A stretch of DNA of 64,000 nt from contig OZ251219.1 in NCBI GenBank assembly GCA_965240465.1, positions 1,408,001-1,472,000 on the forward strand. Direction: 5' to 3'. How positions within the stretch are numbered: position 1 is the first letter of the stretch; every line of letters begins with the position of its first letter. Shown here piece after piece: positions 1 to 64,000 of this stretch. Below the pieces are notes generated by a model. It had not been told where the DNA came from, did not search any database, and saw only the letters and a program-made list of their open reading frames with translations. The position numbers were made by a program, and so were the translations under genes. This DNA comes from a bacterium (GTDB taxonomy: Bacteria > SAR324 > JACQKK01).

Positions 1-1
1 A

Positions 2-3000
2 AAACAGGCCGATACTTTCTCGCTTAATTTTGATTCTTCGGTCTTCATCAATAAAAAAGCGATAGAATACATTGTACAGGAATATAATAATAAGAAAGGA
101 AAGAAAGGTACACTCGCTTCGATTCGGGAGAGGATCTTAAATATTGAAGAGTTGAGAGGCAACTTGCCTGATTTATTCCAAAAGATACTCAACGAAATTA
201 CAGATTATTTTGAGTTGGCTTCTAATATCGATTTATCTGGTGCTGAAAAACAGATTTCCAAAAGTTTTTTGATCCATGCTTCCAATGCGATTCACATTTG
301 CATCTTCGATAAATCCGATGAATCCCTCGTGAATGATTATGAGGAAATGCTTACATTACTTGATTCTGAGGATAGTTCTCTCGCAGCTATATTTAATAAA
401 ATAATTACGAATTTTATTAAGGAACGACTCCAACGATGTAAGAATGACATCGATAAAGAGTGGGACGTTCTTCCTGTTAGTGACAAGCTGGTAGCTAGTA
501 GCCCTATCCCACTCAACAGCGAACAACGGCAAATACTAAATGCTTTAAATAAAGACAGCTGTAATTATATAGCTGTAGAAGGACCTCCTGGAACAGGAAA
601 GAGCCATACAATCACTGCACTTGTATTCGATTATATTCTCAAGAATAAGTCCGTGCTAGTACTTTCTGATAAAAAAGAAGCTCTCGATGTTGTCGAAGAT
701 AAAATCACACATACACTCAACAGTGTTCGTCTACACAAGCAATTTCAGAACCCAATTCTAAGATTGGGTAAATCAGGAAACACATATAATCAAATACTCT
801 CAACCACTTCCATCAATAATATTCGTAACCATCATAAAGCGTTCAAAAAACATTATGATGAACTAATTCCTAATATCAAATCCAATAGATCCTATCTCAT
901 TAGACAAATCGAAGAGACGATTGAAATTTATAAGTCGATTAATCCTGACGACTTACTCGAATATACTCAACTGGAGAAGGAACAGGATAACGATAATCGA
1001 TGGCCTATTGATGCTGGGGAGATTGCCTCTCGTGCTGATGGGCTTCAGGATTTGATGCAACTAAGCGAGAACTGCCTTAGCCTTAGTGAGTTATTTGATA
1101 ACGAGAGTGTAAGTGAATTCCTAACACTTCTCAGAAAATACAAAATAGATCCTGAAACGAGAGAGCCCATAATAATATTTCTTAAGCTCATCAAGTCGAT
1201 GAGAGAAATAATACAAAGTAAGGAGCAGGAGATCGCAGTTCTGCCCCTGTTTAGAGCGATGAATCAAAATGTCTATTCTGGACTGCAGGACTTCATCAAG
1301 AAAGCGGACGAAATAAAATCTAGCTTCTGGTGGTCTCTCTTCAAAAGGGGCCAGGTAAAGCAAGTTACGTCATCATTTTATGACCAGTTTCATACTACTG
1401 GCATTGAGAGCCCTTTATTATCACTGGATAAAATAAAAGAGTTTTGCAGAGTTACTGAAAACATTGTTGCTTCTATGGAAGGCAATATAGATTTTGAGGC
1501 CATAGGACTAGACAAATACGAAGCGAGTCATCAGTTGCTCAGCGACGATCATGCAGCCATCAATACAGTTGAAATTGAGAAAATAGAGGCATTCATTTCA
1601 TTCATTGACAAATATGTTCAAGAATACCCGAAGACGTCGAAGCTGCTCACTATAACAAGTGCTGACATATCTACCTATCATAATAATCCTCTTACAACTA
1701 TTGACAGCAAAGAATTCGATATTCTGAAAAGATTCATTAAATGGAAGAATTTCTTCAACCGCTCTTTTAACAGCCTTCCTGACTTTAACTATGTAGAAGC
1801 TAAATCAGCCCTGGAAAAATTATATACTTCGCAAATGACACATATTCTGGATGGGAGAGTCTTAAAATTTGAGGAAGAGAATCGGTCCACAGCGAGGACA
1901 CTGAAGGGGAATATCAGGAAAAAGAAAAGATTTCCGCGAGAGGAATTCAGCAAACTAAAAGAGGCATTCCCCTGCATAATAGCTGGCATCAGAGATTTTG
2001 CGGATTATATTCCACTTGAGGATAACCTCTTTGATCTTGTTATTATTGATGAGGCCTCTCAGGTTAGTATAGCTCAAGCTTTTCCTGCACTATTACGCGC
2101 AAAGAAGGCTGTCATCCTGGGTGACAAAAAACAGTTTAGCAACGTAAAATCAATGCAGGCACGCTCCGACACAAACGCGAAATATCTGAATCTGCTTAAT
2201 AAAAGCTTTAAAGCCAATGTCTCTGTTAATATTTCTGAATTGGAGAGACTAACAAATTTTAATATAAAAACCTCAGTCCTCGAATTTTTTGGGTTCATAA
2301 GCAATTTCGACATCATGCTATTAAAGCATTTTCGAGGGTATCGTGAACACATTTCATATTCTAGCAAGCATTTCTACGGTGGCCAGTTACAAGCAATACG
2401 ACTACGAATACACCCTATAAATGAAGTCATCAAGTTTACAAACATTGATCATGACGGATTGAAGGAAGTAACAGAAAATACAAACTCTCCTGAAACAGAA
2501 TTTATTATTACTGAACTTAATAAGCTCAAGGAGAACGATACTCAATCATCCGTAGGCATTATAACCCCCCATACCAACCAGCAGAAGTTGATATCTGCTG
2601 AAATCTCTAAATTGCCAGATCGTGACTATTTCTATGATGAATTAAATCTCAAGATTATGACATTTGATACCTGCCAGGGAGAGGAAAGAGATATTATCTT
2701 TTACTCAATGGTAGCTACGGGGGACTCCGATAGATTGTGGGGTGTGTTCATAAAGGATCTCAGCACCATCGACCTCGAAGAAAACGGTACGATAAAAACG
2801 CAACGATTAAACGTCGGTTTTAGCAGAGCAAAGGAATGTATGCACTTCGTTATCAGCAAGCCTATAGAAGAATTTACTGGTTCCATAGGTGATGCACTGA
2901 GGCATTACAATGCTATTTTAGAAAAAACCAAGACTCTACCCACCGAATCGGATGTTGATCCAAAATCTCCTATGGAGACAAGGGTTTTAGAGTGGTTAAA

Positions 3001-3451
3001 AAACTGCCCATTTTATCAAGAACACTTTGAGGCAATCGAGATCAAAGCGCAGTTTCCTATCGGAGTATATCTGAAGCAACTTGACCAGGATTATGAGCAT
3101 CCGTCATATGAGCATCCGTCATATGTAATAGATTTTATGTTTTTGTTTCGTGATCCTACCGATAGTAAGGATTACAAGATTATAATCGAGTACGATGGAC
3201 TAAGGAATCATTTAGATAATTATGAGAATATCAATGAATTTAACTATGAGCACTTTTATACCAAAGAGCACGTTGAAAGACAAATGGTGTTAGAGAGCTA
3301 CGGATATCAGTTTATTCGTTTAAATCGATTCAACACGGGTAGTGACCCAATAAAATCTTTGAATGACAAAATACTGAACATTGTAAAAAAAAAGACTTTA
3401 AAACCGAGACCACATTTACAGAGAAACTCCTTGATACCGTCAGCGATCTAA
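2..3451 (+). CDS. Upf1/DNA2-like SF1 helicase with C-terminal Vsr/DUF559-like PD-(D/E)XK nuclease domain; 5'-truncated by the window edge
   Basis: The frame is open from nt 2 (KQADTFSLNF...), so it starts before the ORF-track TTG at 152. SF1 motifs: GPPGTGKS, IIDEASQ, LGDKKQF, HFR, GIITPH, TFDTCQGEE, RLNVGFSRAK. C-terminal SPME...QFPIG...YVIDF...IIEYDG is Vsr-like. Confidence 0.9.
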   Translation, partial: KQADTFSLNFDSSVFINKKAIEYIVQEYNNKKGKKGTLASIRERILNIEELRGNLPDLFQKILNEITDYFELASNIDLSGAEKQISKSFLIHASNAIHICIFDKSDESLVNDYEEMLTLLDSEDSSLAAIFNKIITNFIKERLQRCKNDIDKEWDVLPVSDKLVASSPIPLNSEQRQILNALNKDSCNYIAVEGPPGTGKSHTITALVFDYILKNKSVLVLSDKKEALDVVEDKITHTLNSVRLHKQFQNPILRLGKSGNTYNQILSTTSINNIRNHHKAFKKHYDELIPNIKSNRSYLIRQIEETIEIYKSINPDDLLEYTQLEKEQDNDNRWPIDAGEIASRADGLQDLMQLSENCLSLSELFDNESVSEFLTLLRKYKIDPETREPIIIFLKLIKSMREIIQSKEQEIAVLPLFRAMNQNVYSGLQDFIKKADEIKSSFWWSLFKRGQVKQVTSSFYDQFHTTGIESPLLSLDKIKEFCRVTENIVASMEGNIDFEAIGLDKYEASHQLLSDDHAAINTVEIEKIEAFISFIDKYVQEYPKTSKLLTITSADISTYHNNPLTTIDSKEFDILKRFIKWKNFFNRSFNSLPDFNYVEAKSALEKLYTSQMTHILDGRVLKFEEENRSTARTLKGNIRKKKRFPREEFSKLKEAFPCIIAGIRDFADYIPLEDNLFDLVIIDEASQVSIAQAFPALLRAKKAVILGDKKQFSNVKSMQARSDTNAKYLNLLNKSFKANVSVNISELERLTNFNIKTSVLEFFGFISNFDIMLLKHFRGYREHISYSSKHFYGGQLQAIRLRIHPINEVIKFTNIDHDGLKEVTENTNSPETEFIITELNKLKENDTQSSVGIITPHTNQQKLISAEISKLPDRDYFYDELNLKIMTFDTCQGEERDIIFYSMVATGDSDRLWGVFIKDLSTIDLEENGTIKTQRLNVGFSRAKECMHFVISKPIEEFTGSIGDALRHYNAILEKTKTLPTESDVDPKSPMETRVLEWLKNCPFYQEHFEAIEIKAQFPIGVYLKQLDQDYEHPSYEHPSYVIDFMFLFRDPTDSKDYKIIIEYDGLRNHLDNYENINEFNYEHFYTKEHVERQMVLESYGYQFIRLNRFNTGSDPIKSLNDKILNIVKKKTLKPRPHLQRNSLIPSAI
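3092..3125 (+). repeat. In-frame 15-bp tandem duplication inside the nuclease domain
   Basis: TATGAGCATCCGTCA x2 followed by TATG, encoding YEHPS-YEHPS-Y. Confidence 0.95.
3385..3394 (+). other. Slippery run A9G (GTA AAA AAA AAG); candidate -1 frameshift or transcriptional slippage site
   Basis: A_AAA_AAG heptamer (3388-3394) is correctly phased in the helicase frame. It lies inside the short overlap (3367-3451) with the open -1 frame. Confidence 0.6.
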
Positions 3452-3747
3452 ATTCTGGAAAACTCAAGACTTGTCCAAAGTGCAATCAACTTAGACTAAT
3501 TTCTGATTTTAAAGATGCAACGTTAATTTCAGGAGAAGGTCGTTTTTGTAAATCCTGTAAGCGAGGAATTGCGAAACCTAATCGAGGAAAGACAAATAAG
3601 GCGGAAAGAAGTGCTAGTGACTCTTTTCAATGCCCAAAATGCTCAGCAAGAATGGTATTGTGTTCAGGAAAATATGGTAAGTTTTATGGATGTTCAACGT
3701 ATCCACGTTGTCGTGGTACTAGACACTACTTTCATAGCTTCCACTAG
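3391..3747 (+). CDS. -1-frame C-terminal extension of the helicase-nuclease: CxxC...CxxC zinc finger plus topoisomerase-type C4 zinc ribbon
   Basis: Manual translation: KDFKTETTFTEKLLDTVSDLNSGKLKTCPKCNQLRLISDFKDATLISGEGRFCKSCKRG...FQCPKCSARMVLCSGKYGKFYGCSTYPRCRGTRHYFHSFH*. There is no ATG in this frame until 3652, inside the second ribbon. Confidence 0.8.
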   Translation, partial: KDFKTETTFTEKLLDTVSDLNSGKLKTCPKCNQLRLISDFKDATLISGEGRFCKSCKRGIAKPNRGKTNKAERSASDSFQCPKCSARMVLCSGKYGKFYGCSTYPRCRGTRHYFHSFH

Positions 3748-3798
3748 ACTTTTAAATTTTGCAGCTTCTTCATGAGTCATCTTAATTGCGCAATGAGG

Positions 3799-3887
3799 GC
3801 CGAGCCAGTATTTCTGCCATTGCCAAACCGAGCTAGTCTTGCCGAGCTAGTCATTGCCGAGCTGGTCATTGCCGAGCTCGTTGTTGC
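3799..3887. repeat. Array of short imperfect direct repeats, consensus GCCGAGCTRGTCATT
   Basis: Four tandem 14-15-bp units at 3828-3887 (ccgagctagtcttg, ccgagctagtcattg, ccgagctggtcattg, ccgagctcgttgttg) plus a detached copy gccgagccagtatt at 3799. Confidence 0.85.
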
Positions 3888-3909
3888 TATCTTTGCCCCT
3901 GCTTAAAAT

Positions 3910-5403
3910 ATGCCTCCCTATAAAAAAACATTGCTGCGTTTGGATTGCGTACATAAGCGATTTGGTTCTACCCATGCCTTGCGTGGAATTAATTTGGAGC
4001 TAATTGAAGGGGAGATATTGATATTGATGGGAGTTAATGGTGCGGGAAAATCAATGTTGGCTAAATTGGTGGGCGGTATTTATGAGCTTGATGATGGTGC
4101 GATGTATTTGGATGGCAAGTTGTACCAACCTAGTAGTCCTCATGATGCCTTACGGGCAGGGGTGGTTACTGTGCATCAGCATGTGAAGGATGGGTTGATT
4201 GCGGACATGACTGTCGCTGAGAATTTGTCTTTTGACCGTTGGTGCTTGGGTGATGAAGGTTGGTTTTTTACTGCTGGAAGGGTATGTAGTATGGCAAAAG
4301 AGGTAGCTACACACTTAAATCTGCAGTTAGACTGGGAACAACAGGTGCGGGAGCTATCACTAGCTGACAGACAATTGGTGGCAATAGCTAGGGCATTATC
4401 TCAGCAGCCGCGATTATTGATATTGGATGAGCCAACCGCGTCGTTATCTCAGACCGAGACCGAGCGTTTATTTGGGTTGTTGAATAAATTACGTAAATCT
4501 GGATGCACGATATTATATATTTCGCATCAATTATCAGACATTGAGAAACTGGCTGATCGAGTGGCAGTACTCAAAGATGGTTGTCTGGCAAAGATATTTG
4601 AGGTTCCTGTAGATCGTACTAAGGTGGTAGAGAGCATGCTGGGATACACCATCAATGATAGTCGTCAAGCGGCGACCGCAAGTAATGAGGTGGTGCTGGA
4701 GGTGCGAGACCTACAATTAAGATCTAGTTCGCGTCCGATGAATTTTGCAGTTCATCGTGGTGAGGTGATAGCTGCAACAGGTTTGCTGGGTAGTGGCAAG
4801 ACTGAGTTTGCCGAATGTTTATTTGGAGAACGGCAGCCTTATCGGGGTAGTTTTTTGCTGAAAGGACAGCCGTACCAAGTGCGTTCTGCTAGGCAAGCAA
4901 TCAATCGGGGAGTGTTTATGCTCCCTGAGGATAGAGAGCAGGCTTTAGTAGCTGATTTTTGTCTGTTTGAAAACTTGGTGCTACCATTTACGGCTATATT
5001 CAGCCGTTGGGGTTGGCTACAAAAGGTTAAGGAGCGTGCTCTGGCTAAGCAGCAAATTTTGTATTTGAAGATCGTTTGTGCATCGGAGAGAGACCCCATT
5101 GAATGCTTATCTGGGGGCAATCAGCAGAAGATAGTGTTGGCACGCTGGCTATGCCAGCCTAGTCAGCTATTGGTGTTGGATGAACCTTTTTCTGGTATAG
5201 ACCTTGGCTCACGAAGGGATATTGCTGATAGGCTACGCTCTACTGCTAATGAACGGGCGACTTTGGTCCTTTGTTCAGACCCCGATGAGGCAGTAGAAAT
5301 AGCAGACCGCATCTTGGTGTTCCACGAGGGAAATCTCAATGGAGAACACAGCATCGCCCAGCTTGACCGTCAACAAATGCTCCAACAAATGCTTTGTGCT
5401 TGA
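3910..5403 (+). CDS. Monosaccharide (CUT2) ABC transporter ATP-binding protein, RbsA/MglA family
   Basis: Two ABC domains: GVNGAGKS, LILDEPT, ISH; second half LSGGNQQK, LDEP. Confidence 0.93.
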   Translation: MPPYKKTLLRLDCVHKRFGSTHALRGINLELIEGEILILMGVNGAGKSMLAKLVGGIYELDDGAMYLDGKLYQPSSPHDALRAGVVTVHQHVKDGLIADMTVAENLSFDRWCLGDEGWFFTAGRVCSMAKEVATHLNLQLDWEQQVRELSLADRQLVAIARALSQQPRLLILDEPTASLSQTETERLFGLLNKLRKSGCTILYISHQLSDIEKLADRVAVLKDGCLAKIFEVPVDRTKVVESMLGYTINDSRQAATASNEVVLEVRDLQLRSSSRPMNFAVHRGEVIAATGLLGSGKTEFAECLFGERQPYRGSFLLKGQPYQVRSARQAINRGVFMLPEDREQALVADFCLFENLVLPFTAIFSRWGWLQKVKERALAKQQILYLKIVCASERDPIECLSGGNQQKIVLARWLCQPSQLLVLDEPFSGIDLGSRRDIADRLRSTANERATLVLCSDPDEAVEIADRILVFHEGNLNGEHSIAQLDRQQMLQQMLCA

Positions 5404-5440
5404 TATCTAAGCATTATTTTACGGCTGTATCTAATCTACT

Positions 5441-6448
5441 ATGATCCCCTTATCCACCAAAAAATGGGTAGCAACTTGGCCAGCAATGGCTATTCGGCAC
5501 GGCTTGATCATTTTTACGCTGCTTATATTTATTTTCTTTTCTTTAGCTGATCCAGATTTCTTTAGTACTCGCAACATTTTCATTATCCTGCAGTCGCTTT
5601 CCATTGTAGCCATATTGGCACTGGGCGTAACTGTCAGTATGGCTGCTGGAGGTTTTGATATATCCATCGGGGCAGTGGCAGCTTCTTCTATGATAGCCTC
5701 CAGCTACGCCATGGTAGTCTGGGAGGCTGGGGCAGGAGTGGCTATTCTGTTGTCTCTTTGTATAGGGTTACTAGTAGGATTATGTAATGGATTTCTAGTA
5801 GTTAAAATGCGAGTGCCAGATTTATTGGCTACTTTGGGCATGCTATTTCTGGTGCAGGGACTACAGCGAATTCCAACTGCTGGGCATTCTATTGCTACGG
5901 GTTTTTTTCTACCCAGTGGGGAAATTGCTTCAGGTGTGTTTTCGCCAGTCTTCCTGCTGCTGGGCAGGCACCGCTTCTTTGATATAATCCCCGTTCCCGT
6001 AGTGATAATGGCATTGCTAGCCCTATTTAGCTGGGTGTTCCTGGAATTCACCAAATGGGGACGCATATTTTACGCCATTGGCAGCAATGAATATGCCAGC
6101 CGATTAGCAGGTGCACCCGTAGCAAAGTACAAAATAGTCTCCTATATGATATCAGGGGCTTATGCTTCTATTGGCGGAATCTTGCTGGCAGCTAGACTGG
6201 GGCGTGGCGATGTCGGTTCAGGAAATTCACTCTTATTAGATGCAATCTCTGCAACTTTAGTGGGCTTTGCAGTACTGGGAAAAGGAAAACCCAACGCCTT
6301 TGGTACCATTGTGGGTGCCATCTTAGTAGGCATGCTAATCAATGGATTGACCATGCTCAACGTACCCTATTACACTCAGGATTTCATCAAAGGTGTAGTA
6401 CTGGTGCTGGCTTTATCTTTCACCTTTGGGCTGAACAAAGCTCGTTAG
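5441..6448 (+). CDS. Monosaccharide ABC transporter permease, RbsC family
   Basis: Multi-TM protein with GGFDISIG and TKWGRIFYAIGSNEYASRLAG; follows the ATPase. Confidence 0.92.
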   Translation: MIPLSTKKWVATWPAMAIRHGLIIFTLLIFIFFSLADPDFFSTRNIFIILQSLSIVAILALGVTVSMAAGGFDISIGAVAASSMIASSYAMVVWEAGAGVAILLSLCIGLLVGLCNGFLVVKMRVPDLLATLGMLFLVQGLQRIPTAGHSIATGFFLPSGEIASGVFSPVFLLLGRHRFFDIIPVPVVIMALLALFSWVFLEFTKWGRIFYAIGSNEYASRLAGAPVAKYKIVSYMISGAYASIGGILLAARLGRGDVGSGNSLLLDAISATLVGFAVLGKGKPNAFGTIVGAILVGMLINGLTMLNVPYYTQDFIKGVVLVLALSFTFGLNKAR

Positions 6449-6711
6449 TATAAAGATAAGTATGTGGGGGGTTGGTGGTGGGGGTTGGTGGTGATTGCTT
6501 GGACTGGACTGGTTTCATAAAAGACTTGGCAAAGGAGTACAGGTTTGGGTAGACTAGGATTGTTTTCATCGTGGACGAGAATTTTTATTTAGGATGTAGA
6601 GATGAGTTGGGGAGTTGTATTTTTTGGCATTCTAGCGATGTTAGGCAGTGCGATATTGGCGTTTCTGCTGAGTACACGGAATTAGATGCGGAGTCAGATA
6701 AGGATAGCAGC

Positions 6712-6861
6712 ATGTTTGAATTATTTGGATTGTTGTTTAAGTTATTTATTTACACTTGGATTGGCATCATTGCTGTGATCCCGCAGATTATCATGGGCGG
6801 TTTGTTTTTGTGCTTGGGAGCAACTTTGTTGACATACCTTCCTAAGAATAAACAGCCTTAG
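6712..6861 (+). CDS. Small hydrophobic membrane protein (49 aa)
   Basis: ATG at 6712 after an AAGGA RBS; MFELFGLLFKLFIYTWIGIIAVIPQIIMGGLFLCLGATLLTYLPKNKQP. The upstream part of the 6571 ORF looks non-coding. Confidence 0.55.
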   Translation: MFELFGLLFKLFIYTWIGIIAVIPQIIMGGLFLCLGATLLTYLPKNKQP

Positions 6862-6877
6862 GAGCATGTTTTAACCG

Positions 6878-8452
6878 ATGGCGATTTCTGACAACAAGAA
6901 GAAAGTGGCTAATTCTACTGGTTCCCGTGAGAATTTAATCAGGCGGAGATGGCTGATGGAATTGTGGTTTAGATTGCAGAGCTGGGGGCATTGGATATTA
7001 GTGGTCTTGGTGGTTCTGGGAACAACCTTACTAGTACAATTGGGGCCTGGATTATGGTCAAGGCTTGGGGGCTTAGAAGAAGAAGTAGTAGTAAAGATTC
7101 AGTTAACGCGACAGTTATCAGATTGGCATTCACCTTGGCAGAAGAATTCTCCTGGAGATGCTAGAGGGTCTGGTTTTGTGATCGGAAAAGGACAAGTTTT
7201 AACAAATGCCCACGTAGTGAGTGATGCCCGTCAGGTGCTGGTGTACGACTATCATACGGGCGTTCCCACCTTGGCAGAGGTGGAATATATAGCTCATGAC
7301 AGCGATTTAGCCTTGTTGAAGGTCAGTGATGAGTCATTTGCAAAAGGGGTTAGTCCACTGCCTTTTGGAGGATTGCCTATCTTAAGAAGCAGGGTACGTA
7401 CCTATGGTTTTCCAGCTGGAGGCACGAGAATTTCTCGCACAGAAGGGATAGTATCACGAGTACAATTTTGGAATTATGTTCATTCTGGGGCTGATGCCCA
7501 CATCGCAGTACAAACTGATTCAGCGGTGAACCCTGGCAATAGCGGAGGACCGGTAGTGCAAAATGGTAAAGTGGTGGGAGTGGCATTTCAAAGCAACCGA
7601 GAGCTGAATGATGTAGGATACTTCATCCCCACTACCGTGATTAAACGCTTCCTAAAAGACATAAAAGACGGCCAATACGACGGCTATACTGAATTGGGAG
7701 CCATAACTTCCACCCTGCACAATAAATTCAAACGTGCCTTCCTAGGACTGAAAGAGCAACAAACAGGAGTAGTAGTGAATAATGTTCTGCCTGGATCATC
7801 AGGAGAAGGCTATCTACAAACCGGCGATGTAATATTGGAGGTTGAAGGAGCAACCGTAGATAATGAAGGCACTATCGCCTATGAAAAGCATCGGGTTGCT
7901 TTTGAACAGAAGGCGGAAGAAAAGCTCAACGGTGAAGAGATGAACATGCTCGTCTTGCGAGAAGGGCAACTGTTGAAGCTATCTATCCCGATGAAATCTT
8001 GGTCACGGGCACCTTTCCAACGGCGCCGTTATGAAAATGCTCCTCGCTATCTGATATTTGCAGGGCTGGTCTTTATGCCTTTAGAAAGAGAACTATTTCA
8101 TACCTCTGCGATCACCGATGAACCTCACTTGCTATATGCTCACAGCTATCAACCGCTGGAAGATCCTTCGGCTTTTCCTCCTGATCAGCCCCTTATTGTC
8201 CTGACTAGAATCCTTCCTCATGCTATCAATACTGCCTACAGTCAGTACGAAAAATATATAATTAGCAGAATAAATGGACAGCCCGTACGTACTCTAAAAG
8301 ATATTGCCACAGCTCTGGATACCTCTGGCGACAAACTTGAATTGACCCTCAATCCAGGTAGTATTCTGGTGGTATTCAATCGTGATGAAGCCGATAAAGC
8401 CCACTTAGAAATGCTTAAAACCTATAACATTAACCAAGACCGCCGTCTGTAG
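6878..8452 (+). CDS. HtrA/Deg serine protease, Deg2/Deg9-like, with two PDZ-type domains and an N-terminal TM segment
   Basis: Intact triad: LTNAHVV (His), HDSDLALL (Asp), NPGNSGGP (Ser). PRYLIFAGLVFMPL marks the second PDZ-like domain. Confidence 0.93.
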   Translation: MAISDNKKKVANSTGSRENLIRRRWLMELWFRLQSWGHWILVVLVVLGTTLLVQLGPGLWSRLGGLEEEVVVKIQLTRQLSDWHSPWQKNSPGDARGSGFVIGKGQVLTNAHVVSDARQVLVYDYHTGVPTLAEVEYIAHDSDLALLKVSDESFAKGVSPLPFGGLPILRSRVRTYGFPAGGTRISRTEGIVSRVQFWNYVHSGADAHIAVQTDSAVNPGNSGGPVVQNGKVVGVAFQSNRELNDVGYFIPTTVIKRFLKDIKDGQYDGYTELGAITSTLHNKFKRAFLGLKEQQTGVVVNNVLPGSSGEGYLQTGDVILEVEGATVDNEGTIAYEKHRVAFEQKAEEKLNGEEMNMLVLREGQLLKLSIPMKSWSRAPFQRRRYENAPRYLIFAGLVFMPLERELFHTSAITDEPHLLYAHSYQPLEDPSAFPPDQPLIVLTRILPHAINTAYSQYEKYIISRINGQPVRTLKDIATALDTSGDKLELTLNPGSILVVFNRDEADKAHLEMLKTYNINQDRRL

Positions 8453-8456
8453 CTAT

Positions 8457-9989
8457 ATGTCCCTTAAACCTTGCCAAACTAATTGCTTCTTTAAGGCAAT
8501 AGCAGAACCACGCAAAACTGGCAATATTTACATAGCATGGCTGGTTGTGTTCCTACTGTTGCCTACGGGTACGGTGCGGGCAGAAAAAGCGATCTCTAGT
8601 TCTATGGTCGGCGTCACGGTGAGTGCTAATAGCTGGAAAGCTAAGCTTCCCTGGCTGGCACACCGAGAAATTTCCCGTAGTGGCAGCGCGGTGGTGGTCG
8701 CCGGGCAAAAACTTTTAACCACAGCTAATCTGGTATCCAATGCCAAAGTGATTCAAATCCGCAAGAATGGAAAGCCACAGAATTACAATGCAATCGTAGC
8801 AAGAATAGATTACGCCGCCAATTTGGCTTTGCTAAGCGTCAATGAAAAGGCTTTTTGGCATGGATTAGAACCGCTATCTATTTCGCAACTGCCCACAGGA
8901 CTTCTAAACTTCAACATTAACCGCTGGCAAGACGGTCGTTTTGAGCAAGGTAGTGCCGAAGTTATTAGATATAGCCAGCATACTTCATTTTATGATTTGC
9001 TACTGGAAACACCTGCTCTCTGGGCAAGTACCAGTTTACAGAAAGTCCTCAATGGGGAGGCTGCCATCTACAACAATCAATTGGTAGGGCTGGCTGCTTA
9101 TAAAAATAAGAACGAAGTACGTCTGATACCCAGTAGCTTGCTGGCATCCTTTGTGGAATCCTTTGCGGCATCCACACTAGCCCGAGGGTCCATATTCATC
9201 CACCGCGGTTTTGATTGGCAAGCCCTTAATCATCCTCACCTGCAGGAACACTTCTCTATCCCCAAAAACGGACATGGAGTACGCGTAAATGAAATTTTCG
9301 CCGAAGGATTTGGCTCTCAAGAATTGCAAAAAAATGACATTCTGCTTGATATAATCGGTTTTGCTATAGATTCTGAAGGGGGTATTAAACACCCTCGTTA
9401 TGGGATAATTCCCTTTACTGTAGTGTTGAATATCACCTCCAGTCCCAGCATTCCTATCAAGCTGATGCGCAATAAACAATTGCTGACGGTTAATGTCAAG
9501 CGAGAGAAAATCTCCTATACGGGTGTTAACATCCATCCTCCCCTGCGTGATGTCCAACCGCAATATGTTGTTTTCGGGGGGCTCATTCTACAGGAGCTCA
9601 GGTTAGATTACCTGCAAAGTTGGGGGGCAAACTGGAAACAAATAGCACCAAAAAGACTAACCTTAGAATACTTACTTAACTCAAGAAGACGCCTTAATCA
9701 AAAAGCATCCCGCGTGGTCATTGTTTCTGAAGTACTATCAGACCCCATTAATTTAGACTACAAAAATGCGGAAGATGTCATCATCCAGTCTGTCAATGGG
9801 CTGGAAGTCAATTCTCTAAAAGATCTTCAACAAGCACTGAAGGTCCCCAAAAACCAACATCACATTTTCAGCCCTATGCCCGGTAAAAATATCGGATTGC
9901 TAGTCTTTCCCGCGGCTGAAATGGAGCAAGCCAACCAGCGTATCGCCAAAAAATACCAGATTCCTGTTGGAACACTGCCACAGCTATAA
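8457..9989 (+). CDS. Deg-like pseudoprotease with PDZ domains (catalytic triad lost)
   Basis: Collinear with the upstream paralog (SGSAVVV, QYVVFGGLILQEL), but LTTANLV, YAANLALL and KVLNGEAA replace the His, Asp and Ser motifs. Confidence 0.85.
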   Translation: MSLKPCQTNCFFKAIAEPRKTGNIYIAWLVVFLLLPTGTVRAEKAISSSMVGVTVSANSWKAKLPWLAHREISRSGSAVVVAGQKLLTTANLVSNAKVIQIRKNGKPQNYNAIVARIDYAANLALLSVNEKAFWHGLEPLSISQLPTGLLNFNINRWQDGRFEQGSAEVIRYSQHTSFYDLLLETPALWASTSLQKVLNGEAAIYNNQLVGLAAYKNKNEVRLIPSSLLASFVESFAASTLARGSIFIHRGFDWQALNHPHLQEHFSIPKNGHGVRVNEIFAEGFGSQELQKNDILLDIIGFAIDSEGGIKHPRYGIIPFTVVLNITSSPSIPIKLMRNKQLLTVNVKREKISYTGVNIHPPLRDVQPQYVVFGGLILQELRLDYLQSWGANWKQIAPKRLTLEYLLNSRRRLNQKASRVVIVSEVLSDPINLDYKNAEDVIIQSVNGLEVNSLKDLQQALKVPKNQHHIFSPMPGKNIGLLVFPAAEMEQANQRIAKKYQIPVGTLPQL

Positions 9990-10012
9990 AGGCACCGTAA
10001 AAGCACCGAAGG

Positions 10013-11308
10013 TTATCGCTCAGTCTTAGTATGGCTAAGAGAAGCACCTGCCGTTTTTTTGAGTACTTCTATTTCAATGGCGATAATCCGCTGGGGGTCG
10101 CGTTCTGTAACTCGGAATAGGTGATTGTTATACTGGTGCTCCCAGCTAAGCGGGGGCAGATGACCTGCTTGCTCAATAATAAACCCACCTAGGCTTTCAT
10201 AGCTGCGTTCTTCGGGAAACTCTAGTCCTAGTTTGTTTTCTAGGTCGCTGATGCTAATACGAGCATCGGCACGCAGGGTGTGATCCCCTATGGGTAGTAG
10301 TTTTAGATCTTCTTGATCTTGTTCATCTTGGATTTCACCCATTAGCTCTTCTAAAATGTCCTCCATGGTGATAAATCCACTGGTGCCTCCAAATTCATCT
10401 ACCACGATAATCATATGAGAGCGTTCTTTTTGCATAATGCGAAACACTTTTGGAATAAGCATTGATTCTGGTACAAACAAAGGCTTGAGAAGTTGTCGGG
10501 CGAGGTAGCTATTTTTTTCAGCCGGATCATCTTTCAATAAGTCTTTGGTATAGAAGATGCCTTGGATGTTGTCGCTATTATTGCTAAATACAGGAATGCG
10601 ACTATAACCACTTTCTTTGGCAATCGTGATAAGTTCTTCGCGGGAGGTTTTCACCGAAACGGATAGCATTTCTGTACGTGGCCGCATAACTTCACGGGTG
10701 GATGTGTCATGGAATTTGAGTACCGCAACCAGTAGGCGTTCTTGTTCAGCCTCCAGTGTGCCTTGTCTACCAGCCATCAGCAGCATATAGTTTAGCTCTT
10801 CCAAAGTTACTACTTGGTTATGATTCAACTGATTCCTGCCCAGCAAAGACATCAGCTTATTAACGACTATGCTTATAAGTCTGGTGAGGGGGTATACTGC
10901 CGCATGGAATACCACGACGATATTCATCGCCAGAGGGGCTAATTGAGGAGCATAAACTCTAGCAAAAGCTTTAGGGGTAATCTCACTACTAAACAGCAAT
11001 AGCAAGGTCATACCGCCAATTACGGCGGCAATGGCATTAGACTGTAGCAGACGGTTGGCTAAGTCGGTAGCTAGCACGCTAGCAGTGATATTAAATAAAT
11101 TGTTGCCAATTAGAATGCTAGTCAGCATATCTCCAGGGTTTTTCTGCCAGATAGACAAACTCTTTGCCCATCTCGGATATTTCTTTTGCAACTGCTCCAG
11201 TTTAGCCAGCGACAATGAGGTTAAAGCAGTCTCTGAACCAGAGAACACCCCAGACATCAGCAGGCACAGCAGAATGCCTGTTAACTCCCATGTTGTGTCC
11301 ACAAACAC
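10013..11308 (-). CDS. Hemolysin-family/CNNM protein (DUF21 + 2 CBS + CorC_HlyC)
   Basis: FSGSETAL, SEITPK, GYSRIPV, VVDEFGGTSGFITMEDILEELMGEI. Confidence 0.95.
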   Translation of the reverse strand: MFVDTTWELTGILLCLLMSGVFSGSETALTSLSLAKLEQLQKKYPRWAKSLSIWQKNPGDMLTSILIGNNLFNITASVLATDLANRLLQSNAIAAVIGGMTLLLLFSSEITPKAFARVYAPQLAPLAMNIVVVFHAAVYPLTRLISIVVNKLMSLLGRNQLNHNQVVTLEELNYMLLMAGRQGTLEAEQERLLVAVLKFHDTSTREVMRPRTEMLSVSVKTSREELITIAKESGYSRIPVFSNNSDNIQGIFYTKDLLKDDPAEKNSYLARQLLKPLFVPESMLIPKVFRIMQKERSHMIIVVDEFGGTSGFITMEDILEELMGEIQDEQDQEDLKLLPIGDHTLRADARISISDLENKLGLEFPEERSYESLGGFIIEQAGHLPPLSWEHQYNNHLFRVTERDPQRIIAIEIEVLKKTAGASLSHTKTER

Positions 11309-11699
11309 TCCATTTGAAGGTGACGATTAATTTTTTGGCATTTGTAGCTATTCAGCCTGCCTACACAGGTAATTAATTCCCTGTTGATTAGCACCGTGGT
11401 CGTTATTGTGTCTAAGGCAAACGCATGCCTAAAACCAGATAATAGGTATGCAAACATGCCACAGGCACAATAACGACCACAACCACGACTAGGAGGCTGA
11501 TCTTCTTGATACATATAATCACGCTGAAAAATTATCCATACAGATATGCCTGTACTCCAAGAGTACTTACACATCCACAGGAAGCTATTCTCCCACAAAG
11601 TTAACAAAAAGTGCAAGTTTTTTCAATTTTTTGCAAAAAAATCAGTAACAGGTTTTTTTAGAGGAAGATATAACATAGGTGCTTATCATTTACGGCTTC

Positions 11700-12866
11700 C
11701 TAGAAAAAATCTCCATAAAAATTTAGCAACCAGCTGAGCAGAATTACTTGAGGCAGGGAGATCAGGGGTAGTAGCAAGGAAATTCTCCAGTTCTTAGTGA
11801 CTTCTTTAATGCCCATTATTTCGGTGGCATCAGTGGCTACCCCAGCCATCATAAAAGCAAACGCATTGCCTGGTGCACCAGCACGATTTGCTAAATCGGC
11901 AGCTAAAGGTACCGAACCTTCTGAGCAAACCTCAATTATAGTCGCTGCCAGCAAGGTAATGGATAATCCCAATAACGAAGGTCCCAGCCAAGCAGTGAAT
12001 TGTTCGGGTGTCAGGAATGTACGCACCGCTGCCGAAATAACTACTCCTAACAGCAACCAGCGGATAATCATGCGTGATCCTAGCAGGCTGTCGCGGATGA
12101 ATTTCAGTAACATTAGGGGGCCCCAACGAATCTTGGATATTTTAGCTAAGTAACGGCGAAGTTCTTGTTTTAATGAAAATTGAGAATCAGAATAAGAGTA
12201 GGGATTGGCAGGTATAAATCCTGCTGTTTCAACCAAATCAATCAGCAACCCTGTGATGATGGCTATCAAAAAAGAGCCGAAGAAGAAAACCAGCGTGAGA
12301 GGCCAGCCCACCAAGCTGATGAGGATGATTGTCAAACTGAGTGAATTCCAAGGGCTGGCAACCAAGAAAGCAACCATTTGGGCAGCAGAGGCACCACGTT
12401 CATAAAAACGCAGGCCGATTAATAGTACTCCGTGGCTACAAACATCAAATAGCAACCCCGCGGTAGCAGCCCTCAAAATGCCGTTAAAACTGCCCCGAGA
12501 ACCCAAAGCTGCCATAACCAGCTCCCTAGGCAGAGCTCCAACTAAGCCAAAGGCTAGAATACCTAGCGTCAAGCCCCATAGCATGGTGTTCAAAATGCTG
12601 TAGATATCATGTACAAAGCTACCAATGGTGCTACCTTCCAGCATTCCATGAAATCCCCAGTGCGACAGATAAGCTACCAAGCATCCCAAAAAGCTAAGGA
12701 TAAACAGCCAGTCTTTGGACTTGAACCAAGCACTCAATGAAAAAACCTTAGCCCGCTCAGACGAATCAGGACAAGCAACACAGCTACTCTTAATCGCAAC
12801 TCCAAGCGATACTGTCTTTGCCTCGGCAGAAGCTGTATCTGAGGAAAACCAATTCATAATGCTCAC
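11700..12866 (-). CDS. Permease of the ArsP/UPF0718 family
   Basis: Duplicated multi-TM halves with DVCSHG and EVCSEG motifs; FLVASPW. Confidence 0.75.
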   Translation of the reverse strand: MSIMNWFSSDTASAEAKTVSLGVAIKSSCVACPDSSERAKVFSLSAWFKSKDWLFILSFLGCLVAYLSHWGFHGMLEGSTIGSFVHDIYSILNTMLWGLTLGILAFGLVGALPRELVMAALGSRGSFNGILRAATAGLLFDVCSHGVLLIGLRFYERGASAAQMVAFLVASPWNSLSLTIILISLVGWPLTLVFFFGSFLIAIITGLLIDLVETAGFIPANPYSYSDSQFSLKQELRRYLAKISKIRWGPLMLLKFIRDSLLGSRMIIRWLLLGVVISAAVRTFLTPEQFTAWLGPSLLGLSITLLAATIIEVCSEGSVPLAADLANRAGAPGNAFAFMMAGVATDATEIMGIKEVTKNWRISLLLPLISLPQVILLSWLLNFYGDFF

Positions 12867-13181
12867 TTATTGCTTGTCTTCCTTTAATAATTCTTCTAAA
12901 GTTTTGGCGGTAGGAAGGGGTTCTTGCTTTTCAAATATAGTGGGATACTTTTCACACTCCTCTGCGTTCAGCTTGATATAGCTACTCCACTTCTCAGGCA
13001 CTTGATCTTCAGGATAAATCGCTTCCACAGGACACTGTGCCACGCATAAATCGCAATCAATACAAACCTCAGGGTTGATATATAACATCTCTTTACCCTC
13101 GTGAAATGCCTCTACGGGGCATACTTCAGCGCAATCGGTGTACTTGCAGTTTCTACAGTGGGCAGTAATCACATAGGTCAT
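12867..13181 (-). CDS. fdxA: 7Fe-type ferredoxin (FdxA/FdI family)
   Basis: MTYVITAHCRNCKYTDCAEVCPV...YINPEVCIDCDLCVAQCPVEAI; ATG at 13181. Confidence 0.9.
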   Translation of the reverse strand: MTYVITAHCRNCKYTDCAEVCPVEAFHEGKEMLYINPEVCIDCDLCVAQCPVEAIYPEDQVPEKWSSYIKLNAEECEKYPTIFEKQEPLPTAKTLEELLKEDKQ

Positions 13182-13375
13182 TATTGACTTTTTTATTAAG
13201 GTAGAACAAAGCCCATTGGGTATAGTAACATCATAAGCTACCAAATGTCACTAATATAACTGATGAAGTGTATTTACCAGTGCACTGCCATAGCAAGCAA
13301 AAAAGCAAGCAGTTTGTTTATTCAGCAGGTAGTACGGTAACTAGTGAAATCTCATCATCAAACCACTCTCAAATA

Positions 13376-14311
13376 ATGATGACCAGCACTGGCAAAAGAA
13401 TGAGATTGAAAAACTGGTGGGTAGCTACTCGTCCTCATTCTTTGGGAGCAACTATCTCACCTTGTCTGGTGGTGGCTGCGTTAGCGTTTCGGCAAGGTTC
13501 GGGGGATTGGATTTTGTGGTTAGCGATTTTAACTGCCGTTTTATTGGTACAGATAGGGGCAAATTTTACCGATGAATTCTCAGACCATAGTACCACAGTT
13601 GATAAATATCCCGCCCCGCACAAGGTGATTGCGAGAGGCTTGTTGACGGCAGTGGAAGTACGTAGGGGAGCGTTGGTGGTATTTAGCGTGGCAACGACCT
13701 TGGGCATATGGATATTATCGCAGGCGGGGTGGAGCTTACTGCCCTTGTGCTTAGCAGCGGTAGCTATCGCTTGGTTTTATAGTGCTGGTAATTATCCTTG
13801 GGGAGATTGGGCGTTAGGCGAGATATTGGTATTTTTGGCGTTGGGACCGGGCTTGATTGCAGGAGGAGTACGAGTGTTGACAGGGGTGTGGTCGTCTGAG
13901 GCGGTTTGGTATTCGTTGCCGTTAGGGGCGTTGGTTAGTGCCATTTTGTTGTTAAACAATCTGCGTGATGAGGCAGAAGATCGCCATCAAGGTAGGCGAA
14001 CCTTAGTTACTCAATTAGGGCATAGGGGAGGAGTTATTTTGCTAATAGGGATATTTTTAATTGTAATGGCTTGGCCTTTGCTAAACATGGTTCTTCACTC
14101 AACTGAGGTAGGTAGGTTTTGGACGATGCTGGTCTGGTTAAGTACTCCATTGCTGTGGCGTGCTTGGCGAGTAGTTCATTTATCGGCTGAGGATGCCCGG
14201 TCATGCTTGCATGAGGGCTTGCGAATAACCGCAGCGGCACATCTTTGTTATGGGTTTTTGCTAGCCTTAGCTTTGTTGCTTGAGGCACAACTACCCCTAG
14301 CAAGCAATTAG
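13376..14311 (+). CDS. menA: 1,4-dihydroxy-2-naphthoate prenyltransferase (UbiA family)
   Basis: ATRPHSL, QIGANFTDEFSD, LLLNNLRDEAEDRHQGRRTL; start uncertain (13376 or 13400). Confidence 0.85.
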   Translation: MMTSTGKRMRLKNWWVATRPHSLGATISPCLVVAALAFRQGSGDWILWLAILTAVLLVQIGANFTDEFSDHSTTVDKYPAPHKVIARGLLTAVEVRRGALVVFSVATTLGIWILSQAGWSLLPLCLAAVAIAWFYSAGNYPWGDWALGEILVFLALGPGLIAGGVRVLTGVWSSEAVWYSLPLGALVSAILLLNNLRDEAEDRHQGRRTLVTQLGHRGGVILLIGIFLIVMAWPLLNMVLHSTEVGRFWTMLVWLSTPLLWRAWRVVHLSAEDARSCLHEGLRITAAAHLCYGFLLALALLLEAQLPLASN

Positions 14312-14316
14312 AGCTC

Positions 14317-14904
14317 TTATAAACCTCGCAAGGAATCTTTCCATGATCTAGTGGGGGCGGTATTCACAATTTCTTCTGTAATTTGCTTAACGTAGTCTGG
14401 AGGTAGTTCACCTAAGATCTTTGCAGCCTTGTCTGCCTTCATTTTTACTAATATCTGCACGGCAATATCCTGTTTTAAGCTTTGCAGACGCTCTGAAGCC
14501 TGCTTGGGAGACATCCCATTAAACAAGGCTACTACCCGCTTTACATTGCCTTGTTCGGCCTCCAGTGCTTGCAAAGACTCTTGTAGCTTTTGCTGTGTTT
14601 TAGCTAGATCTGCCAATTCTTTTTGAATATTTTGTTGTAAATTACGCAATTCTCCTTCTTGGCGAGTTAACAGCCTATCACGCTCATCAAGACTACGCTG
14701 CCTATTCACTAACGAGCTCAGTACTCGTTGCTCTTTTACAGCCGAAGCCTCCACCCCAGCAGGAGTAAATCCTAATCGGGAAAATTTTACCAACTGCATC
14801 CAGTCCTTCAGTTGCTCACGACCAATATCAGTGAATGAGAGAGTGGTCGTAAATACTGTAAAACCTGCCAATAATGCCACCGATGTCCACAGCAACCAAC
14901 GCAT
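14317..14904 (-). CDS. MotE/FlbB-like protein (signal/TM, coiled coil, MgtE-N-like domain)
   Basis: AGGAG RBS; coiled coil, then FNGMSPKQASERL...AVQILVKMKADKAAKIL. Confidence 0.75.
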   Translation of the reverse strand: MRWLLWTSVALLAGFTVFTTTLSFTDIGREQLKDWMQLVKFSRLGFTPAGVEASAVKEQRVLSSLVNRQRSLDERDRLLTRQEGELRNLQQNIQKELADLAKTQQKLQESLQALEAEQGNVKRVVALFNGMSPKQASERLQSLKQDIAVQILVKMKADKAAKILGELPPDYVKQITEEIVNTAPTRSWKDSLRGL

Positions 14905-15093
14905 TTGTTAATCTCCTAAAAGTAATCTTAGACCCTAACGCTCATCAGAGTTTATGCAAACTTCCTTCCAAATATCTTAATTTTTATTACTTATATCACC
15001 CGTTAATCCCAGTATATCTGTGCTAAGATGGCTGGGGAGGGAGGACAAAATAACAAGAAAATCTGTCTAAACAAGGCTGGGCGAGAAAATACT

Positions 15094-16614
15094 ATGAAGC
15101 AGGTGGTTATGGTGGGGCGAGTTAATGTGGGGAAATCAACGCTGTTTAATCGCTTGGTGGGTAGGCGGGAAGCATTGGTTAGTGAGGTGGCTGGGGCGAC
15201 TCGTGACATTCGCTGGGGTGAGGTGGTTGATAATAGAAAAAGCAAAAGAAGGGAAAAGCGGAAAGTACTAAAAGAATCAGCCGATAAACAAGAATCTGCA
15301 TACAATGCTGTCACAAAGGAAATCCTATTTCGGCTAGCCGACACTGCTGGCTTAAATACTGGAGATGGAATGGTACATCGTTTGTCACAGAAGGTCTTGC
15401 AAGTAGCCGACTATGTATGGCTAGTGATAGATGCCCATGAAGCAGATAAGGGATTAACAGCCGATGAGCAGAAACTAGCTTGCAAGTTAAGGCGGAGTGG
15501 AAATAATTTTTGTGTGGTGCTGAACAAGTCAGAAAGAAATAGCCACTTGGCAGAGGGAGAGCAAACAGAAGCAGAAGCAGAAGGGTTACGCTTAGGAAAC
15601 GATTTGTTCTGTGTCTCTGCTACACACGGGATTGGATTGGATAACTTGATAAGACACACTCAGGCTTTCTTGGAGGTGAACAGAAGCCAAAGAAATTATG
15701 ATGATACAGTTCGCATGACAAGAAAAGCAGACTCTGCCCCCACAGATGAGCCTGTAGATAAGCCAGCAATTGAAAATTCAATCAGTACTGCAAGCAACCC
15801 AGATGGAGATTTGCAGTTAATGATGTTAGGACGTCCGAATGTGGGCAAGTCATCGCTGGTGAACATGCTATTGGGTGAGGAGCGGATGGTAGTGTCTGAG
15901 GTAGCCGGCGAAACACATGAAGCCATCTCGCTCAAGCTACCCAGAGAGGTAGTTACAAAGGCATTAGGTGCTGGATGTCCTCAGTGGCAGGTGGCGGATA
16001 GCGTGGGAATACGTCGCCAAGCACGCATTGGGGGCGATTTAGAGCGTTTAGGGGTGGCACATAGCTTGCGGATGCTACGCAGGGCGGATGTACTGGTGTT
16101 AGTGTTGGATGCTTCTCAGTCTCCCAGTCGTCAGGATGCACGCTTGGCGTCCATGGTATTACGCTCGGGCTGTGGATTGGTGATAGCGATGAATAAGTGG
16201 GATTTATTAACCGCTGATCAAAGGCGTTCAGCAGAGCGAAACATTGCAGAAAAACTATTTTTTGCGGGCTTTGCTCCACGGGTAGCCACCAGTACAATAC
16301 TAGGAAGCGGCGGCGGACGCCTACTACGCGTGGTCAGGCGGGTACAAAGGGAGCATGGTCGCAAACTTAGGTCAGTGGATCTTAACAGGGCTTTGGAGTC
16401 CATGGTGGTCAATCGTCCACCGCCAGCTGTAGCAGGGCATACCACCAGACTCCTGTACGCCACCCAGACCGACATCAACCCCCCATGCTTTCGCTTGTTC
16501 ACCAACCACCCCGAACAAATACCCGCTTCTTATTCACGATACATTGAGGGGCAAATACGACATCACTTCGGCTTCTTGGGTACCCCGCTCCGATTGATTT
16601 GGCAAGGTAAATAA
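15094..16614 (+). CDS. der: Ribosome biogenesis double GTPase Der (EngA), divergent
   Basis: Two G domains (GRVNVGKS, DTAG, NKSE; GRPNVGKSS, DSVG, NKWD) and a KH-like C-terminus (YATQ...PP.F, SYSRYIE...FGFLGTPLRL). Confidence 0.92.
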   Translation: MKQVVMVGRVNVGKSTLFNRLVGRREALVSEVAGATRDIRWGEVVDNRKSKRREKRKVLKESADKQESAYNAVTKEILFRLADTAGLNTGDGMVHRLSQKVLQVADYVWLVIDAHEADKGLTADEQKLACKLRRSGNNFCVVLNKSERNSHLAEGEQTEAEAEGLRLGNDLFCVSATHGIGLDNLIRHTQAFLEVNRSQRNYDDTVRMTRKADSAPTDEPVDKPAIENSISTASNPDGDLQLMMLGRPNVGKSSLVNMLLGEERMVVSEVAGETHEAISLKLPREVVTKALGAGCPQWQVADSVGIRRQARIGGDLERLGVAHSLRMLRRADVLVLVLDASQSPSRQDARLASMVLRSGCGLVIAMNKWDLLTADQRRSAERNIAEKLFFAGFAPRVATSTILGSGGGRLLRVVRRVQREHGRKLRSVDLNRALESMVVNRPPPAVAGHTTRLLYATQTDINPPCFRLFTNHPEQIPASYSRYIEGQIRHHFGFLGTPLRLIWQGK

Positions 16615-16640
16615 GCAAAAAAGGTGTCTTTTAGGTTGAA

Positions 16641-16799
16641 TTATAGTTTGGTTTCTACAAACCAAACATGCTTTCTGACACGGGGGTCATATTTTTTCAA
16701 ACGCAGCTTTTCAGTCTGGTTCTGCTTGTTCTTTGAGGTGGTATAAAAGCTACCAGATACCTCAGACTTTAAATGGACGGTTTCACGATTTACAGCCAT
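16641..16799 (-). CDS. rpmG: 50S ribosomal protein L33, Cys-free type (not in the ORF track)
   Basis: Manual translation [62 protein letters not shown]. Confidence 0.95.
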
Positions 16800-16857
16800 A
16801 ACAGTATCTCCCTTGCTTTAGGGTGGCAGATTTATCTAGCATCCGCAAGTACAAAAA

Positions 16858-17157
16858 TTAATCATCAAATAAGGCTTTTAGATTATCTCGTGCGGTTTCT
16901 ACTTCTGAAGAATTGTCTGCAGTTATAGGAGGTCCTTCACGGAAGAAGTCACAGAAATTAGCAACGGTTTTGTCTTTCACAAGTTCGGCAGAGGGCTCTT
17001 GGCACTGGTTAGGAGCATCTTTGCTATAAAAGGAACACATTCTACAGCAACGCAACCAAGAAGAACATCGGGGACAGGTGGCTTGTCTCCCTAGTGGCTG
17101 AGGGAGGTCAGAGATGTTGATGCTACAACTCCAACATGATAAAGGTGTTTTAGTCAT
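16858..17157 (-). CDS. Cys-rich, probably zinc-binding, hypothetical protein
   Basis: CWSC...CPRC...CCRMC...C..PSAELVKDK..ANFCDFF; AAAGGA RBS. Confidence 0.75.
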   Translation of the reverse strand: MTKTPLSCWSCSINISDLPQPLGRQATCPRCSSWLRCCRMCSFYSKDAPNQCQEPSAELVKDKTVANFCDFFREGPPITADNSSEVETARDNLKALFDD

Positions 17158-17232
17158 TGGCGGTACTGGTCCTTTTTGTAATCCTTAAAGCATTAGCATT
17201 ATGGAGAAAAAGTAAGTATACACAAAAGCACA

Positions 17233-18837
17233 CTAGCGAAACTTAAGGATTGTTCTTTTCAACAACCGCCACCAATTAAGGGCTTGTTCATCGTGCAACA
17301 GCACGGTTAATACCCAATATCCCAACCCGCCACAAACTAAACAAAGGGAAAATATTAGCCAGTTATGGGGTTCAAAAGCCCCTAGTTGCCATTTTCCATA
17401 AGATTGCAGTTTGGCAATCACCAGCCCCACTAAGACCGCCACCCCAGTTTGACGAAAAATTGCCCGCCATGGCGTCCAAGCACCACGGTCGTGGGTCTTT
17501 TTATTGAGCATAAACCACAAGATGATGCATTGTAGCCACACCCCTAAACTAAGTGCACCCGCTAAACCAGAAACCATAAAGCGTCTGCTCAGTAGCCAGC
17601 CACTAGGGATGGTCACCATCATATTAGCAGCAGCGGCGATAACTGGTCGGCGGGTATCACCATAAGCATAAAAGACTGGAGTCATTACTCGCACTGCAGC
17701 AATGGCAGGCACCCCCAAAGACATCCACTGCAAAGCACTGGCGGTAGATAAGACATCCTGCAGTTGGAATTCTCCGTGCAGGTAGAGCATGGCTACAATC
17801 GCCTGACTGGCTGCAATAAAACCAGCCACCGAGGGTAACAAAGGATACAAGGATGCCGACAATGTTAAACGCATTGTTTTTCGCACGCGTTGCCAATCTT
17901 TGCGGGCTATGTGGCGACTTAGAGTAGGTAGCCCAGCCGCTGAAAAAGCAAATGTAAATATCCCCAATACTAACTCCGTCAGTCGAGTGGCATTGTGATA
18001 ATGAAATATTTGACCCGTAGGCAGAAAACTAGCCAAAATTCCCAATAGCAAAATATTCGCTTGATACACTGCCAAACCCAGCAATGCCGGACCCAACAAA
18101 CGACATAACTCCCTGACATGAGGCCCTAAATAAAACAAAGGGGAAAAAGAAATCTTTTCTTTTAAGAGCCAAGGACATTGCAACAATACTTGCACTACTC
18201 CGCCCACCAAAACCCCCACAGATACCATCATCACTGGAGGAGATAACCAATTCCAAGGAGCTAACACTGCCACAATAATACCCAAATTTAAGAAAATAGG
18301 TGCTGCAGCAGGTGCTGCAAAACGACCATGTGCATTCAAAACCCCCATCGCCCAAGCTACCGAGGATACCAATGCCAAATAAGGAAAACTCCAACGCAGC
18401 AAGCGAACACTCAAGGCAAACTTATCTGGGTCCGCTAAAAAACCCGGCGAAGATACTGCCATTACCGCCTCGCTGAAAAAAATACCCACCCCACTTAGCA
18501 AGCTCGTTACCAACAACACCATCCCCAAGGTCTGACGGGCAAACTCACGCGCAACATCCTCTCCTTGCTCATGCAAAACCCGAGTGTATAAAGGCACAAA
18601 AGCTATTGTCATGGCTCCCTCTGCCGTTAAACGACGTAGGGCATTTGGCAGTCTAAAGGCCTGTACCCAAGCATCGGTTGCTCCAGATGCCCCAAAACGA
18701 TTGGCTAACAGCAAATCACGGGCCATCCCAAAGAACCGCGATAAAATAGTGTAAAATGTAATTATCCCCGCCCTAAGATAAACTTCCTCTGCATCATCCT
18801 TACCTCTACCAGCATCTTTATTTAGATAATTCTTCAT
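17233..18837 (-). CDS. murJ: Lipid II flippase MurJ (MviN)
   Basis: SRFFGMARD, AFRLPNALRRLTAEGAM..AFVP, many TM segments. Confidence 0.96.
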   Translation of the reverse strand: MKNYLNKDAGRGKDDAEEVYLRAGIITFYTILSRFFGMARDLLLANRFGASGATDAWVQAFRLPNALRRLTAEGAMTIAFVPLYTRVLHEQGEDVAREFARQTLGMVLLVTSLLSGVGIFFSEAVMAVSSPGFLADPDKFALSVRLLRWSFPYLALVSSVAWAMGVLNAHGRFAAPAAAPIFLNLGIIVAVLAPWNWLSPPVMMVSVGVLVGGVVQVLLQCPWLLKEKISFSPLFYLGPHVRELCRLLGPALLGLAVYQANILLLGILASFLPTGQIFHYHNATRLTELVLGIFTFAFSAAGLPTLSRHIARKDWQRVRKTMRLTLSASLYPLLPSVAGFIAASQAIVAMLYLHGEFQLQDVLSTASALQWMSLGVPAIAAVRVMTPVFYAYGDTRRPVIAAAANMMVTIPSGWLLSRRFMVSGLAGALSLGVWLQCIILWFMLNKKTHDRGAWTPWRAIFRQTGVAVLVGLVIAKLQSYGKWQLGAFEPHNWLIFSLCLVCGGLGYWVLTVLLHDEQALNWWRLLKRTILKFR

Positions 18838-18849
18838 TTATTTCAATGC

Positions 18850-21555
18850 CTACAATAATTTCTGTATAAGAGAAGGTGCTTGTTTAAGAGCATGGGAGAG
18901 TTTTTCCAAATTAGGAGCATTGGCAGCTGCTAGATGAGGAGGACCACCCCCCTTGCCATCTGCAAATTGAGCCACTTGGTTGACGATAGTACCGGCTTTC
19001 AAGCCTTTTTTGACTAGATCATCAGAAACGGCACAAACAATGATCTGCTTAGATTGAACTAGTGAGGAAAGCAGAGTAACGCTGGGATTGAGCAGTTTTC
19101 GCAGTTTGTCAGCGAGGGTTTGAAGTTCTTCTAGAGTACTTGCTTGAATTTGTTGGGTAATCAGCTTGGTCCGATTAGGAAGTACCTGGGCTGTTTTTAG
19201 AAGGGATTGGGCTTGATGAGTTTGTTTATCTTGTTGGAGGATTTTTATTTGCTGCTTAAATTCTTTGCCTTGCTGGAGTAGCTGCTGTATCTTTTGGTGG
19301 AGCTGTTGAGTGTTTACCTGCAGAAGTTGTTTACATTGATTGAGGACTTGGTGTTCTTGCTGGATCCATTTTTGTGCGGTTTCGCCAGTGATGGCAGTTA
19401 TGCGTCTAATGCCCGAGGCGATACTACCCTCAGAAGTAATCTTGAAAAAACCGATTTTACCAGTTTTAGGCGTATGGCAGCCTCCGCAAAGTTCCTTTGA
19501 GAAGCTACCGATGGTTATGACACGTACTTGCTCTCCATATTTTTCTCCAAACAAGGACATTGCCCCTTGAGAGATTGCTTGATCGTAGCTGGTGTGGTGA
19601 GTCTGAATGGGGATATTATCGCGAATAGCCTGATTGGCAAGGTGTTCTATCTGATTAAGTTGGTCTGGGTAGACTTTTTCAAAATGGGTGAAGTCAAAGC
19701 GTAGTTGCTGGGGAGTTACCACAGAGCCTGCTTGGTGGACGTGTTCTCCTAATACCTGCCTTAAGGCTGCATGGAGAAGGTGGGTCCCAGTGTGATTACG
19801 CTGAATGTTATCCCTCCATAATGGGGAGACAACAGCCTGTAGACACCCATCTTCAGGCAATATGGAGGAGAAAGAAGCTGGGGTGCTAGATGATGCTACG
19901 GATGACTTTTCAGAAGCTTTAGAAGAAGGCAAGACTTCGCAGATATGCAGGATTAGATCACCCTCTTTGTACACATCTATCACCGAAAGGCAGCCTGTTA
20001 GGGACGAAAGCGTTCCTTTATCTGCGATTTGACCTCCTCCTTGGGGATAAAAGGGGGTTTTGTCAAGTAGCAAGATAAGCTGCTGGTTGTCAATCATCCA
20101 GCGGCGGATGGTAACATTAACAATAAGTTCTTGGTAGCCAATGAATTGAGAATTCTTGCCATTGGTAATGGTGTGCCATGTACCTCTTTGATGGGGGATG
20201 TTTCTGGCAGCTCGGGCTTGAGATTGTTGCTTTTTCATGCATTGCTTAAAGCCTTTAATCTCCACAGAGATATTTTTTTCGCGTGCCATCATTTCGGTGA
20301 GGTCAGTAGGAAAGCCATAGGTATCGTATAAACGGAACATCTCTTCGCCGGGTAGGATGTTTCCGGGCAGCTGAGAAATGACGGAATTAAAGCGTTCCAT
20401 CCCGCGGGCAAGGGTTTTATGAAAACTTGCTTCTTCAGCTTCAATCACGTGGGATGTGTGGGTGGCTTGTTTGAGTAGTTCGGGAAATGTTTCTCCCAGC
20501 ACCTTGCCTACCAAAGGAACAAGCTTATAGATAAAGGGTTGTTGTTGCCCGATAACGCTGCCAAACCTCACCGCCCGACGCAACATTCGCCTCAGTACGT
20601 AGCCGCGTCCCTCGTTGGAAGGCATTGCACCATCCGATATGGCACAGCAAAGGGCACGCAGATGATCGGAAATTACTCGGGCCGCTATGCCATCATCGCC
20701 AATAAGACAAGCTGAACCACTTATATCCTGCAGGGCTTGCATTATGGGAGTGAATAAATCGGTCTCGTAGTTTGAGTTCTTTCCCTGTAGCACTCGTGTG
20801 ATTCTCTCCAGCCCCATGCCAGTGTCCACATGCTTGGATGGCAACCGAGCTAGTTGCCCTTCCTCACTGCGATTGAACTGGATAAATACAAGATTCCATA
20901 GTTCAATAAAGCGGGTACAGCCTTTCATGTTCACTGCACACTCTCGGTTTGCAGTGCGACAACTGATGCAGTCTACTTGGGAACCTAAATCGTAGTGTAA
21001 TTCACTGCAGGGGCCACAGGGACCACTACTTCCCATTTCCCAAAAATTATCATCCTTACCAAAATGTAACACCTTTGAGGATGGCAGAGGTGTTACTTCA
21101 GTCCATATGGCTTCTGTTTCGGTATCGGGAGGCAATTTTTCTGCTTCGTTGCCTGAAAAAACTGTGGCATAAAGACGGCTATCATCTAGTTTCCACTGCT
21201 CTACTAGTAGTTGCCAAGCCCATTGAATGGCTTCACGCTTGAAATAATCTCCGAATGACCAATTACCTAGCATCTCAAAAAAAGTGTGATGATATTGATC
21301 TAGGCCGACATCTTCTAGGTCATTATGTTTGCCGCTGGCACGGATACACTTTTGGGAGTTGACTGCACGTGTGTATTCACGCTGTCCAATTTCCGTGAAC
21401 ACATCCTTAAACTGATTCATGCCTGCATTGACAAATAGCAGGGTGTGGTCGTCTAAAGGGACAACAGGAGCCGAACGTACAAATTGATGCCCACGCTGCT
21501 GAAAAAACTCTATGAAGTTTTTTCTGATTTTTGCAGCTGAGTAATGGGAATTCAT
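18850..21555 (-). CDS. alaS: Alanine--tRNA ligase
   Basis: LLFVNAGMNQFK, HHTFFEMLGNWSFGDYFK, DTGMGLER, NHTGTHLLH, ELCGGCH, GGGPPHLA. Confidence 0.98.
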   Translation of the reverse strand: MNSHYSAAKIRKNFIEFFQQRGHQFVRSAPVVPLDDHTLLFVNAGMNQFKDVFTEIGQREYTRAVNSQKCIRASGKHNDLEDVGLDQYHHTFFEMLGNWSFGDYFKREAIQWAWQLLVEQWKLDDSRLYATVFSGNEAEKLPPDTETEAIWTEVTPLPSSKVLHFGKDDNFWEMGSSGPCGPCSELHYDLGSQVDCISCRTANRECAVNMKGCTRFIELWNLVFIQFNRSEEGQLARLPSKHVDTGMGLERITRVLQGKNSNYETDLFTPIMQALQDISGSACLIGDDGIAARVISDHLRALCCAISDGAMPSNEGRGYVLRRMLRRAVRFGSVIGQQQPFIYKLVPLVGKVLGETFPELLKQATHTSHVIEAEEASFHKTLARGMERFNSVISQLPGNILPGEEMFRLYDTYGFPTDLTEMMAREKNISVEIKGFKQCMKKQQSQARAARNIPHQRGTWHTITNGKNSQFIGYQELIVNVTIRRWMIDNQQLILLLDKTPFYPQGGGQIADKGTLSSLTGCLSVIDVYKEGDLILHICEVLPSSKASEKSSVASSSTPASFSSILPEDGCLQAVVSPLWRDNIQRNHTGTHLLHAALRQVLGEHVHQAGSVVTPQQLRFDFTHFEKVYPDQLNQIEHLANQAIRDNIPIQTHHTSYDQAISQGAMSLFGEKYGEQVRVITIGSFSKELCGGCHTPKTGKIGFFKITSEGSIASGIRRITAITGETAQKWIQQEHQVLNQCKQLLQVNTQQLHQKIQQLLQQGKEFKQQIKILQQDKQTHQAQSLLKTAQVLPNRTKLITQQIQASTLEELQTLADKLRKLLNPSVTLLSSLVQSKQIIVCAVSDDLVKKGLKAGTIVNQVAQFADGKGGGPPHLAAANAPNLEKLSHALKQAPSLIQKLL

Positions 21556-21696
21556 AAGAACAACAAGCAAATAAATAGGGTAAGCAGTGCTTGATTATAA
21601 AAAATAAAGATACATGCATACCTTCCAAGTTTTGCCTGAGTTTTGCAAGGCATAAGCAGGCAGAAAGGTAGCCATATTTTAGGTGATTGATGAACA

Positions 21697-23241
21697 ATGA
21701 GCGAAAATAAGGAACTATATCCCTATGAAGAAGGGCAATCAGCATCTCACGGGCAACCAAGGGAAGAGTTCGGACCAGAACCCGATGGACAAGATGAATT
21801 GCAAGATTTCTTTCGTGATTTGTCTTCCCTAGACGATTATCAAAGCTCGCCTGAGACTACTGCATCTTCAGATCCAGAGATCAAGCAATGGATTAAAGAG
21901 CCTGAACCCACTTCTCCCACAGTATCTTCTTTTCCTTTACCGACAACGGATGAATCACTGAATTCCACTTTTCCTATACCTCCTAGTGGATCTGACACGA
22001 AAGATATTACTGACGATCCATTCTTTGACCGATCAAGACGTTCAAAGTTTCGTTGGCTGGGTTGGTCATTAATAGGCCTGTTGGCAGTGTTGTCAGGCAT
22101 GTTTTCCGTTAATTACTTCCAGCAGCAAAAAGAACATCTGCCATTGTACTCGGTTAAATCTGCTGGGATAGCCATTGTAGAGCAAATTAAATCAGCAGTA
22201 ACAAAGGTACTAAATGGATTGAAAAACACGCTAGATGGCTTTGGCAAATTGATAGCCAATGAACCAGTGCCTTGGCTGACAGAAAAAATAAAACAAGCTA
22301 AACCACCTGTTTTAGAAAAAAAGCCAGTGATAAAAACCAAGAGTGTTTCTAGAAGTAAGCCTAAGAAAACGGCGAAGAGTAAGCAAATTGTTGCTGTTAA
22401 GCCTGTACAGGCTGTCAAGTCAAAGTTTCCATCTCCACATACCTCGTACCCCAAGCCTTCTCCTCCGCTAGTTGTAAAATCACCAAAAATTCCTCCATCA
22501 GCTCCCCTGCCGCTAGTGCCAATTAAACCCAAGACTGCGAAGAAAAAAATAACTTTTGAAGACATCCTTCCTTCCCCAGTAGAAGAGGTTGTTGAACAAA
22601 CCGAAGAAGAAATATTTGATGAACTATTCCCCACAGAAGAAAGATCACCTTACGATAAGCCAAAAGATATTGCCGTCAAACGCACCACCCCATTTGTGCA
22701 GGCATCTCCTATCCAATCTCCATTTTCTTTTATTCTGCCCGAAAAAAACATGCCCTTTGGTAAATATATAATACATACAGCCACCTGTTTTACCGAACAA
22801 TGCCTGAAAAACTTTGCCCTAGTCCTTAAAAACCTTGATCAACAGCCATTCTTCCGCACTGAAATAAAAACAAAACAAATTTTAGAGGTTCTATCTCTGA
22901 CTGTGTTTCCCAGCCAAGAGCAAGCCCGAAACATTGCTGATTTTGTCAATCAAAACAGCTCTGGACTATCCTCTCAGGCACGGGCGGTAAGAAAAAATAA
23001 TGAATGGTACGTCTCGCTGGGGCAATACTCAGAACTTAGAGAAGCACAAAATATACGTACAATGACTAATAGGGTGGCTGCTACTGAAGCAACCTTCCAA
23101 ATCCAAGTCGGTAGCTTGGCACAAAAAACATATCAGGTGATTATTGGTCCCTTCTCCAATCGTATAATTGCTGAAAACACCATCCAAGAACTGAAAACAC
23201 AAAATACAAAATTTTCTAATGCCGTAATATCTATCCGCTAG
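21697..23241 (+). CDS. Bitopic protein with acidic N-terminus, one TM, Pro/Lys-rich linker and C-terminal SPOR-like domain(s)
   Basis: TM WLGWSLIGLLAVLSGMF; WYVSLGQYSELREA and YQVIIGPFSNR..AE are SPOR-like. Confidence 0.7.
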   Translation: MSENKELYPYEEGQSASHGQPREEFGPEPDGQDELQDFFRDLSSLDDYQSSPETTASSDPEIKQWIKEPEPTSPTVSSFPLPTTDESLNSTFPIPPSGSDTKDITDDPFFDRSRRSKFRWLGWSLIGLLAVLSGMFSVNYFQQQKEHLPLYSVKSAGIAIVEQIKSAVTKVLNGLKNTLDGFGKLIANEPVPWLTEKIKQAKPPVLEKKPVIKTKSVSRSKPKKTAKSKQIVAVKPVQAVKSKFPSPHTSYPKPSPPLVVKSPKIPPSAPLPLVPIKPKTAKKKITFEDILPSPVEEVVEQTEEEIFDELFPTEERSPYDKPKDIAVKRTTPFVQASPIQSPFSFILPEKNMPFGKYIIHTATCFTEQCLKNFALVLKNLDQQPFFRTEIKTKQILEVLSLTVFPSQEQARNIADFVNQNSSGLSSQARAVRKNNEWYVSLGQYSELREAQNIRTMTNRVAATEATFQIQVGSLAQKTYQVIIGPFSNRIIAENTIQELKTQNTKFSNAVISIR

Positions 23242-23271
23242 CTACTCCAAGTGACTAAAACTAACATAAAA

Positions 23272-24072
23272 TCACTCAGATTCTTTCAGGATTAACACTG
23301 CCGCACAGGCAGCCCCAAAGCCATTATCTATGTTGACAACCAACACCCCCGGCACACAGCTGTTGAGCATAGTAAGTAGGGCCGCGATGCCTTCTAGTCC
23401 AGATCCGTATCCAACACTGGTGGGAGTGGCAATCACGATGGCTTTGGTGAGCCCTGCTACCACTGCAGGTAGGGCACCATCCATCCCAGCTACCACAATG
23501 ATAACTCGTGCCTGCTGAAGTATCTGCTGATGTGCTAGCAATCGTTGGATGCCAGCTATACCTACATCGGCAACTAGCTTGGGTTTTAAGCCTAGCCACA
23601 TAGCAGTTTCATAGGCTTCTGTTGCGACTGGAATATCGGCAGTGCCTGCTGAAAGAATAAGTAACTGGTTTGGGAGATCGCTATTGTGAGGGATGGTATT
23701 TATGGTTTCAGGCTTCAGGTGTGAAGCAAAGGCGAGGGTTTGTGCTTGTGGGTGTCGGCGTCCTTTGAGGGCTGTTGCCCACCGAAATGATAGATCTTTG
23801 AATCTTTTTTCTGAGAGCTTGGTAATCAGTAGCCGTTTTTGGTGAGAGAGAATTTGCGAGCAAATATCTACCAGCTGATCAGTAGTTTTACCTACCGCAA
23901 ATACGGCCTCGGGTAGCCCAGTACGCTGGGCGCGTTGATGATCCAGCTTGGCAAAGCCCAGCTCTTGAAATTGTTGTGCCTCCAACTCTTTCAAAGCCTC
24001 AGCTACCGATAGATCCTCTTGCTGAATGCACTTCAGCATGGATATCACTTGAGACATATCCATGTTTGCCAT
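23272..24072 (-). CDS. larB: Nickel-pincer cofactor biosynthesis protein LarB (PurE-related)
   Basis: LDHQRAQRTGLPEAV, AGTADIPVA, DVGIAG, VAGMDGALP, PTSVGYG, VNIDNGFGAA. Confidence 0.92.
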   Translation of the reverse strand: MANMDMSQVISMLKCIQQEDLSVAEALKELEAQQFQELGFAKLDHQRAQRTGLPEAVFAVGKTTDQLVDICSQILSHQKRLLITKLSEKRFKDLSFRWATALKGRRHPQAQTLAFASHLKPETINTIPHNSDLPNQLLILSAGTADIPVATEAYETAMWLGLKPKLVADVGIAGIQRLLAHQQILQQARVIIVVAGMDGALPAVVAGLTKAIVIATPTSVGYGSGLEGIAALLTMLNSCVPGVLVVNIDNGFGAACAAVLILKESE

Positions 24073-24090
24073 TAATTAAATCTGGAGAAA

Positions 24091-25551
24091 TCAGTTTGCC
24101 AGCTTCTTCTTTAGAATTTTGGTAACCATCACCGGATTAGCTCTTCCCTTAGTGGCACTCATCACCTGACCAACAAAAAATCCGAACACACGCTCTTTTC
24201 CATCCCGATACTGCCCTACTTGCTGGGGATATTTTTTTATTACACCCTCAACAATAGCTGTCAATTCCCCTGAGTCACTAAGCTGGATCAGCCCTTCTGC
24301 TTTGACAATCTCCTCTGGAGAAAGTCCGTTGGCAAACATTTTATCAAACACTTCTTTTGCTAGCGTACTACTTAGCTTTCCTTCCTTCACCATCTTAATC
24401 AGTTGGGCTAGTTCTCGTACCCCGAACTTTAAATCAACCACACTGCATTTTTCTTCGTTCAGGCGGGCAGCCACCTCTACCATCACCCAATTTGCGGCTT
24501 GCTTAGCAGGAGCACCTTCTGCCAGCAACCCTTCAAAAAGTATTACATACTGAGGCTCATTCACCAGCACATTAGCATCATAAACTGAAAGTCCATACTC
24601 CTCCATATACCGAGTACGCTTCTGGTCTGGTAGCTCAGGTAACAAAGCACGTTGCTTTTCCACCCAAGTCTTATCTAGCACTAACACTGGTAAATCAGGT
24701 TCAGGAAAATAACGATAATCATGGGCATCCTCTTTGGAACGCATGACATAAGTCATTTTGTGCTCTGGATCATACAGGCGTGTCTCTTGATGTATTTCTC
24801 GTCCTTCCAATAACTCCTTTCTTTGGCGAATGATTTCATGCTCTACCGTTTGCTGCACAAAACGAAACGAGTTCAAATTCTTGGTTTCTGTGCGAGTACC
24901 AAATTTTTCATGCCCCTTAACTCGCAAAGACACGTTCACATCAGCCCGTAAATGTCCTTCCTCCATATTCCCTAAACTAACACCCAAATGGATCACTAAC
25001 TGATGAACCGTCTCCATGTACGCCTTAGCTTCTTCTGCTGAGTTCAAATCGGGTGCACTAACAACTTCCACCAAGGGGACTCCAGCCCGATTCAAATCCA
25101 CATAACTGGAATTCTTGTCACGCCCTTGATGCGACAATTTCCCCGCATCTTCCTCCACATGAATACGAACAATCCGTACCCGCTTTTTGCGTGGCAGATT
25201 TCTAACCTCATCATTGCCAAGCACATCAATTTCCAACCAGCCGTTTTCACACAAGGGCTTATCATCTTGCGATATTTGATAAGACTTGGGCAGATCAGGA
25301 TAAAAATAATTCTTGCGGGCAAATTCGCTATTCAAATTGATCTCACAATGCGTCGCTAATCCTAATCGTACTGCCAGTTCAATCGCCTTAGCGTTAACCA
25401 CTGGTAACACCCCTGGCAACCCCAAACAAACAGGGCAGGTATTTGTATTAGGAGTAGCCCCATAATCATTACTGCAACTGCAAAACAACTTGCTTTTAGT
25501 TGCTAAACGGGTATGTATTTCTAACCCGATTACAGGTTCAAATTCAGTCAT
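24091..25551 (-). CDS. gatB: Asp/Glu-tRNA amidotransferase subunit B
   Basis: IGLEIH, RKNYFYPDLPK, EEDAGK, DLNRAGVPL, DYRYFPEPDL. Confidence 0.98.
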   Translation of the reverse strand: MTEFEPVIGLEIHTRLATKSKLFCSCSNDYGATPNTNTCPVCLGLPGVLPVVNAKAIELAVRLGLATHCEINLNSEFARKNYFYPDLPKSYQISQDDKPLCENGWLEIDVLGNDEVRNLPRKKRVRIVRIHVEEDAGKLSHQGRDKNSSYVDLNRAGVPLVEVVSAPDLNSAEEAKAYMETVHQLVIHLGVSLGNMEEGHLRADVNVSLRVKGHEKFGTRTETKNLNSFRFVQQTVEHEIIRQRKELLEGREIHQETRLYDPEHKMTYVMRSKEDAHDYRYFPEPDLPVLVLDKTWVEKQRALLPELPDQKRTRYMEEYGLSVYDANVLVNEPQYVILFEGLLAEGAPAKQAANWVMVEVAARLNEEKCSVVDLKFGVRELAQLIKMVKEGKLSSTLAKEVFDKMFANGLSPEEIVKAEGLIQLSDSGELTAIVEGVIKKYPQQVGQYRDGKERVFGFFVGQVMSATKGRANPVMVTKILKKKLAN

Positions 25552-25839
25552 CGTATCTTTATATGAGCATCGTAGAAATATGTATGAATTGCTAGATTAT
25601 TTATTTCGTCTGTAAATGTATCTTCTTCCTACGAGTTTAATATCTATATTCAAAATACATGCAAGACTTTTATCAAGGATTTATAAGCGAACTACCTTTT
25701 TTTGATAGATTTTATGTCTGTTATCGCCTTTTTTGTTTCACTTCTTGGGGTTCAAGTATACAATGTCTTCTGCAAAGTCTACTGGTCTTTCGCTTCTTAG
25801 TGGGTTGCTTTACTTTACGAGACAATTGTAGCGACGATA

Positions 25840-26778
25840 ATGACTGTACATCACAAGATAATCATTTTAGGCTCAGGCCCTGCTGGTCTAACGGCGGCTA
25901 TCTATGCTGCCCGTGCCAACCTAAAGCCGTTGGTGTTGATGGGTGATCAACCTGGTGGTCAGCTCACAATTACCACCGATGTGGAAAACTACCCGGGCTA
26001 TCCTGATGGTGTTACTGGCCCTGCAATGATGCAAGACCTTGAAAAACAAGCGACCCGCTTTGGGGCTATTTTGGATCGGAATACTGCGTTATCGGTCAAT
26101 CTCAGAGAGCGTCCTTTTCAGATACAGTTGTCACCAAATGCCCAGAACCATAAGCTGCATTGTGATACCCTAATTATCGCTACGGGGGCTAGTGCTAGGT
26201 GGCTAGGATTACCATCTGAGTTAAAATTTCAAGGGCAAGGAATATCTACCTGTGCCACCTGTGATGGATTTTTCTTCAAGGACAAGCAAATTGCCGTGGT
26301 TGGAGGCGGCGACACCGCTATGGAAGAAGCTCTTTTTCTGACTAAATTTGCCGAGTCTGTTACTATTATTCATCGCCGTGACAGCTTGCGCGCTAGTACG
26401 ATCATGCAAGAGCGAGCTATAAAAAACCCCAAAATTCGTTTTATTTGGAATTCTGTCATTAGAGAAATTCTGGGAAATGAAAAAGATGGGGTTACGGAAA
26501 TATGCCTGAGTAACACCGAAACAAACAAAGAATCGCAGATACCCATGCAAGCCCTGTTCGTGGCTATTGGACATACTCCCAACACTAAAATTTTCAAAGG
26601 ACAACTGGATTTAGACCCGACAGGCTATATCAATATTGCACCAGAAAGTACACAAACCTCCATAAATGGAGTGTTTGCTTGTGGTGATGTAGCAGACCAT
26701 GTGTATCGTCAGGCTGTCACCGCGGCAGGGACAGGTTGCATGGCTGCCATAGACGCAAACCATTTTTTAGAGGTTTAG
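25840..26778 (+). CDS. trxB: Thioredoxin-disulfide reductase
   Basis: GSGPAGLTAAIY, CATCDG, GGGDTAMEEA, YRQAVTAAG. Confidence 0.98.
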   Translation: MTVHHKIIILGSGPAGLTAAIYAARANLKPLVLMGDQPGGQLTITTDVENYPGYPDGVTGPAMMQDLEKQATRFGAILDRNTALSVNLRERPFQIQLSPNAQNHKLHCDTLIIATGASARWLGLPSELKFQGQGISTCATCDGFFFKDKQIAVVGGGDTAMEEALFLTKFAESVTIIHRRDSLRASTIMQERAIKNPKIRFIWNSVIREILGNEKDGVTEICLSNTETNKESQIPMQALFVAIGHTPNTKIFKGQLDLDPTGYINIAPESTQTSINGVFACGDVADHVYRQAVTAAGTGCMAAIDANHFLEV

Positions 26779-26927
26779 GGAACGCAGGTAGTAAAAATCT
26801 CTAGTTGTAAGATATATAAGCAATAAATTTAACTTTGGCGTGCTGTAACTTCTTGCCTATAGAGTGTAATAAGTTTTATCATCCAATATGTGAGGTGGTT
26901 TTGGATGTTTTGTAATGTGAGAGGTCT

Positions 26928-27185
26928 ATGGAGAGGCTAGTAGATATCTATGTGGGGCCTTTGTTAGTCACATTTGGAGGGATTCTAAGTGTAGTGGGGG
27001 TGGTGTTGGCGATACACTCATTGTATCGGTGTATTCCGTTTGAGGGAGAAACTTTGAATAGTCGCTATAGTGATGTAATTGGGTACCATGAGCGTAAGGT
27101 TCAGCGTCGTCGTGGGACGGTAGGACTGTTATTGCATTCTGTGGGGATGGCATTGATTGCTGCAGGCGTGTGGCTGTTGAGATGA
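26928..27185 (+). CDS. Small two-TM hypothetical protein
   Basis: GAGAGG RBS plus ATG; two hydrophobic segments. Confidence 0.65.
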   Translation: MERLVDIYVGPLLVTFGGILSVVGVVLAIHSLYRCIPFEGETLNSRYSDVIGYHERKVQRRRGTVGLLLHSVGMALIAAGVWLLR

Positions 27186-27324
27186 AGCTGTATGGGGTTG
27201 TTTTAGAAATATGACCAACATTTTCCAGTTCAGAATGTTCTGAGAAACTAGTTTGTATAAGACACACCATGTATAAGTGAAACAGGGTTACTTCTGTTAA
27301 AATGTTATGCCAAGGAGGAGCAAC

Positions 27325-27819
27325 ATGGGTCTCTTGATGAGGATATTCTATCATTTGGTAGGATCGTCGGGGTTGGTTGTTTGGCTAAGTGCTTGCGGGA
27401 ACGGTACGGAGTATGCGGATTCCTTGCCGTTACTATTTGTGAAAGATGTTGCCATGCATGAGGGCACCCTAATATCAGATGAAAGTTGCCAAGAGAAAAG
27501 ATCGGTTTGCACCAAGTTTCCAGTTGTAGTAAAGCGTAATACAACAGAATTCTCCAGTAATATAACATTCTCCTCTCAAACAATTGACGGGACAGCTCAG
27601 GCACCTGATGATTACATCCCGTTAGTAGACAGTTTATCAACCTTGAACATAGGCAGGTTGGATACCTCGTTTTTTATCTACATCAATGGCGATGTAGAAG
27701 TAGAAGACGAGGAGTATTTTATGGTTAAGATCACGAATATAAAAGAAAATGGAGATCCACGTATGCCAGCCAGTTATGAAGTCAAAATCACCATAATCAA
27801 CGATGACGTAGGTCGTTGA
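27325..27819 (+). CDS. Calx-beta domain lipoprotein
   Basis: AGGAGGAG RBS before ATG 27325; lipobox LSAC; TIDGTAQAPDDY...INGDVEVEDEEYF...ITIINDD. Confidence 0.8.
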   Translation: MGLLMRIFYHLVGSSGLVVWLSACGNGTEYADSLPLLFVKDVAMHEGTLISDESCQEKRSVCTKFPVVVKRNTTEFSSNITFSSQTIDGTAQAPDDYIPLVDSLSTLNIGRLDTSFFIYINGDVEVEDEEYFMVKITNIKENGDPRMPASYEVKITIINDDVGR

Positions 27820-27851
27820 GCCTATTATTGTCTGCATGAGAGGTTGTCAGT

Positions 27852-28829
27852 GTGATGAACGTTAAAGCGGTTAAAATAAACTTATTTCTGAAGATAACCC
27901 ACAGAGCGGCTTGGGTTTTATGTGGGTTGGTGCTGTTACTGTTACTAGCAGGAGCTCTGGTTACTAGCACGGATTCAGGGATGGCAGTACCTGATTGGCC
28001 ACTATCTTTTGGGCAATTTTTTCCTCCGATGAGAGGTGGTGTTCTTTATGAGCATGGGCATCGGCTAATGGCAGCGTTGGTGGGGTTGATGACATTTTGT
28101 TTGGCTGGATGGTTGTGGGTAGAGCGTTGTTTTGTAGTATCAAGGCGAATGGCAATTTTGGGAACGGGGTTGGTGGGGTTAGTATTAGTGCAAGGTATCT
28201 TGGGTGGAGTTACGGTCTTGCTAAAGTTACCCTTGGCAGTGAGTGTGAGTCATGCTTTGACGGCACAGTTATTTTTTATTGGGTGCGTGATGGCGGTAGA
28301 GTGGTCACGCCCTGTGATGAGATTAAGAGAGCAAGAGTTAGGAAAGAATGCATGGCAGTCTGGAAAATCACCAAACAAAAGGATTATTTCCTTACGTAGA
28401 TGGAGCGGAGTATTATTGGTGTTGGTGTGGATAGAAATACTTCTTGGAGCCATAGTGCGTCATAAGGGTGTAGGGCTGATAATCCCTGATTTTCCCTTAG
28501 CTTATGGCAAATTATTACCGAGCCAAGTATGGCAATCTTGGTCAGTGGCGGTGCATTATGGTCATAGGATGGGAGCTTTAGTGTTGACTATACTAGCGGT
28601 GTGGGTGGCTTGGCAAGTGCTGAAGCCTACAGAATTAAAAGCTTGGAATGAAAAAGATTTGCAACGTGTTGTATTAGCCATCCTGGTTACGGTGCTATTG
28701 CAGTTGTGCTTGGGGGCTTCCATTATTTGGCTACGACGCCCAGTGGTTTTGACTAGCCTACATTTGGTAAATGGAGCGTTGTTGAACGCAGCGGTATTTA
28801 TTTTGTGGGAGCGTATAAGGTGCACTTAA
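27852..28829 (+). CDS. ctaA: Heme A synthase (CtaA/COX15)
   Basis: GMAVPDWP, YEHGHR, QGILGG, SHA, HYGHR, SLHL. Confidence 0.9.
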   Translation: MMNVKAVKINLFLKITHRAAWVLCGLVLLLLLAGALVTSTDSGMAVPDWPLSFGQFFPPMRGGVLYEHGHRLMAALVGLMTFCLAGWLWVERCFVVSRRMAILGTGLVGLVLVQGILGGVTVLLKLPLAVSVSHALTAQLFFIGCVMAVEWSRPVMRLREQELGKNAWQSGKSPNKRIISLRRWSGVLLVLVWIEILLGAIVRHKGVGLIIPDFPLAYGKLLPSQVWQSWSVAVHYGHRMGALVLTILAVWVAWQVLKPTELKAWNEKDLQRVVLAILVTVLLQLCLGASIIWLRRPVVLTSLHLVNGALLNAAVFILWERIRCT

Positions 28830-29701
28830 TACCTCTAAATATCAGCTGTTTCTTGATATTGATAAGACTGGGCAAACCTCGCATTACGCTGATGGTAACC
28901 TTGGTTGCTGGGTTAGGAGCATCGTTAGCTCATACTCAAGAATTGGGAGAGAATGTAGATTGGCTGTGTCCATTGCTAGTGGGAACAGCTCTGTTAAGCT
29001 GGGGGATAAACGCTTTGAATCAATATCTAGAACAAGATGTAGATGCACTCATGAATCGCACTAAAAAACGTCCATTACCGCAAAGAGAGATTTCTGCTCG
29101 TACGGCATTTGCTTGGGGCAGTCTGATGATGCTGGCAGGGATGGCATTTTTGCTCAGTATCAATTGGCTGACAGGCTGGCTGGGGATATTTGTAGCCGTT
29201 TTATACCTAGGAATGTATACTCCTCTAAAGCGATTAAGCTCCCTAAATATGCTGGTAGGAGCAGTGCCAGGGGCGATGCCTCCCTTAGTCGGCTGGGCGG
29301 CTGTTAACGGACGCTTAGATCCTTTGGCACTGTGGTTGTTCGGGTGGATATTTCTCTGGCAATATGCTCATTTTCTGCCTATTGCTTGGCTATATCGTAT
29401 GCAGTATCGCCGGGCGGGGTTAAAAATGCTTTCTGTTAATGATAGCCAAGGAACACAAATTCGCTGGCAATTGCCTCTTTATGCTGTTGCTACCATGCTA
29501 ATGGGACTTCATCCGCAATTAACTCAGGTTGGCCGGGAAATATATATCTTTGTGGCTTTTACTATGGGACTAATCTTCTGTTTATCAGCTCTTGTAACTG
29601 CTTGGAAGTTAAGCGATCAAGCGGCACGATGGACACTGAGGATATCAGTGATTTATCTTCCTATGTTGCTGTTAGCCTTATTGTTGGGATCTTTTGACTA
29701 G
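28805..29701 (+). CDS. ctaB: Protoheme IX farnesyltransferase (heme O synthase); start uncertain
   Basis: KPRI, NQYLEQDVDALMNRTKKRPLP, YTPLKR, GAVPGAMPPLVGW, WQYAHF. Confidence 0.93.
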   Translation: MGAYKVHLIPLNISCFLILIRLGKPRITLMVTLVAGLGASLAHTQELGENVDWLCPLLVGTALLSWGINALNQYLEQDVDALMNRTKKRPLPQREISARTAFAWGSLMMLAGMAFLLSINWLTGWLGIFVAVLYLGMYTPLKRLSSLNMLVGAVPGAMPPLVGWAAVNGRLDPLALWLFGWIFLWQYAHFLPIAWLYRMQYRRAGLKMLSVNDSQGTQIRWQLPLYAVATMLMGLHPQLTQVGREIYIFVAFTMGLIFCLSALVTAWKLSDQAARWTLRISVIYLPMLLLALLLGSFD

Positions 29702-29724
29702 CCGCTGCTAGTCCATTTTTGATT

Positions 29725-30627
29725 ATGAGCGTCCCTTTCTTACAGGTAGATAATATAAGTGCCCATTGGGGTCAACAGGAGGCCTTAAAAAGTGTCAGCT
29801 TTTTGCTATCGCTGGGGGAGAGAATGGCATTACTAGGGCCTAATGGGGGAGGAAAAAGTACTCTGATGCTGGTATTAGCTGGTTTGCATCGTTTGAGCGG
29901 AGGGCAAGTGCTATGGGATGGCAAAGCTGGATTAACACGCTCTGAAGTGGGTATGGCTTTTCAGGTTTCTAGTTTGGATGTACGACTTTCAATTCGTGAA
30001 AATCTGATTTTGCATTCCCGACTGCAAGGGATGAAGGCACACTTGGTAGCCGAACAGATAAAGTTCTTGCTAAAACATTTGGGGTTGGCTGCCGAAATAG
30101 ATAAGCGAGTAGAAGAATTATCGGGCGGGCAGCAACGCCGATCTGAATTGGCAAAGGCCTTGCTACATCGGCCTAGGCTATTGCTATTGGACGAACCTAC
30201 TGCTGGGCTTGACCCTGTTGCTCGCAAGGATTTTTGGGACTTACTTAATACTCTGGCAACTAAACAACTATTCAGCGTGATTACCTCCACCCATTTGATA
30301 GATGAAGCAGAATCCTGTCAATGGTCTGCGGTACTTCATAGCGGCAGGCTTACTTTATTGGGAACACCTCAGCAATTGCGTGGTGCCATGCAACAGAATA
30401 TCCTTACCTTGGGATTCTGTAGCAAATCGGCAGTAAAAAAAGCTCGCCCTATACTTGAAAAATTTAGCGGTCTTCCTGCACAATGTGATAATGAGCAACT
30501 TAAAGTAACTCCATTCTCTTCAAAAAAACTTCCTGAATTGCTAAAAGTGCTTAACCAAAACGATATCAATTACGTGCAACTAGCTTATCCTTCGTTAGAG
30601 GAAGTTATTTATTTTTCAAATAAATAA
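29725..30627 (+). CDS. ABC-2 type exporter ATP-binding protein
   Basis: GPNGGGKS, LSGGQQRR, LLLDEPTAGLDP. Confidence 0.92.
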   Translation: MSVPFLQVDNISAHWGQQEALKSVSFLLSLGERMALLGPNGGGKSTLMLVLAGLHRLSGGQVLWDGKAGLTRSEVGMAFQVSSLDVRLSIRENLILHSRLQGMKAHLVAEQIKFLLKHLGLAAEIDKRVEELSGGQQRRSELAKALLHRPRLLLLDEPTAGLDPVARKDFWDLLNTLATKQLFSVITSTHLIDEAESCQWSAVLHSGRLTLLGTPQQLRGAMQQNILTLGFCSKSAVKKARPILEKFSGLPAQCDNEQLKVTPFSSKKLPELLKVLNQNDINYVQLAYPSLEEVIYFSNK

Positions 30628-30642
30628 CTATGATAAAAAACG

Positions 30643-31434
30643 ATGACAAACAAACCCGTACGTAGCCTAGCCTTAGCCACATGGGGATTGCTTTCCAGAG
30701 AGATTCTGCGTTTCTCTCGCCAACCTGGGCGCATTGCAGGAGCAATTGGTACTCCTATAATGTTTTGGTTTGTGTTGGGGAGTGGCTTCGGAAACTCTCT
30801 AAGACCTCCGGGCATTAGTGAAATTGATTACCTTACCTTCTTTCATCCTGGTGCCATGCTGATGATACTCCTCTTTACTACCATTTTCTCATCCATATCC
30901 GTGATTCAAGACAGAACCAGTGGATTTTTGTCAGCTATCCTAGTCACCCAAGCTCCTAGGTTAGCTATCGTGCTGGGCAAGGTACTGAGTAGCACCATCT
31001 TAGGCACACTCCAGAGTGCTACCTTGCTATTGGCAGCTCCTTTGCTTGGCATCCAGTTGACTTTAGCGGGGGTTACCCTTTGCTTTGGAATCCTTACCCT
31101 TACCTCTCTTGGTTTAAGTTCCTTAGGCTTTGCCTTTGCCTGGCACATGAGATCCATCCAGAGTTTCCACGGTATTATGAACTTACTACTTTTCCCCATG
31201 TGGATGCTCTCGGGTGCATTCTTTTCTCATACCAGTGCTACACAGCCCATTCTTACCTTAATGTGGGGCAACCCGCTGACCTACGCTCTCAGTGCTCTCC
31301 GCTATGCCATTCTTCCCATCCAACAATCACAAGCACTCATGATTGTCTCACCACTGAACTCTCTGATAATCCTTATCTTTTTCTGCGTGGGTTCACTTGT
31401 TTGGGCACTATTTTCTGTGTTTCAGTCTAGGTGA
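30643..31434 (+). CDS. ABC-2 type permease
   Basis: SISVIQDRTSGFL, PMWMLSGAFF, NPLTYA. Confidence 0.9.
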   Translation: MTNKPVRSLALATWGLLSREILRFSRQPGRIAGAIGTPIMFWFVLGSGFGNSLRPPGISEIDYLTFFHPGAMLMILLFTTIFSSISVIQDRTSGFLSAILVTQAPRLAIVLGKVLSSTILGTLQSATLLLAAPLLGIQLTLAGVTLCFGILTLTSLGLSSLGFAFAWHMRSIQSFHGIMNLLLFPMWMLSGAFFSHTSATQPILTLMWGNPLTYALSALRYAILPIQQSQALMIVSPLNSLIILIFFCVGSLVWALFSVFQSR

Positions 31435-31503
31435 AACTAGATCTTGCCCTCCCCCGAGATACATTACGCTCTAACTCTTAATCTTGCCTCTCAAATTTAA
31501 CCT

Positions 31504-31911
31504 ATGGATCTTCCTACTCTCAATGCCAGCCTTAACTTTCTGGCATTGTGCTTCCTAACAGCAGGCTTTATCGCAATTAAGTCAGGACGAAAAAATCTCC
31601 ATGCACTCCTGATGATAGCAGCTTTTATTACATCCACCGTTTTTTTGGTAAGCTACCTGATCTATCATTATTCTTCACCTATCAACACCTTTAACGGACC
31701 GCTACTGGCACGCATTATTTACTTCCCAATCCTAATTATCCACATATTGTTTGCTTTTACCATTCCTCCGCTGGCCATTGCTACCATTTACACCGCAGCC
31801 ACAAAAAGATTTACAAGACATAAAAAAATTGCCAAGACAACCCTTCCTATCTGGATGTTTGTCTCTGTATCAGGAATCATTGTATACTTTATGCTTTACC
31901 GCTGGTATTAG
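31504..31911 (+). CDS. DUF420 family membrane protein (CtaM/YozB-like, cytochrome oxidase assembly)
   Basis: LPTLNASLN, H..LM..AF..S..FL.SYL.YH, HKKIAK.TLPIW.FVSVSG. Confidence 0.88.
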   Translation: MDLPTLNASLNFLALCFLTAGFIAIKSGRKNLHALLMIAAFITSTVFLVSYLIYHYSSPINTFNGPLLARIIYFPILIIHILFAFTIPPLAIATIYTAATKRFTRHKKIAKTTLPIWMFVSVSGIIVYFMLYRWY

Positions 31912-31983
31912 GGGCAGGCAGGTTTATTATAAATATGTATATCAATAATCTCCTTATAAATAACCTAAAAGTGAGCTTATAAG

Positions 31984-32754
31984 GTGGACTTGACTGGTAA
32001 ATTTGCATTGTTGACCGGAATTACAAATCGTAGTTCTATTGCATTTGGGGTTGCCGAAGCCCTGAAAAAGCGTGGGGCACGGCTGGCATTAGGTTATTAT
32101 CCTTTGAAAAAGGAGGGCTATGAGAAAAAACTACGCCACCTTATAGATGAACTGGCATTTGAACACATTGTACCCATGGACGTGAGTGATGTTGATTCCG
32201 TCAAAGCTATGTTTCAAGTTTTGGGTAGTGAGTGGGGGCGGTTGGATATCATGGTGCATAGCTTGGCATCAGCAAAGCGTGAAGAATTAGGAGGAAGATA
32301 TTCAGACATCTCGGAGGAGGGCTTTTCCTTGGCACATCGGATATCGGCTTATAGTTTGATAGAACTAACTCGTCATGCACGGACATTGATGAAAGGTGGC
32401 GGTAGCATCTTAACGCTCTCGTATGTGGGTGCTCAGCGAGCTTGCCGTAATTATAATGTGATGGGAGCTGCCAAAGCTTCTCTGGAAGCCAGTGTACGCT
32501 ATCTGGCTATGGAACTAGGACCTGAAAACATCCGAGTAAATGCGGTATCTGCAGGACCAATTCGCACGTTATCAGCCGCGGGTATTACTAATTTCTTTGA
32601 TCTGCTACATAACGCGAAGGAAAAAAGCCCCTTAGGGCGAAACATTACCCAAAAAGAAGTCGGAGACGCATGTGTCTTTCTAGCCAGCAAGGCATCCTCT
32701 GGGATTACAGGGCAAACCATATTTGTAGATGGAGGCTATAATATTTACGGCTAA
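31984..32754 (+). CDS. fabI: Enoyl-ACP reductase
   Basis: SSIAFG, YNVMGAAKASLE, SAGPIRTLSA. Confidence 0.95.
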   Translation: MDLTGKFALLTGITNRSSIAFGVAEALKKRGARLALGYYPLKKEGYEKKLRHLIDELAFEHIVPMDVSDVDSVKAMFQVLGSEWGRLDIMVHSLASAKREELGGRYSDISEEGFSLAHRISAYSLIELTRHARTLMKGGGSILTLSYVGAQRACRNYNVMGAAKASLEASVRYLAMELGPENIRVNAVSAGPIRTLSAAGITNFFDLLHNAKEKSPLGRNITQKEVGDACVFLASKASSGITGQTIFVDGGYNIYG

Positions 32755-32886
32755 TAATTTTATCAAAAATCAACCGTAAATGTTTAGGTCAGCACACCAA
32801 TCTAGAGGTTAGAAACAACGCATGTGGCTTGTTATGCCACTGAAAGAAACATAATATGTAGTTAATCTAGCATTGAAATAGAATTA

Positions 32887-35800
32887 ATGGCCTTAAAAGA
32901 TCAAAGGAGTAGCACTCCAGAAATTATTCGCAAGACTGTAGCTCTTGCAGAGAAATGGCAAAACATTGCAAATAGCCTACGCACCAAAGATGAACTAGCC
33001 CAGCAAAGCATGATGCGGTGCTTACTCAATCATCCGTCTGATAAGACTGTCTTGATGCACTTGATGGATCAGAGTTTTCGTTCTAAAAATCCAAGTCGGG
33101 TGGTGTCTCAGCTTTGCTATTTGCTAGAGCATTACAGTATTCCTAGCTTTTTTACCAACTTAGAAAAGCTATTACTCAAGGTATTTTTAAGGTTAGGTAG
33201 ATTTTTTCCCAGAATTTCTCATTCACAGATTTTGCAAAAAATACGCAAGACGACCCAGCATGTAATTATTCCTGAAGATCCAAAATTTCTACAGGCACAC
33301 TTGCAAAAAAGACGTTCTGAAGTTGTTCAGGTGAACCTAAATCATTTAGGTGAGTTAGTCCTTGGCGATGAAGAAGCACAAAACAGAGTACGGCAATATG
33401 GGAAATCTCTTTGCGACCCAGCCATACACACCATTTCTATCAAGATTTCTAATATTGTAGCCCAGATTCACCCTCTCGGTTTTGACGATGAATTAGACTT
33501 AATTTGCAAAAAACTGGCAGAACTTTACCACATTGCCATGGAACACCCAGTTATACACAGCGATGGCATTAAACGAACAAAATTTGTCAATCTGGACATG
33601 GAAGCCTACCACGATTTAGATTTAACAATGGTTGTTTTCATGCGGACGCTAAATAAACCAGAGTTTAAAAATTTACAGGCAGGCATTGTTTTACAGGCTT
33701 ACCTGCCAGATTCATTTTTACACCAACAGGAACTAGTAAAATGGGCTAAAAATAGGGTTGCTAACGGTGGTAGCCCAGTAAAGATGCGTTTGGTTAAGGG
33801 TGCAAATTTAGCTATGGAATCGTTTGAAGCTGCTGTGTGTGGTTGGCCGCTGACGGTTTTTGACTCCAAAATAGAAACAGACGCAAATTTTAAGCGGATG
33901 CTAGAATTTGGGCTACAAAAGGAAAACATTCCTGCTGTTAATCTGGGTTTAGCCTCGCACAATTTGTTTGATCTTGCTTATGCCTATAGTCTTATAGAAG
34001 AGCGTGGTATTTCCAAAGGCTTTGTTTTTGAGATGCTTGAAGGTATGGCAGACCACGTACGCCGAGCAATGCAAAATGGCTCACGCATGATCCCTAAAAA
34101 TGGCTCACAAAAAATATCAGCTATAAAAATGAAAAATCCAGAGATGCTCCTTTATACTCCGGTAGCAAACAAGGAGCAATTTGTGAATTCTATCGCCTAT
34201 CTGGTACGCAGGCTGGATGAGAATACTAGTCAGGATAATTTTTTGCGTTATTCCTTTGATATTAAAGTAGGATCTAAGGAATGGAAATTTCTTGAGAATC
34301 AGTTTATGTCTTCGTGGCAGATTAAGGATACAGTTTCATTTGCTCCACGGCGTCAACAGAATCGTGCTACAGAGGTGTTTTCCAAGGGGGTTGGTACATT
34401 TAATAATCCTGTTTTTTCTAACGAGCCAGACACCGACTGGGTACTACCTGCTAATCGAGAATGGGCTGAAACAATCCGCAAAAAATGGCAGCCAAATAAG
34501 CAAACTAAAACCGAAAACATTCCGCTTATAATTGGTAAAAATGTAGTAACCGCTGAGCGTAAGCAACAAATATTTATTGATCCCTCGCAACCAAAAATGC
34601 CTCCGCCATTTTCTGTGGCACTAGCTACAGAAGAAGATGTTAATAAATCTGTAAAAATTGCTAAGGACGATAGCTCAAATTGGCATAAAACAACCCTGAA
34701 AAAACGACATGAACTGCTTAGCAATGTCGCCAATAATTTAAGAAAGAAACGAGGAGACTTGATCGGAATGGCTGCCGCAGTTTGTGGCAAGACTTTCTAT
34801 GAGTCAGACCCCGAAATTTCTGAAGCAATTGATTTCGCTGAGTATTATCCACATTCTTTGCGTTTGATTGAAAGGCAGACTTCGCTAAAATTGCAACCGA
34901 TGGGGATAGTTTTGGTGATTCCTCCCTGGAATTTTCCGATTGCTATCCCCACTGGAGGAATTGTTGCAGCCTTAGCAACGGGCAATACAGTTTTATTTAA
35001 GCCATCTCCACTGGCATTTCCTTTGGGTAACTATATTGCTCAATGTTTCTGGGATGCTGGTATTCCTCGTGATGCCTTACAGGTAATTACTTGTGAGGAT
35101 GGCAAGCCTATTGAAACTCTCTCAGCACATCCCGATGTGAACGCAGTTATATTCACCGGAGGCACTAAAACCGCCTTGAAATTGCTTGAAAATCGTCCTG
35201 ATGTGGCATTATCAGCAGAAACAGGGGGTAAAAACGCCACCATCGTCACTGCTATGGCTGACCGTGATCAAGCAGTTGAGCATGTTCTGCATTCTGTTTT
35301 CAGCTACAGCGGGCAAAAATGTTCGGCGACTTCACTGCTTATTTTGGAAAGTGAAGTCTATGAAGATACTATTTTTCGCAAGCAATTACTGGATGCTATT
35401 AAAACCCTGCAAGTCGGTTCTGTTTGGGATTTTTCTAATAAAATGGGACCACTTATACGAGAACCAATGGAAAATTTAAAAAGAGGGTTGGAAAATTTGG
35501 ATGATGGAGAAAGCTGGGCTTTGAAATCAAAGTGCGACAAAAGCAATCCAAAACTTTGGCATCCTGCTGTCAAATGGGGTGTACAGCGTGGGAGTTTTTC
35601 ACATCAAACCGAATTTTTTGGGCCATTGCTTTCAGTAATGAAAGCCGATTCACTGGAGGATGCGATTGCTATCGCTAATGACACGGATTACGGTTTAACT
35701 TCTGGGTTGGAAAGTTTAGATCCCCGCGAGCAAAAAATATGGTCTGAGAAAATCGCTGCAGGAAATCTTTACATTAACCGAGTAACCACGGGGGCGATTG

Positions 35801-36573
35801 TCTTGCGCCAGCCCTTTGGGGGAATTGGTTATTCTGCGATTGGAGCAGGTATCAAGGCGGGTAGCCCTAATTATGTCTTACAGTTCTGCAACATAAAGGA
35901 AGGCAATACTCCCACTCAAGGCAAAATAAATAATGAATTAGAACTATATTTGATTGCTAAGGACTTGCATAAACTAGAACGAAGTAAATATCCAGAGTTC
36001 AGGGATGATTTGCAAAAAACCGTGCGGGCGATTAATAGTTGCTTATATCAATACGAGCAGGAATTTTCTAAAGAGCAAGATTTTTTCCGTTTGCGTGGGC
36101 AAGATAATTTATTCCGTTATCTTCCGATTGGGAAAGTATGTGTACGCTTACACGCAGAAGACGGTTTGTTTGAGGTGCTGATACGCATTACCGCTGCACG
36201 AATTGCCAAATGCCAAGTGGAAATGAGTGTTCCTCTGGACTTAAAAAACTCAGTTACTGAATTTATAGCCAGCAAGGAAGGCAAACACTTCTGCCATTTG
36301 GTAGTGTACCATACTGAAACCGATGAAAAACTGGCAGGACGCATTGCTGAAATAGATAGAGTGCGTTATGCCCATCCTGACCGTGTCCCTAGCATTGTCT
36401 ACCAAGCTGCCGCCAAACTAGGCAAGTACGTCTCCCGAGATATACCACTGGCTGAGGGACGTATTGAAGTATTACGCTATATGCGTGAACAAAGTCTGTC
36501 TATAGATTATCACCGCTACGGTAATTTGGGAGAACGGGAGGACAAAATCGACTCAGCTTGCCAAAAAGTGTAA
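32887..36573 (+). CDS. putA: Bifunctional proline dehydrogenase / P5C dehydrogenase with C-terminal extension, no N-terminal RHH domain
   Basis: NLDME, RLVKGAN, ASHN, AYLVRRLDEN; PWNFP, AETGGKN, GQKCSA, EFFGP. Confidence 0.96.
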   Translation: MALKDQRSSTPEIIRKTVALAEKWQNIANSLRTKDELAQQSMMRCLLNHPSDKTVLMHLMDQSFRSKNPSRVVSQLCYLLEHYSIPSFFTNLEKLLLKVFLRLGRFFPRISHSQILQKIRKTTQHVIIPEDPKFLQAHLQKRRSEVVQVNLNHLGELVLGDEEAQNRVRQYGKSLCDPAIHTISIKISNIVAQIHPLGFDDELDLICKKLAELYHIAMEHPVIHSDGIKRTKFVNLDMEAYHDLDLTMVVFMRTLNKPEFKNLQAGIVLQAYLPDSFLHQQELVKWAKNRVANGGSPVKMRLVKGANLAMESFEAAVCGWPLTVFDSKIETDANFKRMLEFGLQKENIPAVNLGLASHNLFDLAYAYSLIEERGISKGFVFEMLEGMADHVRRAMQNGSRMIPKNGSQKISAIKMKNPEMLLYTPVANKEQFVNSIAYLVRRLDENTSQDNFLRYSFDIKVGSKEWKFLENQFMSSWQIKDTVSFAPRRQQNRATEVFSKGVGTFNNPVFSNEPDTDWVLPANREWAETIRKKWQPNKQTKTENIPLIIGKNVVTAERKQQIFIDPSQPKMPPPFSVALATEEDVNKSVKIAKDDSSNWHKTTLKKRHELLSNVANNLRKKRGDLIGMAAAVCGKTFYESDPEISEAIDFAEYYPHSLRLIERQTSLKLQPMGIVLVIPPWNFPIAIPTGGIVAALATGNTVLFKPSPLAFPLGNYIAQCFWDAGIPRDALQVITCEDGKPIETLSAHPDVNAVIFTGGTKTALKLLENRPDVALSAETGGKNATIVTAMADRDQAVEHVLHSVFSYSGQKCSATSLLILESEVYEDTIFRKQLLDAIKTLQVGSVWDFSNKMGPLIREPMENLKRGLENLDDGESWALKSKCDKSNPKLWHPAVKWGVQRGSFSHQTEFFGPLLSVMKADSLEDAIAIANDTDYGLTSGLESLDPREQKIWSEKIAAGNLYINRVTTGAIVLRQPFGGIGYSAIGAGIKAGSPNYVLQFCNIKEGNTPTQGKINNELELYLIAKDLHKLERSKYPEFRDDLQKTVRAINSCLYQYEQEFSKEQDFFRLRGQDNLFRYLPIGKVCVRLHAEDGLFEVLIRITAARIAKCQVEMSVPLDLKNSVTEFIASKEGKHFCHLVVYHTETDEKLAGRIAEIDRVRYAHPDRVPSIVYQAAAKLGKYVSRDIPLAEGRIEVLRYMREQSLSIDYHRYGNLGEREDKIDSACQKV

Positions 36574-36592
36574 GTCAAAAGATAAGTAATCT

Positions 36593-37039
36593 CTAATTCT
36601 CATCTAAAATAGCACCCTTAGTGAGAATGACACAGCCATAAGGCCTTGTTTCTGTGGTGGCAAACACGGCAAATGCAGATTTAACTTGATGATAAAATTG
36701 AAAGCGTTCCAGGTGCTTAGGCTGGATCTTGGATGGCGTGGGTATCATCTGGGAACACGCCCTGGATATTTCTAACAAATCTTGGACAGCAGCAGGTACA
36801 AGGGAATTATCTACGGTTTGCATGAATTTTATAGGGTGTTCTGTGAAGGCATCTACGGGCATGATGGAAAGAACGGCCTTGGTTACCTCGCAGGCTGGGC
36901 AGCTCAGGTACACCAGTTTTTTAGCCATGGAAGCGGCAGGAAAATTACTGTCTACAATGGCCAGCTCGTCTCCATGTCCCATGGAAGCAAGGATGTAAAG
37001 GGCTTCAGCATTGATGATAGGGGGAATGTTTATAAGCAT
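36593..37039 (-). CDS. RbsD/FucU family mutarotase/pyranase
   Basis: MGHGDELAIVDSNFPA, ERFQFY, T.ETRPYGCVILTKG. Confidence 0.92.
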   Translation of the reverse strand: MLINIPPIINAEALYILASMGHGDELAIVDSNFPAASMAKKLVYLSCPACEVTKAVLSIMPVDAFTEHPIKFMQTVDNSLVPAAVQDLLEISRACSQMIPTPSKIQPKHLERFQFYHQVKSAFAVFATTETRPYGCVILTKGAILDEN

Positions 37040-37209
37040 GTCATTATTATTTAAGAACAGTGTAATTATATTTTATTTCTCAGATGAACAACCAGATACT
37101 GCTACTGAGCAAGGGCAACATCCTTGATAAGACAGGCAAGAAATCGTAGCATGGAATAACTTGAATTAGCATTCTCATATTAATCACTCTGTGTTCTAAA
37201 CTATCAATA

Positions 37210-37584
37210 ATGATTAACTTAACCGAAAACGCAGCTAAAGAAATACGTAAGATTAGAATTAATGAGCACCTGGATGACAGTGTGCCTATTCGTATTGGAG
37301 TAAAAGCTGGTGGTTGCTCAGGATTCACCTACACTTTTGACTTTGATAGTCGTAAAACAAAATTTGATATGGAATTCAAATCGCAAGGAATGAATATCAT
37401 CGTAGACAAAAAAAGCCTTCTTTATATTAATGGTACCATCGTTGACTGGAGCTATAACCTTGCTAATAGAGGTCTGGTTTTTAATAATCCTTGTGCCAAA
37501 GGGTCATGCGGATGCAGTACATCTTTTATCTTTGAACCAGAACTTAAAGAAAAAGATGTTCCCATACTTCAGTTTAAATTCTAG
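37210..37584 (+). CDS. iscA: A-type Fe-S carrier (IscA/HesB family)
   Basis: GGCSGF and NP.AKGSCGCSTSF. Confidence 0.9.
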   Translation: MINLTENAAKEIRKIRINEHLDDSVPIRIGVKAGGCSGFTYTFDFDSRKTKFDMEFKSQGMNIIVDKKSLLYINGTIVDWSYNLANRGLVFNNPCAKGSCGCSTSFIFEPELKEKDVPILQFKF

Positions 37585-37604
37585 CCCGAAACCAAGTTAC
37601 ATTC

Positions 37605-38051
37605 ATGGCTGATATCCTGCTACTAAATGGTCCTAACCTTAATTTGCTAGGCAAGCGTCAACCAGAAATATATGGACATCATACCCTCAAGCAAATAACC
37701 CAAGCCGTTGACGAAGTAGTCTCGATAGCAGGGCACAAACTAACTGCCTTCCAATCTAACCACGAAGGACAACTAATTGACTTTATTCATAAAAATAGCG
37801 AAGCTCAGTTCTTACTACTAAACGCGGCAGCTTTCACTCATACCAGCATTGCTCTTAGGGATGCGGTCAAGTTCACCAGCATTCCCTTTGTAGAAATCCA
37901 TCTTTCTAATGTTTACAAAAGAGAACCTTTTAGGCATAGCTCATTTTTCTCTGACATCTCCCAAAGTCTGATTTGTGGTTGTGGGTACTTTGGCTATGTT
38001 CTTGCGGCTCAATTCGCGGTACATTTTCTGGAAAACAAGACGAAGATCTAA
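37605..38051 (+). CDS. aroQ: Type II 3-dehydroquinate dehydratase
   Basis: LNGPNLNLLGKRQPEIYG, QSNHEG, HTSIALRDA, EIHLSN. Confidence 0.97.
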   Translation: MADILLLNGPNLNLLGKRQPEIYGHHTLKQITQAVDEVVSIAGHKLTAFQSNHEGQLIDFIHKNSEAQFLLLNAAAFTHTSIALRDAVKFTSIPFVEIHLSNVYKREPFRHSSFFSDISQSLICGCGYFGYVLAAQFAVHFLENKTKI

Positions 38052-38148
38052 ATTACAATATGCCGATCTTTTTTGTACACAACTACTATCTCTAGTAAGA
38101 AAGTAGCTATATCTACCTATTATGTTTCCTAACGCAGCAAAAATAGCC

Positions 38149-39138
38149 TTAAAATGCATCGGCAAGGGCTTGTGCAGTGCTGTGGCGGGCATACCGAAGG
38201 GCTGAGTTCACAGATTTCCAACGCCCGTGTTTGGCAATGATAAACGGTGATTTTTGTTGCTCAACCAAATAAGTTGCCCCACCCGCTCGCAAAGAGTGTC
38301 CTCCAAATTGCGATGGATCTTCACCTGCTTGTTGGGCTGTTTTTTTTACAAGGCTATCTACGAAAGCTGATGAAAGTGGTTTCATAACTGCAGAATTATT
38401 CTTTATATGACAGAATAGCGGTCCATTCGTAATATGTGACAACTTCATCCATTGTTGGAGAGCTAGCACAGGGCAAAGGTGAGGGCGTTTTTTGGCTTGA
38501 ATAATATCTACCCAAGCTCCAGCACTTTCTTGGTCAGTTTTAGAATGAGAGAGGAACACTTGAATTCCATGAGGTGATTTACGTAATTGATCAGCCTTTA
38601 GAGACACAATCTCCGAACGGCGTAGGCAACCCACAAACCCCAATAGAAGTAAGGCCTTATTACGTTGTCCTCGCAAGGTCTGGGGGAAAGCACGAGGAAA
38701 GGCAATCTCTAAATGGTTTAAGGTTAGCGGTGCTTGTTGCTTTCTACGTACCCCCTTTCTACGGCGAATACCTGCCAATGCAGTTTGGATGCGTAGTGTT
38801 TCCCCCGGCGATGGAAATTCTCGCAAACGGTGGACAGTATTTATAGCCCACAAAGCCTGTGCCACACTGCTGGTACGCATGCCATTGCGTATCACCTTAC
38901 CAGAACGATCCAATACTGGGTGGACATCGGCTAGGTACAATAAAAAAGCCTCCAGCACTTCCTCTCTTGCAGGTAGTGCTTGTACCAAACGCTTTTCACA
39001 CCATCCTTTAAATAGATTCCAGTTTTTAAACAGAGCTCTCTGAGTTTCTAATGCCTTAGATGCCGCTCGATTGGCACGAACCCATTCCAAGGGGACTAAG
39101 GAATCAATTTTTCTTTTTGAAACTGTAGATATCTTCAT
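38149..39138 (-). CDS. Tyrosine recombinase, Cre-like family
   Basis: Catalytic set LRRSE, SKTDQ, GHSLRAG, GRWKS, LRY; Trp at the box II position as in Cre; AAGGAAGG RBS. Confidence 0.93.
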   Translation of the reverse strand: MKISTVSKRKIDSLVPLEWVRANRAASKALETQRALFKNWNLFKGWCEKRLVQALPAREEVLEAFLLYLADVHPVLDRSGKVIRNGMRTSSVAQALWAINTVHRLREFPSPGETLRIQTALAGIRRRKGVRRKQQAPLTLNHLEIAFPRAFPQTLRGQRNKALLLLGFVGCLRRSEIVSLKADQLRKSPHGIQVFLSHSKTDQESAGAWVDIIQAKKRPHLCPVLALQQWMKLSHITNGPLFCHIKNNSAVMKPLSSAFVDSLVKKTAQQAGEDPSQFGGHSLRAGGATYLVEQQKSPFIIAKHGRWKSVNSALRYARHSTAQALADAF

Positions 39139-39178
39139 TTTTTGCCTTCCTTGGCTAATATAAACTTAACTGGCCAGT

Positions 39179-39206
39179 ACCATAACATTTTCTGCGGTAA
39201 TGTCAA
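39179..39206 (-). promoter_or_regulatory. Sigma70-type promoter of the recombinase
   Basis: Minus strand TTGACA-N16-TATGGT with an extended TG, about 40 bp upstream of the ATG. Confidence 0.6.
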
Positions 39207-39217
39207 TTACCGAAGGT
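39190..39217. promoter_or_regulatory. Candidate tyrosine-recombinase core site (11-6-11 inverted repeat)
   Basis: TTCTGCGGTAA-TGTCAA-TTACCGAAGGT; arms match 8/11 and the inner CGGTAA/TTACCG is perfect. Confidence 0.55.
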
Positions 39218-39542
39218 CTTTTCAATAAAAAACACAATATTCCTCCAGAGGTTTGCTTATCTTTATAAAATAAGCAATATAAGCCTCTACAGTCCTTTTA
39301 TATCTTCCCTTATAGTTTTACACCAAGAATACTCATTAAAGCCTCTTCAATGCATTATAAACAGCTTTTTTATATGGAAGTCACAGCATAAATTTTTGAA
39401 ACTCATCACACTGGCGGCACCGTATCTACATGTAATATCGTTGTTACATGCTTTAACAAGAAGGGAAGCGACAGAAACAACAAGCTGCTAGAAACAGCAA
39501 GTTGCTAATAATGAATTATTTTGACCGAGCTTAGAGCTAAAA

Positions 39543-41951
39543 TTAGGAAGAAGAAGTATATGCAGACGGAATATGCACAGGTTTGCTTGGGAGTATGGTA
39601 TCGCTGGATGGTGTGGGAGCAGGGGTCATTGGTTTGGGAACGCTTTCCAAGGCTAGTTCAAGGTATTCAAATACATTTTGCAATGGTGTAATTCTAATTC
39701 CGTTTTGAATTTCTTTGGGAATTTCAGAGATGTCTTTTTCGTTTTCAAGGGGGATGAGAGCTTGGGTTACGCCGCCGCGTCTGGCAGCCAGCAGTTTTTC
39801 TTTGAGTCCCCCGATTTGAAGCACTTTTCCGTGCAGAGTGACTTCGCCTGTCATGGCTATTTCATTCTTCACGGGGATACCTGTAAAAGCACTAACGATA
39901 GACGTTACTAGAGTTACACCTGCTGAAGGCCCGTCTTTAGGAATAGCACCTTCTGGAAAATGGATGTGAACATCTTTATTTTTGAATTCGCTAGCACAAA
40001 TACCCAAGGCGTTAGCGTTGGCACGGACATAGCTGATAGCTGCTTGAACAGATTCTTTCATTACCCCGCCAAGGCTACCCGTGCAGATGAGTTGATTGTC
40101 GCCGGGCATTAGAGCTGTTTCCACAAACAATAGATCGCCACCAGCTTGTGTCCATGCCATGCCATTAGCTACGCCAACCTCATTTTGTTGGCCGATATGG
40201 TCATACTTAAAGATAGGGACGCCCAGGAACTCTTTGACTTTTCTTGCAGAAACACTGATTTTCTTGGTATCTGGGTTCATGACAATTTTGGTAGCTACTT
40301 TGCGCATGATTTTTGATATCTGCCTTTCCAGATTACGTACTCCTGCCTCACGCGTGTAGTGACGAATTATTTCCAAAGTAGCATCTTTTTGGAAATCAAT
40401 AGCTTCTACTCGGAGGCCTGTTTCTTCTCGTTGTTTAGCTAGTAGGTGTTTGTGAGCAATGTGTTCTTTTTCTATTTCTGTGTATCCCGATAAAGATATA
40501 ATCTCCATGCGGTCTATTAAAGCTGGTGGAATGCTTGAGGCATCATTGGCGGTACAGAAGAAGAGCACATCTGAGAGGTCATATTCTATTTCTAGATAAT
40601 GGTCCATAAAGCTTTGATTTTGTTCGGGGTCAAGTACTTCCAGCAGGGCGGCGGCAGGATCTCCCATGACACCATTTGTCATTTTATCTACTTCATCCAG
40701 CAACATGAGGGGATTATTGCTACCCGCTTTGCGTAAAGACTGGATAATCTTGCCCGGCAAAGCACCAATATAGGTGCGTCTATGCCCATTAATCTCTGAC
40801 TCATCGCGGATGCCCCCCAGACTCATGCGAGCAAATTTTCTGCCCAGGGCACGTGCCACTGATTTTGCCAGCGATGTCTTACCCACCCCAGGAGCTCCTA
40901 CCAAGCAGATAATCTGTCCCCGCATACGTCCTACCCGCTTGGCAACAGCTAGATATTCCACAATTCGCTCTTTGACTTTATCCAGTCCGTGATGATCTTC
41001 GTTGAGAACTGTTTCTGCATGGGCGATATCTAGATTATCCTTTGTTTTAGTTTCCCAAGGCATGCTCAGTAGGACATCCAGATAACTACGTACCACATTC
41101 GCCTCTGCCGACATGGGAGACATAATCCTCAGTTTTTTTATTTCTTTTTGGGCTACTTTATAGGCTTCTTGAGAAAGTTTCTTTTTTTTCAACTTCTTTG
41201 TGTAGTTTTCCAATTCAGCCTTGCCGTCATCGCTATTGCCTAGCTCTCGCTGGATGGCTTTAATTTGCTCATTTAGATAGTACTCCTTTTGCGTCCGTCC
41301 GATCTGACCCTGTACACGCTCCTTTAAGCGTTTTTCTAGTTTCTTAATACCTACCTCTTCCAGCATACGCTCAAAGACCTGTTGTAAGCGCTTTTGAGAA
41401 TCAAATTCCTCCAGCAGGTTTTGCTTTTTCTGTAAATCAAAGCTCAAAAGAGGCACAATCTTATCTGCCATTAAGTGAGGTTGATTAACATCCAGCGACA
41501 ATTGATCCAGGCTATCCGTGTTGCGTTTGATATCACGTAGATAAGATTCCAGTTCAGACATGGTGGCCTTGGCTAGTGCAATAGATTCAGTACCCAAAAC
41601 CTTCGGTTCGCGAACTGGCTCTACTTCAGCCCGAAAATATGCTGAACTAGTATATGCCTTTATTAACCGTCCCCGAGAATGGGCTTCAAACAAAGCCTTG
41701 ACCGTGCCATTCGGTAGCCGCATAATTTGTAGTACTACTCCAATTGTTCCTACTCGGTACAAATCATCCTCTGATGGATTTTCCAGCATCGGGTCTTTCT
41801 GGGCAACTACAAAAATCTCCCTATCCAACTTCAGTGCTTCTTCCAGTGCTTCCATTGATCTTTTGCGACCAATAAAAAACGGGGTGGTCATTTGCGGAAA
41901 GACCACGATATCCCGCATGGGTAACATTGGTAATTGCGTTGTTTTTATCAT
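39543..41951 (-). CDS. lon: ATP-dependent protease Lon
   Basis: [43 protein letters not shown]. Confidence 0.98.
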
Positions 41952-42210
41952 AGTGTCTCTTTAAGAGAGTGTTTTAGAGTATTCCTTATGCTCATATGTT
42001 GCCTACTTGCAACAAATGACCCACTCTTGATTTAAATTATAGCCTCGCTTTTGCCAGCTGTCAAAGGATTGTGTACCAATATTTCTAACCCTATTACAAA
42101 AGGCAAGGAGCAAAAACATACCGAAGTCATTTATTAAGTTCACATTAGTCCTAAAAAACTTGCGGGGAGGGAGTATTTGTGGCTATTCTGACGGTAGGGC
42201 TACATATTTT

Positions 42211-42579
42211 ATGGGTATTATGTTATCACAGCAATATATTCCTATTGTTTTTTTAGTGGTGGTTGCCTGTGGAATTGCCACTGTCTTTTCTGTAGCGGGT
42301 GTTTTAGTAGGTCCCAAATTGAACAAGGGGGCAAAACTGATGCCTTTTGAGTCGGGTATGCCATCGACAGGATCTGAATATCGGCGTTATAGTGTACGTT
42401 TTTATATGGTGGCATTGGCGTTCTTGATTTTTGACGTAGAGATTGTCTTTTTTTATCCTTGGGCGGTACGTTTTAGGGAGTTTGGCTGGCCTGCTTTTTG
42501 TGCGATGGGTATATTCTTTTTGGTATTGCTGTTGGGATTGGCTTATGATTGGCGAAAAGGAGCTTTAGAGTGGGAATGA
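42211..42579 (+). CDS. nuoA: NADH-quinone oxidoreductase subunit A
   Basis: PFESG, RFYMVALAFLIFDVE, WRKGALEW. Confidence 0.95.
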   Translation: MGIMLSQQYIPIVFLVVVACGIATVFSVAGVLVGPKLNKGAKLMPFESGMPSTGSEYRRYSVRFYMVALAFLIFDVEIVFFYPWAVRFREFGWPAFCAMGIFFLVLLLGLAYDWRKGALEWE

Positions 42580-43097
42580 AACTGCCTTTTAGTGAACAAT
42601 TCTTTACCAGCAAACTAAGTGATGTTGTCAATTGGGCGAGAAAATACTCCCTGTTCCAATACCCTTTTGTGACTGCCTGCTGTGGCATGGAATTCATGGC
42701 TGTTTACGGTGCTCATTATGATGGGGCACGTTTTGGCTGTGAGGTTCCGAGGTTTTCTCCACGCCAGTCTGATCTGTTATTTGTGGTAGGCACAGTGAAT
42801 CACAAAATGGCACCCATCCTCAAGCGTGTTTATGAACAAATGGCTGAACCTAAATGGGTGATTGCCTTTGGTGCTTGTGCTTCTTCAGGAGGTTTTTACC
42901 AAAACTATGCTGCCGTGCCCGGCATTGACCGCATTATTCCTGTGGATGTTTATATCGCTGGCTGTCCACCTCGTCCAGAGGCTGTACTGGATGGCATCAT
43001 TGCCTTGCAAAATCTGATTCAAGAAAAAGGCCCTCGCGGTCCTAGGGCAATTAACCCCAGAGGAGATGAAGAACCCATCAACCTCAGCCGTGAATAA
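42576..43097 (+). CDS. nuoB: NADH-quinone oxidoreductase subunit B
   Basis: TACCGMEFM, SPRQSD, GACASSGG, GCPPRPE; ATGA overlap with nuoA. Confidence 0.97.
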   Translation: MKLPFSEQFFTSKLSDVVNWARKYSLFQYPFVTACCGMEFMAVYGAHYDGARFGCEVPRFSPRQSDLLFVVGTVNHKMAPILKRVYEQMAEPKWVIAFGACASSGGFYQNYAAVPGIDRIIPVDVYIAGCPPRPEAVLDGIIALQNLIQEKGPRGPRAINPRGDEEPINLSRE

Positions 43098-43110
43098 CCG
43101 ATAAAAAACG

Positions 43111-43743
43111 ATGGCAACCAAAAACAATAGCAGCACTCCAACCCAAGAGGTCAATACCTCCGAAACTGTACCTGATGCCCAAAAAAAATTAGGCCCCGCG
43201 GCTCAAATGCTATTGCGGTACGTGGAGAAAAATGACTTAAAGCAGCACGTTTTTAGCATTCACTCTCAGCATGGCGATGACACCATCGTCTTGAGCAGGG
43301 ATATAGCCTCTAAGGCTTTTACCCTATTGAAAACTGACCCCACCTCCAAGATGGAAATGATGATAGATCTCACCGCGGTAGATTTATTTCCTAGTCTTCC
43401 GCGTTTTGAGGTTGTCTATCACCTAAAATCGCTTTCCTTTGGGTATCGTCTGAGAATAAAAATTCCTCTAGATGAGGAAGATACCTGCCTACCCTCAGTA
43501 ATCAATATCTGGCAAGCTGCAGACTGGTATGAGCGAGAATGCTGGGAAATGTACGGCATAATCTTCAAAGGACACCCCAACCTCAAGCCCCTCCTACTCT
43601 ATGAAGGCTTTAAGGGCTGGCCTCTTAGAAAGGATTACGAAAAAGGCTTGTCCCAACCATTAGTAGAAATGCGTCCTGTGCGTGAACGCTACGACTATCA
43701 AGAACGATTCCAGCCTGTCAAAGACTCAATTACCGGGCCGTGA
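43111..43743 (+). CDS. nuoC: NADH-quinone oxidoreductase subunit C
   Basis: DLTAVD, ADWYERECWEMYGI.F.GHP, PLRKDY. Confidence 0.95.
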   Translation: MATKNNSSTPTQEVNTSETVPDAQKKLGPAAQMLLRYVEKNDLKQHVFSIHSQHGDDTIVLSRDIASKAFTLLKTDPTSKMEMMIDLTAVDLFPSLPRFEVVYHLKSLSFGYRLRIKIPLDEEDTCLPSVINIWQAADWYERECWEMYGIIFKGHPNLKPLLLYEGFKGWPLRKDYEKGLSQPLVEMRPVRERYDYQERFQPVKDSITGP

Positions 43744-43794
43744 TATTTTGTCTCATAGAAAGCTACTTATTCTGCAACCCTCCAAATCATCCCA

Positions 43795-45003
43795 ATGAGT
43801 ACACAGAACACCACAAAACGGAAAAACTTAGATTTCGGTGCTGAACCGATGATAATCGAGATCGGGCCGTCACACCCCGCCATGCATGGTATCACTCGTC
43901 TCCGTTGCGAGCTGGATGGCGAGGTGGTTGTTAGCATGGAAGCCGAAATCGGCTACCTCCACCGCGGTTTTGAGAAAGAAGCCGAAAATGCCACCTATCT
44001 GCAAATCATCCCCTATACAGACCGCCTTAATTATGTTTCTCCGCTAATCAATAATGTGGGCTACTCGCTAGCGGTAGAAAAGCTGTTCCAAGTAGAAGTA
44101 CCTAGGCGTGCCCAATTCGTACGTGTACTAATGTGTGAAATTTCGCGTATCACTGACCACCTTACCTGCAATGGTGCTACCGCCATGGAAATAGGAGCTA
44201 TGACGGTTTTCCTGTGGTTTATCAAAGCCCGCGAGTACCTTTGGGAATTGGTAGAAGAAGTGACCGGTGCCCGTCTGACTACAACATGGACTCGCATTGG
44301 TGGTAATGCCAATGATATACCCGATGGTTTCCTGCCAGCCCTTAAAGAGCGTTTAGAAAAAGTGGAAGAAATTCTCAAGGAGGGAGAAGCCCTACTTATT
44401 AAAAATCCAATCTTTACCGAACGTGTTCGTGGTATTGGCATTTTATCTGCCCAGCGTGCCGTCCAATATGCTTTTTCTGGCCCCATGATACGTGCCTGCG
44501 GCATTCCCTATGATGTTCGCCGTACAGATCCATACCTTGTCTATGAAGAGCTGGATTTTGAAATCCCCGTTGGCGAAAACGGTGACTGTCTTGACCGCTT
44601 CCTAGTACGCCAAGAAGAAATGCGCCAAAGTATGTCTATCATCCGCCAATGTGTTGATAAACTCCCCCCTGGGGACTTCCACTGCCGCGATCGCCGTGTC
44701 TGGATACCTGATAAATTTAACGCCTATAATAGCATTGAAGGTCTCATTGACCATTTCAAAATCGTCATGGATGGTCCCAAACCACCACCCGGGGAAGCCT
44801 ATTTTGCCGTAGAAGGAGGTAATGGTGAGCTGGGATTTTACATTGTTTCTGATGGCTCGGGGAAGCCTACTAAGTGTCGTGTACGTCCGCCGTGCCTTAA
44901 CTACGTCATGGCCATGCCCGAGATGACTTGCGGGCATTATGTAGCTGATATCGTTCCTATTTTTGGTTCTATCAACATGGTGGGTGGTGAACTAGAGCGG
45001 TAA
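43795..45003 (+). CDS. nuoD: NADH-quinone oxidoreductase subunit D
   Basis: GPSHPAMHG, GYLHRGFEK, YTDRLNY, GELER. Confidence 0.97.
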   Translation: MSTQNTTKRKNLDFGAEPMIIEIGPSHPAMHGITRLRCELDGEVVVSMEAEIGYLHRGFEKEAENATYLQIIPYTDRLNYVSPLINNVGYSLAVEKLFQVEVPRRAQFVRVLMCEISRITDHLTCNGATAMEIGAMTVFLWFIKAREYLWELVEEVTGARLTTTWTRIGGNANDIPDGFLPALKERLEKVEEILKEGEALLIKNPIFTERVRGIGILSAQRAVQYAFSGPMIRACGIPYDVRRTDPYLVYEELDFEIPVGENGDCLDRFLVRQEEMRQSMSIIRQCVDKLPPGDFHCRDRRVWIPDKFNAYNSIEGLIDHFKIVMDGPKPPPGEAYFAVEGGNGELGFYIVSDGSGKPTKCRVRPPCLNYVMAMPEMTCGHYVADIVPIFGSINMVGGELER

Positions 45004-45104
45004 TTTTATAAGTGATTTACATCAAATAGGAATGAAATTAATAACACTACAGCACCGTCTAAATTTGACAGACTATTTTTGGCAATCAAATTAGTAGTGC
45101 CACC

Positions 45105-46481
45105 ATGGTTGATGAAATCAATGTGACAATGGAGGAACTTATATCGCTTGCCAAGAGACGAGGATTTATTTATCAAGGCTCAGAGATTTATGGTGGGCTT
45201 GCCAATTGCTGGGATTATGGTCCCTTAGGTGTTGAGCTGAAGCAAAACATCAAACGCCAATGGTGGAAGGATTTCGTTCATAGCCGAACTGATGTGCTGG
45301 GGTTAGATAGTGCCATTCTTATGAATCCCTCTGTCTGGGAGGCATCTGGACATACTTCCAACTTTGCCGACCCCCTCACAGATTGCCGCCAGTGTAAGGC
45401 TCGGCATCGTGCTGACCACCTGCTGGAAAAGCACCTGTCGCCCACTGAGTTGGCTAATATGAGCCAGCAACAGCTGTTTGAAAAACTGCAATCCGTGAAA
45501 CTTCCTTGCCCAAAATGTGGCAGTTCCGACTATACCCCCATTAGACAATTTAACCTGATGTTCAAAACATTCCAAGGAGTAACCGAAGATTCTTCCACCC
45601 AAATTTACTTGCGTCCTGAGACCGCCCAAGGTATTTTCTTAAATTTCAAAAACATTGCCACTACCAGCCGTAAACGCCTTCCCTTTGGCGTTGCTCAGAT
45701 AGGTAAATCATTCCGCAATGAAATAACCCCCGGTAATTTTATCTTCCGCACCCGCGAATTTGAACAAATGGAACTAGAATTCTTCTGCCATCCCAAAGAA
45801 GCATCTCAATGGTACGACCACTGGAAAAATTTCTGCCTGCAGTGGTTAAAATCTCTGGGGATACACCCCAAAAACATACGCCTTAGGGATCATGTTCAAG
45901 AGGAGCTTTCTCACTATAGCCAAGCTACTGCTGATGTAGAATATCACTTCCCCTTCGGCTGGGGTGAACTGTTGGGGATTGCCAATCGGGGCGATTTTGA
46001 TCTCACCCAACACCAGAAGCATTCGGGTAAAGATCTGAGATGGCGACACCCAGATACTGAAGAAATTTTTCTCCCCTATGTGATAGAACCCGCCCTCGGT
46101 TTAGATAGACTACTACTAGCCCTTCTTGCTGATTCCTTTAGCACTGAAAATGTCAACAGCGAGACCCGTACTCTGCTAAAGTTTAGTCCTAGTCTGGCAC
46201 CCATTAAGGTTGCGGTGCTACCTCTTTCCAAACAATTGGCTGAGCCTGCCAACAAACTTTTTGCCGACATATCGCCACACTTCCACTGCGACTACGACCA
46301 ATCAGGTAGCATTGGCAGGCGTTATCGCAGACAAGATGAAATTGGCACCCCTTTTTGCATCACCGTAGATTTTGAAACCTTGGAGGATGAGCGTGTCACT
46401 ATCCGCCACCGTGATAGCATGAAGCAAGAACGCATTCCTCTTAGTGGTATACAAAAACACCTTGAGGTTTTGCTACAGTGA
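45105..46481 (+). CDS. glyQS: Glycine--tRNA ligase, alpha2 dimeric type
   Basis: EIYGG, LRPETAQG, FRNEITP..FIFRTREFEQME, IGRRYRRQDEIGTP. Confidence 0.97.
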   Translation: MVDEINVTMEELISLAKRRGFIYQGSEIYGGLANCWDYGPLGVELKQNIKRQWWKDFVHSRTDVLGLDSAILMNPSVWEASGHTSNFADPLTDCRQCKARHRADHLLEKHLSPTELANMSQQQLFEKLQSVKLPCPKCGSSDYTPIRQFNLMFKTFQGVTEDSSTQIYLRPETAQGIFLNFKNIATTSRKRLPFGVAQIGKSFRNEITPGNFIFRTREFEQMELEFFCHPKEASQWYDHWKNFCLQWLKSLGIHPKNIRLRDHVQEELSHYSQATADVEYHFPFGWGELLGIANRGDFDLTQHQKHSGKDLRWRHPDTEEIFLPYVIEPALGLDRLLLALLADSFSTENVNSETRTLLKFSPSLAPIKVAVLPLSKQLAEPANKLFADISPHFHCDYDQSGSIGRRYRRQDEIGTPFCITVDFETLEDERVTIRHRDSMKQERIPLSGIQKHLEVLLQ

Positions 46482-46584
46482 AAATTTGTGCATGCTAAAA
46501 CACTGGAATATCCCTCTATATCCGCAGTGTGTTTTTGTCCTAGAGTGATTGCTGGCAAGAATGTGGGAGCAAGGCTTGTGATAG

Positions 46585-48459
46585 CTAAAAACTAACCCCA
46601 TCGGGTGATTCTATGTCGGCTTTTTCTCTTAGGCGGTCAAGCTCGCTGGCTTCCACCGCTTTTATCAAGGCATCTTGTATCTCTTGACGCAACTTTTCAG
46701 TTTCTTCTTTGCTGGGATCTTTTGGTAGCCGACGGTCTAATAAGCGAATTATCCAGCCATCCTCAGTGATCACCAAGGCAAATGGTTTTTCTTTAGTCAT
46801 GGTTAAGGCTCTACGAGCAACAGAATGGCTAATGTCTTGGTCATCTGTAGCTGTTATGCTAACCGTCTCAGCCTTGGTGCGATATTTTCTCAGTAGAGTA
46901 CGCCAACCATTGGCACCTTTCAGGACACCTAAATCTTTGCGGACTTGGCTAAAAGCGTCCTGACGCCATTTTATTTTGGTGACTGTCTCTTTTATTTGCT
47001 CTCGTACTTCTTCCAGTGGGAGAAGCTTGGCCTCACGCACCTCTAGTACACGATAAAACACATGCCCCTGTACAGGATTACGACGAACAACCCCAGTTTT
47101 ACCGGCTTTTTTGCTAACTGTTTCATCTACGATATCTCTAACTCTGCCGAGCCCAGTTTTTGTTTCATCGCCAGTTATCCAGCCTGTTTTGCGAACCGGT
47201 TCACCGACATCTTTGGCAACTGTTTCAAGGCTGTTTTCCTTGATGCGCTTGGGCAGGTTCAAAAACTCCCTATTTAAGCGACGCTCTGCCAGTTTTAGGG
47301 TCAGTTCCTCCTTAATTTTCTTGCGTAAGCTCTCAAAAGACTGAACCTTTCCAGGCCTGATATCTACGGCCTGGATCAAGTGTAGCCCAAAAGGGGAGCG
47401 TACCACGCTACTGACTTCCCCTTCCTTTAGAGCGAAGGCTGCTGCAGAGAAACTTGGCACCATTTTCTCTTCGGTGAAATATCCCAAATCTCCACCCTTT
47501 GTTTTGCTGGGACCTTCAGAATGTTTGCGTGCTAATTCTGCAAAACTCTCCCCTCTATCTACTTTCTTAGCGATCCCCTCTAGAGTCTTGCGAGCTTTAT
47601 TTTCAGCTTCTCCGCCATCTTTTTCTTCGGGAAGCAAGTTAATTAAAATGTGGCGGGCACGCATACTGCCCGGGGTAGTATAGGATTCTAAATCTCGCTC
47701 ATACTGACGACGTACCAACCTATCAGGCACTTTTAGTTCTGCACGCATATCTTCCAAGTCTAAGGTAAAATATTCTAGTTTCACTGCTACGGGCTGCATA
47801 TACTCATGTGACCAATTCTTATAACGTCTCTCAATAGCCTTATCATCAGGAATTTTTGGGGCTTTAAAATTCTTGTAATTCAGGGGTGCTAGCTGGATGC
47901 GTACTTGCTCGTTCCGGGCTAGATAAACATTCTCAACTTCCCAATCTCCCACCACTACAGCTTGAGAAAGTAACTCCGTTAAATGCTCCACTAATAAATC
48001 CTCACGCACCCGCTCTTCGTAAGCGGCGGGCTGTAGTCTGTTAATAGCCAGAAAACGTTTATATGAATCTACATCAAACTCTCCATCTTTATGAAAAGCC
48101 TGAATTCCCTGAATGTAGGACTTTAACGCTGAATTAGGCACTTGCAAATCACGACGGCGGGCTTCATTGAGCAACAAACGATGATTAATCATCCGTTGCA
48201 ACACCAATTGCCGTAATCCCAGTTGGTCAGCTAGCTCCTCGGCACGATCCCCAGAGGTCTCACGCAGACGCTCCAATTGCTCGCTATAGGCATTTTGGTA
48301 GTCATCTGCCAATATGCTATCCCCATCCACCCGTGCCACTACCTGTGTCGGATTACTGAAAGTACCCACCCCAAATGAAATCACAAACGATAATGCCACC
48401 GTTATTAATAGTACCCGCATCCACCAAGATTGCAATACTCCGCGTAACTGACTAATCAT
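46585..48459 (-). CDS. ppiD: PpiD-like periplasmic chaperone (SurA N-domain + parvulin)
   Basis: N-terminal TM; ARHILI, FAELARKHS, GGDLG.F, SPFGLHLI. Confidence 0.85.
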   Translation of the reverse strand: MISQLRGVLQSWWMRVLLITVALSFVISFGVGTFSNPTQVVARVDGDSILADDYQNAYSEQLERLRETSGDRAEELADQLGLRQLVLQRMINHRLLLNEARRRDLQVPNSALKSYIQGIQAFHKDGEFDVDSYKRFLAINRLQPAAYEERVREDLLVEHLTELLSQAVVVGDWEVENVYLARNEQVRIQLAPLNYKNFKAPKIPDDKAIERRYKNWSHEYMQPVAVKLEYFTLDLEDMRAELKVPDRLVRRQYERDLESYTTPGSMRARHILINLLPEEKDGGEAENKARKTLEGIAKKVDRGESFAELARKHSEGPSKTKGGDLGYFTEEKMVPSFSAAAFALKEGEVSSVVRSPFGLHLIQAVDIRPGKVQSFESLRKKIKEELTLKLAERRLNREFLNLPKRIKENSLETVAKDVGEPVRKTGWITGDETKTGLGRVRDIVDETVSKKAGKTGVVRRNPVQGHVFYRVLEVREAKLLPLEEVREQIKETVTKIKWRQDAFSQVRKDLGVLKGANGWRTLLRKYRTKAETVSITATDDQDISHSVARRALTMTKEKPFALVITEDGWIIRLLDRRLPKDPSKEETEKLRQEIQDALIKAVEASELDRLREKADIESPDGVSF

Positions 48460-48738
48460 TTTTTCCTCTCATGCTTGTAAGAAATAATTTTTAATAAATT
48501 TCCCCAACCGATAAACAGTAGGCTCACTTACTCGCAATCAGGATACCACCGTTACCAGACTCCTCGCAAGAAGGTTTAGGGAGGAATATTACAACCCACG
48601 CATCAATGACTCAAAAACACTAAGAATATGTAAAATATATCCTCGGTAATCATATCTAAAAGTCAACATTGAAAATACCCAGTAAAAACTGGTATCATTC
48701 TACCATATCTAATATTTCCTCCTCTTCTGCCACCAGCC

Positions 48739-49764
48739 ATGAATCAATACCGTACCTTAGTGATTCTGGATGAAATCATTAACCACTACGCTTCCCATCA
48801 AGAAGCTCTTAGTGCCCGCCTACTAGCAAGAAATTCCCAACTTTCACTTTCACCCACAACCATTCGCAACTTGATGGACGACCTCAGTCAACAAGGGTTA
48901 CTTACCACAGAGGGAGTATCCCGAGGACGTATTCCAACTCCAAAGGCCTATACGGTATATCTGCACAGATTACAGCAACAGCCAGATACCGCTACCGAAA
49001 TTCCTCCATTAGATGAACTAAAGGGTAAACAACTGAAACAAGCCCTGGATCAAGCTGGTGAATTCTTGGCCAAAGAAAGCAATTTCACTGTCTTTGCCTG
49101 GCTGCCACCTCGCAATGAGGATCCCCTTGATTGGGTACGTTTGTTTGCAATTGAAAATAATCAAGTACTGGTGGTAACCCGCACCCTGTTCGGGGAACTC
49201 TGGTGCAAAGTACTCACCAGTTCAGATCCTTTTCCACAATCCTTGCTGGATGAAGTCCAGCAATATATCAATAGTAACTATCATAAACAGTCACTGAGTA
49301 ACATCCGCCAAGATGTAATGGTCGGAAAACCGCAAGCAGTTCTAGCTAATATGCCCTCAATCGGCTCCGCGTTTCGCCTCCTTAGAAGAGCTTTTGAATG
49401 GGATGATGCCCCTCGCCCTTACTATTGGGGTAAGAAAACCATCTACCGCTGGCTAAAATTTGAAAATATTCAGCAAATTAAGCAGATAGAAAAGTACTTT
49501 CAAGATCCTCAACCACTACTGGAAGTCCTAAAACAGGGTCATTCTATCACGCACTCCGCTAACCCAAAAAATGAACTCAAGGTAGCCATCGGTAGCGATC
49601 TCCCACACTTCAGCAGTATCTCCATTACCGGCTGTAGCGTCCAATTAAACCAATGGCAAGCTTGGATTGCACTCCTAGGACCCATTTGGATGAATTACCA
49701 ACAAATGATTGCCCTCACCCATCAAACAACCCAACAATTCAACCAATGGCTTGGCAGCCTGTAG
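48739..49764 (+). CDS. hrcA: Heat-inducible transcription repressor HrcA-like protein, divergent
   Basis: LSPTTIRNLMDDL...GLL...SRGRIPT.KAY at the N-terminus; LLGPIWMNY near the C-terminus. Confidence 0.75.
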   Translation: MNQYRTLVILDEIINHYASHQEALSARLLARNSQLSLSPTTIRNLMDDLSQQGLLTTEGVSRGRIPTPKAYTVYLHRLQQQPDTATEIPPLDELKGKQLKQALDQAGEFLAKESNFTVFAWLPPRNEDPLDWVRLFAIENNQVLVVTRTLFGELWCKVLTSSDPFPQSLLDEVQQYINSNYHKQSLSNIRQDVMVGKPQAVLANMPSIGSAFRLLRRAFEWDDAPRPYYWGKKTIYRWLKFENIQQIKQIEKYFQDPQPLLEVLKQGHSITHSANPKNELKVAIGSDLPHFSSISITGCSVQLNQWQAWIALLGPIWMNYQQMIALTHQTTQQFNQWLGSL

Positions 49765-49824
49765 ATGTATTTATCTCTGATATGTACTCTGATATTTAAT
49801 AGAGTTAAGTATAAGTGATAAGAA

Positions 49825-50811
49825 TCAAGTTCTTAGTATGGCACGGTAACATGCTTCGGCTAGTAGGGTGTCTTTTTCGACGGCTGTCAGAAGACTCTGG
49901 ATATAACGCTCACACTCTTCTTCTTGTTGCAAGAGGGAATTGCATATCAACAGTAGGTGACAGCCTGCCTTGATGGCTTTCTGACAAGCAATCTCCGTAC
50001 TGCAGTATTGCTGGATGGCCTGCATTTGGAGATCATCAGAGATTAGCCAAGCTTTTGGGGCTACTGTCAAAAGAGCCTCAATTGCGGTGGGATTTAGAGA
50101 AACTGGTAACTTCCCCCACTGCGGGGCAATTGCATGCGATAACAATACCGCCCCCCCAGGTATTTTTGGTACCAACTCTGCAAATAAACCAAGAGGCTCA
50201 GTAGCAAGCGAGTTTGACAGCAGACATCCCCCTTGGTGAGTATCGGTAGTGGCTGCTCCCAAACCTGGATAGTGCTTGAGGCATAGGCCTACCCCCCATC
50301 TACTAGCAGCCTTCGCATGACGAAGTGCGTACCCGGCAACCTCCTCGGTTTCAGCATGATAAGCTCGCCCGCGCCTAACAATAGGAGCATCTGGACGCAG
50401 CTCGCAATCAATCACGGGTGCTAAATTCATCCCAATGCCAAATTCTGCCATCTCTTGATAACTCTCATCTAATAATTTTTGCTGCTCAGTAAGGGGTAAG
50501 CTTGCCATCTGTTTGGCAGATGGTAAGTGTGTAAAACCCAATTCCTCCCTTAAACGACACACCTCTCCGCCCTCCTGATCTATCAGGACTAGGGGTTTAG
50601 ATGGCAAGCTAGCGATATCCTCACACAATTCAATAAGCTGTTTCTTACTTATTATGTTGCGTTTTTTTCCAGATAAGTGCTTGTCAAATAATATTACCGC
50701 TCCCAACCCCCATTGTTCGGTGAATTTTCGTAACCATGCAGGCACAGAAAGTCCATCAAAGCCTAGTCCAAACAACTTTCCCACCCTATTTGAAACAATT
50801 TCAGTAAACAT
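49825..50811 (-). CDS. Glycoside hydrolase family 3, NagZ-like beta-N-acetylhexosaminidase
   Basis: IDQEGGEV.RL, NLAPVID, KHYPGLG...DTH, SDDLQM. Confidence 0.85.
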   Translation of the reverse strand: MFTEIVSNRVGKLFGLGFDGLSVPAWLRKFTEQWGLGAVILFDKHLSGKKRNIISKKQLIELCEDIASLPSKPLVLIDQEGGEVCRLREELGFTHLPSAKQMASLPLTEQQKLLDESYQEMAEFGIGMNLAPVIDCELRPDAPIVRRGRAYHAETEEVAGYALRHAKAASRWGVGLCLKHYPGLGAATTDTHQGGCLLSNSLATEPLGLFAELVPKIPGGAVLLSHAIAPQWGKLPVSLNPTAIEALLTVAPKAWLISDDLQMQAIQQYCSTEIACQKAIKAGCHLLLICNSLLQQEEECERYIQSLLTAVEKDTLLAEACYRAILRT

Positions 50812-50976
50812 ATTAATTCCAAAAAATCTATCTATGAGGATAGTAACAAAGGCGAGAGTGCTTGAAACACCGCTTTCTAAGTGAGCAGGCAATACCCATG
50901 TCTTAATCCAATATAAAGATTACACAAGAGGTTGTAAAAAGTACTTAATTTTAGCACTAATTACCTGACATTTTTC

Positions 50977-51005
50977 TTGACTACTCTAAAGCTAGCACCT
51001 AGACT
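50977..51005 (+). promoter_or_regulatory. Sigma70-type promoter in front of the structured RNA
   Basis: TTGACT-N17-TAGACT. Confidence 0.55.
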
Positions 51006-51006
51006 C

Positions 51007-51078
51007 GGGGAGTGATTTGTCCCCCGGGAGGCAAGTCCTGCGGAACGCCACCCTCCTGTTCTGCGGGTTTGTTCCCCT
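51007..51078 (+). ncRNA. Candidate structured small RNA or leader element (family not recognised)
   Basis: GC-rich island in AT-rich intergenic DNA. Hairpins GGGGA/TCCCC and CCTGCGGAAC/GTTCTGCGGG, the latter with loop GCCACCCTCCT. Several G-U pairs work only on the + strand. Confidence 0.55.
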
Positions 51079-51120
51079 AAAAAGAGCTTGTAGGATCACT
51101 CTTATAGGCTCTTTCTTTTT
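51079..51120 (+). terminator. Rho-independent terminator (possibly bidirectional)
   Basis: 15-bp stem AAAGAGCTTGTAGGA/TCTTATAGGCTCTTT with loop TCAC, running into a T-tract. Confidence 0.8.
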
Positions 51121-51359
51121 GAATTGAATTTGCCTAAGTAAAATTGCGTTACGCTGAGTAAGTGAAGATTTTAGGGTTGTTGTTCTGTTACAACAAAATA
51201 GGACGGTTTGTACCGCTGTTCGGTAATGATTAAGAAATTTGGTGGCTGTGATGGTAAAAATTGGGTATCATCTTCTCGGTTGTCAGTTTTGGTAATGTTA
51301 CCGGTTTTTAGGCACTGTTTTTAGATGCCATTTTTTAAGTCTTAATTTTGGAGGTTTGT

Positions 51360-54068
51360 ATGCCTGGTTCCCGATGGATTATTATTGGATTTGCAGTTTT
51401 TTTACTGTTCTCATTTTTGAGTGATGGCATTTTGAATGTGTTGACCGATTGGTTGTGGTTTGGTGAAAGGGGTTATCAGGCATTATTTTATAAAACTATA
51501 TTATTGCAGTGGGGCATCGGGCTGACGGCAGGGGTACTAAGTTTCGCCTTTTTGTTTTTCAACTATCGTTATGCCTTACGTCAACTAGGTGATCCCAAGG
51601 AGCTATTACCTGATGAATTGAAGGGAACTCCATTTGCTAAGCTATTTCAGCGGAAGGTGGGTTATCGGATTATTTTTGTATCATGTATATCATTGGCAGC
51701 ATTATATGCTCTGGCAGTGGGCAGTAATTGGCACCATCTGATGTTGGCTTTGAATGGCCAACCCTTTATGGAGCAAGATCCTGTGTTCCAGAATGATGTG
51801 AGCTTTTATTTGTTCAGGTTGCCATTTTATTTTCAGCTACATGGCATATTTTGGTCTTTGATTTTACTGGCATTACTAGGGAGTGGGTTCTTTTATGTGC
51901 TTAAATTGCAGGGTACGCGCGTCAAAAATGGATCTGCGCCTGATACTCAATTCGCTAGCCATGCACGGCTACATTTGGCACTACTGACTACTTTATTGCT
52001 GATTGCGATGGCAATAGGTACTTATTTAAGCCGTTATGCCTTGCTGTATCGGGCAGGGGGTTTGTTCACTGGGCCTGGCTATGCTGACATCAACGGTACC
52101 TTGCCCTTGTTGGCACTGAAGACCATTGTAGTGTTATTGGTGGCGGGGATAGTATTTCATGCCTTGCGGAGTGGTTTATTTAAATTATTGGGGATTGGCC
52201 TTGCAGGATTGCTGATGTTTTGGGTGGGAGGATCCATTTATGTCAACTTGTTACAGCGATTTGTGGTAGCACCCAACGAGCTAGAAAAAGAGCGTCTGTA
52301 TTTGAAGCATCACATTACCGCCACCAACAAAGCATTTTTGCTGGATGAAGTGGAAGAACGCACGCTGGATGATGATTCGCGGCTGACAGCAAGTGACATG
52401 ATAGCCAATAGAGGAACGGTGAATAACATTCGCTTATGGGACCACGAGCCATTACTGGAAACATTTGCCCAGATTCAAGAAATTCGCACCTACTACGATT
52501 TTGTTTCCGTAGATAACGACCGTTACCGCATAAATGGCGAGCTTCGTCAGATAATGTTGTCGCCACGGGAGTTGAATCCTCAATCTTTACCCAGCAAAAC
52601 CTGGATTAATGAGCGTCTGACCTTTACTCATGGATATGGTTTAACAGCAGGGCCAGTTAATCGGGTGAGCGCAGAGGGATTGCCAGTGTTATTTGTGAAG
52701 GATTTACCTCCAAAAAGCGAAATCTCTAATTTTCAGGTAGATACCCCGGGTATTTACTATGGTGAGTTATCTGGTCAAAACGACTATGTGTTTGTCAACA
52801 CGCGCCAGCAGGAATTTGATTATCCCCAAGGAGATGCCAATGTTTTTAGTGAGTACAAAGGCAAAGGAGGAGTCCCCCTTGATAATTTCCTCAAGCGGCT
52901 ACTGTTTTCCTTGTATTTGAAAGACCTCAAGATGCTACTATCCGATGATTTTACCCCTCAGACGCGGGTTATTTTGCATCGGAATATCATTCAGCGTCTG
53001 AAGAGATTGGCACCTTTTTTCTCCTACGATTCGGATCCTTACCTGGTGGTAGCAGATGGAAATCTGGTTTGGATGGTGGATGCCTATGTAATTTCCAATC
53101 GTTACCCATATTCTGAGCATGTGACGGGAGTAGGCAACTACTTGCGTAACCCAGTTAAAGTGCTGGTAGATGCCAGCGATGGGACTGTAGATTTTTATGC
53201 CGTTCAGCCCGATGAACCCATTTCCGCTAGCTTTGGAAAAATATTCCCCGGTCTTCTCAAGCCGATAGAGCAGATGCCCAGCATTATTCGTCAGCATATA
53301 CGTCATCCACAGGAGTTATTTTACATTCAAGTTTCCCTATTCACTACCTATCACATGCTTGATGTGAATACTTTCTATAACAAGGAAGACAAATGGTCTA
53401 TACCAGTGGTAGAGCAAAAAAGAATGGAGCCCTACTACACAGTCATGAAATTGCCCGGCGAAACAGAAGAAGAGTTTATCCTAATGCTTCCCCTTACTCC
53501 ACACCTGAAAGATAACATGGCTGCTTGGGTGGCTGCCCGTAGCGATGGCAAAAATTATGGGAAACTGGTTGTATATCGCTTCCCAAAACAAAAGCTGGTG
53601 TTTGGTCCTAAGCAAATGGTGGCACGTATAAATCAAAACCCCCTTGTATCTCAGCAGATTACACTTTGGGACCAAAGTGGTTCCAATGTGATCCGTGGCA
53701 CCTTGCTAGTAATACCAATTGAAAACGCTCTTATTTACGTTCAACCCCTATATTTACGGGCCGAGGATGGACGTATACCAGAGCTAAAACGGGTGGTGGT
53801 AGGCTACCAAAATGAAATCGCCATGGGGCTAGACTTGGAAGATGCCCTCGGACAAATTTTCTCTGCCAACATTCTCACAAATGATAATCTTGACTTGCCT
53901 TCATCAGTAGTAAAATCTTCACAAGATGATAAAATTAAAGAATTATCTAACCGTGCTATGAATCAGTACAACGCCGTCAATGATGCTGCCCGTAATAATA
54001 ATTGGAGTCGCTTCGGCAATGAATTGAAGTCCCTAGGGCAAACACTGCGCAATTTGGTGCAACAATAA
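51360..54068 (+). CDS. UPF0182 family membrane protein
   Basis: GGAGG RBS; DWLWF, DPVFQNDVSFYLF, NIRLWD, FTHGYG, IYYGE, IYVQPLY. Confidence 0.93.
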   Translation: MPGSRWIIIGFAVFLLFSFLSDGILNVLTDWLWFGERGYQALFYKTILLQWGIGLTAGVLSFAFLFFNYRYALRQLGDPKELLPDELKGTPFAKLFQRKVGYRIIFVSCISLAALYALAVGSNWHHLMLALNGQPFMEQDPVFQNDVSFYLFRLPFYFQLHGIFWSLILLALLGSGFFYVLKLQGTRVKNGSAPDTQFASHARLHLALLTTLLLIAMAIGTYLSRYALLYRAGGLFTGPGYADINGTLPLLALKTIVVLLVAGIVFHALRSGLFKLLGIGLAGLLMFWVGGSIYVNLLQRFVVAPNELEKERLYLKHHITATNKAFLLDEVEERTLDDDSRLTASDMIANRGTVNNIRLWDHEPLLETFAQIQEIRTYYDFVSVDNDRYRINGELRQIMLSPRELNPQSLPSKTWINERLTFTHGYGLTAGPVNRVSAEGLPVLFVKDLPPKSEISNFQVDTPGIYYGELSGQNDYVFVNTRQQEFDYPQGDANVFSEYKGKGGVPLDNFLKRLLFSLYLKDLKMLLSDDFTPQTRVILHRNIIQRLKRLAPFFSYDSDPYLVVADGNLVWMVDAYVISNRYPYSEHVTGVGNYLRNPVKVLVDASDGTVDFYAVQPDEPISASFGKIFPGLLKPIEQMPSIIRQHIRHPQELFYIQVSLFTTYHMLDVNTFYNKEDKWSIPVVEQKRMEPYYTVMKLPGETEEEFILMLPLTPHLKDNMAAWVAARSDGKNYGKLVVYRFPKQKLVFGPKQMVARINQNPLVSQQITLWDQSGSNVIRGTLLVIPIENALIYVQPLYLRAEDGRIPELKRVVVGYQNEIAMGLDLEDALGQIFSANILTNDNLDLPSSVVKSSQDDKIKELSNRAMNQYNAVNDAARNNNWSRFGNELKSLGQTLRNLVQQ

Positions 54069-54077
54069 TGAGCATCC

Positions 54078-54524
54078 ATGAATGCCAATACCAGTTCCAG
54101 CACTGTTGAAGGATTGCATCAAGTCCTTGCAGATAGTTACAAGCTTGCTCTGAATACTCAAGTATGCCACTGGAACGTGACAGGGCCTTCTTTTTCTTCT
54201 CTGCATACCCTGTTTGAAATTCAATATAATCGGATATCTGAAGCAATTGATGACCTAGCTGAGCGTATTCGTGCCCTGGGAGTGTTCGTCAATGCCTCAC
54301 TAAATCAATTTGACTGTCTCAGCACACTACCTGCCATGACTGCCGATATCCCAGCACGCCTAATGCTGGAACGCCTGCAGGCTGATCATCAAATGGTACT
54401 TAAAAGCCTAAGGAAAGTCCTGCAAATAGCCATCACTACTGAAGATCATGCTACCGAAGACCTCCTCATCCAACGCATCAGCTGGCACGAAAAAGCTATC
54501 TGGATGTTGGAAGCTAGTTCTTAA
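54078..54524 (+). CDS. dps: Dps family DNA-protecting ferritin-like protein
   Basis: HWNVTGPSF.SLH.LFE.QY, DDLAERIRALG, HEKAIWML. Confidence 0.95.
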   Translation: MNANTSSSTVEGLHQVLADSYKLALNTQVCHWNVTGPSFSSLHTLFEIQYNRISEAIDDLAERIRALGVFVNASLNQFDCLSTLPAMTADIPARLMLERLQADHQMVLKSLRKVLQIAITTEDHATEDLLIQRISWHEKAIWMLEASS

Positions 54525-54571
54525 AATAAATTATTACTGCATGAAGGCAGGGTAAGACCTCTACATAGCCT

Positions 54572-55297
54572 TCATTTTTCTCTTTTTACCTGATTCCAAA
54601 CCACAGCCAAACGATTACAAATCTCAGCCGGGTCTGGGGATGTGGTGATTGGTCTGCCTACTACTAGCCAGTCGGCTCCAGCCTGCCATGCATACGCTGG
54701 AGTGGCTCTTCGCTGTTGATCATCCGAGCAAATTGATCCGTCATCAAAGCGGATCCCAGGTACTATACGCTGCAATTGGTGATGAGGGTCAACCTCATTT
54801 ATCAATGGGAGCTCTGTTGCAGCACACACGATGCCCGCCAAACCGTTATCAAGAGATTCTAAAGCTAAACGCTGCACCACTTCTTTAATGGAGGCACCAT
54901 ACAACTGCTGAACCGCGGCATTGTCCAACGAGGTCAAAATACTTACTCCTATCAGCATGGGATTTGATTTGTCAGTAGTGGAGAAACTGGTAGCAGCTAT
55001 GGTTGCCGCTTTTAGCATGTTTGCTCCTCCGCTAATGTGTAGGGTAATCATGTCAGTCCCTGCTTCCGTCAACACCCGCACTTGATTAGCTACAGTGTTA
55101 GGGATGTCATGCAACTTGGCGTCGCAAAATACTCTCCCATAATGTCTCAGACGAAACACCAACTGTACATCAGCACGCAATAGTAAATCGTTAATTTTGA
55201 ATCCCCACACTAACCCCTCTAAGCGGCGTGCTAAGGAGATAGCCTGCGTTTCATTCATGCCATCCAAGGCAACCACAACAGGAGGTAAATTAGTCAT
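54572..55297 (-). CDS. pyrF: Orotidine-5'-phosphate decarboxylase
   Basis: VALD, DAKLHDIPNT, VPGIR, DDQQR, VVGRPIT. Confidence 0.95.
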   Translation of the reverse strand: MTNLPPVVVALDGMNETQAISLARRLEGLVWGFKINDLLLRADVQLVFRLRHYGRVFCDAKLHDIPNTVANQVRVLTEAGTDMITLHISGGANMLKAATIAATSFSTTDKSNPMLIGVSILTSLDNAAVQQLYGASIKEVVQRLALESLDNGLAGIVCAATELPLINEVDPHHQLQRIVPGIRFDDGSICSDDQQRRATPAYAWQAGADWLVVGRPITTSPDPAEICNRLAVVWNQVKREK

Positions 55298-55534
55298 TGC
55301 AATCAGTAAAAACCATAAGTATACCAAAATTGCTTCCCGCAACTTGCTCCTAGCATAAAGCTAACCCGTTCTGCTGCCAAGCCTATTACTTATAAATTGT
55401 GTTGCCCAACTCAGATAGCGATGGCTAATATAGGCGTCATTTTACGGGCTAAAAATATCTTATGGACAAACCCAAAATACACTGGAATGATGCAAGTATA
55501 ATTATTTATCAACCCTTTTAAGTTATAATCCATT

Positions 55535-56494
55535 ATGAAGCAGTATAATGTTTTCCCCACCAATTCTGACCAACAGTCGGATTCCCAGCCTAAAGCTCCT
55601 CCTGAGAATGGAAGTCAGCAGAATGTTATGCGTCTGAAGGTTGGTTTGGCAGAAATGCTCAAAGGCGGCGTGATTATGGACGTAGTCACCCCTGATCAAG
55701 CTGAAATAGCTGAAGAGGCAGGTGCTGTCGCCGTAATGGCACTAGAACGCGTGCCTGCCGATATCCGTCGCGAAGGTGGAGTGGCACGCATGAGTGATCC
55801 TAAATTGATTGAGGGCATTATGAGTACAGTCAGCATTCCTGTGATGGCTAAATGTCGTATCGGGCATTTTGCCGAAGCCCAAGTACTTCAGACCATGAAG
55901 GTTGATTACATAGACGAAAGCGAGGTCCTTACACCTGCTGACGACACCTATCACGTAAATAAACACGACTTTACCACTCCTTTTGTGTGCGGTGCTACTA
56001 ATCTGGGAGAGGCTCTAAGGCGGATAGGGGAAGGTGCTGCCCTAATACGTACTAAGGGAGAGGCTGGTACTGGTGATATAGTTCAGGCAGTAAAACACCT
56101 TAGAAGCATTAATCGAGAAATTGCTCTTATAAGTCAGCTGGATGAAATGGAGTTAATGTCTAAAGCTAAGGAGATAGCAGCTCCCTATGAATTGGTGCGT
56201 TATGTTCATCAAAATAAAGCTTTGCCCGTACCTAAATTTACTGCAGGTGGAGTGGCTACCCCTCAGGATGCAGCTCTCCTGATGCAATTAGGTGCTGAGG
56301 CGGTTTTTGTAGGGTCAGGGATTTTTAAGTCAGCTGACCCGGCAGCCCGTGCTTTAGCTATCGTTAAGGCGGTTACATACTATCAAGATTCTGCTAAAGT
56401 GCTGGAAGCTGCCAAAGGATTGGGGACACCTATGAGCGGACTGGCAGCCAATCAACTGGAAGACAAAGAAAAATTGGCTGACCGAGGTTGGTAA
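55535..56494 (+). CDS. pdxS: Pyridoxal 5'-phosphate synthase lyase subunit
   Basis: [38 protein letters not shown]. Confidence 0.98.
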
Positions 56495-56496
56495 AG

Positions 56497-57090
56497 ATGC
56501 GTATTGGGATTCTTGCCCTGCAGGGGGCTGTTGTTCCCCATCAGGAAAAACTTGCCTGCCTCGGAGTGAAAAGTCTACTGGTAAAGGAGGCATCTCAATT
56601 GCCTAGCTGTGATGGATTGATTATTCCTGGCGGTGAAAGTAGCACTCTCAATCTGCTTATGAAGGCATTTGGCTTGGAGCAAGCAATATATAACTTTGCA
56701 GAATCCAAGCCAGTCTGGGGTACTTGTGCAGGGGCTATCATAATGTCTGAACATATTCAGGATTCCAGCATCTCGCAAAAAGGGTTGGGAATTGTACCCA
56801 TAAAAATCAAACGCAATGCCTACGGTAGACAAAACGACAGCTTCATTGATTCCCTCACTATTTCACTCCCGCAACAGCAGCCACAAACACAGGAAGCAGT
56901 TTTCATTCGCGCCCCGCAAATCACCGATTACCCTCCTCCATGTCGTGTACTGGCACGTTGCCAAGATATTCCCGTTGCTATTACCTGCCAGCAACATATG
57001 ATTACTACCTTTCACCCAGAACTGGCAGCAGAAAGTTTATTCCATAAATTTTTTGTTTCGGTATGCAAGGGTATGACTTCAGATAATTAA
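56497..57090 (+). CDS. pdxT: PLP synthase glutaminase subunit
   Basis: GILALQG, PGGESS, GTCAG, RNAYGRQ, FIRAP, FHPE. Confidence 0.96.
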   Translation: MRIGILALQGAVVPHQEKLACLGVKSLLVKEASQLPSCDGLIIPGGESSTLNLLMKAFGLEQAIYNFAESKPVWGTCAGAIIMSEHIQDSSISQKGLGIVPIKIKRNAYGRQNDSFIDSLTISLPQQQPQTQEAVFIRAPQITDYPPPCRVLARCQDIPVAITCQQHMITTFHPELAAESLFHKFFVSVCKGMTSDN

Positions 57091-57091
57091 T

Positions 57092-57964
57092 ATGTTTAAT
57101 ATATTCGGGATGGCTAAACAGCGAAAGTTAGAGTGGGCAAAGGCTTGCTGGGATGCTTTGGGTCTAATGGCGATAGGCTGGGTGTTGTTGGGAATGGGAG
57201 TGGGAGTGTGGAGTCTACGGAAATTGCCATTGGAGTCGGTGGAGGTGCTTGGATTGCATCGCTTAAATGCCGATGATGTGTTACGGCATGCAAAGGTGGG
57301 AGGAAATCTTGGTTGGCTGGAGGTGGATGGTCATAAGCTGGCATTACGCTTATTGGGGCATGGCACAATTGCCCGCGTGAATGTATGGAAGCCCTTGGCA
57401 GGACATTTACGGGTGCGGTTGTATGAACGTGAGCCTAATTTTAAGGTAGCCTCAGCAGGGGATTGGCTGGTTCTTGACAGCGAAAGGGTGGTTTTGGCAC
57501 GCGTTGTAATGGATGAGGAGAAGAGAGGTACAGCTAAAGTGCAAGCATTGCCGGGTTTTGAGGGAATTGGTTTTGAGGGGTACAAATTAGATATAGGCTT
57601 ATCTACAGTGGTGGGGGGTGATACTGAAGTACGGCTAGGAAGACCGTTGCAGGATGATGCTACAGAGAGTGGTTTAGCGGTTTTGCAGGTTGCTTGGGAG
57701 GCAGGTTGGCCAGTAAATAAGCCATTATGGGTGAATGCAAAAAAGCCTTATCAAGTTGAGGTTCAAGGACTGGAAGGACAGCGGCTTCGCTTTGAGGCTG
57801 AATACGCTGATGAAGCTTTTAATACATGGCTGCGAGTACTGAGAGTACGTCCCTTGTTGCTAGAGCAAAATACCCTTATGGATATGATCGGTCAGGAACG
57901 GCGATTGAAACAAGGTTTTGTGTTACAGTACGGCTTGCCAGAATATGCTACGGAGCATCCTTAG
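57092..57964 (+). CDS. FtsQ/DivIB-like protein (TM + POTRA), divergent
   Basis: One TM, then LESVEVLGLHRL...LRVRLYEREP...LVLDSE pattern; start may be 57110. Confidence 0.65.
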   Translation: MFNIFGMAKQRKLEWAKACWDALGLMAIGWVLLGMGVGVWSLRKLPLESVEVLGLHRLNADDVLRHAKVGGNLGWLEVDGHKLALRLLGHGTIARVNVWKPLAGHLRVRLYEREPNFKVASAGDWLVLDSERVVLARVVMDEEKRGTAKVQALPGFEGIGFEGYKLDIGLSTVVGGDTEVRLGRPLQDDATESGLAVLQVAWEAGWPVNKPLWVNAKKPYQVEVQGLEGQRLRFEAEYADEAFNTWLRVLRVRPLLLEQNTLMDMIGQERRLKQGFVLQYGLPEYATEHP

Positions 57965-57988
57965 AAGGATTTATTTTAAGGAGCAGTT

Positions 57989-58483
57989 ATGCGTCTGCTA
58001 TTACAAAGATGCGATGGCGTGGAGATTGTAGGCAACATAAAGTATGGTAGCAGATCTGCGGTTAAGCGGGTGAATATCACCGGAGCAAGCTTGTTGGCAT
58101 TGGTGGGCTTTGGCAAAGAGGATGATGCTACCTGCTTAAATCCGATGGCAGTAAAAATGCTTAATTTGCGTTTATTTCCCCTACAGGATGGCTCTGGCAA
58201 GCTAGAGAGAAGTTTGTTGGAAACAGCTAGTGGCTTGGTATTGGTGCCACAATTCACTCTATATGCTGATTGTCGTAAAGGGCGTCGCCCCAGTTTCACT
58301 GACGCATTGCTACCCAAATTAGCCAAGCCTTTGTTTGAGGAATTTATTGCAGTTTGTCAACAGCTGTTAAAAAATCATCATCCATTACGGGAGTCAGCCA
58401 TGACGCACGGCTGGTTTGGTGCCGACATGCGAATTAGCTTAGTGAACAATGGTCCAGTGACCATGATGCTAAAACACCCTTGA
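57989..58483 (+). CDS. dtd: D-aminoacyl-tRNA deacylase
   Basis: MRLLLQR, NLRLF, VPQFTLYAD.RKGRRPSF, FGADM.ISLVNNGPVT. Confidence 0.95.
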   Translation: MRLLLQRCDGVEIVGNIKYGSRSAVKRVNITGASLLALVGFGKEDDATCLNPMAVKMLNLRLFPLQDGSGKLERSLLETASGLVLVPQFTLYADCRKGRRPSFTDALLPKLAKPLFEEFIAVCQQLLKNHHPLRESAMTHGWFGADMRISLVNNGPVTMMLKHP

Positions 58484-58496
58484 TGCTCGTTGATGA

Positions 58497-59732
58497 CTAT
58501 AAAGAAAGACCTATAGAGGCCTTATATGTTTTTTCTTTGTGTGGCTTACGATTGTTTTTGTTACCTGAGTCGAATCCCCAATTTGAGTATCCTAATCTTA
58601 TGATAGTGAATAGGTTAATTTCAACGCCATTAGTGGCAACACCTTGGTACCTGCCAATCCCTAAATTGATTAAATTGCCTCCAAAGGGCAAGGGTATTAT
58701 CCCAGCCGCTACCCCAAAACGTGTTCGCTGACCAAAACTGCGCTTTGCACCATCTTGCTCAATAGCAGAAGTGATATCTTCCAGCTCAATACTTACAGAA
58801 GCATCGGCAAATAAGGCGTCAACCAATAAAGCACTGCCTACGTTAAAAGTGCCTGGAGCCTTGTATCTACCTCCATCACCACCCGTACTCTTCAGCGTAA
58901 CTCCGCCAAAATTGTTTGCGGTAAAGCTAGTTTGCAGTGCTCCAAAGAAAAACGCACTCTTACGGTTTATCAATCCCACGTCAATGCCATTTCCTTTGTA
59001 CTCTTTTGGTTCAATGCTTAGATCAATTTTGCTGCCAGCAACAGCATCTATAAAATCTAGTTTATTATCTACAATTGTGAATTTTTGATTTTTGTAGTTA
59101 AATCCCCAACGCCATTCATCAGAATGTCGATAGCCCAAAGACATTATCTTAGAATCAAGAATACCAGAATAAATTTCTAGGGTGTCAAGTTCTCCAGGAT
59201 TTGGTGGATTTAGTGGATCTATGACAAATCCAGAATCCCCTTTATCTACAAAACTAAGCCTGATCTCTTGGCTATAAAATTGGGCACCTCCTATTGTCAA
59301 TCCCGCAAAAGGTATTCTTGCTCCCGCTCTTCTACTTATAGAACCAGCATATCGTTGCTCATTCCCAAGGTATCTATTAAAATAATCCGTAAGATCACTA
59401 TCAGATACATTATCCTTACCTAGTATGTTTCTAGAATCTTCTAGGAATCTTACACTATCTCTAGAAGCTGAGATTGATATACCAGCATCCACAAAAAACA
59501 AATATCTACCTAAGGTAAGTCCTGCTGGATTGTAATAAATGGCATCGCCATGAGTTGCCAAAGGTCCATAAGCATTACCCGCTGCCAGTGCTATGCTTTC
59601 TCTTTGAAAGAAACTATTGGTATCAAGATTCTGGGCATAAGCCGCAGTACTTACAGCCACAACTGTCAAACACACGACAACAGAATGCTTAAAAACTTTA
59701 AATATTTGACCTGCATGGATAAATATATTCAC
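58497..59732 (-). CDS. Outer-membrane beta-barrel protein (TraF_2/FadL-like)
   Basis: Signal peptide ending AYA; ALAAGNAY...DAIYYNPAGL; amphipathic strands; ends SIGLSL. Confidence 0.65.
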   Translation of the reverse strand: MNIFIHAGQIFKVFKHSVVVCLTVVAVSTAAYAQNLDTNSFFQRESIALAAGNAYGPLATHGDAIYYNPAGLTLGRYLFFVDAGISISASRDSVRFLEDSRNILGKDNVSDSDLTDYFNRYLGNEQRYAGSISRRAGARIPFAGLTIGGAQFYSQEIRLSFVDKGDSGFVIDPLNPPNPGELDTLEIYSGILDSKIMSLGYRHSDEWRWGFNYKNQKFTIVDNKLDFIDAVAGSKIDLSIEPKEYKGNGIDVGLINRKSAFFFGALQTSFTANNFGGVTLKSTGGDGGRYKAPGTFNVGSALLVDALFADASVSIELEDITSAIEQDGAKRSFGQRTRFGVAAGIIPLPFGGNLINLGIGRYQGVATNGVEINLFTIIRLGYSNWGFDSGNKNNRKPHKEKTYKASIGLSL

Positions 59733-59991
59733 ATATCTACCTTAATTGAGAGAGGAAGACCAACTCTGAGTGCTAACAAATAGCAATGCTCACCAGGATC
59801 ACACTCCTTTGAGTGTAAAACTATTATGTAGGTATAGTCAAATAAAGTGCGATGTGCTTATCGGAAACATCTCACATGTAATTCTTACAGGTTTTGTACT
59901 TGCCCTTTTTTAGTGGACTTGATGATAGTCTGTGTGAAGAAGGTTGTTACTAGATTTTATGATTATTTTGTAACACACTTAAGAGGTGACC

Positions 59992-60894
59992 ATGCAGATA
60001 CTCAGTGGAAAAGAAGTACGCGAAGCAATGATGCCTAGCCTGCATGCTGAGTCCCGACGCTTGAGTGCTTTAGGTGGGCGTCCACGTCTAATGATGGTAT
60101 TGGTGGGAGATCATGCCCCTTCTTTGAGCTATGTGCGTAGCAAGAGTCACTTTGCCCGATCCCTAGGCATTCAAGCAGAGGTAATACCACTGGCAGCTGA
60201 TGTGACTGCAGAGGAACTACACGGAGTATTGGAACGCCTGAACCATAATCAAAGTGTGCATGGGATTTTATGTCAAAATCCTTTGCCGCCTCATCTAGAT
60301 GAGGCCGAGGTATATAAAAGGATTGATGTAAAAAAGGATGTTGATGGATTTAATCCTTATAATGCGGGGCTGTTGCTAGGAGGGCATCCTTGTCTAGCTC
60401 CTTGTACTCCTGCGGGAGTGCTTTGCATGTTGCGTCATTATGGAATTACTACTAAGGGGCGGAAAGTGGTTGTGCTTGGTCGAAGTAAGATTGTAGGGCG
60501 TCCAATGTCTACTATGTTATCTACTAAGGGTGAGGACGCGGTGGTGACACTATTGCACTCAGCGGCAGGAAAAGTGGAGGAATTTGTGCGTCAAGCCGAA
60601 CTGGTAATTACGGCAGCGGGCAAACCTGGCTTTATCACAGGCGATATGCTAGCTGATGGTGCAGTGGTAGTGGATGTAGGGATTAATCGGGTGCAGGATT
60701 CTGCCAGCGAAAGAGGGTATAGGATTGTAGGGGATGTTGATTTTGATTCCGTCCGCCATAAAGTTAGTGCCATCACGCCTGTGCCGGGTGGGGTAGGTTT
60801 AATGACTGTTTGCATGCTTATGGCTAATACCTTGAGTGCTGCTCGCTGGCAGAAAGAGGGCTTGCCACCAGATGCCATTTGGAGGAATACTTGA
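59992..60894 (+). CDS. folD: Methylenetetrahydrofolate dehydrogenase/cyclohydrolase
   Basis: KDVDGF, PCTPAG, GRSKIVGRP, DVGIN, TPVPGGVG. Confidence 0.97.
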   Translation: MQILSGKEVREAMMPSLHAESRRLSALGGRPRLMMVLVGDHAPSLSYVRSKSHFARSLGIQAEVIPLAADVTAEELHGVLERLNHNQSVHGILCQNPLPPHLDEAEVYKRIDVKKDVDGFNPYNAGLLLGGHPCLAPCTPAGVLCMLRHYGITTKGRKVVVLGRSKIVGRPMSTMLSTKGEDAVVTLLHSAAGKVEEFVRQAELVITAAGKPGFITGDMLADGAVVVDVGINRVQDSASERGYRIVGDVDFDSVRHKVSAITPVPGGVGLMTVCMLMANTLSAARWQKEGLPPDAIWRNT

Positions 60895-60912
60895 TTAGCA
60901 AGGATTTAGAGA

Positions 60913-63207
60913 ATGAAAAAAGAAGAAAAAAAACCAGTTGATACTCTGGCGGAAGAGGCACTGGAATATCATAGTCGTCCGCCTAGGGGTAAGGTTGAGG
61001 TACGTGCCACTAAACCTACCTCTACTCAGCATGACTTAGTACTGGCATACAGCCCTGGAGTAGCAGCACCTTGTCTAGAAATTGCACGTGATGAATCTCT
61101 TAGCTGGAAATATACTGCACGGGGCAATTTGGTGGCAGTGGTCAGTGATGGCAGTGCCGTACTGGGACTAGGCAATATAGGTCCTCTGGCTTCTAAGCCT
61201 GTGATGGAAGGTAAAGCCGTGTTGTTCAAGCAATTTGCAGGAATTGATGTTTTTGATCTGGAGATAGATTCAAAAGATCCTAATAAGTTTATTGATATCG
61301 TTAGTGCCCTGGAACCCACATTTGGAGGCATCAATCTGGAGGATATTAAAGCCCCAGAATGCTTTAAGATAGAACCTTCCTTGCAAAAAAAGGTGGGCAT
61401 CCCCGTGTTTCATGATGACCAACACGGCACAGCCATTATCAGTGGAGCAGCTCTTATAAATGCTCTAGCCTTGATAGGCAAAAGCATGGAGAGCGTAAAG
61501 GTGGTTTTCAGTGGAGCTGGTGCAGCAGCGATAGGTTGTGCCAATTTCTATCTGCAGCTGGGCATGCGGCGGGATAACATTTCCATGGCCGATTCTAAGG
61601 GCGTACTGCACCAGGACAGAGATGATATTAGTCCTCAGGCACGTCAATTTGCCCAAAAAACTAAATGCCGTATCCTAAAGGAAATTGTTCGTGATGCAGA
61701 TATCTTTGTAGGACTCTCTGCACCTAATGTTCTTACCCCAGAGATGTTGAAATCAATGGCAAAAAAACCTATTGTTTTTGCACTTGCTAACCCTACCCCA
61801 GAAATTGATTACCATTTAGCCAAAAAAACTCGCCCCGATAGCATCATTGCCACAGGACGCTCAGATTACCCCAACCAAGTCAACAATGTCCTCTGCTTCC
61901 CTTTCATCTTCAGAGGGGCACTGGATGTTCGTGCTACTTGTATCAATGAAGAAATGAAACTGGCTGCTTCTAATGCCCTAGCCTTGCTAGCCCGTGCAGA
62001 AACTCCAGATGAAGTACTAGATGCCTATAATCTGAACTCCCTACACTTTGGCAAAGAATACCTAATCCCCAAACCTTTTGACCATCGTGTTCTGCTGTCG
62101 GTTGCCCCTGCCGTCGCTCGAGCAGCAATTGAAACCGGCGTTGCAGCTGCTAGTGGAAATTTTAAATATAACGAATATAGAGACTACCTTGAATCACTAC
62201 AAAGCCTAGCAAGATACACCGTTAGGAAATTAAATAGACGCATAAAAGTCTCAGCCCACTCACGTAAGAAACGAGTGGTTTTTCCAGATAGTAGTAATGA
62301 AAGCGTGCTTAGAGCCTGTAGCCATATCGTGCAAGAAGGAGTGGCTACCCCAGTACTGCTCGGTAGCCCAAAACATATAGAAAAATGGGCCTGCAATTGG
62401 CAAATAGACCTCCATGGAGTGGAAATTATTGATCCATTAAATTCACCATTGGTGGATAAATTTGCAGATGAGTTACTGAAAATAAGGGCTCGTAAGGGGA
62501 TTGATAAATTACAAGCACAAGCACAAGCTTCGGATGTGATTGAATTTGGGCTGATGATGGTCAGAACCAATCAAGCAGATTGCTTCGTGGGTGGCATCAG
62601 CAGACCATTCCCTAGCATTCTTCGTCCATCCTTAAAAATTATTGGAGTTAGAAAAGAAGCTTGCACCGTGAGCGGATTTTACATGCTTATTTACAAGGAT
62701 AGAGTACTTTTTCTATCCGACTGCGTGGTTAACATCAAACCCGATGCCGAAAAACTGGCCTATACTGCCATCAATACGGCTCGGGCTGCCAGGTTTTTAG
62801 GTCATACCCCAAAAGTTGCCTTTGTTTCATTCTGTAATTTTGGTAGCAGTCAGAATGAAGAACCAGAAACCATCCAAGCTGCCTTAAAGATTGTACATCA
62901 AAAAGAACCGAGCTTGATGGCAGAAGGTGAAATGCAAGCACACCTAGCCCTTTCTCATCGGGAACGCCAAAAACTCTTCCCCTTCTCTGTCATGGAAGGA
63001 TCTGCCAACATCCTAATCATGCCCAACCTCAGTGCAGCTTCCATTGCCTGTTGCAGTCTGGTAGCCCTCAGCGATGCCGACATAGTGGGTCCTATTCTGT
63101 CTGGCATGAAAAAGCCAGTTAACCTTATTCCTCAGGAAGCACGGGTACAGGATATCATTAGCATGACCACCATCTCTGTGCTGGAAGCCCAAGAACAGGT
63201 GCTTTAG
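60913..63207 (+). CDS. maeB: NADP-dependent malic enzyme with C-terminal PTA-like domain
   Basis: [49 protein letters not shown]. Confidence 0.96.
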
Positions 63208-64000
63208 CAATTTACTATCCGCTCCCGCTCTGTAGTAGAAAGGGATTCATTGGTAGCTAGTTGTCCGCAGGCTGCCAGAATGTCCTGTCCTTTGGATATT
63301 CTAAGCGTGGCAACAAGACCTTTATTGAGGAGTAACCGTTGGAATGCACGCATTTGCGTCATGGAAGAAGGGTAATAAGGACTTTTTGGAAAAGTGTTAT
63401 ACATTATCAGGTTAATTTTGCAAGGTATCCCGTGCAGTAGCTTCACTAAGCTGCGGGCCTGATTGAGAGTATCTGTCATATCTTTGATGAGAATGTATTC
63501 AAAAGTCAGCTGATGTCGTCTGTTTTGGGTAGCTTGACGGCAGGCATCTAGCAGAGCTGCGATGTTCCAGCGGCGGTTGATAGGCATAATGCGGCTACGG
63601 AGTTCATCTGTGGTAGCGTTGAGGGAGACAGCCAGATTGAATTTGAGATTGTCTTTGCCAAAATTCAGGATGGCTGGTACCAAGCCGCTTGTAGAGATGG
63701 TAATACGGCGGGCTGCTAGCTTAAAGCCATCATTTGCTTGTAAAATACTGAGAGCATTAATGAGATTTTTGTAATTGTGGAGTGGTTCTCCCATGCCCAT
63801 GAAAACAAGATTACTAATCCTCCTGTCATCAGGCAACAAACGGGACAACTCGATTACTTGATCTACAATTTCACCCGTAGTCAGTTGTCGCTTTAACCCC
63901 ATTGCAGCAGTCAGGCAGAAGGTGCATCCCATGGCACAGCCAACCTGAGAAGAAATACAAGCCGTATAATGCTTGCGATTAGGCATCAGTACCGATTCAA
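63204..64000 (-). CDS. rlmN: Dual-specificity RNA methyltransferase RlmN (partial; 5' end beyond the window)
   Basis: CISSQVGCAMGCTFC, MGMGEP, DILAACGQL; frame stays open to the window end (ESVLMP). Confidence 0.96.
   Translation of the reverse strand, partial: ESVLMPNRKHYTACISSQVGCAMGCTFCLTAAMGLKRQLTTGEIVDQVIELSRLLPDDRRISNLVFMGMGEPLHNYKNLINALSILQANDGFKLAARRITISTSGLVPAILNFGKDNLKFNLAVSLNATTDELRSRIMPINRRWNIAALLDACRQATQNRRHQLTFEYILIKDMTDTLNQARSLVKLLHGIPCKINLIMYNTFPKSPYYPSSMTQMRAFQRLLLNKGLVATLRISKGQDILAACGQLATNESLSTTERERIVNC

Follow-up and report, generated by a model that had tools for sequence, protein, structure and literature searches.

A candidate slippery poly-A tract between a helicase-nuclease and its out-of-frame double zinc-ribbon tail in a SAR324 bacterium

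Why does a large helicase gene end in a short, unconserved tail while a conserved pair of zinc ribbons lies immediately downstream in the -1 frame, and could one gene give rise to proteins with and without these ribbons? This question is raised by a locus of a SAR324 bacterium, situated at the 5' edge of the window, i.e., the whole stretch of 64,000 nucleotides that was analysed (contig OZ251219.1 of assembly GCA_965240465.1, positions 1,408,001 to 1,472,000). The helicase ORF crosses that edge, as the gene starts 830 bases 5' of the window (G000:C1:1407171; the full gene is L001:671-4951), and ORF analysis shows that it encodes an SF1 (Upf1-like) protein of 1426 aa with a TAA stop at 3449-3451. 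An earlier note on this DNA had proposed that slippage at an A9G site gives access to a hidden zinc-ribbon tail, and inspection of the sequence showed its coordinates for the end of the helicase ORF (3451), the A9G site and the bounding TGA and TAG codons to be right. The relevant features are the following:

1..3451, + strand: frame-0 ORF, SF1 (Upf1-like) helicase with a putative Vsr/MTES_1575-like nuclease domain (from the ORF and Pfam)
3385..3393, + strand: A9 homopolymer, the proposed slip site, read in frame 0 as the last base of Val and then Lys-Lys-Lys
3388..3394, + strand: heptamer A_AAA_AAG, which lies in the frame-0 phase and may serve as a motif for -1 ribosomal shifting
3395..3451, + strand: frame-0 tail TLKPRPHLQRNSLIPSAI and TAA stop, out-of-frame and not conserved by relatives
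3394..3747, + strand: -1-frame tail of 117 codons (DFKTETT...HSFH) and TAG stop
3472..3558, + strand: first C4 zinc ribbon (CPKC...CKSC), -1 frame, with C30, C33, C55 and C58 of the tail
3631..3711, + strand: second C4 zinc ribbon, topoisomerase-I type (PF01396), -1 frame, with C83, C86, C103 and C109 invariant

At the site, the helicase frame reads GTA AAA AAA AAG, with the G at 3394 ending the A9 run, and the run, placed 94% along the gene, would toggle only a tail. The -1 frame opens after the TGA at 3364-3366 and comprises 126 codons (3367-3747) up to the TAG at 3745-3747. Its first ATG, GTG or TTG is an ATG inside the second ribbon, which confirms the earlier observation that no ATG precedes this ribbon and extends it to GTG and TTG. 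In frame 0, homology to the in-frame relative P0025 stops at ...VKKKT (residue 1409); in the -1 frame it restarts at KKK and reaches the end of the protein (E 1e-33), the spacing from KKK to the first cysteine being equal in the two and the linker as long as in in-frame relatives. The homology switch thus falls exactly at KKK.

The helicase core is recognized by both of its Pfam halves, AAA_11 (68.2 bits) and AAA_12 (71.2 bits), each against a cut-off of 27 bits, and its N-terminal 440 residues have no Pfam match. The nuclease domain is putative, since its score against PF18741 (MTES_1575; 20.1 bits, E 6.8e-4) is below the cut-off of 38.2 bits, and a PDB sequence search with it gave no match; some relatives carry PF18741 or the source name 'very-short-patch-repair endonuclease'. 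Translation of the -1 frame confirmed the CPKC...CKSC motif and the topoisomerase-type C4 ribbon described earlier, the latter matching PF01396 (Zn_ribbon_Top1) with 41.9 bits (cut-off 32 bits, E 8.7e-11). The AF2 model has a pLDDT of ~90 over the first ribbon block, and the best matches in a fold search with the tail were the E. coli TopoI ribbons, weak at E 0.02, with nothing at E <= 0.001. An alignment of 76 tails, including 8 shifted ones, shows no variation at any of the eight cysteines. We infer that the tail binds single-stranded DNA or serves as a sensor. In some relatives the tail consists of a zinc ribbon and WYL.

The proposed comparative test was whether distant homologs keep an A-run and the same -1 offset at the junction, and this is true for a subset of them. 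Among 145 distinct loci examined as DNA, 134 have the tail in frame, and 132 of these carry at most A7 in the linker, the two exceptions being L120, with A9 at the junction site, and L135, with A8 elsewhere. The ten loci with a shifted tail all have A8-A10 at the same junction, nine of them in the -1 and one in the +1 frame, and in all nine loci with a -1 tail the sequence A AAA AAA/G is in phase with the upstream frame. The tract-bearing loci with available DNA number eleven (one in frame, nine in -1, one in +1), which is fewer in frame than an expectation of 1/3 would give, without reaching significance (p = 0.075). The 9:1 bias toward -1 has p = 0.02. A bias of this kind could also come from the deletion bias of replication. 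A frame-0 stop follows 2-19 codons past the run in nine frameshifted loci, the window included. The earlier note had named as an adverse outcome that all homologs would be in-frame fusions with no conserved A-run; this description fits most homologs and fails for the window's own clade (L001,(L034,(L063,L080))), in which all four sampled members are frameshifted and which is well recovered both by IQ-TREE (SH-aLRT 95, 42 rows) and by FastTree (SH-like 94, 142 rows). Elsewhere in the tree, frameshifted and in-frame forms interleave, and the starred branches require at least 3-4 changes. The shifted layout is both recurrent and conserved.

Selection acts on the run itself. Synonymous differences between the frameshifted loci are saturated (pS 0.67-0.96 in the tails and 0.82-1.05 in the core), dS being saturated in nearly all pairs, so that dN/dS is not computable; 7 of the 9 shifted tails still score above the Pfam cut-off for PF01396, and one further tail does so for WYL. 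The GC-rich member L080 (GC3 0.81) uses AAA 9 times and AAG 55 times (14% AAA), yet it retains GAA AAA AAA (A8), for which the probability under its codon usage is ~0.005, and the nucleotide identity between L063 and L080 is at its maximum, 0.93, in the comparison interval holding the run. Synonymous saturation with the eight cysteines kept, together with A8 kept in a GC-rich genome, argues for a selected tract.

At the protein level, 187 clusters were compared. Those with a K-run at the junction comprise 28 short and 8 long forms and those without it 2 short, 146 long and 3 other forms (Fisher's test, 28:8 vs 2:149, p = 7e-24), a tally that is biased because the second query chosen was a short form and that includes ~26 short-form relatives known from protein sequence only. 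In the P0077 group, in-frame KKK forms are 79-82% identical to short forms. Full-length members of eight 90% clusters of the short form number 26; every one is short, and 24 have the same 34-residue end, a count that is weak as clustering at 90% may part long forms by construction. P0201, from a Rickettsia endosymbiont, differs from its 6 full-length cluster mates in the frame used at its end, and this end, as read from the protein alone, fits a run one A shorter.

Taken with the anatomy of the locus, these comparisons suggest that selection has probably maintained the A9 run as a slippery tract where the nuclease meets the zinc ribbons, through which one gene gives a short and a long isoform, as the earlier note had envisaged on the basis of the A9G site; the run and the -1 offset kept in a subset of homologs support that proposal. 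Standard decoding would produce the 1426-aa protein without the tail, and after a slip by one base some of the product would instead be read in the -1 frame, as a protein of ~1525 aa that carries the two zinc ribbons. Such a slip could take place when RNA polymerase adds an extra A to the mRNA on the A9/T9 stretch or when the ribosome shifts by -1 on A_AAA_AAG, and both routes would give the identical junction ...NIVKKKDFKTE.... Slippage by RNA polymerase, a -1 ribosomal shift, or both are the most likely means. What we infer for this organism comprises slippage itself, the machine responsible and the ratio of the two forms.

The earlier note had seen neither a clear upstream SD nor a downstream hairpin, and this was borne out: folding of the RNA of 10 loci revealed no stable or conserved structure flanking the run (z -1.9 to +0.8), no SD-like or hairpin stimulator was found at the run, and an Rfam search returned no frameshift element. 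A strongly stimulated -1 ribosomal shift is thus unsupported, and stimulatory elements are not needed for transcriptional slippage on long runs. Expression of the tail as an independent unit was considered and rejected. In the window and in 6 of the 9 frameshifted loci, no start codon (ATG, GTG or TTG in the window) lies ahead of the first ribbon, and neither promoter-like nor terminator-like sites were found in 3300-3950, so the tail cannot be made separately.

A different, rather unlikely reading is that the gene is a phase-variable contingency locus, in which DNA replication alters the length of the run, the switch between tail-less and tailed states is heritable and the tail is preserved by selection on cells in the tailed phase. 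Phase-variable tracts usually lie early in the gene and work as an on/off switch, whereas here the tract is near the 3' end, affects the tail only and is dominated by the shifted state. The likeness to the tracts of R-M and surface genes lies in a homopolymer within a defence-like gene class and in relatives with differing frame states, and homopolymers this long slip for DNA polymerase too (PMC3711429, in the part covered). Both states do occur among tract-bearing relatives (8 long vs 28 short clusters) and the tree forces the state changes given above, but each of the four members sampled from the window's clade is in the -1 state, and the eleven tract-bearing loci are divided 1, 9 and 1 among the frames. 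Likewise, the deviating end of P0201 favours a switch, against which the uniformly short 90% clusters count, weakly for the reason already given. Tandem repeats and long runs of G/C, reaching 18 bases, are unusually abundant in the genome, as would suit contingency loci, but A8 tracts mutate slowly in GC-rich hosts, and independent Logan contigs of two runs (depth 104 and 73) contain only the same A9 with no indel listed, bearing in mind that both runs represent one sample, possibly the source of the assembly, and that contigs drop rare variants. The search for sequencing runs that contain the locus listed these two and no RNA run.

It is quite improbable that a plain mutation has removed the tail, leaving a truncated helicase, working or not, and a -1 ORF that is an untranslated remnant. 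The slippage-prone genome speaks for such an event, and both a relative without a tail (L018) and one broken at several places (L131) exist; however, the members of a deep clade share the layout, every zinc ligand and the Pfam scores are kept although their synonymous sites are saturated, the run is retained against codon bias, and short forms exceed long ones among tract-bearing clusters, unlike what is expected of a decaying state that keeps intact tails. A sequencing or assembly error, with A10 as the true run, is very improbable, for although homopolymers are the usual site of such errors, the A9 is free of indels in the Logan contigs of both runs and assemblies in many separate records, from metagenome contigs and MAGs to complete genomes, show the layout with A8-A10. 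A recent indel or a sequencing error, both of which the earlier note had kept in play, is accordingly disfavoured by the contigs, by the layout in diverged relatives and by the retention of the run against codon bias.

Frameshifting at homopolymers throughout the genome occurs in some endosymbionts. As an account of this genome it was rejected, since the split geometry is present at only 3 of 367 homopolymers of at least 8 bases, and the other two sites are ordinary complete gene pairs, OtsA/CutA1 and CdaA/YbbR. The genome tolerates 229 A/T runs of at least 8 bases, many of them within intact genes, and the A9 by itself is therefore not special here.

Slippery sequences of this type have been described in several systems. 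In E. coli dnaX, the shift leads to the shorter product and is assisted by an SD-like sequence before the site and a hairpin after it, whereas here it would lead to the longer product and no stimulator was found, the two families being unrelated. In IS elements, a stimulatory structure is usual and enzyme activity resides in the fused product; the IS3 and IS1 transposases use the same heptamers (A_AAA_AAG, A_AAA_AAA/C) to join a downstream -1 ORF to an upstream one but, unlike there, the upstream ORF here already has helicase and nuclease domains. A_AAA_AAG is the -1 shift motif of dnaX, with transposases also named, and A9 reporter cassettes give ~40% frameshifting in E. coli (PMC3711429, in the part covered). 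The tau and gamma products of dnaX (by -1 ribosomal frameshifting in E. coli, by transcriptional slippage in Thermus thermophilus and in two-ORF dnaX genes with A7-A10 runs) resemble the present case in the same slippery sequence and in two products with a common N-terminus, and dnaX runs vary from A7 to A10 among relatives, as run length varies here (PMC3711429). The tssM1 gene of Citrobacter rodentium and tssM of Yersinia pseudotuberculosis have a stop just past a poly-A run and a C-terminal domain out of frame; slippage of RNA polymerase adds A's and gives truncated and full-length proteins, both of which, and their ratio, are required (PMC4256274, in the part covered). The tssM1 run has 11 A's, is experimentally proven and belongs to a membrane component of a secretion system, whereas the present candidate site is an A9 in a cytoplasmic helicase-nuclease.

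The SF1 helicase core is also common to the anti-phage proteins Hhe, ProA and Mokosh MkoA/MkoC, and in Hhe a Vsr-like nuclease follows the helicase, as the putative one does here. The HMMs of Hhe, ProA and Mokosh match only partially, at residues ~870-1240, and PADLOC hits are equally partial. The whole-protein scores for Hhe and ProA are far under the curated NCBIfam cut-offs, with matches confined to the helicase core (Hhe, NF042953, 101.9 vs 2000; ProA, NF058533, 139.2 vs 1500). A defence island was rejected for this genome, in which the neighbours encode a class I tRNA synthetase, RNB, LepA, an ABC transporter and HtrA-like proteases. The helicase-nuclease was probably acquired horizontally. 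A DNA search of 40 relative genomes gave no match except one chance-like 28-base hit, and a protein-level search of 87 other genomes of the phylum gave none; viral contigs contributed 4 loci, of which 2 have the motif, both in frame without a run, and on plasmids the best identity was 35%.

The literature searched describes no frameshift for the Hhe, ProA or Mokosh families and, among the matches listed, no poly-A zinc-ribbon tail in such a helicase. The words 'helicase' and 'zinc' are absent from the main text of Antonov 2013. The opening 300,000 characters of the Atkins 2016 review never mention 'zinc ribbon' and name hrpA as their sole helicase. The slippage trick itself is known from dnaX and tssM; in the literature searched, it has not been described before in this helicase gene family.

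By analogy with tssM, it may tentatively be suggested that the poly-A joint is a built-in dosing device that sets a fixed tailed minority against a tail-less majority in a widely transferred and probably defence-related helicase-nuclease family; the layout would then have evolved repeatedly and independently at this one domain joint, since function would depend on how much tailed protein is made relative to tail-less protein and not merely on having a tail. Current annotation records such genes as a complete 'AAA domain-containing protein' of ~1415-1426 aa and overlooks the tail, and databases therefore lack an entire domain for dozens of proteins. A tract of A8-A10 at a constant joint, a shift that is mostly -1 and retention of the tract despite GC-rich codon usage together provide a search template for further sites. 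If slippage at this joint is true, recoding would extend beyond its usual classes (dnaX, IS elements, phage tail chaperones and tssM), its host gene would encode a large helicase-nuclease from a class with anti-phage members, and a conserved ratio of tailed to tail-less protein would offer a handle on the role of the zinc-ribbon or WYL module.

The A9 run lies near the 3' end of a gene for an SF1 Upf1-like helicase, both halves of whose core are recognized by Pfam (AAA_11, 68.2 bits; AAA_12, 71.2 bits). The last 185 residues of this open reading frame match the restriction-endonuclease-like MTES_1575 at 20.1 bits, which is below the cut-off of 38.2, and a putative nuclease label for the C-terminal part is plausible. 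The elements at the junction between helicase and tail are as follows:

Enters the window from the left, TAA at 3449-3451, forward strand: helicase ORF, 1426 codons with the upstream DNA included (671-4951 of L001, the window's own locus with that DNA).
3385-3393, forward strand: A9 run, read GTA AAA AAA AAG, 19 codons ahead of the frame-0 stop.
TGA at 3364-3366, then open to TAG at 3745-3747, forward strand: -1 frame, encoding two C4 zinc ribbons.

The second ribbon is assigned to Zn_ribbon_Top1 by Pfam (41.9 bits against a cut-off of 32). No ATG, GTG or TTG occurs in the -1 frame ahead of an ATG lying within this second ribbon, and no promoter-like or terminator-like site was found at 3300-3950. 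The run, stops, frames, ribbons and start codons had all been described correctly in an earlier note, as re-examination confirmed. In a comparison with the in-frame relative P0025 (1516 aa), the match of the frame-0 protein begins at residue 11 and stops at ...VKKKT (residue 1409). That of the -1 frame starts at KKK and continues to the final residues (E 1e-33), with KKK 26 residues away from the first cysteine, as in P0025. The homology thus switches frame at KKK, so that a one-base shift inside the run would restore the standard architecture, in a protein of about 1525 aa.

The source genome is a single contig (C1) of 1.6 Mb with a GC content of 45%, the window being positions 1408001-1472000 of it, and the helicase gene is a solitary, horizontally acquired gene within it. 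Its GC content is 35-39% (window 1-3800) against 44-47% in the flanking genes (3800-12000), housekeeping genes flank it on both sides, and a search of 87 further genomes from the phylum gave no relative of it. The gene resembles a single-gene horizontal insertion, with a class I tRNA synthetase gene on one side and an ABC transporter operon on the other; the spacer between the tail stop and the ABC transporter gene carries a 15-base tandem repeat (3828-3878, 3.5 copies, 94% matches).

A protein search returned 1663 relatives. Among the best 120 of these, most are 1490-1590 aa long with the Top1-type ribbon in frame, and about 10 are proteins of 1404-1433 aa, most of which stop a few residues past KKK. 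The DNA of 160 loci was collected from metagenome and genome collections, giving 145 distinct loci including the window. The tail is in frame in 134 of them, 132 of which have linker A-runs of at most 7 bases; the two exceptions are L120, which has A9 then G at exactly the same site, and L135, with an A8 elsewhere. A single locus, L018, is without any tail. In the remaining ten the tail is out of frame, and every one of these carries A8-A10 at the helicase/tail junction:

-1 frame (nine loci): the window, A9; L034, L141, L142, L149 and L151, A10; L063 and L080, A8; L131, A10.
+1 frame (one locus): L163, A10.

The earlier note had set against its own reading the possibility that all homologs are in frame and lack an A-run, which is true of 132 of the 145 loci and false for the ten shifted ones; as for distant homologs, a subset does keep A8-A10 at the junction, nine loci, the window included, having the -1 offset. 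Of nine shifted tails run against Pfam, that of the window among them, seven pass the PF01396 cut-off; L163 falls below it and L151 has a WYL domain instead. When 76 tails (8 shifted, 68 in frame) are aligned, all eight cysteines are invariant. One variant of the family (P0029, P0090, P0094, P0109, P0111, P0186) has a WYL domain following its first ribbon in place of the Top1-type one, and in L151:7731-8450 this variant stands in the -1 frame behind an A10 run. At L142:7209-7691 the shifted tail has a third C4 ribbon between the usual two, a copy of the first ribbon module duplicated within the tail. The copy in the Rickettsia endosymbiont of Polydrusus tereticollis (L131:8693-9350) keeps its A10 run, and its tail begins in the -1 frame but is cut past the first zinc knuckle and resumes some 330 bases on in another frame; the helicase is split too, and this copy is degraded, perhaps with an inserted element.

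In trees built on the C-terminal 450 residues of the helicase (FastTree, 142 rows; IQ-TREE, 42 rows), the window forms a clade with L034, L063 and L080, all four frameshifted, with a support of 94 in FastTree and an SH-aLRT of 95 in IQ-TREE; protein path lengths within it exceed one change per site. The nearest database protein, P0004 (54% identity overall), is a short form ending just past KKK. In L080, where GC3 is 0.81 and AAA occurs 9 times and AAG 55 times, the junction still reads GAA AAA AAA (chance from codon usage about 0.005), and the nucleotide identity of L063 and L080 peaks, at 0.93, in the 30-base window containing the run. By sequence comparison, the A-run looks to be under selection. 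Two protein searches, the second centred on a short form and the tally biased in that respect, provided 187 clusters, of which 28 short and 8 long ones have a K-run at the junction and 2 short, 146 long and 3 other ones have none (Fisher p = 7e-24). The best-supported reading, and probably the correct one, is that of the earlier note, namely one gene giving two isoforms via slippage at the A-run.

Phase variation, in which the length of the run would be switched at the DNA level, is a serious rival, although we consider it rather unlikely. What speaks against a strictly fixed programmed site is that the state is patchy beyond the window clade: at least 3-4 changes are forced by well-supported branches, in-frame KKK forms of the P0077 group are 79-82% identical to short ones, and in a Rickettsia endosymbiont cluster six full-length members share one end frame and P0201 has another, as would result if its run were shorter by one A. 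The run length thus does change in the DNA on an evolutionary time scale, which is what A9-A10 would lead one to expect. In eight short-form clusters, the 26 full-length members are short without exception, 24 of them with the same 34-residue end, which would speak against rapid switching but carries little weight, as clustering at 90% identity may by construction separate long forms from short. The source genome holds 229 A/T runs of at least 8 bases, many within intact long ORFs, so that an A9 is not unusual there. Only three of its 367 homopolymers of at least 8 bases, however, have an ORF ending just past the run with another frame open for at least 90 codons; the two besides the window's were rejected as frameshifts, since each separates two normal neighbouring genes, OtsA followed by CutA1 in one case and CdaA followed by a YbbR-domain protein in the other:

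Contig C1 of the source genome G000, 1390213-1390220: A8 run, gene ending with another frame continuing.
Same contig, 593996-594003: A8 run, gene ending with another frame continuing.

Long G/C homopolymers are far above expectation for a genome of 45% GC (48 G runs of at least 9 bases, up to 18; 35 C runs of at least 9 bases, up to 15) and look like candidate phase-variable tracts.

That the shift is a plain inactivating mutation is improbable. Synonymous sites are saturated among all frameshifted loci (pS 0.67-0.96 in the tails, 0.82-1.05 in the core), yet 115-160 codons stay open and every zinc ligand is kept, which argues against an untranslated remnant of such age. An error in the sequenced run length is hardly credible, since the A9 that the earlier note wanted distinguished from A10 is reproduced without indel in Logan contigs of two runs (depth 104 and 73), both of one sample that is possibly the assembly's own. 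A minority of A10 cells would be compatible with these A9-only contigs, because contigs mask rare variants. Their sole gap, of 15 letters near 3107, falls at a perfect 15-base tandem duplication (window 3092-3125, 2.3 copies) within the putative nuclease domain, where the peptide YEHPS is doubled and P0025 has a 5-residue gap; the copy number may vary.

If one gene gives two isoforms, a one-base slip in the run by either candidate route would yield the same protein, ...NIVKKKDFKTE.... Stable or shared RNA structure flanking the run was found in none of the ten loci (folding z -1.9 to +0.8), and Rfam has no match around the run, so there is no sign of stimulators like those that make the E. coli dnaX and IS3 frameshifts efficient. 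RNA polymerase slips on long A-runs without stimulators. In the +1 locus, L163, rescue would be possible by RNA polymerase dropping an A and impossible by a -1 ribosomal shift. Together these points would rank transcriptional slippage first, ahead of the ribosomal route, of which a contribution on A_AAA_AAG is possible.

In E. coli reporter cassettes, A11, A9 and A7 gave 63, 40 and 10% frameshifting (PMC3711429). The closest known cases are dnaX and, closer still, tssM of Citrobacter rodentium, where a poly-A run precedes a premature stop, RNA polymerase adds A's, and truncated and full-length proteins are both made and both needed (PMC4256274). The predicted site belongs to a known kind of recoding and has good comparative evidence behind it. 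No published account of a slippage site in such a helicase-nuclease was found in a literature search that took in PMC3711429 with one of its two supplementary files. Likeness to the Hhe, ProA and Mokosh helicases is limited to the core of the window protein, with scores far under the curated cut-offs, and membership in these families was rejected.

The Top1-type ribbons of topoisomerase I bind single-stranded DNA. The AF2 model of the tail (mean pLDDT 75.9) has two confident ribbon blocks with a disordered linker between them, and a fold search with it gave weak matches only, the best being to the E. coli TopoI ribbons (E 0.02). The replacement of the second ribbon by a WYL domain in some relatives suggests that the tail may be a sensor or targeting module.
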